Part shown: in pieces, positions 1 to 64,000 of the stretch
How the letters are laid out: the number at the start of each line of letters is the position of its first letter
Position numbering within the stretch: the stretch's first letter is position 1
From: Rebecca billardiae RCC1528
Taxonomy: Eukaryota > Protista > Haptophyta
Direction: 5' to 3'
Length of the DNA stretch: 64,000 nucleotides
NCBI GenBank assembly: GCA_965240325.2
Contig: OZ251238.1
Span: 1,364,001-1,428,000 of the forward strand
Made by a program: the position numbers and the translations under genes
The notes under the pieces: model-generated
Databases searched by the model: none
The model's input: only the letters and a program-made list of their open reading frames with translations
Told to the model about the DNA's origin: nothing

Positions 1-58
1 CGCACTCTGTGCCAGGGCACCGCGAGGACGCCACCCCAGAGCCTGCGCCGCGCCGTCG

Positions 59-1738
59 TCACTGCCGACCGAGCGGCGGCCCGAACGGGGCGGCGTGCGT
101 GCGCGGCGTGAAGGGGCCATCGTGAGGGCCTGAGCCTTGGGGCGCCGACGACGCTGCAGCCGCGGCGCCGTGCAGCTTGACGGCGGCTCCGCCGTACACG
201 GCGGGCGCGCTTGGCGCGTCGGCGTTGAAGCAGCCCTGGCCGCTGATGGTGACGCACGCCGGACGCACGCCGGCAGCCAAGATCGCGCCCGCGGCTGGCG
301 GGATCGACGGCGCCGCGCCGCCGAGCGCGGGCGCGGACGCGCGGCGCCCGTGCTGCCCGCCGCGCATCCCCTGCACCTGCGCCGACGCGGCGCGGCCAGG
401 CGCCGCGGACGCGCGGCGTGCGTGCGCGGGCGCGTCGGCGCGCGCCACGGGCGCGCTCCCGCCGCGCGCGCGCGCGCGCGCCGAGAGCAGCTTGCCCACG
501 ACGAACGGCCGTTCGTTCACGCCCACCGCGCGCCCGTCCACCTCCGCGAGACACGGCGGTCCGGCGAGTAGAATGAACGACCGTGTGTCTTTGGGCGCGC
601 ACGGCATCTGCGCGGTGGTGTGCGCGAGCGCGCCGCGTGGCGCGGCGGCGAGCGGGCACGGGGCGATGTTGAGCTTCGCCAGCCGCTCGCAGCCGTTCAG
701 CAGCGCGCCGAGCAGCGGCGCGTCGTCCACGCCGAGATCGCATCCCGAGATATCGATCTCGCGCAGCGCGGAGCACACGAGCAGCGCGTGTACAGACTCT
801 GCGCCCACGCCGTTGCCCGCGCAGCGCAGCGACTCGAGCGCCTGGGCGCAGCCGTCGAGGCTGCCCGGGGGCAGCTCGAACGGCTCGCCCTCCGCAAGCC
901 GCTGCTGCGCCACGTGCAGCTCGCGCAGCCGCACCGCGCGGTCCAGCCCGCCGACGTGCGTCAGCCGGTTGCGACTCAGCCGCAGCCTCTCTAAGGAGCC
1001 GGGCGCGAGCCAGTCGTCGAGCGAGGCGAGCGCGTTGTCCTCGGCGTGCAGCTGGCGCAGCGAGCGGACGTGCGAGAAGGGCTCGAGCGAGGTGAGCGCG
1101 TTTCCCGAGATGAACGCCACCTCGAGGACGGGCAGCGCCTGCGGGGGGCGGAGGGGGGGGCGGCGGGAGGGGGTGAGCACGCGGGCGCAGACGCGCGGTT
1201 GTGTTGACGGCTCGGCGCGCGAAGCGCCCGCTGCGGCGGGGCGCGAGAGGCGCGTGGCGTGCGGCCGCACGCCGCGCACCTGAATCCCCTCCACGTGCGA
1301 GAGCCGCTGACCGTCCAGGTGCAGGTGCGTGATCGAGCGGAGGAACGCGCGCCGGCTGACGCCCGCGGCGGGCTTGCGCCGTACGCCAAGCTCGATCAGC
1401 GCATGCAGATTCGGGTCGTCCTCGGGCTCGGACGTCTTGGCGTGCTGGTCGCGCGTGGTACGGCGCGCAGTGGCGAACGCCGAGTAGTCGAACGCGCTCG
1501 AGGGCTCGCCGCGCGCCGAGGCCGGGCCCGAGCCAGAGGGCGACGCACGCTCGCCGCGCGCCGCCGCCTCCGCCGACGCGTCGCTCTGCTCCGACGGGAA
1601 GGCCGGTGGGCGGCCGTCCGTGCGGGATGCGCCGAGATGGTGGCTGGCCTGGGAGCCGTCGTTTGCGAGCTGCGGCTTGGGCGGCGGCTCGAGCGCGAGG
1701 CCGGAGAGAGCGTCGGTCAAGCCCAGCGGCGCCGACAT
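59..1738 (-). CDS. Leucine-rich-repeat protein, PPP1R42/LRRC67 (SDS22-like) type
   Basis: SDS22-like LRRs (ITHLHLDGQRLSHVEGI, LRQLHAEDNALASL, LERLRLSRNRLTHVGGL, LRELHVAQQRL) and a probable LRR cap. In-frame GT-AG intron at 1279-1139. Confidence 0.7.
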   Translation of the reverse strand: MSAPLGLTDALSGLALEPPPKPQLANDGSQASHHLGASRTDGRPPAFPSEQSDASAEAAARGERASPSGSGPASARGEPSSAFDYSAFATARRTTRDQHAKTSEPEDDPNLHALIELGVRRKPAAGVSRRAFLRSITHLHLDGQRLSHVEGIQVRGVRPHATRLSRPAAAGASRAEPSTQPRVCARVLTPSRRPPLRPPQALPVLEVAFISGNALTSLEPFSHVRSLRQLHAEDNALASLDDWLAPGSLERLRLSRNRLTHVGGLDRAVRLRELHVAQQRLAEGEPFELPPGSLDGCAQALESLRCAGNGVGAESVHALLVCSALREIDISGCDLGVDDAPLLGALLNGCERLAKLNIAPCPLAAAPRGALAHTTAQMPCAPKDTRSFILLAGPPCLAEVDGRAVGVNERPFVVGKLLSARARARGGSAPVARADAPAHARRASAAPGRAASAQVQGMRGGQHGRRASAPALGGAAPSIPPAAGAILAAGVRPACVTISGQGCFNADAPSAPAVYGGAAVKLHGAAAAASSAPQGSGPHDGPFTPRTHAAPFGPPLGRQ

Positions 1739-1936
1739 GGACGCTATAGCGGTTATGCCGGCCGGTTCAAAGGTGCGGGGCGGGGCGCGAGACCGTCCGG
1801 CCGCCCGTGACTGTGCAGCGCAGCGCTGTCTTCATGCAATCCGGCTCATCGCCTATTGGTCGAAGGGATGGTGCTACACTGTACTGGCTATTTCGGTGCT
1901 GGGCGCCCATCCATGCTAGGTCATATTCGAGCAGGG

Positions 1937-2455
1937 ATGCGGTGGGCGGGCGCAATCGTGCTCGCTGTGGCCTGCGCGGTGCGCGCCGACTTCCAGCCGG
2001 TCGTCAACGCGACGCGCTACCAGGAGTGCCTGGCCGACGTCCCCAGCTGCTCCGCGCTCCAGCTCGAGTACTCCTCCATCAGCGGCTCCATCCCAGAGGC
2101 GATCGGCGCGCTCACCGCGCTCGCGCGACTCGACATCTCGTACAACCACCTGGTGGGCACGCTGCCCACCGAGCTCGGCCTGCTGACCGCCCTCACGCGG
2201 CTCAACTTGCAGTCCAACCAGCTGGGCGGCACGCTGGACGACGTGCCCTGGCCCAACTTCCAGCACATGCAGTACATCGATCTCTTCTCAAACGCGTTCA
2301 ACGGCACGGTGCCGTCGAGCATTGCGCAGATGACCGCGCTGCGCTCCTTCTACACGGTGGGGAACGACGAGCTAGACTGCACATTGCCGACGGAGCTGGG
2401 TACGCTCACGTCCTTCTACATCCAAATCGACGATGCGTGCACCGATAGCAGCTGA
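1937..2455 (+). CDS. Small secreted plant-type LRR protein
   Basis: Signal peptide MRWAGAIVLAVACAVRA, then plant-specific LRR units (SGSIPEAIGALTALARLDISYNHLVGTLPTELGLLTALTRLNLQSNQLGG). Intronless. Confidence 0.8.
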   Translation: MRWAGAIVLAVACAVRADFQPVVNATRYQECLADVPSCSALQLEYSSISGSIPEAIGALTALARLDISYNHLVGTLPTELGLLTALTRLNLQSNQLGGTLDDVPWPNFQHMQYIDLFSNAFNGTVPSSIAQMTALRSFYTVGNDELDCTLPTELGTLTSFYIQIDDACTDSS

Positions 2456-2668
2456 GAGCGGCTTCGCCGCGGGGGGCCGCGGCCGTCGCGCCGGACTTCG
2501 GACAGTGTCACTGCACGCGGGCGGATCAGTCACCCACGCTGCCCTCCGCCACCAGATGAGTTAATGATATACGTATGCAATAATGGTGACGTGGGCCACC
2601 GCCGGGCCCCGCGTGATGTAGTCAATCAGTCCGAAGGGGCGCGGACAGTTAACTCCCGACTCAGCCAC

Positions 2669-4213
2669 TCAGGCTCCAGGCTGCGACTGGTTCCGCGGGC
2701 GCGGGCGGGCCGTCGGCGCCGTGCCAGCCGGCGCCGCGGCGGTGTCTGCGCCCGCGGGGCCAGGGCAACGCCAGTCCTCATCGCGGCAAGCGCGAGGCAG
2801 CTCGTAGTTGAGGCAGACGAAGTCCTGGTAGAACACCCGGCACACGATGCGCATCAGCTCGGGCTCGGCATCGAGCAGCTGGCTCAACGATGTCTTGGAC
2901 GGAAAGCCCACTGCGTTGCGCACGAGGCTGGGCCCGCTGTGCGCGTGCTTGCTGGCCGGGTGCTCGTGCGCCGCACCTTTCGGGAGCGCTGCCGCGAGCA
3001 GCGCCGCCTCGTCCCTGACCTTGGGCTTGGCGTTTTCGTTGAGGTTGCCGGCGTTGGCTGAGCTGTACATCTTGCAGGTCGCAGTGTGGTCGAAGGCGCC
3101 CTTTAGCGCACCCTCCGCCCTCAGCGCGCTCACCAGCGCGTCCACGTCCTCTTCGAGCGACTCCTGACGCAGCATCCTCGTGTACGTCACCGCGTCTGTC
3201 ACGGGTGCGACGCACACGGCCGCCGGCGAGAGATCGGGCCGAAGCCGCAACTGCTTGGTTGGCCGTGCCTTGGTCGGCCTGTGTGCGAGGAAGCCGCAGA
3301 CGGAGGCGACGTGCTGCCATGCAAAATATCGGGGCACACACTCGAGCTCTCGTAGGAAGGCGCGGAAGCGCGCGGCGTCGTCCACCGGGCGTGCGAGCGT
3401 TGGAATCTGGTTGGGCTCCACGGAAGTGACGAGCTCGCCGTCGTAGCCCGCGAGCAACCAGCGCGCCCCCGACGCTCGCACGCGCGCCTCTCTCACTTGC
3501 ACCTCCGACACATTCACGCGGAATCCAGACAGGTGCACTTTGCGCCGAAAGAGCGCGCGGCGCTGTCTTAAACGAGCACCCGCCGGCGAGAGCGCCGGCG
3601 GATGCTCGGATGGTGCTGGAGGGAGCGTATCGTGCAGCCTGCGCAGGTCGCCTGCGTCGGGCAGCCGCACCGTGCTGCCGTCAGGCGCTTGCATCGGGTG
3701 TGTGAGGCGGCCGAGCAGCTCGCTGTACCCGCTGATCACGCGGTCCACGGGCGAGCGAGCCATCCCGACAAAGCGCGTCGGCTCTCGACGCTGCTTGCTG
3801 GGCATTGCGCTCGCTATGCGACGATGGAAAGCACATCGCCAGTAGCCCTTGACAGCAGTGATGCCCGCTTTCCACACAAGTCGCACTGCAGTCGCGTTGT
3901 CGGGCGCGAGGACCCAGGCGTCGGGGAAGCTGCAGGAGGCGAACGGGTGGTGCGGGTCCAACGGTGCGCAGTGGGCGGGCTTGGGCCACGCCTCGTCCTC
4001 GTAGTGCGGCAATCGTCCTTGGCCCCACTCGCGCCCATCGCGAAGGTCGCGTGTCGCAGGCCGGAACCTGCAGCGCTCGCGCAGCGCGTGCTGGTGCTGC
4101 AGGAGGAGACGAGACGCGTTCTCGGGCGCATCCGCGTTCGGGCAGAAGAGAGCTCCTGCATGGAGCGCGTATGCCACGAGTATGCCCAGAAGCCTCACCC
4201 CGCCGGCGGCCAT
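2669..4213 (-). CDS. Carbohydrate sulfotransferase (Sulfotransfer_2-like)
   Basis: N-terminal anchor, 5'PSB-like VWKAGIT, 3'PB-like ARSPVDRVISGY, and C-terminal VCRVFYQDFVCLNY. Start chosen at MAAGGVRLL. Confidence 0.7.
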   Translation of the reverse strand: MAAGGVRLLGILVAYALHAGALFCPNADAPENASRLLLQHQHALRERCRFRPATRDLRDGREWGQGRLPHYEDEAWPKPAHCAPLDPHHPFASCSFPDAWVLAPDNATAVRLVWKAGITAVKGYWRCAFHRRIASAMPSKQRREPTRFVGMARSPVDRVISGYSELLGRLTHPMQAPDGSTVRLPDAGDLRRLHDTLPPAPSEHPPALSPAGARLRQRRALFRRKVHLSGFRVNVSEVQVREARVRASGARWLLAGYDGELVTSVEPNQIPTLARPVDDAARFRAFLRELECVPRYFAWQHVASVCGFLAHRPTKARPTKQLRLRPDLSPAAVCVAPVTDAVTYTRMLRQESLEEDVDALVSALRAEGALKGAFDHTATCKMYSSANAGNLNENAKPKVRDEAALLAAALPKGAAHEHPASKHAHSGPSLVRNAVGFPSKTSLSQLLDAEPELMRIVCRVFYQDFVCLNYELPRACRDEDWRCPGPAGADTAAAPAGTAPTARPRPRNQSQPGA

Positions 4214-4269
4214 CGCTCGGATGCGCCTCTTTAAGAACCGTTCGAACAGCATGGCGCCGCCGCCCGGCG

Positions 4270-4860
4270 CACGCGCAAGGACACGCCGCAGGAGGACCTG
4301 GGCGTGATATGCCGCGATCTCGCGCGCGAGGCGGTGCGCGTGAGGAGCATGCGCACCGGAGGAGACCTCACAGACGCGCGCGACATGGACAACGACCTGC
4401 GCAAGGCATCTGAGTTGATGACCGAGGCCGAGAAGTGCCGGAGCCATCAACGACAACGACAAGTGGATCAAGCAGGCGAACACCACCATCAAGCACGAGC
4501 GAGAGGTCATTCGGGATGTCGGCAAGCTTCGTACAGCATATCTCGAAGGCGCCGCCGCACGCCTCGCGCGCAGTGCCAAGTGCAGCCGCATGGCTGAGGC
4601 TCCCGAGGGGCTGCGCTCGCTTGCCTTCCCGTGACGGAGGGCACGACATCGACACGGGCGGGCTCAACACCGCCAACCGCCCGCCGGGGCAGGCCGACGA
4701 GACCCAGAAGCATGCGTCGTACTCATCGGACGCGCTCGGCGCACTCTCAGGTCGTGTTGGGCGCCCACGCGCGCGCGCGTGCTGCCACGAGCACCACGAC
4801 AAGCCCAAGGCCAAGCGTGCACTCGGCGGTATGCGCATGAGCCCTGTAGCTCCGTCAGAC
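4270..4860 (+). pseudogene. Frameshifted coding-like remnant (helical/coiled-coil protein, origin unknown)
   Basis: Protein-like text moves across frames (DLAREAVRVRSMRTGGDLTDARDMDNDLRKASELMTEAEK / INDNDKWIKQANTTIKHEREVIRDVGKLRTAYLEG). No intact ORF. Confidence 0.3.
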
Positions 4861-6039
4861 GCCCGTGACATAGTGTCACAGACGTGCTCGCCGCAGACAA
4901 TTGCAACGGAACCCGGGCGCGGACGGGCTCCTGGGTCATCCGAAATTTGGACGGAAGTCGGATCGGACATAAATGATGCGAATATCAATATGAATATCTG
5001 CTCAGCAATAACACGCCCACGGGCCAATATGGCCCAATTATTATATAGGAAATGTGGGTCAATATATATGATCGATTATATCCAACTTCCGCCGTCAAAA
5101 TTAAAGGATCTGAATAATCCATCATCCGCAATCGGTCATGGCCCGCGGTGCAGGGCGGAGCGCGTAGCGTGGAGCCCCGCCGGGGGCCCTCACTACGTTG
5201 TCAAAAAGCAGATCTTTTGATCAAAGAAAAGGGGACGGGGGACGATTTTGAGGGCTGTTGGAGGGTGAGTTTTCGCTTTTTCGAGGGGTACATTCGCCCA
5301 TTGCTCTGCATTAGCAAGACGCGATTGACGAAATAGCCGCGCCCGGGCCATTTCGCATATGTCGATGGACGGACGTGCATTTGTCAGTATATCTGGGTGA
5401 ACGAATCTGCGATTTGTTGTAAATCTTCATAGCATATTGCCAAATAGGACGAGGACCCAGCGCGTGCGCTGGAGGTCCTGGGCTCCTGGCAAAAAGTCTT
5501 CGTCAAGTACTCAACTTTACTAACGACGAACCTTTATTGCGCGGTGCCAAATTACTCAACTTTACACCTGAATGACCCCAGTGGGCGGAAATGGCCATAT
5601 CTCCCGGAGATCGGGAGTACTCACACGTGTGAGTCATGTTTCGTCCTTTTTCCCGAGACGTTGATTGGTCAAACGCTCAGCATTCTATGTCCACAATTCC
5701 ATATCGACACAACACAACTCCTACCAACCTGTGTACTAAAAACCTTGGGTTAGCTGCACAACGACCAATCATCGCGCAGCGAGCGGAGAGACTCGAAAAC
5801 CGAGAATCACTCACGCATTTACTATGATGTTTGCTCTTCGCCCATGCCAACTTTGCTATTGACAAAAACGCAGCGGCTTGGTTACGACCCATAGAAAGAC
5901 GACCACCAATCAGCACACAGCAAACGAGACAACCTTCACTTTCGAGCGGGCGAAAGGAGCTTTGGCCTTCAACCCGCAGGCATATGCGTTCTGGCGCTGG
6001 CCTTCGTTCGGCGCCCGAGCATCATCGGTAGACGTGTGG

Positions 6040-7170
6040 CGTGCCGGCCCACGGTCCGCCGCCCTCGCCCTGCTCATCTTCATCGTCTCCTCATCCTCCT
6101 CGTCGTCCGCGCCGCCGCCGTGCGCCAGCGCCTCCGCCAGCGCGGCGCCGCGCAGGTGCTCGCGGAACAGCGCGACGGCGCCAGAGCGCGCCGGCCGGCG
6201 TGGCGCCGGCGGGCGGGCGCGCGGCGCTCAGCGCGGTGCCGAGCAGCCCGCCGAGCGCGCGCAGCTGCGCACCCGCCGGCAGCTCGAGCAGCGCCGCGTG
6301 GCACGCGCCCGCGCCGGCGGCGCCGAGCTCCGCGCACAGCACGGACAGCCCTCGTGCCCACGCCGCCGCGCGCCCGCCCGCGCCCGCGGCGTGCAGCGCG
6401 CCGAGCGCGGCGCCGAGCGCGGCGCGCGCTGCGGACGTGTCGGCGGCGCACAGCGCACCCGCCACCGCGCCCAGTGCACACGCGGCACACGCGAGCAGCT
6501 TGAGCACGCTCGCGCATGCCAACTGCGAGTGCGGAGGCGCTGGGCGCCGAGCTGGCGAAGCGCGGCGCCGAGCTCGACGCGCTGCGCGACGCGGAGACGG
6601 ACGCGCTGGGCGCGCGTGGCGCCCTCGTCGCGACGCCCCGTGCAGCAGCTCGAGCAGCCAGCTGTGGAGTAGACGGCCGTCGAGGCGATCGGCGCCGGGC
6701 GCCAGCGCGCACGGGCTCAGCCCGTGCCGCTGGCTCGGGCCGCCGCAGCCGTCTTCGAGGCCGACGCGGCGGAGGAGGCGGCGGGCGAGCACGGCGGCGC
6801 GGTGGAGCAGGCGCGCACGCGCGGCGGCAGGCGCGACGCGCCGCTCGCCTCGTTCCACCCCGAGCTCCGCTCGGTCTCGGTGCGCGGCTGCCGGCAGCGC
6901 AGGCCGGGGCAGCACTGCGCGGCGCGCGCTCTCGCTCCGTCTGCCGGCACGAGGTGCGCCGGCTGAGTGAGCGACCAGCGGCCCGTCGTCGAGCGCATGG
7001 CGCCGCGCGAGCACGTCAAGCAGACTGTGCGCCCGCACGCGCGCACGCGCTGGCCCGCGCCGCGCGGCGCCTATCGCCCTGCCTGCGCGCGCGCGCCGCC
7101 CCGCGGCGGCCGCTTCCCCGCGCGGCGGCCCGCCGGCGACAGTCCTCGGCCCGCCGGCCCGGTGGGCGGT
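6040..7170. pseudogene. Mosaic of broken host-like gene fragments on both strands
   Basis: Minus-strand Ala/Leu-rich fragment at ~6520-6070 with a frameshift, ending GGADDEEDEE. It abuts plus-strand fragments (AELAKRGAELDALRDAETDALG; AVFEADAAEEAAGE) interrupted by frameshifts and a stop. Confidence 0.3.
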
Positions 7171-7844
7171 AACTGAGTTGTGGCGGTGGCAGCTCCGAGG
7201 CAAACGAACTGTTACACATGTCCGACTGAGACAGCAGCCGACGGAGGGTGCACCGCGGGCCCCTAACTGCGTTGGTTCTACGGAAGGACCGCGGAACGCG
7301 GTCATATATATATATATATATGGCGCTCGGCTGCGGTGGCATCTGCCGTCGCCGCCGCGTCAGCGTGCCCCAGGCCGATGAGGGCGGTGCTCCCGCATCC
7401 CGGCCGGCCGCTCCCGTAGGCCTAGAGGGGCAGGGCTGCGTACGATCTCCAAGGTGATCTCGCTATTTGCACCAGAATCGCACCGGCTAGATCACATTTT
7501 GGCAGTCTGAAATTGGCACAAGCGGATTCTACACCCTGGAATTAAGCCTAAACGAACTTAAACGGACTCAAACAGTTATAAATAGAGGAGATATTTCATA
7601 TTTCGAGATTTCGTCGGGAGATTGTGTCACTCGTCGGGACTCGGGAGTGTAACGGTCAGAGCTCTCGGACCCCACTCTATGAGTTGCACTCTGAGCCGCT
7701 GTCGCTGACGCTTGTCCGATATGCTGCCACGTCGTTAAATATATATATATATATATATATATCGCAAAGAAAGAGTGTGAGCTGTGATGAAGTGTGATGA
7801 TGGCTTCACGCCGACCAACCATCGATCGGCCCATCGGGCATCAC

Positions 7845-8948
7845 TCAGCCCGGGAAGTTGAAATCAGTGGAGGGTGTGCCGGAGGAAGAGTACCCACTGG
7901 TGGCATCGGAGATAGCGTTGCTCGAGTAGAGCGAGTAGCTTGAAGACTGGCTGGTCGCGGTGCCCGACTCATACGGGCTCGTGAGGCGCCGCGCTGCGAG
8001 CCGCCGCTGCCGCGCAGGCGAAGGAGAAGCGGCCAGCTCGCGGCGGCCGCGCCGACGCGAAGCGTCGTAGTTCACCCAGGGCTCGGTGTCGTTGCTGACA
8101 TTGTCCTCGAGCCAGTCGTAGAAGTCATCGCAGCCGCCGGCGTCGTTCACGTCGTCGGCGTACTCGTTCACGATGTCGATGACATTCTTGATCGCCACCT
8201 GGTTGTGAACCACCACGACCGCCTCGGCCGCGCAAAACCGTGACGGCGCGCCGGATGCGGGCGCGAGGTGGCCGGCGACGTCGCCCTCGACGGAGAGCAC
8301 CGAGCCATCAGCGGCGTGGACGATGAGGCGCGAGACGCGGTCGACCTCGAACCACCGCAGGGACGCGAAGCGGAAGACGCTCTGGAGCCCCGAATCGCCA
8401 TCCTCCTCGTCCTCGCGAGCCGGCACGAAGATGGAGGTGACGTGCGACTGCACGGAGGGCGGGAAGCGCGTGAGGGTGCCAAGCGCGACCTCAATCTCGG
8501 CGACGTTGGAGGTCACGGGCCCCGCCTCGCGCCACTCCGCGTAGCTCAGCTCCGCGTTGCTCTGCACCGCGTACCGAGCGTCGCGGGTTCCGACGACGTC
8601 GGTCTCGTTCGACACGTTGCCGCCGCGTCGGATCAGTACGCCGTCGACGATGATCGTGTCCTTGGTCAGCGAGATCGCGGCGAGGCTCATGGAGAGGGTG
8701 ATGGCGAGCCAGACGACGAGCACGGCCAAGAGCGAGACCCCGACGCGGCGCCAGTTGCTGGCCGCGGCCTGCCAGGCGCGCATGGCATCGCGCGTCTCCA
8801 GCAGCTCGCGCACAATCTGCTTGACCTCGGCGTGCGAGTAGTCGCCATCCTTGTTCGTGTCGTACCGCTGCATGACCACCGTGGCGCTGCGCGCCATGCT
8901 GTCGCCGCCCTCCAGGTCGGTCGCACCCCCATTCTTGCCGCGTGGCAT
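7845..8948 (-). CDS. EF-hand, single-TM protein of unknown function
   Basis: EF-hand loop YDTNKDGDYSHAE, then a TM helix (VGVSLLAVLVVWLAITLSMSLAAISLTKDT) and a lumenal domain. Intronless. Confidence 0.7.
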   Translation of the reverse strand: MPRGKNGGATDLEGGDSMARSATVVMQRYDTNKDGDYSHAEVKQIVRELLETRDAMRAWQAAASNWRRVGVSLLAVLVVWLAITLSMSLAAISLTKDTIIVDGVLIRRGGNVSNETDVVGTRDARYAVQSNAELSYAEWREAGPVTSNVAEIEVALGTLTRFPPSVQSHVTSIFVPAREDEEDGDSGLQSVFRFASLRWFEVDRVSRLIVHAADGSVLSVEGDVAGHLAPASGAPSRFCAAEAVVVVHNQVAIKNVIDIVNEYADDVNDAGGCDDFYDWLEDNVSNDTEPWVNYDASRRRGRRELAASPSPARQRRLAARRLTSPYESGTATSQSSSYSLYSSNAISDATSGYSSSGTPSTDFNFPG

Positions 8949-9854
8949 GATCGTTTGGCCGAACTGGAACATCGCCCGCGCCAGGTGCTGGTATGGGCCG
9001 CCGCGGCGTCGTCGGCGGTGGTTGCGGGGGCCGCGGGCCGCCGTCCGACCTATTTCCAGCAGTACCGTATTCTACTACTAGTAGTATACGTACGTAGATC
9101 CAGTACTGCTGGAAATGCAAAGTCGTATCCTACTTATTTAGCCAGTACATACGTCGGGGTAAACTGGCGCCAGCGGCGTCCATTTAAAGCTCTCAGGGTT
9201 AGCTTCATAGACTCATTCTATGATTTAACGACACAGGTAGGACGACGCGGGTCTCCTGATTCGTCCATCGTACGTCTCTGAATTCTATGATAACGTGGTC
9301 TGATCGACGATTCATCGATGATTTGATCATTTGATTTGCCCCCTTATGATGAGCATACGCAGTCCGCCCAGGCCCTGGTCGGGGGGATCCCGGACCGCGA
9401 GCGCGGTCATCGTTGCGGCCGCGCTGCGCGTTCTCCGGTGGCAGTGGTAGCTGCCAGTCCGCCCACCAGGCCACCACGAGACCCCAGCTCAGAGGCAGAG
9501 TGGCCGGACTGCGGAGTGCGGAGACTCTGACAGCGGAGACGGGTCGGGCCGACGGTCTGCGACGACGGGCCACTCCCAGGGCCAGGCACGCTCCAGGGGC
9601 CGCGCTGACATCGTGGGCCGAGTGCTCGACCGGCCGGCGCGGCGGGCCGTGAGGCCGAGCCCGAGCCGCCACCACTGCCGGCACACCACCGCCACTGACT
9701 GACGCCAGCTGGTGCGGCGAGCGCGTCCGCGCCCTCCGCCGCCGTTGCGCACCCGCCCGCCCGCCATCTCTCAGTGGGCCGCGCCGCCGCTCGCGCGCCC
9801 ACGCGAGCTGTCGGCGGCCCACGCCGACGTGCACGCGCGCCAGCCACTCGGCTG

Positions 9855-11741
<1,887 letters not shown>

Positions 11742-11786
11742 TCATCGGCGTCGTCTCGCGTCTCTCGGCTCTCGCGCTACCGCGCA

Positions 11787-12731
11787 ATGTCGGCGGTGGT
11801 GCTATTGTTGTGCGCGCCGGCGAGTACGCTGCCTGACAAAGTGTTCTTCATTGGGGCCGGCTCAACTGGCTCACGCGAACTCAACAGGTTCATGAACAAC
11901 CCCAAGATGGGATACCGCTCGGCTCATCTCCATTGCGGGAACGGCGGGAACGTCACGAGGGGAAGCCCGGCACACTGGGCACGTGACGCAAGACAGCACA
12001 TCTCCGATTCAGTCTGCTGGTCCCAGTTCGACAGCTTCACAGACCAAGGCGACCAGGCCGACTTTGAGTGGCTTGACGCGCGCTTTGCGGGTGCGCGCTT
12101 CGTGCTCAACACGCGGCCGCTGCTCCCCTTCCTCGTCAGCCGGCTTGACCACCACAGGCACGATGCCTATCCCGGGCGTTACATCCGTGATGTGGCGTGC
12201 GCGCAAGGGGGGGACGCGGTGCGCTGCGCACGGCTCAGGAGCGGCGAAGAGACGCTCGATTGGCGAGAGCTGCCTCTCCCTCCGGACACGACCGACCGGA
12301 TCATTAAGCTCATCGTGTCCAATGCGGCGCACCAGCAGCGGGTCCTGCGCTACTTCAGCTCGAGCTGGGAGCGCATGCAGCGCTTCGTCGTCGTGTCCGT
12401 GCAGACCATGGAGCCGTGCGAGCTGGGCGAGCTGCTCAGGTGGGTGACGCGGCCCGACTGGCGGGGCGCCCGCACGACACGCGAGCTCGTGGACGTCCCA
12501 GCCAAGCTGCCAGCGCCCGCCCCGCCGCTCACCTCGAGTGATCGACTGTGTCTCCCGCCAGCGAAGCATGCCGGCGACGGGGGCTCGCGGCATCCCTCGT
12601 CCTCCGTAGACGCCGTGAGGTCCGTCTTGAGGGACACGCTCGGGTGTCGAGCAGTCGACCAGCTCGTGTACAGGCGCTGTGCGCGGCGCGCGCAGCTGCA
12701 CGCAGCAAGGAATGGCACCATCATGGTCTGA
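11787..12731 (+). CDS. P-loop sulfotransferase-like protein (Sulfotransfer_4-like) with signal peptide
   Basis: [46 protein letters not shown]. Intronless. Confidence 0.65.
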
Positions 12732-13935
12732 CGGATGGTGCCTCCACGGATGCCCCCGAACATCCGCCTGCGCGCCGCAGTCCGCGGCGTCGCGGACGGA
12801 CGCTGTGCAGTCGTCGTGCAGGGCGGTGCAGCCTGAGACACGTGTATTTGCCACCCCCCCCCGCGGGGGAGCCAATGACAGGGCACTCTGCCGGCGGGGC
12901 CCGGGCCCCACCCCGGCCTGACCCCCGCAGCCAGGCCCAGGGAGCCAATGAGAGGGCAGCCCCCCGACCCGCTCCCTGCTGAGGAGTTACTACTAATTAA
13001 GGCGGGCCGAGAGCCACGATCAGTGACGATGTCGATGAACTCGATGATATAGCTATATATGATATGTATATATATATCATATATATACATATATATAATG
13101 ATTGATGAGAGTGAATTTTTTGAGCAGAGCGGCGAGGGTGGCGGCGAACGCCCCGTCCGTGGGGGCCGTCGCCCACGGCTGCCGCATCAATCTCTCTCTC
13201 TCTCTCTCTCTCTATCCTCTTAGTCCTTACCACACTGGCAACCCGCTCACCGTGCGATCCCTTGGATATACAGTCAACTGTCAAGGCCAAGCGGCCAAGG
13301 GCACTCACTTGTTCACCTTGTTATCACCGTGCGCCCGGCGCCCGCTGCCGCGTGCACGGCAGCCTGGCCGCCGTCCCGCATGTGATGGTACTACCGCATG
13401 CCCCCGCAGCGGCTCGAGCCCCGAGTTGAGCCCGTCGAGCGCAGCGCGCGCGCGCTTGCACGCGAGCGCCTGCTCTGCCTTTGTGCAGCGCCGCGCGTGT
13501 GCCGTCGGGGCGTGTGCGCACTCTGCCTCTGCTTCATTAATTTCAAGGCGCGGAGGACCGAGGAGGCGAGGACGAGGAAGGTGCACGGCGCAGAGGGGGG
13601 CGTCGTACGCTCTGAGACGGAAGCCCCGCGCCGCCGCCGCAGCCCGACCTGAAGGCCGCAGGAGCGCACGGCGCGAGCGGCCCGGCCGCCGTGCACGGCG
13701 GCGAGCGGCAGCGCGTGCCACTCGCACTCGCGAGCCGCGGCCGGTGGACACCCTTGAATCGGAGTACAGCGTACTGTACCCTTTGATTCTTGCCAGGTAA
13801 CGAATGCCGTCGAATCGCTGCCTAACCTATACTACAGTTTACTCAGAATAAAAAGGTGTTAGCACGTGGCGAGCTCACTGCCGCATGCGCGGGTGCCCAC
13901 GGGGTGGGCCTGTTGCTGGGCGTAAGCGTGCGCGT

Positions 13936-15264
13936 ATGGTGCACAACGCATCAGCAGTCGTGCTGCTGCTACTCGCAGGCGCGACGGTCACGACTTGTCA
14001 GCTGGGCCAGCGCCCTGGCTTGGCCCAGGCATCCCGACGCACTCCGTTGCTGCCGAAGTCGCGGACGAAGGGCAATTTGACGACGAGCACGTCTACTCGC
14101 ATGGGCGGCCGCCTGCGCGTTTGCATGTGCGCCCTGTACCTTTACGAGCACTATTCGCTCATTCATCACCTCGTTTACCACGAGATGGTGGGCGTGTCGT
14201 CAGCATGGGTGTATTTCGACGACCGGATGCTCGACGAGACGGGCACTCGGCGTGGTGCGGAACATTTCGCGCGCAAACTGCGCCGTCTGAGGCCGTTTGT
14301 GCGTGTACTCTGGTGGTCGAAGGAGAAGATCGCGAGGCAGCGCGACGTCTTGTCCCACTGCACGCGCGAGACAGCTCGACTACGTGACGTGGATTGGCTG
14401 ACCAACTTTGACGGTGACGAGTACCTCCATTTTGGCCCTCCTCAGCTCGCCCCGAAGCAGTCAAACTCTTCTACTAGTAGCACCATCGACAGCGCTATGT
14501 GGAGACCCTGGTCGACGCGCACGGTGCTTGCAGCAGTACCCTCGCACATCAGCGGCCTGATCATGCCGCGACTCTCCTTCACAAGTGTCACGCATCCAGG
14601 CGCGGAGCCAGAGCACGCAGTGCCACCTACTCAGCTCTTCGGCAACCGCTTCTTCGAGCCAGCTGCGTACACTGCAGTCCCGCGTACTGTTTCCGACGGG
14701 GGGATGCCCATGTCCGCGTGCTTTGGCAAGCCACTGATGCGTGTGGGGCATCGCGCTGGGCTGATCATGCGCAACCACTTTCTTCGCTTTGACAACGACC
14801 GCCAGAGTGGAGTGGGGTACTATTTTGCGCCGCTGACCAGCATGCTCGCGCTTGGGCACTGTGCTGGCATCGCAGGCTCTGGGCCTCGTAGACTGCCATC
14901 TGGCGTGTCACCGGCTCCTTCGGCAGAAGCTGCGCTGCGCAGCTACAGTGCACTGCAGCTGTACCACTACGTGACACGATCGGTGCAGGAGTGCAAACTG
15001 AAGGAGTACCACCAGGGACACGGCTTCAGTGCAGCAGGGTACTCTGAGAACGCCGCGCACAAGGGCCCAGCAGGCAGAAGTGGCCACCGAGCCCGGCGGC
15101 CTCTGCAGTGTGCGGTGCCTGCCAATGAGACCCACCGCGTGATCGGACTCGCTCTTGCCGCCAATCTCACCTTACACCTATGCGCGTGTTCGGGCTCAGC
15201 TCGGTTCGACGACGAGCAGCCTGCTACGTACTCCCTCCGAGGAGCACCATCTCACATCTGCTGA
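13936..15264 (+). CDS. Glycosyltransferase family 92 (DUF23)-like protein
   Basis: Signal anchor; VCMCALYLYE..LIHHLVYHEMVGVSSAWVYFDD; DxD motif WLTNFDGDEYL; C-terminal LYHYVTRSVQECKLK. Intronless. Confidence 0.75.
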   Translation: MVHNASAVVLLLLAGATVTTCQLGQRPGLAQASRRTPLLPKSRTKGNLTTSTSTRMGGRLRVCMCALYLYEHYSLIHHLVYHEMVGVSSAWVYFDDRMLDETGTRRGAEHFARKLRRLRPFVRVLWWSKEKIARQRDVLSHCTRETARLRDVDWLTNFDGDEYLHFGPPQLAPKQSNSSTSSTIDSAMWRPWSTRTVLAAVPSHISGLIMPRLSFTSVTHPGAEPEHAVPPTQLFGNRFFEPAAYTAVPRTVSDGGMPMSACFGKPLMRVGHRAGLIMRNHFLRFDNDRQSGVGYYFAPLTSMLALGHCAGIAGSGPRRLPSGVSPAPSAEAALRSYSALQLYHYVTRSVQECKLKEYHQGHGFSAAGYSENAAHKGPAGRSGHRARRPLQCAVPANETHRVIGLALAANLTLHLCACSGSARFDDEQPATYSLRGAPSHIC

Positions 15265-15547
15265 GACTGAGTCGGAGAATCTGCATGATGCCAGCATTGG
15301 ACACGCGTCGTTAATAATATATATTATATATGGTATATATATATGTATATACTATATATATATATATATAGCAGCAGAAATTCGTCATGCCCCGTCCACC
15401 GAGGAGCCTCACCTCATCAAAATCGTCATCAGTCTGTCACGCGGGAGTCGACCTCCGCCGTCAGCTCAGAATACCCTCTCCATTATGGACGGGCGCGCGC
15501 AAGAAGGCGGCGTCCAGCCAGCGGCCGCGGCCCGGGCGTGCGCCGGC

Positions 15548-16435
15548 TTAGAAGTACGGGAAGCCGTGGCCCGTCGCCACCGCCTGCGTCACCATGCCGC
15601 CGAACGCCACCATCGCGAGGCGGCCGTTCTGGATCTCCTTGAGCTGCATGCCCTGGGGGTCCTTCTCCATGAACTTAGTGCCAAAGCCAAAGTCCCCCGG
15701 CGCGCGCTCGGTCTCGCCCGAGAGCATCTGCATGACGGCGAAGAAGGAGACCGTCTCGAAGAGCGAGCAGAGCATCAGCAGCATCACCATCGAGCCGTTC
15801 GACACGGCGGCGTCGTGCGCCGCCACGCTGCTCAGGCCAGTCGGTGCGCCCGGCGCGGTGATGCCGAGGTCGACGGCAATGAAGCCCGACGCGGCGAGCA
15901 TAGCAAGGCGGCCGTGCTTCAGCTCGGCTTCGCGCATCCACTTGATGTTCGTGCGCCCTGCTCGACGCAAGCGGGCGGGCGGGCGTGGCGCGGGTGAGCG
16001 TCTCGACACGACGCTCGCGCACACGCGTGCGCGCGCGCTCTGCGCGCGAGCGGCCGCGAGCATGCGGAGCGCGCGCGCAGGCGCCGCACGGGTGTGCGCG
16101 TGGACCGCGCGGAGGCGGCACGCACCAAAGCCGAGGGGGTCGAAGCCCTTGTCGCCAACGTAGCCCGACAGGCCTGCGCGGTGGCAACGCCGTGCCGAGG
16201 TCGCGTGAGTGGGGCGCACAACCGCCGCGCCGCTGACCAGCCACGCGCGCGGAGAGCGCGCGCGTGTGCAGGCCGCGCGCGGTGCGCAGAGGCGAGGCAA
16301 CGCACCGACGGGCTCCTCAAGAAACGGGATGGCCTTAGACTTGGCCATCATGTTCACGCTGCTCGCGTGCGGCGCCGCGGCGCGCAGCGCCGGGCCGTTG
16401 AACGCGAGGGCGGCGGTGGTCGTGAGGGCGAGCAT
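15548..16435 (-). CDS. Light-harvesting complex protein (chlorophyll a/c-fucoxanthin antenna, Lhcr-like), 3 exons
   Basis: Bipartite presequence (…AALAF); SKAIPFL; GDKGFDPLG; WMREAELKHGRLAMLA; MQLKEIQNGRLAMVAFGG. Confidence 0.95.
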   Translation of the reverse strand: MLALTTTAALAFNGPALRAAAPHASSVNMMAKSKAIPFLEEPVGALPRLCAPRAACTRARSPRAWLVSGAAVVRPTHATSARRCHRAGLSGYVGDKGFDPLGFGACRLRAVHAHTRAAPARALRMLAAARAQSARARVCASVVSRRSPAPRPPARLRRAGRTNIKWMREAELKHGRLAMLAASGFIAVDLGITAPGAPTGLSSVAAHDAAVSNGSMVMLLMLCSLFETVSFFAVMQMLSGETERAPGDFGFGTKFMEKDPQGMQLKEIQNGRLAMVAFGGMVTQAVATGHGFPYF

Positions 16436-16726
16436 CCTGAGGCTGACGGGCGCGATTCCTGGCCGCGCTTGGCGGGAAGCAGTAGGCAGGTGCAATTTTG
16501 TTAATTTGACCGGACAATTGGCATCAGGTGGCGCAGTCCGGCGTCCCAGATCATAGGGAGCTCCACAGAAGCCGCTCATAGGTGGGTATTTCGAAGCGAC
16601 ACGCCTCGCCTAATAAGTAAGTAATCTCCTCGGGCAGCTCGGACCACTGCTGCTCCGACTCCCATCGGCGCGAGGACACGGCCGCGTCGCGCAGCGACCG
16701 GCGTGCCGCCGCTGAGCTGGCTCGGC

Positions 16727-18385
16727 TCAAACCGGCCCCAAGCAGCTCTGGCCGCGCCCCGCGCGCCCCACCGCCCTCGCCGACAGCCAGCCGCCGTCCG
16801 CCGCCGCCGCTGCGCGGTCCGCATCCGGACAGCCGCGCGGCACGACAGGGAGCTCGGCCGCCTCGACGAGCTCGCGGTGGCCCCTCGCCCACGCCGCGAA
16901 GCGCTGCATCTGGTACAGGCTGGGCGTGTCCTCCTGCATCGACTGCAGCCGGCCGGACCGAGGCCGCTGCTTGAGCAGATTGTCCTGCCAAATCTTGGCA
17001 ACCTCGGGCGGCACTGGCATGCACGGCGTGCCGCCGACCGAACGCTTGCCGTCCTTCGCCTGGCGGCACACGCGCGGGAGCGCGACGTGCGAGCGCGTCC
17101 ACGTCTGGTACGACGCCGGGCCCTCGGGCACCACCGGCGCCGCCTCGCCGCCGCCCCTCTCGCCCCGCTTCTCCCGCTTGCGCCGCTCCGTCAGCCACGC
17201 CATCCGCCTGAGCTGCGCGCCGTCGTGCGCCTCCGCCGCCTCGTTCAGCGCGCGCTTGAAAGCCTCGAGGGCGCGGAGGCGCTCGCGGAGGCGCGCGAGG
17301 CGCGGCTTGAGCGCGGGCTCGCCACCCAGCGCCTCCGCCACGCGCGCGCCGAACCCCGCGCCGAACCGCGCGTACAGCTCGTGGTCGTACGGCGCGACCG
17401 CTTGCACGAGCGCCGCGCACGCGGTGCGGTTGGCGCAGACGCTCGGGTGGTCGAGCGGCAGCGGCGGCTCGCCCGGCGGCAGGTAGCGGAACTTGGGCGT
17501 GTTGTGCGCGTAGCGCACGTCGGGGAGCCCCGTGCGCTGCTGCACGAGCAGCAGGTGCTCGTCGAACGCCTCCGTCGTGCCCACCACGTCGAGCTGCTCG
17601 AGCATGCGGAACAGTCGGTCCAGCTCCTTTGCGCCGAAAGTCTCGGTGCCGCGCTCGCACGGGCGCGCGGGCTCCTCGACGCACGAGGAGGCGCCGGCGT
17701 CGAGGAGGAGGCGCGACTGGAGGTTGGGCGTGCGCCGCGCCCAGTCCATGAAGTCGCGGCCCCAGCGCCCCTCGCCCGGACCGCGGCTGATCGGCTTCGA
17801 AGTGCATGCCATCTCCTTAGGCATATTCGCCGAGCGGTGCGCGCCGTGCGCGCGCGCGCGCTCGCACTCGAGGACGGCGAGCTGCCGGCCCATGATGGTC
17901 CAGCGGTAGTAGGAGAGGTAGAAGGAGAGCGGCTCACGCACGCGCGTGACCAGCGTCACCGTGCACCCGCGCTTCGCCGCCGCCTCGCGCACGGCCGCGA
18001 GCCGCGGCACGGACGGCTCGAAGTATTTAATTCGATAATGCGCCTCGATGCACATGCGGAAGAGGGTGGAGCCGTCGGGCGGGTTCGCCTCGAGGTACGC
18101 GAGGAAGCGCTCCCACATGTCCTCCGCCGCGCCGTACCCCCAGTACAGGCACGCGCCCGCGTGCATGTTGTGCAGGAAGATGTCGCGCATCGTCGTGCCG
18201 CCCGTCTTGTGGTTGTGCCGGTCGACGATGATCGAGCAGTTGGGCTGCGGCCGGCTGCTCTCGCCGACGTGGTTGGCGAGGCTCATCCGCCGGGGCTCGT
18301 CGCTCGCGCCGCGGAGGGCACGCCCCGCCGGCGCGCCCGCCACGCCCAGCGACGCCACCGCCGCCGCGAAGGCGAGCCAGCGCAT
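16727..18385 (-). CDS. Sulfotransferase, galactose-3-O-sulfotransferase-like
   Basis: Signal anchor; HNHKTGGTTMR (5'PSB); VTRVREPLSFYLSYY (3'PB); DVVGTTEAFDE; APYDHELY. Intronless. Confidence 0.75.
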   Translation of the reverse strand: MRWLAFAAAVASLGVAGAPAGRALRGASDEPRRMSLANHVGESSRPQPNCSIIVDRHNHKTGGTTMRDIFLHNMHAGACLYWGYGAAEDMWERFLAYLEANPPDGSTLFRMCIEAHYRIKYFEPSVPRLAAVREAAAKRGCTVTLVTRVREPLSFYLSYYRWTIMGRQLAVLECERARAHGAHRSANMPKEMACTSKPISRGPGEGRWGRDFMDWARRTPNLQSRLLLDAGASSCVEEPARPCERGTETFGAKELDRLFRMLEQLDVVGTTEAFDEHLLLVQQRTGLPDVRYAHNTPKFRYLPPGEPPLPLDHPSVCANRTACAALVQAVAPYDHELYARFGAGFGARVAEALGGEPALKPRLARLRERLRALEAFKRALNEAAEAHDGAQLRRMAWLTERRKREKRGERGGGEAAPVVPEGPASYQTWTRSHVALPRVCRQAKDGKRSVGGTPCMPVPPEVAKIWQDNLLKQRPRSGRLQSMQEDTPSLYQMQRFAAWARGHRELVEAAELPVVPRGCPDADRAAAAADGGWLSARAVGRAGRGQSCLGPV

Positions 18386-18597
18386 CGGCCGCGGGGCGTT
18401 GGCAGCGGGGCCGCCCGGGATGCACCGCGCAAGCGAGGCGCTCTCGCTGAGTCCGGGTCCGCAGTCTGGGCGGCCGCCCCACCGGACGCCTGCTCTCCTC
18501 AGTGGCTGCTTGCCCACTTGATCGCCAGGGCTGCCTGCCGTTGAAAGCCCCGCGCCACACCGGGGGGCGCCGAGGCAGGAGGCCCAGCAGCGCCGAG

Positions 18598-21500
18598 ATG
18601 AACCGGTACAAGGTCATCAAGGCGCTCGGCGACGGCACGTATGGCACCGTCTTCCGCGCCGTGAACCGCTCGACCGGCGAAGTGGTACGCGGCCGCTCTC
18701 GCGCGCGCGGCGCACGGTGGCGTCACAAACTGCCGCGCGGCCGCGCGACGAACGCGCGGCCGGCGGTGCTCACGCGCTCGGGGCTCACCCGCCGTGCGGC
18801 GCGCAGGTGGCGATCAAGAAGATGAAGAAGAAGTTTTACACCTGGGAGGAGTGCATGGAGCTGCGCGAAGTGCAGGTGCGCGGCGCGACCGCGGCGCGTT
18901 TGCGAGGCTGGACCGACCGCTCGCGCACGCGCGCGCTCAGCCGCGCTGCCGGCCGCGCCGCGCGCGCGCCCTCTCGCGCGTGCACGACGCCGCGCGGCGT
19001 GCTCCTGCTCGTCCGCGCAGTCGCTGCGCAAGCTCTCGCACCCCAACATCGTCAAGCTCAAGGAGGTGATCCGCGAATCGGACGAGCTGCATTTCGTTTT
19101 CGAATATCTGGACATGAATCTTTACCAGCTGTGTAAGGACCGCGACAAGCTGCTGCCCGAGGCGAAGGTGCGCGCGCGGCGGGGCAGGGCGGGGTGGGGG
19201 GCGCACGGCGCGCGCGCGCGCCAGTTGGCTGCGCCTGCTCGCGCCGTGGCCTGCGCGCGCAGCGGCGGCGCGCGGCGGCGGCGCGGGGCGCGGCCGTGAG
19301 CTCCGGGCGCGCGCCGGAGCGGTGTGCCGCCGCCGACGCCGCCCGCCGTCACCACGCGCCTGCCGCCCGGCCGTTCCCGCCGCCAGATCCGCAACTACGT
19401 GTACCAGATCCTCCAGGGCCTCGCGTACATGCACAAGCACGGATTCTTCCACCGCGACATGAAGCCCGGTACGCGCGGCTGCCGTGGCGCGCGGCTGCGG
19501 CACGCGCGGCGGGCTGCGGCGCGTGCGATTGCGGCGCGCGGCTGCGGCACGCGCGGCTGCGGTGGGCTGCAGCGCGCGGCGGGCTGCAGCGCGCCGCGCG
19601 CGAGCGACGAGCGGCCGGCCGCTGAGCGCTGCACGAGCGCGCGCGCGCGACGCGATCGACAACGTGCACGCGGCAGCTGCTGGCACGGCGCGGCCGCGCC
19701 GGCCGGCGCGGGCCGCGCGGCGTGGCGGCGTCTGGCCCCGCCCGCACGCACGCGAGCTGAGCGGCTGCCCCCATCCCCCCGTCCGCGCCCGTGCTCCCCG
19801 CGGGCGCCGCAGAGAACCTCCTCGTCACGCGCGAGACCGTCAAGGTGGCGGACTTTGGGCTCGCGCGCGAGATCCGATCTCGGCCGCCGTACACTGACTA
19901 TGTGTCGACGCGCTGGTACCGGGCGCCGGAGGTGCGCGCGCGGCAACACGCGCGGCGGGGGGCGGGGACGGTCGGGGCGGCCGCCGAAGGCACCCTGCCG
20001 CGCCGCGGCAACGGCCGCACGCACTGGGCGTGGTCCCGCCGCGCGCGCCCGAGTCCGTGACGCCCTCCGCCGCGCCGCGCCGCGCCGCGCCTGCTCGCCC
20101 ACTCGCCTGGCAGGTGCTGCTGCGCGCGCACCACTACTCGGCCCCGATCGACATGTGGGCGATGGGGACGATCATGGCGGAGCTGTTCACGCTGCGCCCG
20201 CTCTTCCCCGGCTCGTCCGAGGCGGACGAAATCTACAAGATCTGCAGCGTGCTCGGCACTCCGACCGCCTCGCAGTGGCCACAGGGGCTGCAGGTGCGGC
20301 CGCGGCGCGCCGCAGCGCCGCGCGGGATGCCGAGGCAGGGGCGCATCTCGTCCGAGCCGGCCGCTCTGCGCGCGCGCGCCGCTCTCAACCCGCCCAACGT
20401 CGCGCCTCGCCCGCCTCGCGCGCCACGCCGCGCAGCTCGCGCGCAACATGAACTTCAAGTTCCCGCAGTTCTCGCCGACGCCCCTCTCGGTGCTGATCCC
20501 GAACGCGTCGGCGGAGGCGCTGCAGCTGATGGGCGACATGATGAAGTACGACCCTGCGCGCCGGCCCTCGGCGATGCAGGCGCTGCAGTACCCGTTCTTT
20601 CAGGCGGGGGCGCAGGTGCCGCGCGGCGTGGACTCGGCGGGTGCCAACGCGCCCGGGCCCATGGCCGCTCCCGACGCGTCGTCGGCGATGCGGCCGAGCA
20701 CGCTCGAGCAGGGCGAGCGCAACCTGGGCGGCAGGCAGCTGCCTGTCGTGAAGGGCGCGAACGGCGGCGACGGGCTCGAGGCGTTCGCGCACGGCAAGGT
20801 CGGCCTGAAGGGGCTGTCGGCGCCGACGGCGGCGGGCGCGGGGCCTGGCGCGTTCCCGAGCCAGCAGTCTTCGCAGCAGTCCAGCGCGCACTCCGCCGTC
20901 GGCGGCTCGAGCGCGGCGGCGGGCTCGGGCGGCGGGTACGGCGGCGGCGGCCACGGCAGCACGGGCGGCTCGTTCGGAGCCGGGCACGGCGGCGGCGGCG
21001 GCGGCGGCGCGTTTGGCTCGTCACACCAGCACGCGCACTACCAGCCGTACGGCGGCGCGCAGCAGCAGGGCGGCGGCGGCGGCGGCTCGACGGTGGGCAG
21101 CCGACGCAACTCGATCACCAACGTCTCGTCCGCAGGCCTCGGCGGCGCGGGGGGCGCGGGCGGCACCGGCCACGGAACCTCCGGAGTCACCTCGGGCGGG
21201 GGCTCAAAGTACGTCCGCCAGGCGCGATACATGCCAGGCCCGGGCGCGGTGGGCCCGGGCGGCGGCGGCGGCGGCGGCGGTGGTGGGTACGGCGGCGGCG
21301 GCGGCGCGTTCGGCGGCGGCGCGTACGGCGGCGGCGGCGGTGGGTACGGCGGCGGCGGCGCGTATGGCCGCGCGCTCGGCGCCCAGCCGGGGCCGGGCGG
21401 TGCGGGCGGCGGCGCGGGCGCAGGCGGTGGCAACACATACCTCGGCAACAGGTGTGCGCGCGCGCACGTGCCACGTGCGCCGCTTGCGCGCCGCGCGCGC

Positions 21501-22143
21501 GCCGGCTGACACGCATTCGCCGTGCCCGCGCGCGCGCCCGCCGCAGGGGAGCCATCCTGGCTGGGGGCCTGGGCGGCGGTGGCATGGGCGGCGGCGGCGT
21601 GGGCGGCGCGGGCGCGGGCGCGCACGGCGGTGCTGGCGGCGTCGGCGGTGGCGCGCACGGCGGCGGCGGGCTCGGAGGCTATCGCCCGCTCGGCGGCGCG
21701 GGCAGCAACCCGCCCACGGGCGGCACGGGCCAGGCGAAGCCCGGCGCCACAGGCGCGGGCGCACCCAACCAGTACATGTGCGCGCGGCGCGCGGCAGCGC
21801 ACGGCAGCGCGCCGCGGGGCGCGCGCACCAGAGCGCGCCCCCATGGGGAGGGCCAGGGGTTGGCTCGAGAGCTGCCTGCGCGCCGACGCCCGCGCGCCGA
21901 CGCCCGCCGGCGCGCGGCTGGCACGAGCGCGTGTCACTCTGGCTGGAGGGTCGGGGGGCACTGCGTGCGCCAACAGCGGGGTCCATTCGTCCGCGCGGCG
22001 GTGGCGTTCCAACAGCCGCCACTCCCCGCGGGAGCGCGTGCGCGCCCCGCGCCCCGCGCTCACGCGCCCATCGATCCCGCCACCGCCCGCCTCCTGTGCG
22101 CGACCGTTGGCGCGCGTGCAGGTTCCAGCGGGGCAAGTACTGA
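18598..22143 (+). CDS. MAK: MAK/ICK-family (RCK) Ser/Thr kinase with Gly-rich tail, multi-exon
   Basis: [69 protein letters not shown] (TDY motif). Last spliced exon reads NQYM|FQRGKY* and ends at 22143. Confidence 0.92.
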
Positions 22144-22710
22144 CGAACTACCAATAAATAATAAGGTGAAAGGAATACGGGAAATGATGGTCCTTTGGGC
22201 GAGCACCCGCGGCCCGCTCGCGCGGCTCCTCGGACGGCGCGCCGCGCTGCGAGGGGCGGGCCCGCTGACCGCGCCGCCGCCCGGCTGGCTGGCAGCCCGG
22301 GCATTGGCCTGCCCGGTGGCTTGCGCTGCGGGGGCGCGGGCGCGCGGCCCGCGTCGACTGCCGGTCGGCCGCCCTGCCTGGCGACACCCCGCGCCGGCGC
22401 GGGCTGCGCAACGCTCGGCTGGCTGCTGCCTGCTGCACGGAGCTGAAGCCGCAGGCTGCACGCTGCATGGCTGAGCAGCTTAGAGAAGGCTCGCCGGCAC
22501 CAGCCACTAGCCAGGGCGCCGGACGCTCGCCGCCTCGCGGTGAGCCGCGGAATCGGGCGCCGGCCCCGCGGGGCGAGTCGACCGCTCCGGAGTCCGGGAC
22601 CGGGTCCGGCCGACGGCGAGTCCTCTCACTTCTGTCTTGCTGCAGTAGAGTGCAGTCGTAGTGCATATCGTCATCCATTCATCGCATCACTCTGACTCGT
22701 CAGCAGGCTC

Positions 22711-22730
22711 ATTATTATTATTATAATATA

Positions 22731-22766
<36 letters not shown>

Positions 22767-22786
22767 TGTATATATATATATATATG
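22711..22786. repeat. Compound microsatellite (ATT)n-(TA)n-(TATG)n-(TA)n
   Basis: Directly visible simple repeats. Confidence 0.9.
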
Positions 22787-23126
22787 TCTAGCCGTCCTCG
22801 TGAACGCCGACGCCAACTGCTGGCCGAAGGTGGATGTTGGTCGGTGCACGCGACGCGCCACCCGCGTGCGAGCCGCCGCCGCCGGCGACGCAGGGCCACG
22901 AGCCCGGCTGCAGCCATCTCGCGCGCCCGCGCCTGGCGAAGCAGCCAGGGGGCGCCGGAAACAGCAGATCTCCGCGGCGACAAACCCGGACAGACTGTTT
23001 GTCCGGGAGCAGCGCTTTGAGGCGATGGTCTGGTAGAGGGCGATGTGGCTGATGAGCGGCGCTGGCGCCCGGCGTTCTTGTCGTCCTCTTAGACAATCAG
23101 TTATTGTACCAATAACCCCACATATA

Positions 23127-26881
<3,755 letters not shown>

Positions 26882-27199
26882 GGTACGGACTACGGTCGTC
26901 GTAGCTGTGCTGATTTCCGAGCGAGTTTGAGTTTCCGATCCTGCGTCTGCGACGATGACTCTCATCAAATTCGCAGCCGGCGCGGAGTTGGAGCCCAGGT
27001 GGCTGCGAAGTGACACGGGGCCATGCCCCAAAATCGGCGTCGCGCGCGTCCGCCGCCGCCCCCGCCTCCGGAGTGCTGCCGCTGCGCAGCCTGTTCCGCG
27101 CGGGCCCCGAAGCGGCGGGCGCAGTAGCTAGCTCTCGTCCGGTGATGTACGGCTAGCAGTGGTCGATCGCACGCTCAAGGGGGCAGCCGGGTGCCGGCC

Positions 27200-28229
27200 T
27201 CAGCCGCGCGTGAGCAGCGCGATCACACCGGTCGCGCACGCCGCCGTGAGCAGCGACGAGACGAAGTTGACGCCCGAGTTGCTCAGCCACGCCCTGCCGC
27301 AGATGTGCTGCACGCCCGGCGCCGGGCAGTCGACAACGCACCGCCGGCGCGGGCAGTAACCGGAATACTGCAGGTGCGCGCCGAGGAGCGAGTCCGCGAG
27401 CGAGCCGAAGAGCCCGGCGGCGGGGCCGAGCGCAAGCGCGAGCCACTCCGCCGAGCCGCCGCCGCCGCCGCCGCCGCCGCCGCCCGACCCCGCGCTGGGC
27501 AGCAACAGCAGCCCAGCCGCAGCGTACGTCGCACCGATGGCTAGCCCGCCCGCGATGGAAGCGCCGAGGCCGAGGGGCGAGACGCCGCCGTTGGTGCCGG
27601 CGCGCACGGGGCGGCCGTCGGTGATCAGGCGCGGCTGGGTGCTGCTCAGCACGCCTGTGCGCGCCGCAACCCCCGCGCCGAGCGCGCGCGCGTGCGCGCG
27701 GGGCGGGGCGCTCTGGCTGAGGCGCACAGCGAGCCGCGCGACCGCGCGCACTCGCGCGGCGCGTGCGCGCACCGATCTCGGAGGCCCACGTGTCGGCATT
27801 GCAGCACGCGTAGTGCGCCACGTACGCCAGCTGAAGCAGCGAGCGCAGCCTCCCGGCGCCGTGCAGCTCGATCCGCTCCTCCGTCCGCGCGTCGGGCTCG
27901 GAGCGGCGGAGCCACACGACCGCGAGAGCGATGGCGGACGCGGTCGCTGCGTTCGAGAGGACCTGCACCCACGAGCGGTTGCCGCCGGGGCCGGCGTACT
28001 CGCGGCCCTCGATCTCCGCCTTGCGCTTCGCGCCGAGCCGCGTCACCTTCGAGCAGCCCAGGAAGAAGACGATGAGCGTCAGGCCGAACCGCACGGACGC
28101 GGAGAGCGCGAGCGTGCCGGTGAGAACGGCGCACACGGCGCCCGAGCGGTTGAGCGAGCCCTTGCGGTATGCGCGCGCGGCCATGAAGAGCGCCGTCGGC
28201 AGCGCGTACTTGACGAGCCGCAGCGTCAT
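27200..28229 (-). CDS. TMEM19: TMEM19/PGR-like DUF92 membrane protein (2 exons)
   Basis: AYRKGSLNRSGA, GNRSWVQVLSN, ACCNADTWASEIG|VLS, GTNGGVSPLG, GSLADSLLGAHLQYSG. Intron at 27772-27655. Confidence 0.9.
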
Positions 28230-28461
28230 CTGCGCGCCGCTGAGGTGGGGCCTAACCACGTGTTCTGCGCGCGCGTCCGCCGCTGCCGCCACTCCTGCGC
28301 TGTCGAGCAAGACGAGTCGTGATGCACTCCCACCGGTCTTCGATCGCCTTGTTCGCAGCGCCTGTTGAGCGCGACGACACTTCGTCCAAAGCAAGGGTGC
28401 TTCGTCGCGGACGTCTCACGTCCGTGCTCTTCGCCACGGCCGGCCGGCCCGACGGCTCGTG

Positions 28462-31453
28462 ATGCTCTCCGCGCTCGTCGCCGCGCTCGCGCTCGGCGCC
28501 CGGCCCCGTGGGGCGTGCGACGGCGCGAGCGCGCGCCTCCCCTTCTGCAACGCCTCGCTCCCGGACGCCGCGCGCGCCGACGACCTCCTCGGCCGCCTGT
28601 CGATTTCCGAAATGATCGATTTGATCGGGCACGACCAGAACGAGGGCGGCGCGGTCCTGCCGCCGTACAGCTGGTGGAACGAGGCGCTGCACGGCGTGGC
28701 GAGCAGCCCGGGCGTCCACTTTGGCGGCGGCGCGCCCATCGCCGCCGCCACCTCCTTCGCCCAGGTCATCGGCATGGCGGCTTCGTTCAACCGGACGCTG
28801 TGGCGCGCGGTCGGCACCGCGGTCGGGATCGAGGCGCGCGCGCTGGCGAACGGCGGGCAGGCCGGGCGCACGTTCTGGGCGCCGAACGTGAACCTCTTCC
28901 GCGACCCGCGCTGGGGCCGCGGGCAGGAGACCCCCGGCGAGGACCCAACCGTCGCCGCGACGTATGCGTTTGAATTCGTGTCGGGAGTCGAGAGCCGCAG
29001 CCGCGACGGCTCGCGCGTGCGCGTCGCCGCGTGCTGCAAGCACCTGACGGCGGTGCGTCGCGGCGGGGGCGCGCGGCGGGGTGGCCACGCGCGGGGCGTG
29101 GGGAGGGCGCGGCGCGCGCGTGCGCGTCGCCGCGTGCTGCAAGCACCTGACGGCGGTGCGTCGCGGCGGGCGCGCGCGGTGGGGTGCGGCCACGCGCGCG
29201 GGCTGTGCGGAGGCCGCGAGCACCGACGCCCGCGCCCGGCGCCGCCCCACGCGGCTGACGCTCCGCGCGCCCGCCGCGCCCGCCGCGCCCGCCGCGCCCA
29301 AGCAGTATGACGTCGAGGGCGCGGAGGGCGTGGACCGGCACTCGTTCGACGCAGACGTGGCGCGGCGCGACCTCGAGGAGAGCTTCAACGTCCCCTTCGA
29401 GGCGTGCGTGCGCGCCGCGCGCGTGAGCGGGCTCATGTGCGCTTACAACGCCGTGCGCGGCGTGCCCGCGTGCGCGAGCCACGCGCTGCTCACGGGCCTC
29501 GCGCGCGAGCGCTGGGGGTTTGACGGCTACGTCACGTCGGACTGCGGCGCGGTGCGCGACGTGCGCGATGCGCACAAGTACACGCGCACGGCCGCGCAGA
29601 CGGTGCGCGCCGTGCTCCGCGCCGGGATGGACGTGGACTGCGGCACCTTCGTGGCCGAGCACGCCGCGGCCGCGCTCGCGCGCGGCGCGCTCGAGCCGGC
29701 CCTGCTCGCGCGCGCGGCGCGTCGGCTGCTGCTCGTGCTGCTGCGCGTCGGCCACTTCGACGCGCAGGCGGCGCCGCCGAGCGCGGACTCGCGGCTGGGG
29801 CCGGCCGAAGTCGACACGCCGGCGCACCGCGCGCTCGCGCTCGAGTCCGCCGCGCAGGGGCTCACGCTGCTGGTGAACGACGGGGGCGCGCTGCCACTCC
29901 TGGCCGGCGGCGCAATCTCGCGCGATCTCGGCAGCGGCGGCACAATCTCGCGCGATCTCGCCGCCGCCGACGGGGTCGCGCGCGCGCGCGGCGCGGCGCG
30001 AGGGTTTGAACTCGCGCTGATTGGCGAGCTCGCGCTCGCGCCAGTCCGGCTGCAGGGCGACTACTCCGGACCGCTACCCTTCAAGCGCACGCTGCTCGAC
30101 GCGCTCCGCGCAGGGCCGCACGCGCTGCCGCCGGGCGCGCGCGTGCGGTACGCGCGCGGCTGCGGCGTGGACAACGCGTCGGACACGGTGGCGATCGGCG
30201 AGGCGGCGAGGCTCGCCGCGCGCGCGGACGCGACGGTGCTCTTCCTCGGCCTCGACCAAGCCCAGGAGTGGGAGGGGCGGGACCGCACCACGCTCGAGCT
30301 GCCGGGCGCGCAGCCCGCGCTCGCGGCGGCGGTCGCGCGCGCGGCCAAGGAAAGTCCGGTGATCCTGGTCCTGGCGTGCGGCGGTCCGGTGGACGTGCGC
30401 GCGCAGCTCGCGCTGCCGCCGGTGCGCGCGGCGCTGTGGGTGGGGTACCCGGGGCAGGCGGCGGGCGACGCGATCGCCGCCGTGCTCACCGGCGCGCGCA
30501 GCCCAGCGGGCCGGCTGCCTATCACGTGGTACCCACGTGAGTATGTTGAGCGAGTCTCGCCCCTCGACATGCGCCTTCGGGCCGATCCCCGCAGCACGCC
30601 GCCGTTCCCCGGGCGCACGCACCGCTTCTACCGCGGGCCGTGCGTCTTCGAGTTCGGCCACGGTCTCACTTACGCTCGGCTGCGCGCGCCGCTGCTCCGC
30701 GTGCGCAGCGCCGCGGCGGCGGGCGGCGGCGGGCCCACGCTGCGAGTCAGCGCGGTGGCCGCTGCGCTGCGCGGCGCGGCGCCGCCGCCGCAGCACGGCG
30801 GCGGTGCTGTGGGTGACGACGAGGGCGGCGCGGGCGCGCCTCCACACCGGCCTGGTCCCACCCAGCCTCCGCACTGGCTGCTGGCGCCCCCTGTCGCGTT
30901 TGTGGACGTCACGGTCCAGAGGTGCTGCGGCGCGTGCGCACCCGAGCGCGTGGGCGGCGTGCGCGCCGCGCCCGGCGCGCCGCCCGGCGCGAGCGCTGGG
31001 CAAGCCTGGGGGGATGGGGCCCCGACCGAGCTTGAGCTGGTCGTGCTCGTGCGCCTCTCCGCCCCGCCGCACAGCAGCCGCACGCACGCCGCGGCGGAGG
31101 TGGCGGGCTTCGAGCGCGTGCGCGTGCGCGAGTGCGAGCCCACGACCGTCGCCGTGCCCATCGCGGCTTATCACCTGAGCGCCCTGCTCGAGCCTGGCGG
31201 CCGCAGAGCGCGGCACGGGCGCGCGGCGGTGGGGCGCGCGGCGGGGGGAGTCCGGCCGGGCGCGGAGTCTGCCGCGGCCGGCGAGGCCTCGCCCGACGCT
31301 GCTCCCGATGGCTCCGCGCACGATGCCAACGGCAATGCCGAGGCTGACGCCGATGATGACTACGCGTGGCCGCCGGCGCGCACGGCCGTCGCCGGCGTCT
31401 GGACAGTGCGCGTCGACGGCGCGAGCGCGGAGCTCCGGGTGGTGGACGGATGA
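28462..31453 (+). CDS. GH3 beta-D-xylosidase/arabinofuranosidase (BXL-like)
   Basis: Signal peptide; WWNEALHGVA; WAPNVNLFRDPRWGRGQETPGEDP; CCKH; GYVTSDCGAV (nucleophile); GYPGQAAG; FEFGHGLTY. Intron at 29053-29305. Confidence 0.93.
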
Positions 31454-31742
31454 GGCGAGGCACTGCTGCTGCTAGACTTGCGGGCGAGAGGGCATACACG
31501 CCCGCGCTGCAGCGCGCACGTGTGCGTGCAACGATGAGTGCGGTCGACGGACTTCGAAAGGATCATCACATTATTCATATCGTCGTCCGGTCATCAGCAT
31601 CAGGATTCAGGACTTCAGGCTATGATGAGTATGATTGTGCACAGGACTTGCTGCTGGGCCGGACGCAGCAATGGCGGCGGGCGGCCCGGGCCGGCCGCGA
31701 CCGCTGGCGAGACCGAGGCGAGCGCCAGGCCGCGCGGCGAGC

Positions 31743-32981
31743 ATGGCCTGCGCGCTCGCGGCGATCTGCGTGCCGTGCGACCCGGCGTGCGGCGGCGCCG
31801 TCCGCCGCCGCCTCCCCCTCGCGCCGGGCGCGCCCGCCGCCGCGCGCGCGCGCGCGCCGCCGCGCTGGGGCGACGACGACGGCGCCGAGCCCGCCCCCGG
31901 GACGTACTGCGCGTGCACCTCGGTGTGCGCGGCCGACGCCACGGCGGCGGGCGCGCGCAACGCCTCCTCCTGCTTCGACCCGATCGCGAGCTGCGCGCAC
32001 GCCGTCGAGCGCCTCCGGCCCGCCGGCCGGAACTATTCACTTGCGCTGCTCGACTGGAATACCGTTTATCGCGTCTCGGACGTGCTGCGGAGCCGGGGCA
32101 CGCGCTGGCGGCTCGACGCGGTGACCATCCTGTGCGAGCCGCGGTACCGCGCCTCCCTCCTCCGTGCGGCGCTCGTCGCCGAGACCACCGTCGGCGGGCG
32201 CCGCGCGGCGCGGCTCCTTCCCGCGGCGCTCGAGGCGGCGATCGCCGAACGGTCTGACGATGGGCTCGGCGGCCGGCCGGGGCGTGCGGGACTGGTGGGG
32301 CGCGAGGGGCTGAGCGGGATCGTGCTGCCGCCGAGCGCGGTCCCCGCCTACGCCAGGGCGCTGCTCCGCGCGCACGCCGCCGGCCGCTGCGCCGAGGCGC
32401 CGCGCGACGCGCTCGTCGTCGTCGCCAGGCTTGGGGATGGCGTAGGTTCTCCGGAGAAGCACGTGCAAGCGCTCGGCGCCGAGATGGCGCGGGCGGCGGC
32501 GGAGCTGCGCGCGCGCGGCACGCCCGCGCGCAGCGCGATCGTCTCGGGCGTGCTGAACTACGCCACCAACCCGCTCCGGCTGCAGCGCGGCAAGCGCCCC
32601 GCCTACTCGCGCCGCGCGTGGCGGGACGAGGCCTCAGTCGCCGTGGTCGATGGACTGCTTGGGCGCGCGGCGGCGCTCGGGCTGGCGGCGCGCGTGCGCT
32701 CCGAGCCGGTGGTGGACGAGGACCTGTGCTTCTACGTGTTCGCGGCGCACGTGCTCGTGCGCCCGGGCAAGAACGGCTTCGCGTGCCTCGTGCGCATGCT
32801 CCGCGACGAGGTGGCGAGGCTGCAGGGCGCGCCGACCGCCGCCGCGGCTGGCGGGGGCGCGCCGCCGCCGCCCCAACGGCCCGTCGCGCTGCGGGCGGGC
32901 GGCGGCGGCGCTCCGAACGGCAGCGCATCCGCCGCGCTGGTGGACACGCTCGGGCTCACCGAGAGCTACTGCAAGAGCTGA
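31743..32981 (+). CDS. Hypothetical protein with GT11/fucosyltransferase-like C-terminal motifs
   Basis: Intact ORF with host-like codon use; LVVVARLGDG and DEDLCFYVFAAHVLVRPGKNGF resemble GDP-fucose-binding motifs. Confidence 0.45.
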   Translation: MACALAAICVPCDPACGGAVRRRLPLAPGAPAAARARAPPRWGDDDGAEPAPGTYCACTSVCAADATAAGARNASSCFDPIASCAHAVERLRPAGRNYSLALLDWNTVYRVSDVLRSRGTRWRLDAVTILCEPRYRASLLRAALVAETTVGGRRAARLLPAALEAAIAERSDDGLGGRPGRAGLVGREGLSGIVLPPSAVPAYARALLRAHAAGRCAEAPRDALVVVARLGDGVGSPEKHVQALGAEMARAAAELRARGTPARSAIVSGVLNYATNPLRLQRGKRPAYSRRAWRDEASVAVVDGLLGRAAALGLAARVRSEPVVDEDLCFYVFAAHVLVRPGKNGFACLVRMLRDEVARLQGAPTAAAAGGGAPPPPQRPVALRAGGGGAPNGSASAALVDTLGLTESYCKS

Positions 32982-33556
32982 CGCGCTTCTCCCGCCGCCT
33001 CGGCGCGTGCTGTGCTCAGGCGCATCGGTCGAAGCCGCGGCGCTGCTGCCTGCCACTACTGGCAGGAAGTGCGGCCGGCGCGCCGATAATGAGTCTGAAG
33101 TCTGAGCACGCGCCGAGCTTGCGGGAGATGCGCATCAGCTCTCGCACTAGCAGCAGCAGCAGCACTGCAGCAGCAGCCCGTCCGGCAGAGATCGTCGGGC
33201 CGAGCCCACGCAATGTCGACCGGTGCGGCGGACGGGCCGCTGCCGTTCCGGGCCAGCAACGCCGCCGCGCGCCCGCGCTGCGAGTCCGCGTTGGGACCGC
33301 CGGGGTCTGCGCGCGCCGCAGCCAGCAGCCGTCGGCCGCCATCGTCGATAATAATAATAAAGGCGCCCCTGCGAAAGGACCATATCCAATAAATTCGGAG
33401 GCCTCCGCCGCCATCGTGCGACGCCGAGCCAATCGGCAGGGCGAGTCCACGTGCAGCCAGCGGCCGTCGCACGGGCGTGACTTCGCGCGGCTGCTCGCGC
33501 GGAGGGAACCGGCGCGCGCGCGGAGGCGGGCGTGCGGCGCCCTCGGCAGCAGCAGC

Positions 33557-34129
33557 ATGGTGCAGATCACCTCCTTCGAGCAGTTCTTCGAGGAGGCGGA
33601 CAAGCTCTACACGTCTGCGCCGGCGTACACGCGCTTCTCTGTCAAGTACAGGCACTGCGACGGGAAGGCGGTCTTCAAGGTGACGAACGACGTGCTGGTA
33701 CGCGCGTGGTGGGGCGCGGTGGGGCGTGACGCGCGCTCGTACCCCTGCTCCCTCGCTCTCACACGCCCTGCACGCCCACCCGCCCGCCTCGCGGCCCCGG
33801 CTCTCGCGCCGCGCGCCCACCGCACGAATCTGTCAGACGATCACGTTCACCACCGACCAGCAGTCGGACCTGCGCAAGCTGGAGAAGCTGAACGGCTACT
33901 TCTTCGCGCGGATGACGGGGTGCGACCCAGCCGAGAACGAGGCCGGTGCGCGCGCGACCCCGGCACGCCCCTGCCCGCCGCTCGTCGTCGCGGCCGTACG
34001 CTCACGATCGCTCGGCCTGCCCCGGCCCCCGCGTCGGGCTGCGCGCCCTCCGCCGGCGGCGCACGCGCGCGCGCAGAGGCGCAGCCGGAGCCGTCCAAGC
34101 CCCGCTCGGGCAAGTCGCGCAAGAGATGA
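33557..34129 (+). CDS. SRP9: Signal recognition particle 9 kDa subunit (exons 33557-33697, 33837-33945, 34077-34129)
   Basis: MVQITSFEQFFEEADKLY..P..TRFSVKYRHCDGKAVFKVTND|..TDQQSDLRKLEKLN. Confidence 0.92.
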   Translation: MVQITSFEQFFEEADKLYTSAPAYTRFSVKYRHCDGKAVFKVTNDVLVRAWWGAVGRDARSYPCSLALTRPARPPARLAAPALAPRAHRTNLSDDHVHHRPAVGPAQAGEAERLLLRADDGVRPSRERGRCARDPGTPLPAARRRGRTLTIARPAPAPASGCAPSAGGARARAEAQPEPSKPRSGKSRKR

Positions 34130-34556
34130 GAGGCGCGCGGACTCCGCCCTGGCGCGAGGCGCGCGCGGCGCGCCACGCTCCTCGGGCTGAGGGGCGGACG
34201 CGCCGAGGGCGCCCCACTGCGGCGCGTCTCTCACGTGACACACCACGCGCGCGGCTCGGCGCGCGACATGTCGGGTCCGGGGTTCGGCGGCGGCGCGATC
34301 CGCCGCAGGCCAAGAGGATGCTCATTTGCACGCCGATCTCCTCTCGCTGCACCGCCTCGAGCCTGCGCACGCGGGCTTGGCATCATGGGCCGGATGGCCG
34401 ATCAGCATACTACGCTACTTCATGACAAGTCCGCCGCTGGCTGCAACTCTGCAAGTGGCATACAGTATATGCTGAGTTATGACGGGCGTGGCTGAATGCC
34501 GCCTGCTGATGAATAATTATATAATTATCTATATATATATAGATAATAGATACATA

Positions 34557-36488
34557 CCAGGTCGTTCCCCCTGCACTGGGAATCCGCGGTTTGGACATAC
34601 GAGAAAAACAGCCGCAGGACGCACCCGTCGCTACCCGCGAATAAGAATTTCAGGTCTCGCGGGTGCGGATGTGCGTCAATCGATGAGCTGGTCTCGCAAT
34701 CCCAAAATTGAGCCGCAATGAGATACTGTAGATGGTGCAGGGAGCCCCCGGCCGGTGGCGGCTCGGCAGGCGAGGGCCGACCAAATCTTGACCTTTGCCC
34801 TCGGCGGCAGGGCGGGCAGGCGAAGGCGGCCGAGCGCCGTTGGCGGCCGGCGCGCCCGGGGCACGGCGCTGCGGGCGCGGATGTGCTCGCGGAGCCGGCT
34901 TGCGTGGACAGGCTGTTGCGGGAGAGTATATGGCGCCCTCCTGCGCCGCGCGTCTCGCGCCACGCCTCTTTTCGCCGCGGCTCAGGGCAGCGCGCACGCG
35001 CGCGCCGCCTCGGAGGCCAGGGCCGCACCGTGCCCGCGCCGCAGCCGCAACCGCGCGCGCGCCGTGCGCGGCGTGGTCGGGAAGGAACGGGGGGTGCTGC
35101 CGGGCGAGATGACGACATCATGTGCGCACGCCATGCCGCCCCGCGGCGCCGCGAAAGGGCACGATAACGGATCCGCACAGCTGTTGACGAGTGCTGATTT
35201 CTTGTCGTGCCTGAAGCCAGACCTCGGAGCTCGAAGAAGATGATGAAAGTGCATCCGCGCGAGGAAAGCGTCGCACCCAGCACTTCTACACGACCACGTG
35301 GTGATGAACATTCATGTAAGAGTATCCCGCGTGCCCGCTTGGCACTGTTCTGTGTCTCAATGATCGTCCCGGCAAGGGTCACGACCGCGAGGCCGTGGCA
35401 CACCATTCATAGTGTGACAACTCGAAGAGGCGTGCAAACGGACCAGCGACACGCTCGGCAAGGCGTGGCGGGGCGGCATGGCGTGCGCACATGATATCGC
35501 CATCTCGCCCGGCAGCCGTGCCCGTTCCTTCCCGACCACGCCGCGCACGGCGCGCACGCGGTCGGCTGCGGCGCAGGCAAGGCTGGCCTTGAGGCGACGC
35601 GCCGCGTGCGCGCTGCCCTGAGCCGAGGCGAAAGAGGCGTGGCGCAAGTCGCGCGGTGCAGGAGGGCGGCAGATACTCTCCCACAACAGCCCGTCCACGC
35701 ACGCCGGCTCCGCAAGCACATCCGCGCCCGCAGCGCCCTGGCCCGGGCGCGGCCCCCAGCGGTCACAACCGCGAGGCCGCGTGCACACCATTTGTGACAA
35801 CTCGAAGAGGCGTGCAAATGGACCAGCGACACGCTCGGCAAGGCGTGGCGGGGCGGCATGGCGTGCGCACATGATATCGCCATCTCGCCCGGCAGCCGCG
35901 CCCGTTCCTTCCCGACCACGCCGCGCACGGCGCGCGCGCGGTCGGCTGCGGCGCAGGCCGAAGGCTGGCCCCGGAGGCGGCGCGCGCGTGCGCGCTGCCC
36001 TGAGCCGAGGCGAAAGAGGCGTGGCGCAAGTCGCGCGGCGCAGGAGGGCGGCAGATACTCTCCCGCAACAGCCCGTCCACGCACGCCGGCTCCGCAAGCA
36101 CATCCGCGCCCCCCAGCGCCGGGCCAGCTGCATCGCACTCGCCGCCCGGCCGCAGGCGCAGGGGGCGGGTCAGAATCGGTGCTCCGCACCCGCGGGAGGG
36201 CTCCCGCCTCCGCGGTTGCACGCGAAGAACTCATTTCCAGCGCCTCGATTTCGTGAGCGGACTATCGCTGACGAGGCTGATTACTGCGTTCCACGGCTTT
36301 GCCGCGCTCGGGATTTGGGTTCTCTAATGGATGGATGTACTTTCGTCATTTTCAATTGGAAACCTCGATTAGATCGTTCAAGTGGTCTGATAGAGCAAGC
36401 GGAAGAATAAATCTGCGTTGCTATGCCGCGGCCTCGTGCTCTGAATAGTGCGAAACCGCGGATTCCCAGTGCAGGGGGAACGACCTGG
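34557..36488. mobile_element. Non-autonomous fold-back DNA transposon with perfect 36-bp TIRs and TA TSD (Tc1/mariner-type signature)
   Basis: TA|CCAGGTCGTTCCCCCTGCACTGGGAATCCGCGGTTT at 34557-34592 and its exact reverse complement at 36453-36488|TA. Long imperfect internal inverted arms and a ~350-bp internal tandem duplication. Confidence 0.9.
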
Positions 36489-37146
36489 TAGATAGACGAT
36501 AGATAGTAGCAGTAGATCATCTATAGATAGTGCGTGCTGAATTTTATATAATACCGCGCTGATGCTGCTGTGAGTAACTACGATATCTGAGTAACTCCGA
36601 CCGGAAGCAAGCGGAACTAGTAAATAGTAATAATAATACTGACACTGACTGATATGACTCGTCAATGATCATGATGCTGCTCACTGACAGAGCGTGGCGA
36701 ACTGGTTGCCGCGGTACCGTCGTGCGCTGCCCGCAGGGTCCGCGTGTTATTGCGTGAGTACATGAGCCGTCGACCAATGAATGCATTATGATGCGCAGCA
36801 CGCGCCCTCGTCGCGACTCGGCCCAGGCCGACGCACGCCGGCTAGCGACGGGCGGAGGCAGAGCCGGGTAGGGCCTTGGTCCCCTCGCCCACGCCTGCGC
36901 AATCAGCCTGCTGGCGCGGGCTGTGCCAGCCGCCGCCGCCGCCGCCGCGACCACTGGCCCTCTGCGGCCGCCTCATGCGGCTGCACTCGCACTCGCGGCC
37001 AGGCCGCGTCGGCCGAGTGCGCCCCGCCGGCCTTGCTGCCTGCCGCCACGTGCCCGCCGCCTCCCTCTCCTCACCCGCCGCCCTCCCCCCCGCCGCACGC
37101 GCGCGCTCGTCGCGCGCCCTCGAGCCGCTGGCGCGGTGCGGCCGCC

Positions 37147-40100
37147 TCATCCGAACGTGAACCCGCCCTGCGGCACGCCGCTCGCCTGCTGCGGCTGGAA
37201 GACAAAGCCCTGCCCGTCCATGGTGGGCGCGACGGACGTGTCCTCTTCGTCGTCGATGCCAAAGTACTGCTCGAGGATGTGCACCGCCTTCTTGTACACG
37301 TCCTCGTTCTGGTGCGACTGCAGCGACTGCGCGGCACCGCACAGCCGGGCGGGCGGGTGGGCGGGCAGTCAGCCGGGTCGGGCAGCGGGCAGTTCAGCGC
37401 GCACCACACACAGAGCCGGCTCCCAGCTCGCAGCAGGGCGCGGTCCCGGGTGCGCGCGCGCGCGGTGGTTGTGGTGGTGATGACGCCATCGTCAGGCGCA
37501 GCGCGACACGCCGGGCCCTGCCGGAACCCCGCCACCGCACGCGTGCCACGCTCGGCCCTGCCCGAGGGAGCCGCCCGCCCGCCACTGCGCCACGCTCGGC
37601 CCTGCCCGAGGGAGGCAGCCCGCCCGCCACTGCACGCACCTCGAGTTTGTCCAATCCCTCGGCCTCGTCCACGAACGCCGTGTACGGGTTCTGCGGGAAC
37701 TGCGCCGGGTTGGAGTTCATCTCCTGCTCGCCCGCCTGAGGGGAGGGGAGGGGGAGGGTGGGCGTGGGCCTCGGTGCGCCAGCCGCTGCTCGGCCGGTGT
37801 GCGGCGCGGAGGCGGAGGAGGCCGCGCCCGCGCGCGCGCGCGCGCACACGCGCGCGCGCACACGCGAACACACACGCACACACACACGCGCACACACGCA
37901 CACGCACGCACACGCACACGCGAACACACACGCACACACCCACGCACACACACGCGCGCGCGCCCGGCCGGCGTGCCGCACCTTGAGAATGTTCTCAATC
38001 CCCTCGAGCGCGACCGTGATGAGGCGCGCGTCCGCCACGACCAGAAGGTCGCACAGCGGCTTGATGCAGCCCTGCTTCACGAGGTACGCGATCTGAGGGC
38101 CAGAGGGGAGGGGGTTAGGGTTGGGGGTAGGGTTAAAGTTAGGGGGCGGGGACACGGGCGGGGTCGGCACCGGCGCGCCCACGAGCGCGCGCACACGCGC
38201 ACGCACACGCGCACGCGCACGCGCACACACACGCGCGCGCACACGCGCACGCGCACACGCACACACGCACGCACGCACACATTACACGCACCTGCTCGGG
38301 CGAGCCGCCCGACGTCGCGTTCGAGATGGACCAGGCCGCCTCCTTCTTGATGTCGAACTCCGCCGTCTGCAGCAGCTGCACGAGCGGGGGCACCACGTTG
38401 GCCTGTGCGCGCGCGCGGTGGACGGGTGGTGCGGCGGCGGGGAGGGCGCGCGCGCGTGAGCCGCGGGCGCGCGCGGCACGCTCGCGCATGCGTCCACGCA
38501 CACACACACACACCGCCGCGCGCGCGCGCGAAAGCCCAACCCCCCTTTGCCCGCGCGCGCAGGGCACCGCACCGCACCGCACCGCACCGCGCGCAGGCGG
38601 CCGCGCGGCCGTGCAGGGCTGCGCCGCCGCCGGCAGCTGCAGCCCCGCGCACCCGGCGCTCCCCCGCGCGAGCTCGCCATCTCGCGCCACGCGCGCTCCC
38701 CCCCGCGCGCTCGCCATCTCGCGCCACAAGCGCGCCCCCGCGCGCGAGCGCGCCATCTCGGCGCGCGCGCGCTCCCCCGCGCGCGCGAGCTCGCGATCTC
38801 GGCGCGCGCGCGCGCCCCCGCGCGCGAGATCGCGATCTCGGCGCGCACCTCGATCACCGCCTGAATCTGCTCGCGCGTGCCGGCGGTGATGTTGGAGATC
38901 GTCCAGCACGCCTCCTTGCGGATGCCCTTCTTGGGCGAGCCGAGCAGCTTGAGCAGCTTGGGCAGCACGCCGCAGTTGATCACCGCCTGCGTCTGCATGT
39001 CGTCGCCCGTGACGATGTTGCCCGCCGTGCGGAGCGCGGGCGTCTGCACGCTCGCCTGCGCCTGCCCCATGAGCTCCACGACGCGCGGGCAGATACCGGT
39101 ATCCAGAACGGCCTGGATCTTCTCGTTCGGCCCGTCGGAGAGGTAGCTGAGCGCCCAGCACCCGTCGGCCAGCACCTCCTCGTCGTTCGAGAAGATCAGC
39201 TGCGCCAGCTTCGGCAGCGCCGGAAGCACCAACTCCCATCTCGGCTGCGGCTTCCCCCTGCACAAGTTGGACAGCGTCCACGTGGCGTTCCGGAGCATAG
39301 ACATCTTGGAGTTGGGGTTGAGCTGCTCGAGCAGCGGCAGCAGCGCGCCGTGGTTCAGCACCAGGTCGCGGCACTCGGGCGAGTCGCCCGCGATGTTGCC
39401 CAGCGCCCACACGGCCTGCGCGCGCGCCGAGCGAGCGAGCAATCCGAGCGCGCGCGCGGTGGCGCGCGCGTGCACGCCGCCGCGCCGCGCCGCGAGCGCG
39501 CGCGCGCGCGCCGCGCGGCGAGAGGCGGCGGTGGGGCGAGGGAGCGGGCGTGAGCGCGCGGCGCACGCGCGGGCGGGCTCGGGCGCCAGCCCGGGCGCAC
39601 CGCCCGCCCTCGCGCACAGCGTGGCAGACCCGCCCGCTCGCGGCCGCCCGCTCGCGGCGCGGCGTGCGCGGCGCTCTCCGCGCGGCGCGCGCGCGCGGCG
39701 ACGGGGGCGCGCGGTGGCGCGGCGGATGCGCGCGGCCCCGCGCCTCGCACCTGCTCGCGCACGTCGTCGTTCAGCGAGAGCAGCAGCTGCACGAAGATCG
39801 GAACGGCCCCGTTGGAAATCACTTCGCGCGTGTGCTCCGACGTGCCGGACGCGATGTTGGTGAGCGCCCAGGCGGCCTCGAACTGCAGCGCGGGGTTGTC
39901 CGCGCACTGGAGGAGCTGGACGAACCGCGGCACCACGCCCGCGTTGATCACCTCCTCGATCGGCGGCGAGCGCTCGATCGAGAGCAGCTTGCGAAACTGT
40001 GTGACCGCTTGCAGCTGGAGCGACGGGTCGTCAGAGTTGATGGAGGCGACGAGCTGCTCGGGGTTGGCGCCCTGCCACGCCTGCAGGCCGAGGTTGCCGA

Positions 40101-40299
40101 ACGACTCGGAGTGCGCGGGCGGCGCGGGCTGCCCGCCGAAGCGCTTCTTCTGCAGGTTCTCTGCGCGCTTCTCCTTGCGGATCGAGATCGTCGTCTCCTC
40201 GCGGTTCCGGCGCGCGTCGTCCTTGTCGAGGGTCTTGTAGCGCGCCGAGTTGAGGCGGCGCGAGGCGGCCGCGCTCTCGGGACGCTCTTCGGAGTCCAT
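37147..40299 (-). CDS. KPNA: Importin subunit alpha (karyopherin alpha), multi-exon
   Basis: IBB domain ([24 protein letters not shown]), ARM repeats ([37 protein letters not shown]), C-terminus ..GGFTFG*. Confidence 0.97.
37830..38290. repeat. Intronic alternating purine-pyrimidine (CA/CG)n tracts
   Basis: Tracts at ~37830-37960 and ~38185-38290 inside importin-alpha introns. Confidence 0.8.
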
Positions 40300-40552
40300 C
40301 GCGGCCGGCGGGACGGGTCGAGCGCGCTGGGCGCCTGGTGCTCGCGACGGCGAGGAAGCGCGCCCCGCAGCGGAGCGCTAGGCTGTGCGCGCGCGCTGAC
40401 CAAGGATGGCGCGCCCGCCGCCCGGAGCGTTGAAGGGTGTGGCCCCGGACTCTTGCAGACCCCCTGGTCGGCGCGCTTGCGCCCGCCTGCCGCCATCTCC
40501 CGGACTTTCAACATGTGAGCGGCCAGCGGTCGGCAGATCGACGGCGGCGAAA

Positions 40553-41254
40553 ATGGTGCTGCTGCTGCGCCGAGCCGCGCTGGGCGTGGGCGCGGCGATC
40601 GCGGGGACGGGGACCTCCCTGGCGTTCGCGCTGCAGCAGCCCGGCCCGCCCCGCTCGGCGCTATCGCCCCGGCCCGTCGTGTACTACGTGGCCAGCTCGC
40701 TCGACGGCTTCATCGCGGGCGAGGGCGACGACCTCTCGTGGCTCGGCGGCCGCGAAGATGCGGTGCTGGCCGGCGCCAACGGCGAGCTGGCCGAGATCGA
40801 CTTTGGCGGCTTCTACGCCGGGGTCGAGTACACCGTCTCCGGCAGCCGCACGTACGACTGGGTCCGCGCGCAGGGCGTCGACGACCCGTACCCGACGAGC
40901 ACCAACTACGTCCTCACCTCGCGCGCGCGAGAGAGAGAGCCTGACCCGCGCGCCATCTTCGCGGACGAGCCGGCGGCAGAGTTGGTGCGCCGGCTGCGGG
41001 TGGCGGAGGGCGCGCCGGGGCGCGCGCGCGGCGCGGTGTGGATCGTCGGCGGCGGACGCCTCGCCACGCAGCTGCTGCGCGCCGGACTGGTCGACACGCT
41101 CGAGGTGAGCGTGCACCCGGTCCTGCTCGGCCGCGGCGCGCCGCTCGTGAGCGCCGAGCTCGGCGAGGCGCGCGTGGACCTGCGCATGCGGGAGGCGGTG
41201 CCGATAAAGAACGGCGTGCTCCGCGTCGTCTACGACGTGGTGCACGCCGGCTGA
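40553..41254 (+). CDS. Dihydrofolate reductase-like / RibD C-terminal domain protein with N-terminal targeting extension
   Basis: VVYYVASSLDGFIAG..DDLSWL, GSRTYD, VWIVGGGRLA, GLVDTLEVSVHPVLLGRGAPL. Intronless. Confidence 0.9.
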   Translation: MVLLLRRAALGVGAAIAGTGTSLAFALQQPGPPRSALSPRPVVYYVASSLDGFIAGEGDDLSWLGGREDAVLAGANGELAEIDFGGFYAGVEYTVSGSRTYDWVRAQGVDDPYPTSTNYVLTSRAREREPDPRAIFADEPAAELVRRLRVAEGAPGRARGAVWIVGGGRLATQLLRAGLVDTLEVSVHPVLLGRGAPLVSAELGEARVDLRMREAVPIKNGVLRVVYDVVHAG

Positions 41255-41920
41255 CCCGCCGCCTGCACGTGCGCCGCACACGCGCAGTAGTGACAGTCCC
41301 GGTGCGGAGTCGGAGTGACTCGGACTATAGTGCAGATCATTGACCAGTGTTCACCCCGTTCGCAGGCCAGGCGCTGGCCTCAATGCGCGGTCAACAATCT
41401 CAGCAGTCTTATTCAGCACAGCAAGCTGCTAACTGAGATCTCTGTCCGGAGCAGCGCGGAGGCTCTTGCTGCACGGCATAGGCGGTTCGGTCACTGACAC
41501 TAAGCCGCCCGTCACTACAGCACTACTCACTAGCGGCCGGCCCGCCGCAGCCGGCCCGCGCGGGCGAGACGTCACAGCCATTGTCACATCAGCTCAGTGG
41601 ACTCTCAGGGGCTCCCCTGGTGACACTCACACTGGCTCTGTCCGACTGCGGCAGACACTGGCGGACTGGCCCTCAAACGTTGAGTGTGTCCGAAACAGCA
41701 GACGCAAGTCGTCGCGGGGTCCGCAGGTCTACGCAGTATGCGGCGGCAGCCCAAGGCGGCGGCGGAGTCACGGCGAGCTGCAATCAGACCGTATCTGCGG
41801 CCTGCGGTCGCCTGCCGCCACGCCAGGCGCGCAGCGCACGCCAGCGGTGGAGCCACCGCGCACTCTACTTCGACGAGCGGATGATTTCGTCACACCCATG
41901 GGTTGAAGCGGATGATTTCG

Positions 41921-43111
41921 TCACACCCATGGGTTGAAGCCGTACTGCGCGACAAAGAGGCGCTCCTCCGCCAGCCACGCGTCGGGGGAGCGGTGGCCCC
42001 AGCCCGCGTTGCCGTACCACTGCCACAGCTGGTCCCCCGCGCACACGGGCAGCGCGTTCGGCGCGTGCACGCTCACGAGCACCTCCCCAGAGTCCGGCGC
42101 AGAGTCCGGCTTCTCGGGCGCGGCCGGGCGCGCGCGCCAGCGCACGCACGCGTCCAGAATCCCGTGCTTGCGGAAGCGCGCGCCCGCCTCGCCGGACGCG
42201 CGCAGCGCGGACTCGGACGGGTGGTTGAGGCAGTCGAAGAAGGGCACCATCACGTACGAGAAGCCCGAGAGCGAGACCCTGGACCGCTCGCCGTCCGACG
42301 GCGCGGCTGAGGGCGCGGCGCGCTCCGCGCCGTCCGCGCCCGAGCCGGCGGCCGCGCCGGCGGAGGCGGTGGCGGCGGCGGTGGCGGCGGCAGCGGCGGG
42401 GCGCGCGGCGGGGACGGCGGTGGACATGTCGAAGCTGCGCGACGCCACGATCACGACGGCGCGGTAGCACTGCGCCTCCGTCGGCGCCGGCTCGCCCGCC
42501 GTCGCCTCGGCCGCCTCGGTCAGAATTGCATGCACCGCCTCGGCCGACACGCGCGCGTCTTCCATGTGCTCGCCCAGCGTCTCGTCATCGCGGAGGACGA
42601 GCGGGTGGTTGCGCAGGGAGTCCTCCCCGCCCGGGCCGCCGTCTCCCCATGGGAGCATGTCCACGTACTCGCCCCACGCGCGCCGCGCGCTCGAGCTCGG
42701 CGCGTAGCGCGCGCGCGCGATCAGGGCGGCCAGCACGACGGCCTCGGCGGCGCGCGCGCCGTCCTGCTGCTGGAGGAAGACGGCGGCAAAGTTGCCGAGC
42801 TCGGGGTCGTTGAGTGCCGCCTCCGCCGAGAGGCACGCGCTCACGGGCACCTCGCCGAGCAGCTCGCGCGCCGCGAGGTCCTCCGTCGCAAAAAGGCCAA
42901 GCCCACCGCCGCATGCGGTGCTCGGTGCCATCTCGACCTTGGGCGAGGCGACGCCGCCGGCGGCGGAGAACCAGCGCGTGAACGCGCTCATGTCGTGCGG
43001 CGCGTTGGGCGTGGATGACCTCGCCGCCGCGCCCGCGCCCCCGCGCGCGAGCAGCACCGGCACGAGCGTGCTAATCAGCCGCATGGGCGTCGTCGTCGTC
43101 GGCGGGGCCAT
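41921..43111 (-). CDS. SET-domain lysine methyltransferase (Rubisco LSMT-like class)
   Basis: GLGLFATEDL..RELLGEVP, WGEYVDMLP, VASRSF, MVPFFDCLNH, GDQLWQWYG. Confidence 0.85.
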   Translation of the reverse strand: MAPPTTTTPMRLISTLVPVLLARGGAGAAARSSTPNAPHDMSAFTRWFSAAGGVASPKVEMAPSTACGGGLGLFATEDLAARELLGEVPVSACLSAEAALNDPELGNFAAVFLQQQDGARAAEAVVLAALIARARYAPSSSARRAWGEYVDMLPWGDGGPGGEDSLRNHPLVLRDDETLGEHMEDARVSAEAVHAILTEAAEATAGEPAPTEAQCYRAVVIVASRSFDMSTAVPAARPAAAAATAAATASAGAAAGSGADGAERAAPSAAPSDGERSRVSLSGFSYVMVPFFDCLNHPSESALRASGEAGARFRKHGILDACVRWRARPAAPEKPDSAPDSGEVLVSVHAPNALPVCAGDQLWQWYGNAGWGHRSPDAWLAEERLFVAQYGFNPWV

Positions 43112-43671
43112 TGTGCCAGTCGGGCGCGACCGGAGTCGTAAAGTTACGTGAGTCAGTCGCCGTTCCGAGCACATGCAACTTGGCAGCCTGACGATCATGC
43201 GGGCCTGTCATCAGCCGGCTACTAATCTTGTTACAAGTACCGTACGGTCAAGTTTGCTTCCACGCGGGATCGCTCCCCGCTCCGGCGCTGCGAATGGTTG
43301 CAATTGTTTGGAGCTTGGCCATTAGGCGCTTCTCCAAGCGTTTTCGTGGATTTCGTCGAGATTTCACGGCTTTCGGCAATCTTCACTGGCGTGTCGTGTC
43401 TCTTCACGAGGGCGCGAATGGGTGGTTCACGCGGACGCGGTCGTAAGAAAACTTCTCGCGAAGGGCTGCAAACTGAAAGGAGATGCGCACCGGCCACTCA
43501 AATCGGCGGATCTTGTGCGGCCCCAAGCACCCCCGGAGCCCGCGATGAGGTCATTAAAAAGCAATCTCCCGAATCCTGATTGCCGCATCGGTCCCTTCAT
43601 CAACGCCGAGAGCCGACCGCGCCCGACGACCGCGCCTCATCAGCACGTCTTTTCGCCCGGCCGACGTCATC

Positions 43672-44311
43672 ATGTTCCGCATGTTCATCCTCCTCGCGCT
43701 CGCGGCCCTCGCCGCGGCGTACCAGGGCCCGATGCCGACGCGCGTGTCGTCGAAGAGCATCGTGATGATGAGCCGCTTCAAGGGCAAGATGTGGGACATG
43801 GACGCGAAGAAGGAGATCTTCGTGCGCGCGCGCTCGCACCGCCGCGCTAATTGCGCGCGCGCGCGCGCGCGCGCGCGCGCGCCGGCCCGCGCGCGCCCCA
43901 TCATGCCACACTCACCGCCACGCGCGCACAATCCCCACCTCGCCCCGCTGAGCAGGCCGAGTGGGACGCGGACAAGCCGCGTGACTACGACAACTTCAAC
44001 CCGTTCGAGCGCGACAGCAACGGCAACTGCTGCGACCCGTCGGGCAAGTTCCCCGGCGAGGGCAACTACCAGGTGCGGCTCCGCGCGTCCGCGCGCGCGC
44101 GCGCTCGGCGTCGCGCCTGTCCTCTGACGCCTCCGCGCCCCGCGCGCGCCCTCCGCAGGACCCGATGCGCCCGGAGGCCAACTGGGAGACGATGCAGAGG
44201 GACCGCGCGATCATGGATGAGATCAACAAGGACCCGCGCATGGCCATCAAGGGCAAGCCCGGCAACTGGAAGTACGGCTGGGACAAGGACCTCGGCATGA
44301 TCATGAACTAA
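43672..44311 (+). CDS. Small plastid-targeted protein of unknown function (exons 43672-43821, 43956-44072, 44159-44311)
   Basis: Signal peptide plus transit-like peptide (AAAY|QGP…IVMM); strongly biased codons; clean GT-AG splicing gives WDADKPRDYDNFNPFERDSNGNCCDPSGKFPGEGNYQDPMRP. Confidence 0.8.
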
Positions 44312-44751
44312 GCGTTGTCACGACGTCGCCCTCTCCCGCGTGAGTGAGGAGCACTGATCTCTGTATCTTCGTGTGCAGCCGCCGTGACGGGCCCGCGGCG
44401 AAATTGTCCACTGCGACGACGTTCCGTTCGGGTGATTGATTGCCAGGCGGCGGCGGCGCTGATCGCGCTGCCGTCGGCTGTCAGCCAGGCTTGTCACGGC
44501 TCTGTATCCAATCTGATGATGCACTGCATTGCGCCTGTAGCTTCGTGCCCTGTGCATGGCCCCCATCGGCGCCCTCCGGCTCGAGAGGATTATAAGACGC
44601 CGTGAGCCTCGCCTCTCGAGTCTCGGCGCTTTCGGCCTTTCGGCGGCGGCCGGCGCCGGACGAACGGTTTAGCCGCGAAAACCGACGACGAAGTCCGGGC
44701 TCCGGGCGCAAGTTCCGGGCGGGCGCACCAGGCTGCACTGGCCTTCCAAGA

Positions 44752-46891
44752 ATGGCGGGGCCGCGCGCGCGCGCCGCGTGGGCGCTGCTCGCGCTCAGCG
44801 TCGCGCCGACGGCGACGTGGGCGAGCCCGGACATCATCGAGCAGATCGCGGCCGATGCGCTCGCTGTCGAGGCGCAGGTCATGCTCTCCATCCACGGCAG
44901 CGCCGCCGAGCCGCGCGCGCGAGAGCTGTGCGAGCGCGCGCTCGCGCAGGACACTTGGAACGTGCGCGCGCTCGAGCTGATGCGCGAGCTGACGAAGCGC
45001 GACAAGGCGTCCGGCACGCAGGCGGCGGCGCTGATGCCACCGCCGCCGTCCACGCCGCCGCCGCTCGCCACGCCCTCGCCGACCGAGCAGCGCGCCGCGC
45101 CGACCGAGTGGCACGAGCGCATCGCGTTGGCCAACGCTAAGATCGAGGAAGCGGTCCGGATCCAGACGTTCGACGTGGACTCGTACACGCGCACGCCGCA
45201 CGTGATCAAGCTGTACGAGGACGCGCTGCGCACGCTGCCCGAGCTCGCGCAGGTCGAGCCCACGCTCGCGGCGAGCGTGTACGACAACATGGCCGTCGCG
45301 CTGCGCGCGATCGACCGGATCGACGAGGCGATCGTTGCGCACCGGCGCGCGACCGAGATCTCGCCGGCGGTGGCGCGGCACCACATGAACCTCGCGGGCA
45401 CGCTGTACATGCAGGGCGACACGGCCGAGGCGGCCAAGTCGTGCCGCGTCGCGCTCGAGCTCAACCCGATGCACGCCAAGGCTTTGAACATCCTCAACTC
45501 CGTCGAGCCAATCACGGACAAGAGCGACCCTAGGCTCGGCCTGCTGCGGCGGCACGTGGCAGCGACGGCGGAGCTGACGGACGAGGAGCGCACGCTGTCG
45601 CACTTCGACCTGTACCGCGCGCTGGACAAGCTCGGGCGGTACGACGAGGCGTGGGAGCACCTCGAGCGGGGCAACGAGCTCGCGCTGCAGGACATGCTCG
45701 CGCGCCCGAACGCCGACGGCGCCGGCGGCGCGCACGTGCCCAGCGAGTCCGACCTGGAGTCAACGGTGCAGCTGCTGTCGTCCGTGTTTCGTCAGGAGTA
45801 CGTGGCGGAGGCGCTGCGCGCGGCGGAGGGCGCGTGGCGCGCGGCGGGCGCGCCCGACTCCGACGCCGCGTGGTCCGCCCAAGCCGAGCGCACCGCGCCC
45901 GTCTTCATCGTCGGCGCGTACCGGTCCGGCTCGACACTGATTGAGACTATCTTGTCGTCGCACTCGCGCGTGCACGGCGCGGGCGAGAACACCGCGCTGG
46001 CGCCCGCGGTGGCGGTGGCGGCGCAGGCGCTGGCCGACGAGGGGTACCCCGCGCGCGGCTACCCGGGCATCTTCTTCGAGGCGGCGGCGCGCGAGCCGCG
46101 CGCGTGGGAGCGCGTCGGCGCGCACTACATGGCGCTGATGCGCGAGTCCAAGACGGTGCAGGCGGCGGGCAAGCCTCGGTGGGCGGACAAGAACCTGGGG
46201 AACTCGCGGCTGGTGGGCGTGATCAGCCTGGCGATGCCGCGCGCGCGGATCGTGCACACGGTGCGCTCGCCCGTCGCCACGTGCTTCTCGATGTACACGC
46301 AGCACTTCACGCAGGGCTCGGCCGAGGGCCGATGGTTCACCTGCCGGCAGCGCTCGCTCGTCGCGCACTACCGCGCGCAGCACCGAATGATGAAGCACTG
46401 GGAGTCGGTCCTGCCGGCCGGACGCATGCTCACGGTCCGGTACGAGGACGTGGTGGCCGGGCAGGAGGAGCTCACGCGCCGGATCGTCGCGTACTCGGGC
46501 CTCGAGTGGGAGGACGCGTGCCTCCAGTTCCACAAGAGCAAGCGCTCGGTCGCCACCGCCTCGCTCTCACAGGTGCGCAAACGCGCGCGCGCCCGACCGC
46601 CGCGCGCCTCGCCGCGCCCGCTCCGGGCGGCGCCGTGCGCGCCCTCGGCTAACGCGCGCCCGCGCCGCGGGGCTTGCCTCGGCGTGCGCCGCGCTCCGTG
46701 CCGCCCGCGCCCGCGCGGCGCAGGTGCGCAAGCCCATCTACAACTCGTCGCTCGAGTCGTGGCGGCGGTACGAGGGCCGCCTGCAGACGCTCGTCGACGG
46801 GCTGGCGGACCTGGAGGGCGTCGACTGGCCGAGCGCGCGCTGGCCGCCCGCGGCGGCCGACGAGCCGCCCGATGTGGCGGGGGCGGCGTAA
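44752..46891 (+). CDS. TPR-repeat sulfotransferase (Sulfotransfer_3)
   Basis: Signal peptide, TPRs, PVFIVGAYRSGSTLIETILSSH, DKNLGN, VRYEDVV, TASLSQ|VRKPIYNSSLESWRRYE. One intron at ~46573-46723. Confidence 0.9.
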
Positions 46892-47321
46892 TTGCAGCCG
46901 TCGTAACAATATTTCAATTTGCTATACGACGAGTACGCGTACGCACGGTTCTCTCGGCTCATTCCGCCGGGCTGATGAATGCCAGCCAGCTAGCAGCACG
47001 CGGTAACCCGTCCGGGACTCCGCGGAATTGATCAAATATCAGTGACAGTACCGCGGACTGTACGGTATGTACTATGTACCGGTAGCGGCGGTAGCGGCGG
47101 CACGGTCCGCCCGCGACGCCGTGCCCCCGACGCGGCCGACGCCCCCGCGCGCGGCCTGGGCGGCCCGACTCGGACGCGAGGCACACGTACTCCGTCATCA
47201 GTCATAGACTGAGACTCATATACTCATCATCATGCGCCCGCCATGTCAGCCATATGTGGCCGCCTCTGAAACACCATAAGTCGTCACACAGTCCGCACGG
47301 CCACGGAGTGACTGACCGGGA

Positions 47322-47864
47322 CTAGTCAAGCCGCATGCACACGACGGAATGCGGCAGGGCCAGCCGCTTGACCACTCGCCTCCCGCGCGCGAGCTTCGCC
47401 TGGAGCGCGTCGGGCAGGCCTCTCTCGTCGTCGACGACGCAGAAGCCGAAGCGCTCGTAGAACGGCACTCGGTTTGACAGCAGCACGCAGTGCACGGCCG
47501 GGCGAGGCTGCGCGCCGTCTCTGAGGCCGTGCGCGAGGCAGGAGCGAACCAAGGCGCTGCCGATCCCACAACCACGCTCGCCCTTCTTGACGACGACGGA
47601 CGCGAGCTCGAGGCTGTTCTCCGCGACCGGTCTGAGCTGCGAGGCGCCTACGAGCTCCTGCGAGGCGGAGCGGCGCGCGACGATAAAGTTTGCGTGGTCG
47701 AGCGATTCAGAGGGCAGGCCGTTGGCCTTGAGCTCGCCCCGAATCCACACCAGGTCCGTTCGTTGCGCGGGGGCGAAGACCAGGGCGCTGCCTGCGGACA
47801 CGCGCGCGCTGCTCGCCGATGCGCCCGCCGCCAGCACGTGGACGAGGCGACGACGCGCTGCCAT
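47322..47864 (-). CDS. GNAT-family N-acetyltransferase
   Basis: ELASVVVKKGERGCGIGSALV (acetyl-CoA motif A) and PFYERFGF. Confidence 0.85.
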   Translation of the reverse strand: MAARRRLVHVLAAGASASSARVSAGSALVFAPAQRTDLVWIRGELKANGLPSESLDHANFIVARRSASQELVGASQLRPVAENSLELASVVVKKGERGCGIGSALVRSCLAHGLRDGAQPRPAVHCVLLSNRVPFYERFGFCVVDDERGLPDALQAKLARGRRVVKRLALPHSVVCMRLD

Positions 47865-48058
47865 CGCGCGCAATAAATTTGAGCGCATCAGCCCGAATAA
47901 TATATCGATCTCGATTCAGCGCATAGCTACCAGTAGCCACGACTCGGACTGGTGCTGATCATCAGCCTAGTTGAACACGATGCCTCTCATCGATGCGCGA
48001 TCGTCATGATGATGCGTCGGATGATGACGCGACAGGCGCGGCGTGCGACGCTGTAGCA

Positions 48059-49612
48059 TCAGATGTCATGGGCAGCATCCGTCGTGCTGCGCGCGCCCGA
48101 GGGTGCGAGCGGCTCCGGCGCCGCGGCTGCGGAAACTGTCGAGGCCGCCGACGCCGCCTTTCGGCGGCACAGGGCCCGGTGCACCGGCCACGCGCGGTAC
48201 GTCGCGGCGCAGCCAACGACCGGCCCCGGCGCGAGCAGCAAAAACGCCAGGCCGGGGTCCACGCCGGCCGCGCCGACGAGCGCGCCGAGGCCCTGGATGG
48301 TGACGACGGTGAGGGCGAAGCCGACGCAGGTGGTGAGAGTGAGCGCGGTGCCCACGTACTCGCGCAGCGCGAACGCGGCGCAGAGCGAGGAGAACTGCCC
48401 CGAGTCCGCCACCACCGCGCCGCCCCAGAGGACGACGTACGCGGTGAACAGCGGTGGGCTGAGGCGCTGGTACAGCGGAGCGGCCAGGCAGCACGCCAGT
48501 GAGAGGCTGAGGGCGAACAGCGCCGCAAGCGCGCTGCCAGGCACCTCCGCCGTGCCCGCCCGGAGCGAGACGACACCCGCGAGCACCGACGCGGGCGCGC
48601 CCGCCGCGATCGCCACGAACACCGTCATCTCCGCCGAGAGCGGCGGCGGCGCCGCGTCGGCGCGCGCGGCCGCGCCCGCGCCGTGCGCTCGCACCAGCGC
48701 GGGCAGGTACGCCCAAAAAGCGTACAGCTCCCACATGTGCCCCAAGTAGCCAAGCGCGGCGGCGCGGAACTCGCGGCCGCGGAGCATCGCGCGCACCGAC
48801 TCGGGGCCCACCTGCAGCCCGTGCCCGCCGCCGGCGGGCGCGTCCTCGGCGCCCGCGGCCGGCGCGCCGGCGGCGCGGCGCCCGCACGAGCACGCAGTGA
48901 ATGTTTGAACGGCCGCGAGGCGCGTGCCGGGTGTCAGCAGGATGGCCGGCATAAGCAGCCCGCCGAGCGCGGCGAGGGCGGAGACGAGGCCCAGCGTCGC
49001 GCGCCAGCCCGCCGCCTCGAGCCCGCCCGCGCCCGCCGCCGCCGCGCCCTGGGCGGAGCCGGGGCCGGCGCCGGAGGCGTCAGAGGCGGAGGCGGCGCCG
49101 GAGGCGGAGGCGGGGGCGGAGGCGGACGCTGGGCCCAGCGCGCGCAGCAACCATGGGAAGGCTGTGCCGAGAGTGAGCGCGCCGATCACCAGGCCGAGGC
49201 GGCCGCCGAGGCCGTCGGGGTACTGCCGCGCCGCGATGCGCATGCCCACCGGGTAGATCCCCGCCATGCACACGCCAACAAGCGCGCGCAGCACACACCA
49301 CGCGCCGAAGCTGGTCGTGGTGACACACGCCGCGTTGCATGCGGCGCCGGCGAGGCTCATGAGCGCGAAGATGAGCGGCGCGGAGAAGCGGTCGGCGACG
49401 GCGAAGTAGGTCAGCGTGAACGTGCCCGCGATGAACCCAAGCTGCACCAGCGACGTCAGCACCGCCACCTCGTTGCCCGCGCCGAATTGCTCGATCTGCG
49501 AGAGCACCGCGTTCGGCGCAAACCAGAGCGACGTGCCGGCGAACTGCGCGAAGACGATGGTCGGGAGGATGAGGGCGCGGCGGATGCGCTCGGGCGCGGG
49601 GGGCTCGCCCAT
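48059..49612 (-). CDS. Major facilitator superfamily transporter (bacterial-like)
   Basis: About 12 TM helices; AQFAGTSLWFAPNAV, LTSLVQLGFIAGT, GIYPVGMR, GYLGHMWELYAFWAY, VVADSGQFS. Intronless. Confidence 0.9.
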   Translation of the reverse strand: MGEPPAPERIRRALILPTIVFAQFAGTSLWFAPNAVLSQIEQFGAGNEVAVLTSLVQLGFIAGTFTLTYFAVADRFSAPLIFALMSLAGAACNAACVTTTSFGAWCVLRALVGVCMAGIYPVGMRIAARQYPDGLGGRLGLVIGALTLGTAFPWLLRALGPASASAPASASGAASASDASGAGPGSAQGAAAAGAGGLEAAGWRATLGLVSALAALGGLLMPAILLTPGTRLAAVQTFTACSCGRRAAGAPAAGAEDAPAGGGHGLQVGPESVRAMLRGREFRAAALGYLGHMWELYAFWAYLPALVRAHGAGAAARADAAPPPLSAEMTVFVAIAAGAPASVLAGVVSLRAGTAEVPGSALAALFALSLSLACCLAAPLYQRLSPPLFTAYVVLWGGAVVADSGQFSSLCAAFALREYVGTALTLTTCVGFALTVVTIQGLGALVGAAGVDPGLAFLLLAPGPVVGCAATYRAWPVHRALCRRKAASAASTVSAAAAPEPLAPSGARSTTDAAHDI

Positions 49613-49731
49613 GCGCGCCGCGCGCCGGTGCGTGGCGCGCCGCGGCAAGGCCGGCTGCACGTGGCGCGAGCGAACGGCGGTGGCGGCGATGGAGGACTCC
49701 GTCTCGCGCCCGGAAAAAGCGACCACTGAGC

Positions 49732-50840
49732 CAAGGGAGTCAAGGGTGCCCGCGCCCCAGTGGCGCGCTCGGCGGATGTTGGGATACACCTTTTTGCCCG
49801 CGGCCCTGCGGCGGCGGCGGCGATGGCGTGCTCCGCTGGCGGGGCGAGCGCACGGGGCACGGCGCTGCGGGCGCGGATGTGCCCGCGAAGCCGGCGCGTG
49901 CGGACGGGCTGTTGCGGGAGAGCATCTGGCGCCCTCCTGCGCCGCGCGACTTGCGCCACGCCTCTTTCGCCTCGGCTCAGAGCAGCGCGCACGCACGCGC
50001 CGCCTCAAGGCCAGCCTTGCCGCGCCGCAGCCGACCGCGCGCGCGCCGTGCGCGGCGTGGTCGGGAAGGAACGGGCGCTGCTGCCGGGCGAGATGGCGAC
50101 GTCATAGGCGCACGCCATGCCGCCCCGCCACGCCTTGACGAGAGTGTCGTCGGTCCGTTTGCACGCCTTTTCGACTTGTCACAAATGGTGTGCACTGCCT
50201 CGCGGTCGTGACCGTTGTCGGGACGATCATTGAGACACAGAACAGTGCCAGACGGGCACGCGGGCTACTCTTACATGAATGTTCATCACCGCGTGGTCAT
50301 GTAGAAGTGCTGGGTGCGACGCTTTCCTCGCGCTGATGCTCTTTCATCATCTTCTTCGAGCTCAGGTCTGGCTTCAGGCACGGCAAGAAATCAGCACTCG
50401 TCAACAGCTGTGCGGATCCGTTCTCGTGCTCTTTCGCGGCGCCGCGGGGCGGCATGGCGTGCGCCCATGACGTCGCCATCTCGCCCGGCAGCAGCGCCCG
50501 TTCCTTCCCGACCACGCCGCGCACGGCGCGCGCGCGGTCGGCTGCGGCGCGGCAAGGCTGGCCTTGAGGCGGCGCGTGCGTGCGCGCTGCTCTGAGCCGA
50601 GGCGAAAGAGGCGTGGCGCAAGTCGCGCGGCGCAGGAGGGCGCCAGATGCTCTCCCGCAACAGCCCGTCCGCACGCGCCGGCTTCGCGGGCACATCCGCG
50701 CCCGCAGCGCCGTGCCCCGTGCGCTCGCCCCGCCAGCGGAGCACGCCATCGCCGCCGCCGCCGCAGGGCCGCGGGCAAAAAGGTGTATCCCAACATCCGC
50801 CGAGCGCGCCACTGGGGCGCGGGCACCCTTGACTCCCTTG
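49732..50840. mobile_element. Non-autonomous fold-back element with ~397-bp near-perfect inverted arms and 7-bp TSD (P-superfamily-like)
   Basis: ACTGAGC|CAAGGGAGTCAAGGG…CCCTTGACTCCCTTG|ACTGAGC. Arms at 49732-50128 and 50444-50840, spacer at 50129-50443. Confidence 0.92.
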
Positions 50841-50933
50841 ACTGAGCAGAAAAAGAAAAGGTCCGAAGAGAAGTAGAAAGCCGGGCCGTGGCGATCGCCG
50901 CCATCGTTGCAGCGCGCGGCCTCGGGCGCGACG

Positions 50934-53900
50934 ATGCAGCAGCCCAGCGGCGGGCTCGAGCCGATGTGCGCGGGCGCGCGCCGCGCGCCGCGCACGCCGC
51001 CGCGCGCCGTCCACGCGCCAAGCACTCCTCCCCCACCCACGCTCACCCGCCACCGGACTCCCTCCGGACTCCCTCCGGACCCGCGCGCTGCTCGTCGCCG
51101 CAGCGCGGTGCCCGATCTGGCGCGCGCGCTCGAGACGGTGCGCGCGTGCGGCCTGCACTTCCTGGTGGCGCCGATCGCGCACCCGCGGCACGTGCGCGAG
51201 CCGGCGCGCGCGTCGTCGGGGCTCGAGCGCCTCGACGCCTCGCCCTTCACGCGCTCAGACCTCCTACTCAAGTCGTCACAGTGGTCGCGGCACGTCGTCG
51301 GCCGCGTGAGCGACTGGCCGTGCCTGGACTCGGCGTGCGCGCGCACGCGCCGCGCGGCGGAGGAGGTGCTGGCGCAGGAGGTGGAGTTCGCGGCGCACCT
51401 CTCGCTGCCGAGCGTGCTCATGCCCCGCCTCCCCGAGTCGCCGCACGCCGTCGCACACTACGCGCGCTGCGTGAACTCGCTCGCGCGCGCGCACCCGAGC
51501 ATGCAGTTTTGGGTCCGAGCGCCGATGCGCGCTCGCGCGCTGCTGCCGACGGCGTCGGCGCAGGGGCGCGCCGAGGCGGCAGGGCCGGCCGCGCACAGCC
51601 CGAGCCCCGCCGCCGCGCCCGCCGCCGCCGCCGAGCCCGCCGGCCCCTGCCGCTACCAGCGCGCGTGGCAGTCCTGGGCGTCTGTGCGCGCCCTGGCGGA
51701 CCAGCTGCCGGCGGTGGCCCTCGCGCTGGAGGTGCCGCGGACGCTGCCGCCGGAGGCGCACGTGGAGCGCTGGCTGGGCGAGCCGATCCGGGTGCGTGCG
51801 CGCGCGCCTGCGCCCCCCGCCGCGGCGAGCGGAGCGGCGGCGGGAAATGAATACAATTATTAATGCTTTGATGATTATTCTTTGTTTTCTCGGCGGCCGA
51901 GGAAACCAGAAAAAAAACAGAGCGCGCTGCCCCTCGCGAGGGCGGGGTTGGCCCTCGGCGCTGTGGCCGCGGCGGCTGTGCAGCCGAGCGCCGCGGCCGT
52001 CGCTCACGCCCGCGCCGCCGCCGCGCCCGGGGCCCGCGCCCGCCCCGTATTGCGCGTACGGCGCGCGCGCGCCGGCAGGCGGCCATCCTGCCCGCAAGCA
52101 TTTTCGTGCCGAATTCCCGAGGCTACCCGGTGCTGCCGCGCCGGCACCAGCAGCTCGTGCTGAGGCTGGTGGCGCTCGGCGTGCAGCTCGTGCTGAGCGG
52201 GCAGCACCGGCTGGGCGCGGAGGAGGGCGCCGAGCCCGGCGCCGCTGGGCCAAGCGGTCTGCACGCGGCGGGCGCGGCGGCGGGCGCGGCGGCGGGCGCG
52301 GCGCCCGCCGGCGCGCCCGCCGGCGCGCCCGCCGGCGCGGAGGCGGACGACGCCCCCTGGCCCGCGGCGGACGCGGACGAGGCGGCGGACGGGCGCGCGG
52401 CCGCGCCCGCGCTCGCGGCCGCCCTCCCCGTCACCGACGCCCGGCCGGGCGCGCGGCCGTACTGGCAATACTTGTGTTTTATGTGCTCGCGGCGCGGGGG
52501 GTCCGGACTCGGGGGGTCCGGACTGTCCGGGACGGCGTCCCAGACGGCCGAGCTGGAGGGGCCGTTTCTGGACGTGCTCCAGCTGCCGTTGCAGCCGCTG
52601 CACGACAACCTCGAGTCGCAGCTGTACGAGATCTTCGAGGCCGACCCGGTGAAATACGAACGCTACCGGGCGGCAGTTGAGTCAGCTCTCACTGACTTGG
52701 CGCGCGCGGGCGCGCTGCGCGGCGGCGCGCGCGCCGGCGCGGAAGGGGGCTACGCCTCCGCCGAGCCGGCGCAGCCCGGCGCGCACGCTCAGCCACCAGC
52801 GGGCGCGCGCGCGCCGCCATCCCCGGACGAGGCCGTGGTGATGGTGGTGGGCGCGGGGCGAGGCCCGCTCGTCGAAGCAAGCCTGCGCGCCGCGGACGCG
52901 GCGGGCGTGCGCGCGCGCGTCTTCGCCGTCGAGAAGAACCCGAACGCGGTGGTGACGCTGCGGCACCGCGCGGCGTCCGAGCCGCTGTGGGCGGGCCGCG
53001 TGCAGGTGGTCGCGGCGGATATGCGCAGGTTTGCGCTGCGCTCGGCCCGCGCTCGGCGTGCCCACGCGCCGCGCGCCGCCGCGCGCCGCCGCCAGGCGCG
53101 CGCCGCGCGCGCCTCGCCGCGCGCCGCGCCGCGCCGCGCCGTGTGCTGCAGTGCTCGCTGTGCGCGTGCACGCCGGCCTGGCGAAGCGCGCCGCGCGCGC
53201 GCCGCGCCGCGCCGCGCGCCGCCGACGCGCCCGACGCCGCGCCGCCGCCCGCCCCCCGCCGGCGCCAGCTGGGCCGGCCCCCCGACCGGCACGAAAGCGC
53301 ATGTGCTCGTCTCGGAACTTCTCGGCTCTCTTGGCGACAACGAACTTTCACCCGAGTGCCTCGACGGCGCGCAGCGGCTGCTGGCGCCGGCGGGGGTGAG
53401 CGTGCCGCAGCGGTACACGTCGTTCGTCGCGCCCGTGCAGTCGGCGAAGCTGTGGACGGAGGTGTGCGCATTTTCTTTTCTTATTCCACATATATATTTC
53501 TTCACGCGCGCGCGGCGGCGCGAGGCGCCGCGCGAACCGCCGCCGCCGCCGCCGAGCGCGCGCCCGGCGTATCGCCGCTCCAGACAGCTCGCCGCGGCCG
53601 CTAGCTGCTTGCGCTGCGCGCGCGCCGCGTGGCGCGAACTGGCGCCGCGCGCACTGCCCTCGCCAGTGCCCGCGGGGCGCGCGCCCAGCCGCCGCCGCGC
53701 GTCCCGCGCGCCGCCCGCGCTCACGGCGCGATCGCGCGCGCCCTACCGGCGCCCCTGCCACGCCCGCCTCCGGCGCGCCGCGCTAGGTGCGGCGCCTGGC
53801 CGCCGTGGCCGACGGCTCGCACGGCCCGCACGGCGCTGGCGGCAGCTCATTCGACAAGCTGTACGTCGTGCGGATGCACAGCTACTGCGCGCTCGCGCCG

Positions 53901-54473
53901 ACCGAGCCACTCTTCACGTTCGAACACCCAAACCCAAGCCTGCCACACCCAAACCCAAGCCTGCCACACAGCGGCGGCGCGGCGCCCGGCGCGGGCGGCG
54001 CGGCGCCCGGCGCGGGCTGCGCGGCGCGCGGCGCAGGCGGCGGCGACAGCGCGAGCGCGGCCGACGAGGCGCAGGAAGGCGCTCCGGGCCCGTGGCCCGA
54101 CAACGCGCGCCACCACGTGCTCCGCTTCTCGTGCGAGCTCGGCGGCACGCTGCACGGCTTCGGCGGCTACTTCGAGTGCGAACTGTATAGGCGGAGCACG
54201 GGCGGAGCTGGCGGCGGCGCCGCCGCCGCCGCCGACGCGATCTCCTTCTCCACCAACCCGCCCACCGCCTCCGCCGGGATGTTTTCGTGGTTCCCCGCGT
54301 TCCTGCCCTTGCGCACGCCAATCGACGTGTCGCCGGGCGAGACCGTCGAGCTGCACGTGTGGCGGTGCGTCGACGAGGCGCGCGCGCGCGTGTGGTACGA
54401 ATGGGCGCTCACGCAGCCCGCCGTGTCGCCCGTGCACAACCCGAACGGCAGCTCGTACTGGATCGGGCTGTAA
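50934..54473 (+). CDS. PRMT5: Protein arginine N-methyltransferase 5, multi-exon
   Basis: APIAHPR, PFTRSDLLL, WLGEPI, DVLQLPLQPLHDNLESQLYEIFEADPVKY, VVGAGRGPLV, VEKNPNA, VSELLGSLGDNELSPECLDG, GMFSWFP, HNPNGSSYWIGL*. Confidence 0.96.
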
Positions 54474-54727
54474 CCACCGGGGCCGCGCACGATCGTCGGG
54501 CAGCCACAACCGCGTGCATCAGCATATATATATTATTCAATGCGCTGCCGCGCGCCCTGCCACCGGTTATATTCATCGCGTGCGGGCACACAACGGGCTC
54601 GGACTAGTGCAACACTTACACACAAGCTACCGCGACGCTACGAACCCCGGCCACCACACTTATTCGCAGCAGTTCGTTCGCACATAAAGTTACGGATGGG
54701 CGAACTCATTCGAAGGGATTCGAACTA

Positions 54728-55332
54728 TGGAGCGCTCGTTGGAACTTGGCGGGGCTTGGAACTTGACACCGCATTTCCCAGCGAAGTGCCCCATCTCGGC
54801 GGGGCTGGCACGGTCGGCACACGCTCCTGAGCGCTCGCTTCGCGGTGCGGCAGGCCTTGGGCAGCCCAGACAGACATGCCGCGACCGAATTACCGGGCCA
54901 TGCGCGCACCACACCCGCGCCACATGGCCTGCGCGCTGGACGACTGAGAGGCAACGCCGAACCACTGCATTCCACTGCCCCGCATGCACCCCAAGTCACC
55001 TTCAGAGGGCGTCGACGAGCGCAGAGCGGGTGCGTGGGAGTTCGACCAGCTCGTGTACCTTCTTGCTAGCACCAGCGGCGAGGTCGCAAGCCGCACCTTG
55101 ACCAGCCGTGGAACTTGAGCTGGTCGGCAGCATAACCACCGTTTAACCCGGATCAAGTTAGCAGCGTGCGAGGAGGAGGCGCGGTGCGCGTCCGCGGCTG
55201 GCGAGAGGCGTCCGGACCGTGCCGTTCTCGGCCGCGCCCGCGCGCTTCCCGCCGCCGCGGGCCCCGTGTACGCCCGTCGTCGCCCTCGCCGCGCGGGCGC
55301 CAAACCGGCGTCAAGTTCCAACGAACGCTCCA
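54728..55332. mobile_element. Putative MITE (about 605 bp, 21-bp TIR with one mismatch, TA flanks)
   Basis: TA|TGGAGCGCTCGTTGGAACTTG … CAAGTTCCAACGAACGCTCCA|TA, with internal repeats of TGGAACTTG. Confidence 0.7.
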
Positions 55333-55635
55333 TACTATCGACGGTCGCGCGTGCGAAATATTCGTAATTACAGTGCTCGCCTTGATTATTGGGAGCGCCT
55401 CCTATCTGGGATTCTGGTCAGAATCTGGGTCGGTCCCGGCGCGAAGCGACTGAATTGAGCAAATTTGCATAATTATCTCGCCCAGCTACGTGTGTCTCTT
55501 ATTATGAGTAGTAAACCATCCCAACCATAAATAATGGTCGGCGTCGAATCGGTAGTTCTGTGGACTGTGTGGCGTACTCACCTTGTCGTCAGGACGTCAA
55601 TTCGTCGAATAATTACAGCAGCAGAATCGGAAGTG

Positions 55636-58600
55636 ATGATGGTGCCCACCAAGCAGCGCGCCCACGGGCGGCCAGGCGACGGCGCGCCCGACGTGGAGGC
55701 AGGCTCCACCCGCGCACCCATGGGCCCTCTGTCCACCTCGGCTGCGCCCCGGCCCGGCCCATCGCCCCCCGCGGCCAGCGAGGCGCTGAGCTCCTCGCTT
55801 CCTCTCCCGAGCCCTGCTCGGTGGTCGTCGCGCTTGCAGCCCGCTGCGGACGCAGCGGGCGATGACGGCACGGAAGCGGATGGATCCGCGTTGCATATCC
55901 GCGTCGAGCCGCCCGTGTACACGCGCGATTTCGAGTTCGCCGACACTCGGCTCGAGGCAGAGTACCGGCGCGACGAGGTGCAGACCAAGCTCGAGACGCG
56001 CGCGCAGTACGTTGGCGGCGCGCTCGGCGTGCTTCTGGGCTCGTGGGGCATGCTCGACGTAGCGCTCACGGGCGGCGAGCTCGTGAACCCCCGCTTCTAC
56101 GTCTTCATCGTCCTGTACTCGGGGCTGTGGATCGGGCTCGGCCTCTTTGCGCACGTGGCGTCGCGGCGCAGCTGGCCGCTGGAGTGGACGGAGAATTGCT
56201 TCACACTCGCCTACGTCACCTCGTGCTTCACCGGCTTCCTCGCCCTGCTCGGCGGCATGGGCGTCGAGCTGTTCGACGTGCGCACCCTGGTGGCCGCCGT
56301 GCTGCAGAGCCGCGTCGGCATCATGATGCAGACGATGGTCTTCCTTGCGCTCTTTGCGGTGTACACGCCGCTCAGGCCGCGGCTGTACGCAGTGATTGCG
56401 CTCGGCGCGTGGAGCGCGGTGGCGCTGAACGAGGCGATCCTCGTCGGCCGCCTCCGCTGGCGCGAGCAGCCGATGACGGTCGCCGAGGTGGAGGGCCTCG
56501 CGCAGAGCATCATGCAGCACCTCCTCTTCGGCACGTACTGTGTGGTGATGGTGTGGGTGAACGCCCTGATCGCTAAGATTCACCACTCCGCTTATCACTT
56601 CTTCCGCTCGGTGCAGGCCTCGGTGAAGGAGCGGCACGCGCTCGTCGCGAGCCAGGCGCAGCAGGAGCTCCAGTTGCGCACGGCCGAGGCGGCCAAGCTC
56701 GCGCGCTCGCGCCTCATCCGCATGGTGATGCACGACCTGCGCTCGCCGCTGCTGTCGGTCGCCAACGCGGCGGGCTTGCTGGAGGACTTGCTGCCGCGCG
56801 CGCAGCCCGGCGACCCGGACGTCACCGCGGGCCTGCGCTCGATCGTCACGTGCTCTGATCTGATGCAGCACATCATCTCGGACATGTGAGCAGGCAGCGA
56901 CCCGTGCTCGCGCCGACCGCGCCGACCGCGCTCATCACACGCGCCGCCACGGCCGCCCGCGCCAACCCATGGTGCACCGGCCGCGCCCCGTGCTGGCCAG
57001 ACCCTAACCTTTAATCACCCTCACCCTCACCCTCACCCTTGCCAGGCTCGACTTTGAGCGAATCGACTCGGGCCGGCTCGAGCTGATGCGCGCGCCGTTC
57101 GCAGTCGGCGCGCTGCTGCAGGCCGCCATGCACACCTTCAAGGGGCTCGCGGAGTCGAGTGGCGTCGCGCTGCGCTGCGAGCCGGTGCTAGCCGCGCCCG
57201 CGCCCGGGGGCGCCGACGCCGGCCCCCACAACGGCGCGCCCCAGCCCGAGGGCGCGAGCCCCTGGCTCGTGGGCGACGTGCGCCGGTTGCAGCAGTGCGT
57301 CAACAACGGCGTGTCCAACGCGCTCAAGTTCACCGAGCCAGGTGGGACCGTCACGCTGCGCGCGTGGCGCGAGGGCGCCGAGCGCGCGCCGACGCCGCCG
57401 ATGCCCGCGCAAGCGGAGTCACACTCGGCCCAGGCAGGCGCAGAGTACTCGGAGTGGCCACACGCCGTGTGGCGCATCGACGTGGCGGACACGGGCATCG
57501 GGCTCAGCCCGGACGAGCAGGCGGCGCTGAACAATGGCGCCGCCTTCACGCAGGTGGGCAAGGGCCAACTGCAAGGCCAGGGCGGCACTGGCCTCGGGCT
57601 CACGATCGCTCGCGACATCCTGCGACTGCACGGCGACGGCTGCACCGCGCGCGTGGTCTCCGCCGGCGCTGGACGCGGCACCACCTTCCAGATGCGGCTT
57701 CGGCTTCCCGAGGCACCGCCTCAGCTCGGCGCCAGCTCGGCGCAGGCAGACGGCGCATCGGTCGCGTCCTCGGCCCAGGCCCAGGCTGCGGCCACAACAA
57801 GCCACGCGGGCACTGCGTCGGAGGCGCAGGCGCCCGCCGCGGCGCCCGCCGCGACCGGCGCGGCCGCGCTGTCCCCCGGCGCGAGCGCGGACCGCTCTGC
57901 GCGGCCGACGCGCACGCCCGTCGGCGGGCGCGTCGCGACGCCTGGCCCGCACGCGTTCCCACCGGACTTTCCACCGGACTTTCGAGTGCTGCACGTCGAG
58001 GACGACGCGGTGCTGCGGCGCACGGTGGCACTGCGCGTGCGCAACCAGCTCGGCGTGCCGATGGACTCGGCGGTGGACGGTCGCGAGGCGGTGCGACTCG
58101 TCCTGCGCGAGGGGCGGCGGTACTCCGTCGTGTTGATGGATAACCAGGTGAGCCCACGGCCAGCACGGCGGGGCGGGAGCGTGCGCCTCCGCGTGCGCGT
58201 ACGCGGGGGTGAGCCCTCGGCCAGCACGGCGGGGCGCCCGGGTGCCTCCCTTTCTCCCGCCCCCACCTTCCCGAGGAGGCGTACGTGCGCAACCGGCCAG
58301 CTCCGCGTGCGCGTGCGCGGGGGCGGATGGAGAGCGGGGGGTGGGGGCGATGCTACGGCACGGACGCATGGGCACGCGGGCGGGCGGCACGCGCCCGCGT
58401 GCGTGCGCGCGGCGGGGTGGATGCGCCACCATGCATGCTGCGCCACGCTGACTCAAGCACGCCGCTCCCTGCGCCCGCCCGCTCGCCCCCCGTCGCAGAT
58501 GCCGCATCTGACGGGTACCCAGGCGACGCGCGAGCTGCGTGAGGGCGGCTTCGACGGCGTGATCGTCGGCATGACCGGCGACCCTGCGGGCTGCCCCGAG

Positions 58601-58783
58601 CGCGACGAGTTTGAGGCGAGCGGGCTGAGCGCCTGCGTCGACAAGGACAAGGCGGGCATGGCGCACCTCATCGACGTGCTGCGCTCCTTCAGCGTGGCGC
58701 CGCCGCAACAGGCTGCGCCCGCGTCCGAGCGCGGCACCGCCGAGCCCGAGGCTCGCGCTCCGCTATGCACGGCGGTTGGCTAA
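55636..58783 (+). CDS. Hybrid sensor histidine kinase (6TM sensor - HisKA - HATPase - REC), 3 exons
   Basis: Six TM helices; H-box RMVMHDLRSPL; ISDM|LDFERIDSG; N-box GDVRRLQQCVNNGVSNALKFT; G1 DTGIGL; G2 GTGLGL; REC VLHVEDD…VLMDNQ|MP…GMTG…K. Introns at ~56886-57045 and ~58148-58498. Confidence 0.93.
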
Positions 58784-59036
58784 ATGAATAACCTAGCCGC
58801 CGGCGGGCCCTAAGCTAGTTAGAAGTCGTATATATATAGCAGCAGAGTCTGCTAGGGACGAGTGATGGCGCGACGAATCGACGCGACGCGGATGTGATGG
58901 CATCTCACTGATGGCTGAGCTGGCTTCGGTTCGCGGACCTGCCCTGCCAGCCAGACGCCGAGACGGGCACTGTGAGCTCCTGGCATGAAGTCACTCGTGA
59001 AATAAACTGCACAGGAGGACCTCGTCAACGGATATC

Positions 59037-61079
59037 CACAGTGAACAAAAACGGGATTATCGTCACCGTAACCTGTCCGACACGAGCCGATTTTCGGGGA
59101 AATTCTCGCATGGGCTGCACGAGCGCACAGAAGACGCTACGGTGGTCGCGCAGGCGCTTGGTGAGTGCCCAGGGCATGGGACTGCAACATCCCAGCCAGC
59201 CTCCCCATCTCTCCGCCCCTCTCTGCCTCGCCGGGTTGCACGCGGCTGGCCTGTCACGTAGCTCGTGAGCAGCCATTCGTGAGCGTGGAGCCCTGCTGCT
59301 CAGTGCGGCGATGCGGCGAGGCGAAGCGGCACGTACGATGGCGCATCTTACTCCAAAGGCAGTCTGCTGCCAGCACAGCCGCCCTCGCCGGAGTGCCTGG
59401 TCGTCACCTTCGTCGTGTGCACCTGTTGCGCGCGGCTGTCCACAAGCGTTTGCGCAGGCCTCCCCGGAGCCATTCAAGCACGCTCGTCCTCGACGAGACG
59501 TGCGCGAGGCACCGCGCGAGCGCGGGAACGGCCCTTCCCAGCATACTCCTGCACGGCCATCCACCTCGCCACAGCCTGCCATGTCACACTCCTCCCCGCA
59601 CGCAGTGCCCGCGTGCCGCGTGCGAGGCCGGCCCAACCCCAGGCAGAAGGGTGCACAGATATTTTCGACTGCGAGGAGACGGCGGCGAGCACAGGCGCGC
59701 GGCGCCGTCCCGCGCTTCATTGGGATGTTCTAGACCAGTCGCGCGCCCGCGGCACCGCACCCGCCCTCTCCGCGTCGCGTGCCACTCCACACCGCGCGCG
59801 CCCTCTCGGGCGATGCGAGTCTCGCCATCGACGGCGATCTTGCGGCTGATTCGTACCCGCATGTATTCAACAAATACGACAAATCGCCGAGCTGAACGCA
59901 CCTCGTCGCGCGATGGCATGGTCGCGCTGTGTGACGTCGCTCACCGCAGGAAATTCGGTACGCGACGAGAGCACGGCGCACGCGCACGGCGCGGCGTGGG
60001 AGGCGGGGCGGTGGTGTCCTCGAGCCATCCCGCCCGCGCCGCGGTGCGCCAGCCGCCACCTCGCCGCGCCGTGGCCCATGCCGCGCGGCAGGTGTCGACC
60101 ACACCGACCTTGCCGCCCAAAAGAGGGCCGCACCGGAAATTCTGTATTTGTTGAATACAGACTTACCCGCGTGCCCGCGGTGCGGCGGCGGCGTGGCGGC
60201 GGCGTGGCGCCGGCGGCGGCGGCGCGGGCAGCCTGACGGGCCAGATAGGGCGCGCCAGGTCGGGGCGATCGTGATGGGATGGTTCTATACGCACCAGCGC
60301 GTGCTCCTGTGCATCTCAAGAGCGCGCTGGGCGCCCTCTCTCGCGCCTATGCCCATCCCACACGGTCTGAGAAGCCTCTGGTTGGACACCGTTGGCTGCG
60401 CGCTCGGTCGTGGCTGCCCGGCGGGTCGGAGAGGTCGAGGCGAGCCGGGTCGTTCGCGACGGACGATGCCTATGGGTCATGGCGAGTGCCAGCACGCAGC
60501 TCGGGCGCGCGCCCGGCGCCTCCTCGCCGCGCTACATCCACACCAAGATCTGGCCCAAAAACAGGCTTCAAGAGCGAAACTCAGTCTGGGAGCTGCTCAG
60601 GCCGCTGTGTGCGGTTTGGCGGCGTACAAACTTGTGGAGCGGGTGCCCACATGGGTTGGGCACAATGCGACGTTGCGTTTTTCCGCGAAACACCACTTCC
60701 TCGCCTCTCCGCGCGCGTGCCGCGCGGCCCCCGTGAACTCATCTCAACAGGTCACGTGTGGCCGCCCGTGGAGCGAGGGTGGGCGAGGAGGGGCGGGCGA
60801 GGGTGACGCCGCCCCGGGGAACCGCATTGGCAAGCCGGCCGACGCCTCGCAGCCCCCCTCGCGGCACACATGCGCGCACGCCCGCCGCTCGGAGCGCGCC
60901 ATCGATTCGAATGGGCGTGCGCACGAACGACCATGCTCAGCCGGCTTCGGCCCGATCTTTCTCCACTGTGCGCGGCGCGAAGTGCCGCGAACGGGGCATG
61001 AAACAAATTCCAGCGCATCCCCACTGGGCGGAAGTGCGGACAGGTTACGGTGACGGCTAAAATCGATTTGTTTACTGTG
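59037..61079. mobile_element. Non-autonomous CACAG-ended DNA transposon (CMC/EnSpm-like), about 2.0 kb
   Basis: Left CACAGTGAACAAAAAC…CGTCACCGTAACCTGTCCG; right reverse complement CACAGTAAACAAATC…CGTCACCGTAACCTGTCCG; TC dinucleotide on both flanks. No recognisable transposase. Confidence 0.75.
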
Positions 61080-61151
61080 TCGGCCTATAGATGATCGATA
61101 TGACGATGACTTCAGAGCGATGATATTGGGCCAACAAGCACTTCCTCTATA

Positions 61152-61303
61152 GTTCAGACTCTACTTTTTTTACTGCTATAGGTATTTACCCATTATTTCA
61201 GACTCTGGTCAGAACACGGTCCGGGAGCGATCCGGATGCACCCGTAGCTATTGGAAATATGTCACCGGACTGGGTAAATAGCTAGGAAAAATAGAGTCTG
61301 AAG
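61152..61303. mobile_element. Putative mini-MITE (about 152 bp, TA flanks)
   Basis: TTCAGACTCTA…TATTTACCCA at left is inverted as TGGGTAAATA…TAGAGTCTGAA at right; TA on both sides. Confidence 0.55.
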
Positions 61304-61515
61304 TAGTCACAAACTGGGTTTCATCACACCCTGGGCACTTATTGGCCATCCATAGGCAACCCTACTTGGGGCCCTGTGGGACACTTCGGGCGTTCATTCG
61401 GCCGCAGGAATGCGAAGATCATTACTCACATTAGTTCGGTACGCCCGGTTTCTATGACCGGACTGGCAGGGGTCAACCGGAGCCAGAGCCTGATTAGACG
61501 ATCGACATATCAATA

Positions 61516-61620
61516 CACAGTAAAGAAATCGATTTTCGGCGTTACCGTAACCCGTCCGCACTTCCGCCCAGTGGGGATGCGGGGGAATTTTTTTTAACAT
61601 GCCGCGTTCGCGGCACGTGC
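61516..61620. mobile_element. Solo terminus of the CACAG element family
   Basis: About 100 bp is a close reverse-complement match to ~60982-61079, starting CACAGTAAAGAAATCGATTTT. No partner end seen downstream. Confidence 0.75.
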
Positions 61621-62148
61621 CACGTCGCGCCGCGTAAATCTGTCGGGCATCATCGACATCGTGTGGAGTAGCACGGTATAACTAGTCGTAGTATAGTAGT
61701 ACTAGCAGTAGTGATGTCGTAGTCGCGTGTCGACGACGATCTCTCTCTGCTGCACATATGCTCGTCTCTGATGATATCATCTATCTCTGCTCTCTGATCT
61801 CGTCTCTCGTCTCTCTAGCTATATATATATATATCGATCCGATGATGAACAGCATCAGTCGCGCTGCTGCCGCATACGCGTTACTACTACTTCTACCGTA
61901 CCGCCAGGCCCAGGGGCTGTCGAGTGTCGTACTGGCGGCGGAGAGTACTGACTGCGCTGCTCAGCTATTAATTCGATCGGCAATAATGCGCTATATTATA
62001 TTAATAATAGTAGATCGGCGACAGCAGGCGCCGAGTCTGTATGCGGTGGCCATTATTGCGCATATCATATATACTACGCGTATTCGCATGCATCGTCAGC
62101 ACGTCGCTGCTCGCGTAATAAGTACTGCTACTGCCGTTATTGCTTCCG

Positions 62149-62817
62149 CTACAGTTTATTGTCCCATCGCGTCGTCGTCCACCAGACGCCCGCAACGTTC
62201 CGGCTCACGCGCGGGCCGCGCACGAGGCCGAGGCGCGTGAGCTGCGCGTCCGTCTCCGCGTAGAACTTCTTGTCGCCCGTGTCGCGCACCGCCCACCGGT
62301 CCACTGCCACCGTCTGCGCCGCGACGTCGAGCAGAAAGACGCCGCGCGGCCGGAGCACGCGCACGACCTCTTCAAAGAACTTGTCCAGGAAGGGAATGTG
62401 GTCGGCGACGTTCGAGAAGACGACGTCGACCGTGCGCGTGGCGAACTGGATGTTCATCGCGTCGCCCTGCAGCACGAGCGACGCGTTGCCCGGGAAGAGG
62501 TCGATGCCGACGGCGAACGCGCCAAGACTCTGGAAAGCGCGGACCTCGCCGCCCGCGCGCGCGCCCACGCAGAGCATGTTCCTCCCGCGCAGGTTGAGCT
62601 TGAGCTTGCTCAGGCCGTTTCGCTGGTAGAAGGTGCGCACGTCGCGCTCGGTGTGCCTGTCAAACGCGCTGAGGATGTGCTTCTCCCTCAGCAAGTCGAT
62701 CTTCGCCCCCTGCTGCGAAAGATACGCCGTCCGGTTGAAAGCGCCGCTCGACGGATCGACGGCGAGCGCCACACTTGTGACGGCGAGCAGGCAGACGCCA
62801 AGCGGGGTGGCCAACAT
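62149..62817 (-). CDS. SAM-dependent methyltransferase (Methyltransf_11-like) with signal peptide
   Basis: MLCVGARAGGEVRAF, AVGIDL, QGDAMNIQF, VDVVFSNVADH, EVVRVLRPRGV. Confidence 0.85.
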   Translation of the reverse strand: MLATPLGVCLLAVTSVALAVDPSSGAFNRTAYLSQQGAKIDLLREKHILSAFDRHTERDVRTFYQRNGLSKLKLNLRGRNMLCVGARAGGEVRAFQSLGAFAVGIDLFPGNASLVLQGDAMNIQFATRTVDVVFSNVADHIPFLDKFFEEVVRVLRPRGVFLLDVAAQTVAVDRWAVRDTGDKKFYAETDAQLTRLGLVRGPRVSRNVAGVWWTTTRWDNKL

Positions 62818-63338
62818 CGGTGCCGCGGGCCCGCAGGCGTAGCCAGCGGGTGGAGCTGCTGGCGATGCGCCACGGCCCCAACCGCGAGGCCCGCGCGAAG
62901 CTTGCCTCGATGTCCGGTGCGGCAAGGGGAGGCGCGCATCAGGCCGCCGCCATTGTCATTGTGAACGCGCGCGGCCAAGAAATCCCAGCAAGAATGCATG
63001 GCCGCCATTGTTCATCATAAGTGATGACGGATGAGTCATCATCAATCTGATCGCGGTGTGTCGGCCGGACTGACACTGTCACTGACTGAGTCTTAGAACT
63101 CATCAGTATTCATCAGACTCATTATGAGTCACTGATGAATGGCGGGGGGACGGCCTCGTGAGGACCTGCCTTGCACTCCCTCAGGCCACTCCCACTGGCG
63201 CAGATTCTGCTCATCACTGATCACAGCGCTATCTAATATCTATGAGTCACGCTGATGCCACCTCGGCTGCCCCGGGCTTGCTGGGCTCAACCGTCGTATC
63301 GTCGCCGCGCGTAGACTAGTGCCGTAGACCGCGTAGTC

Positions 63339-64000
63339 TCAGTCTGCCCGGATGTGCTCGGCCACGAGCAACGCCGCGTTGCGCCCGGCGATCGCCTGCG
63401 TCTCCATGCACGAGACGGGCGACTCGAGCGCGCCGGCGTACGCCACACCTGCCGGCGCCATAGCAAGGGTCGGGGGCCGCGCGGGAGAATAGTCAGATGC
63501 AACAACAAGACAGCAGGACTGTGACAATGGCGGGCACGCGTTCAGACTCCGAGTGGCAGGGCACGCGGCGGCTATGATCAGCGAAGCGCACACGCAAGGC
63601 GATGCGGAACAAAACGCGCGAGCGCGAGCGCGGGCCTCTCTGCGGAGCGCAAGAAGGGCACGACGTTGCAGCGGACGGCCCGGGTATCGCGGCGCGCGCG
63701 CGCGCGCGCGGCGCACCCTTCGCCAGCTCAAAGTCCGGCCACTCCGCCGTCGGCAGCAGCCGAGGGTACGCCCCCGGACTTTCCCAGACCGCGCGCACCG
63801 CGTCTCCCGAGCGCCCCTCGAGGATTTCGTCAAGCTGAGTGTCGCTGAGCGGCCGGCTGGAGAAGAGCTTGTACACCCTGCGCCGCGCGGCCGCGCGCGC
63901 GAGCGGCGGCGGCTTGCCCGGCTTCGCCCGCGGCGGCGGCTTGCCCGCCGCCGCGGCCGCCGCGGCGGAGGCGAAGCACCGCTTCGCACCGGCTGCGTCT
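63339..64000 (-). CDS. PCYOX1: Prenylcysteine oxidase / farnesylcysteine lyase, 3' part (extends beyond window)
   Basis: VYKLFSSRPLSD, W..AYP, and YAGALESPVSCMETQAIAGRNAALL. Intron at ~63716-63449. Confidence 0.85.
   Translation of the reverse strand, partial: TQPVRSGASPPPRRPRRRASRRRGRSRASRRRSRARPRGAGCTSSSPAGRSATLSLTKSSRGARETRCARSGKVRGRTLGCCRRRSGRTLSWRRVRRARARAPRYPGRPLQRRALLALRREARARARAFCSASPCVCASLIIAAACPATRSLNACPPLSQSCCLVVASDYSPARPPTLAMAPAGVAYAGALESPVSCMETQAIAGRNAALLVAEHIRAD

Follow-up and report, generated by a model that had tools for sequence, protein, structure and literature searches.

Mammalian MER6/MER6A is a mariner-derived MITE in which mariner ends surround a core derived from a V-SINE (PMC6887750). 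A similar arrangement occurs in the genome of the haptophyte alga Rebecca billardiae RCC1528, where elements designated here as A carry mariner-type ends around the core of an unrelated transposon family, the chimera being amplified as a unit via its outer ends. Unlike MER6 with its SINE domain, A carries as its passenger a whole foldback DNA transposon consisting of two arms and a loop. The two systems also differ in that the donor family of the core of A, designated here as B, is still active in the same genome, and in the very young age of the A chimera, whose copies share at least 99.8% identity. Among mariner MITEs of the Mos1/Stowaway type, A finds its likeness in the TA flanks and short perfect TIRs. 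A starts with the same six bases (CCAGGT) as the Mos1 5' ITR, and GGGAAT..CGGTT recurs at the inner end in both (PMC3419177 for the Mos1 ITR). However, A is 1.5-1.9 kb long, which is far longer than typical MITEs.

In Drosophila, the P superfamily includes the foldback-like element Galileo, which generates 7-bp TSDs (PMC4168063). Element B is similar to Galileo in its long foldback-forming TIRs, 7-bp TSDs and palindromic target motif, as well as in arm length shifting by tandem repeats and in the occurrence of nested or dimeric copies. Unlike Galileo, which uses GTANTAC, B has the GC-rich target NCNNNGN. Its termini are composed of CAAGGG modules, its host is an alga, and it is known without a linked transposase.

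Sequence Data and Controls

The window is the whole analysed stretch of 64,000 nucleotides of contig OZ251238.1. The host genome comprises 72 Mb with ~70% GC and is rich in simple repeats. Each genome-wide pattern count was paired with a control using the reversed pattern, and the controls gave 0 matches. For the A family, 22 complete copies were read, representing 21 independent sites. The TSDs of B were read at 15 independent sites, 14 of the 1109-bp form and one of a 1139-bp variant. The features of both elements are given in Table 1.

Table 1. Features of elements A and B, with positions in the window
Feature	Position	Strand	Remarks
TA flank of A, left	34555..34556	.	partner TA at 36489-36490; TA on both sides in 22/22 complete copies
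Left 36-bp TIR of A, starting with CCAGGT	34557..34592	+	100% complementary to 36453-36488
A-type TIR sequence, reference for matching transposase TIRs			CCAGGTCGTTCC
Left subterminal region, A-specific, without B homology	34593..34737	+	motif 34639-34663 found 52 times in the genome
Left arm of embedded B-type foldback	34738..35150	+	83.8% identical to B 62-403; outer ~60 nt align weakly
Outer end of embedded left arm			CAGGGAG, a decayed CAAGGGAG-type terminus
Loop (spacer) of embedded foldback	35151..35461	-	homologous to B 50135-50437 in reverse orientation; two segments 95% and 94% complementary to B 50193-50538
Right arm copy 1 of embedded foldback, outer end truncated	35462..35762	+	90.1% identical to B 707-1008; 91% complementary to left arm
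Right arm copy 2, tandem repeat of spacer tail and right arm	35763..36207	+	direct repeats 98% and 87%, spacing 380-382 bp; 91.2% identical to B 707-985; reaches decayed right terminus CTCCCGC
Right subterminal region, A-specific, without B homology	36208..36452	+	289-nt right end 100% identical at 19 places besides the window's own; no Pfam match
Right 36-bp TIR of A	36453..36488	-	38-nt inverted repeat with left end
TSD of B, ACTGAGC, 7 bp	49725..49731	.	partner at 50841-50847
Left arm, 403-bp TIR of B, terminus CAAGGGAGTCAAGGG	49732..50134	+	99.3% complementary to 50438-50840
Loop (spacer) of B, 303 bp	50135..50437	+	40 full-length matches scored elsewhere in the genome, all 96-100% identical
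Right arm, 403-bp TIR of B	50438..50840	-	inverted-repeat pairing with left arm

Element A and Its Family

Element A occupies positions 34557-36488 and is bounded by perfect 36-bp TIRs and TA flanks. TA and TIR together form a 38-nt inverted repeat (34555-34592/36453-36490, 100% complementary), which is the sole inverted repeat between the ends, the left and right subterminal regions being unrelated. A third arm copy is present in the interior, where ~380 bp (~35378-35762) are tandemly repeated at ~35763-36139.

The family comprises ~52 copies. A 26-nt pattern of TA and TIR was found 109 times in the genome, with 0 matches for the reversed control. As the third base differs between the two sides of A copies, the flanking repeat is 2 bp. 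In 20 of the 22 complete copies, identity reaches 99.8-99.95% across all 1.93 kb, and the core is no more variable than the ends. The same core is present in a second subfamily (1949 bp, ~95% identical) and in a variant of 2341 bp with three right arms; the junction of the core differs between the two subfamilies. The variants of 1518, 1932-1949 and 2341 bp would carry one, two and three right arms, respectively, the one-arm state of the shortest being suggested only by its length.

In all copies compared with the list of TIR sites, the left-end motif of A (34639-34663) and a TA+TIR site are 84 nt apart. This motif and a motif of the outer core arm were each found 52 times in the genome (0 matches for the reversed controls). 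All 52 matches of the core motif are inside A-type elements, including 7 copies of the shorter 1518-bp class (two of them at C21:395630-397146 and C10:3141010-3142527), which is known from motif positions only. The earlier note had suggested searching for A copies without the core. None was detected in the genome-wide counts and positions of the left-end and core motifs, the core being present in 52/52 motif matches; likewise, no free copy of the core variant of A was found with the outer-arm motif in the whole genome. Among the 109 TIR sites, all paired ones that were checkable carry the A core. Orphan A-type TIR sites, for which coordinates only are available, are located at C13:2801052, C29:1200763 and C39:259690. 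The family to which element A belongs is young and non-autonomous, inserts at TA and has mariner-like TIRs of 36 bp.

Element B and Its Family

Element B (49732-50840) is a foldback of 1109 bp flanked by a perfect 7-bp duplication. A 303-bp spacer separates its two arms (49732-50134 and 50438-50840), between which complementarity is 99.3%. The 25-nt terminus of B gave 132 genome matches, corresponding to ~66 copies, while the control gave 0. Perfect 7-bp TSDs were found at 15/15 independent sites. The target preference is palindromic, NCNNNGN: when the 14 sites of the 1109-bp form, a small sample, were read on both strands, 21 of the 28 readings had C in position 2 and G in position 6.

The copies of B are at least 99.3% identical; the copy at C10:2718452 is a 97% variant. 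In a sister form, one extra 15-bp CAAGGG module is added outside the terminus, and the 7-bp TSD is found outside that module. A pair of B termini spaced by 12.6 kb (C18:1720415-1733056) is known from coordinates only. In a triplicated segment, one B copy has the opposite orientation within identical flanks, perhaps owing to assembly. B is a young, non-coding family of foldback DNA transposons, in which the 403-bp arms act as TIRs and the targets are weakly palindromic.

The Core Shared by A and B

Positions 102-1048 of B align with window positions 35762-34794 on the minus strand at 88.6% identity over 973 columns (bit score 1219), and the similarity of the two cores is far beyond chance. This alignment and the repeat analysis confirm the earlier description of the locus, in which A has perfect 36-bp TIRs and TA flanks, B has a 7-bp TSD, and both share a core. 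The homology reported there is real, but its strong part is slightly wider, spanning 34794-35762, with weak homology extending outward to ~34738. The core had also been described as a reverse-complement copy; this agrees with the minus-strand alignment, but the orientation is meaningless alone, the orientation of A being arbitrary. The difference between the ends and TSD classes holds in all copies read, with TA at 22/22 A copies and 7 bp at 15/15 independent B sites, the consistent TSD of B being one of the checks that had been proposed. The recent movement assumed earlier is in line with the identity of at least 99.8% between A copies and at least 99.3% between B copies.

In subfamily 2, the cores of A match B at 90-93.6%. 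A mirrored GGGAGCCC motif is kept at both core ends, where B has CAAGGGAG. Divergence from B, and between the two core arms, is far greater in their outer 60-100 bp than farther inside. No 7-bp TSD was found around the core inside A in either subfamily; in the window, GATGGTG stands against CTCCGCG. One complete B-type foldback, though decayed, makes up the interior of A; its CAAGGG-type ends are eroded, and 380 bp of one arm are tandemly duplicated. As in other chimeric MITEs, the core is homologous to an independent family, the outer ends are unrelated to it, and the whole is amplified as a unit. Element A, with the ~1 kb it shares with B, is an ordinary kind of transposon chimera and not a new kind of mobile element.

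Transposases and Superfamily Assignment

Terminus scans and transposase profile searches of the genome revealed no autonomous element with ends of the A or B type, so the autonomous transposases with matching TIRs that the earlier note had proposed to look for did not appear. The DDE_3 search gave a single match (C31:420119-420556), as did the search for pogo DDE_1 (C26:648473-648823); neither adjoins A-type TIRs. The mariner profile PF01359 had no match in the genome, but its control was equally silent. A single genome match of the P-type domain TNP-like RNaseH_N was located at C21:1533970-1534365, in an open frame of 1322 codons 106 kb downstream of the window; among the matches listed, no exact (0-mismatch) B terminus is near it. 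The P-like element to which this frame belongs (around C21:1522600-1536950) is known from coordinates only. For 13 ORFs in and around A and B, no Pfam match was found inside the elements, the sole match being a neighbouring MFS gene. An exact-match scan of public metagenome contigs gave 0 matches for the B terminus and 0 for the A TIR.

The assignment of A to Tc1/mariner and of B to a P/Galileo-like group is putative, the labels being taken from TSDs and termini only. The consensus terminus of hAT elements is YARNG, and that of P-type elements is CANRG. The terminal CAAGG of B fits both, and the termini therefore do not discriminate hAT from P. B was rejected as a hAT element, for which an 8-bp TSD is expected, because 7 bp were found at 15/15 sites. 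The TSD of Drosophila Foldback (FB) is 9 bp long (8-11 bp), and a relationship of B with FB/Mutator was rejected on the same count.

Origin of the Chimera

The most probable history is a single uptake of a B-type foldback that preceded the split of the A subfamilies, the foldback now travelling with the mariner-like ends of A. From the anatomy, copy numbers and TSD classes, together with the finding of the core in every A copy detected and of no free A core, we infer the order of events, the acquisition route and the enzymes acting on each set of ends. The foldback would have entered an ancestor of A once, ahead of the subfamily divergence, either by nested insertion or by capture in gap repair. 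It would then have lost its functional CAAGGG ends and any flanking 7-bp duplication, and gained the 380-bp tandem duplication of one arm. Afterwards, it would have been copied only as a passenger via the outer ends of A by a TA-specific transposase of the Tc1/mariner type. Nesting followed by re-mobilisation, one of the routes suggested in the earlier note, fits these data. A clean nested insertion is not demonstrated, because no 7-bp duplication flanks the core in A; no core-less A that would represent the state before insertion was detected, and the extra divergence of the outer 60-100 bp of the core arms could equally mean that a truncated copy was captured.

Capture instead of insertion would imply that a TA-type autonomous element was excised and the gap repaired by template switching, the filler being copied from the inside of a B-type foldback nearby, so that the core never had functional ends or a 7-bp TSD in A. 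This version is unlikely. It could explain why the core in A lacks a surrounding 7-bp TSD and why similarity to B diminishes in the outermost 60-100 bp of each arm, and the mutually unrelated subterminal regions of A are expected for remnants of a longer progenitor. However, the mirrored GGGAGCCC at both core ends, at the place of the CAAGGGAG terminus of B, suggests that whole ends were once present, and the missing TSD can be explained by later decay, since the core junction differs between the two A subfamilies. The reverse direction, in which the palindrome was first present in A (or as an independent module) and B arose by gaining CAAGGG ends, is very improbable, as is terminus swapping between two vehicles of one neutral cargo. 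Both ideas draw only on the bare fact of a shared core with different ends. A reading of the palindrome as a neutral cargo in two vehicles finds no support, because the arms of B run unbroken to the termini and are its own long TIRs, and the palindrome of A is a decayed B-type element. In addition, the sister form of B differs simply by one further 15-bp CAAGGG module beyond the terminus, itself followed by the 7-bp TSD, the core variant of A was never seen outside A, and the core ends of A resemble decayed B ends, not the reverse; terminus swapping is thus left unsupported. That the similarity or the repeats arose from assembly errors or low-complexity GC-rich sequence can practically be dismissed. 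The GC content of ~70%, the many simple repeats and the triplicated segment with a flipped B copy between identical flanks could point to such an artefact, but the 973-column alignment at 88.6%, dozens of scattered copies whose flanks are unique and whose TSDs are exact, and reversed-pattern controls with 0 matches argue against it.

Beyond the acquisition of a B-type foldback as a passenger, the foldback module might be more than that if the long hairpin itself favours amplification or retention. This idea is rather doubtful, and so is the linked one that the CAAGGG foldbacks are driven by a P-like transposase of the alga. The hairpin may act by aiding end synapsis, by stalling replication with subsequent repair copying, or by seeding small RNAs. 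Such an effect would explain both the expansion of the arms and the fact that the same palindrome thrives under two unrelated transposases.

Significance

The locus provides copy-level evidence of how a non-autonomous family can be assembled from parts of two superfamilies before undergoing a burst. It is also a clean natural experiment, because a single genome contains the same palindrome both in B, where its ends are live, and in the interior of A, where they are dead; comparison of the two could define the terminal bases needed by the transposase that generates 7-bp TSDs. If the CAAGGG foldbacks are driven by a P-like transposase of the alga, they would represent Galileo-like foldbacks of the P superfamily outside animals. 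For the annotation of this alga, the finding serves as a warning that two families differing in mechanism will be lumped together if repeats are classified by similarity.

Two transposon families and their insertion sites

The assembly of Rebecca billardiae RCC1528 comprises 72 Mb in 41 contigs at about 70% GC; C21 denotes contig OZ251238.1, which carries the window at 1364001-1428000, and C10, C12 and the like denote other contigs. The window contains (CG)n/(CA)n microsatellites and gene fragments of the introns-and-exons type. Element A, which is flanked by TA and bears terminal inverted repeats (TIRs), element B, a foldback element of 1109 bp with a 7-bp target site duplication (TSD), and the core shared by them, i.e. 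the B-type arms and spacer embedded in element A, were all present as described in the earlier note, except that the limits are a little wider and an additional arm is present.

Features of elements A and B and their surroundings in the window
Feature	Position	Remarks
Element A	34557-36488	
Inverted repeat of element A	34555-34592 / 36453-36490	38 nt, perfect; TA plus 36-bp TIR starting CCAGGT
Core-end motifs	34738 and ending 36207	CAGGGAG and CTCCCGC
Tandem repeat in element A	~35378-35762, then ~35763-36139	~380 bp
Third arm copy in element A	35842-36125	likewise homologous to B
Microsatellite island around element A	34500-34556, 36491-36545	AT-rich, (TATA)/(GATA)n; genome otherwise ~70% GC
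Compound microsatellites and tandem array	37780-38300 and 38650-38850	long (CG)n/(CA)n; array period ~37-41 bp, unit roughly GCGCGCCCCCGCGCGCGAGCTCGCGATCTCGGC
MFS transporter gene	48059-50008	minus strand; Pfam MFS_1, E = 6e-12; element B in its upstream region; mechanical ORF extends by chance into left arm of B
Element B	49732-50840	
Arms of element B, 403 bp each	49732-50134 and 50438-50840	99.3% complementary
Direct repeat flanking element B	49725-49731 and 50841-50847	ACTGAGC

The left 184 nt and the right 289 nt of element A each have at least 40 genomic matches at 95-100% identity, and a 26-nt TA+TIR pattern occurs 109 times in the genome vs 0 for the reversed control. Twenty-two complete copies were stitched from fetched loci and represent 21 independent sites, since two of them share a 5.3-kb segmental duplication. 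CCAGG...CCTGG termini bordered by TA on both sides were found in 22/22. The bases immediately outside TA are unmatched between the two sides, so the flanking repeat of this family is 2 bp. Across all 1.93 kb, twenty copies share 99.8-99.95% identity with the window copy, the core varying no more than the ends. A second subfamily of 1949 bp is ~95% identical and arranged alike; a member of it at C29:1330354-1332694 reaches 2341 bp with three tandem right arms and retains the TA flanks. Together with the 1518-, 1932- and 1949-bp forms, this copy suggests that arm copy number is variable within the A family.

In element B, the arms enclose a 303-bp spacer and terminate in CAAGGGAGTCAAGGG. The 25-nt terminus occurs 132 times in the genome vs 0 in the control, mostly as pairs spaced 1109 bp, and at least 40 genomic sites match the spacer at 96-100% identity. 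Perfect 7-bp TSDs flank 14 independent insertions among the fetched loci. The fifteenth (C10:2718437-2719575), a 97% variant, carries an extra 15-bp module, CAAGGGTAGTAAGGG, beyond each terminus, with the 7-bp TSD GTCGTGC outside it; the ends of the B family are therefore tandem CAAGGG modules, the outermost of which differs between forms. When the TSDs were read on both strands, C at position 2 and G at position 6 were present in 21/28 cases, which indicates a preference for a palindromic NCNNNGN target. The two TSD classes proposed in the earlier note are thus borne out, TA in every complete A copy and 7 bp at all 15 independent B insertions. Recent movement, also proposed there, agrees with the near-identity of the A copies and with the 2-8 differences per 1109 positions between B copies and the window copy.

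Several B loci have unusual structures. Three segmental-duplication copies (C10:802207-803315, 821394-822502 and 846662-847770) have 500-bp flanks that are 100% identical on both sides and a common TSD, GCTGATG. The entire element is inverted in the middle one (99.7% identical as reverse complement), which could stem from a flip-flop inversion in which the arms recombined, or from the assembly. Double elements of ~2.2 kb are found at C35:398653-400845, with the single 7-bp TSD GTCCGGG at its flanks, and at C12:1763943-1766167, where one B copy sits 24 nt inward of another copy's terminus. At C18:1720415-1733056, judged by coordinates alone, 12.6 kb separates a facing pair of exact B termini, which could mark either a longer and perhaps coding member of the family or two elements with partner ends beyond the mismatch limit of the pattern.

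The foldback within element A

BLAST of B against A aligned B 102-1048 with window 35762-34794 (minus strand) at 88.6% identity over 973 columns. The spacer of the core matches B at 94-95%, the inner arms at ~90-93% and the left arm overall at ~84%, with identity fading across the outer 60-100 nt; the cores of the second subfamily are somewhat nearer to B (90-93.6%). A mirrored GGGAGCCC motif, resembling CAAGGGAG of B, is found at both core ends, where the B termini would fall. No matching 7-mers surround the core (GATGGTG vs CTCCGCG), and the left core junction is not the same in the two A subfamilies. Judged from these sequence features, the core appears to be an entire foldback with decayed termini.

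A motif from the left subterminal region of A and one from the outer left arm of the core, where A departs from B, each occur 52 times genome-wide. Copies of A without the core, which the earlier note had regarded as a sign of a one-off nested insertion, were not found in this comparison. All core-motif matches lie within A-type elements, including seven 1518-bp copies (length between TAs), one 2.6-kb and one 3.0-kb element, and none is a free copy of A's core variant. In two A copies (C22:1542805-1549271 and C31:1015709-1018037), the coordinates place the left-end motif 4.6 kb and 2.3 kb from the core motif, the usual distance being ~130 nt; these copies probably contain further nested insertions.

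Candidate enzymes

Element A, with TA on either side, short perfect TIRs and CCAGGT as its first bases, points by resemblance to a Tc1/mariner-type enzyme; these six bases also begin the Mos1 5' ITR (PMC3419177). Element B, a foldback with 7-bp TSDs and a palindromic target, resembles Galileo of the P superfamily in these respects (PMC4168063). The ORFs of either element had no Pfam match. Six-frame family searches of the genome gave one match each for DDE_3 (C31:420119) and pogo DDE_1 (C26:648473). The sole match of the P-type TNP-like RNaseH_N (C21:1533970-1534365, 32 bits) lies 106 kb past the end of the window, within an open frame of 1322 codons. Mariner PF01359 gave no genomic match, its control being equally silent. 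By the listed coordinates, none of the matches lies between A-type or B-type termini, so the autonomous mariner or P elements with matching TIRs sought in the earlier note did not emerge from these searches. Metagenome scans for the A or B terminus gave no match.

Origin of the chimera

The earlier note envisaged one non-coding palindromic cargo mobilised by transposases of two superfamilies, either through terminus swapping or through nesting followed by re-mobilisation. Swapping of termini on a neutral cargo, or derivation of B from A, is unlikely because the arms of B are its TIRs and reach the very ends, its sister forms vary only through added CAAGGG modules, and A's core variant never occurs alone. 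A nested foldback re-mobilised via the outer ends of A fits the data. The foldback would have been acquired by the A lineage once, before the A subfamilies split (~5% ago), and would afterwards have moved only through A's outer ends; alternatively to nesting, gap repair may have captured a slightly truncated foldback copy.

MER6, with mariner ends and a V-SINE domain, is a direct precedent for a mariner-ended MITE with a core from another transposon (PMC6887750), and nested and chimeric copies as well as tandem-repeat arm expansion are well described in Galileo (PMC4168063). Element A is an ordinary, neatly documented transposon chimera, and the addition of the present analysis is the link between the A and B families. 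What sets this case apart is a passenger that comprises an entire foldback transposon whose family is still active in the same genome, together with the very young age of both families.
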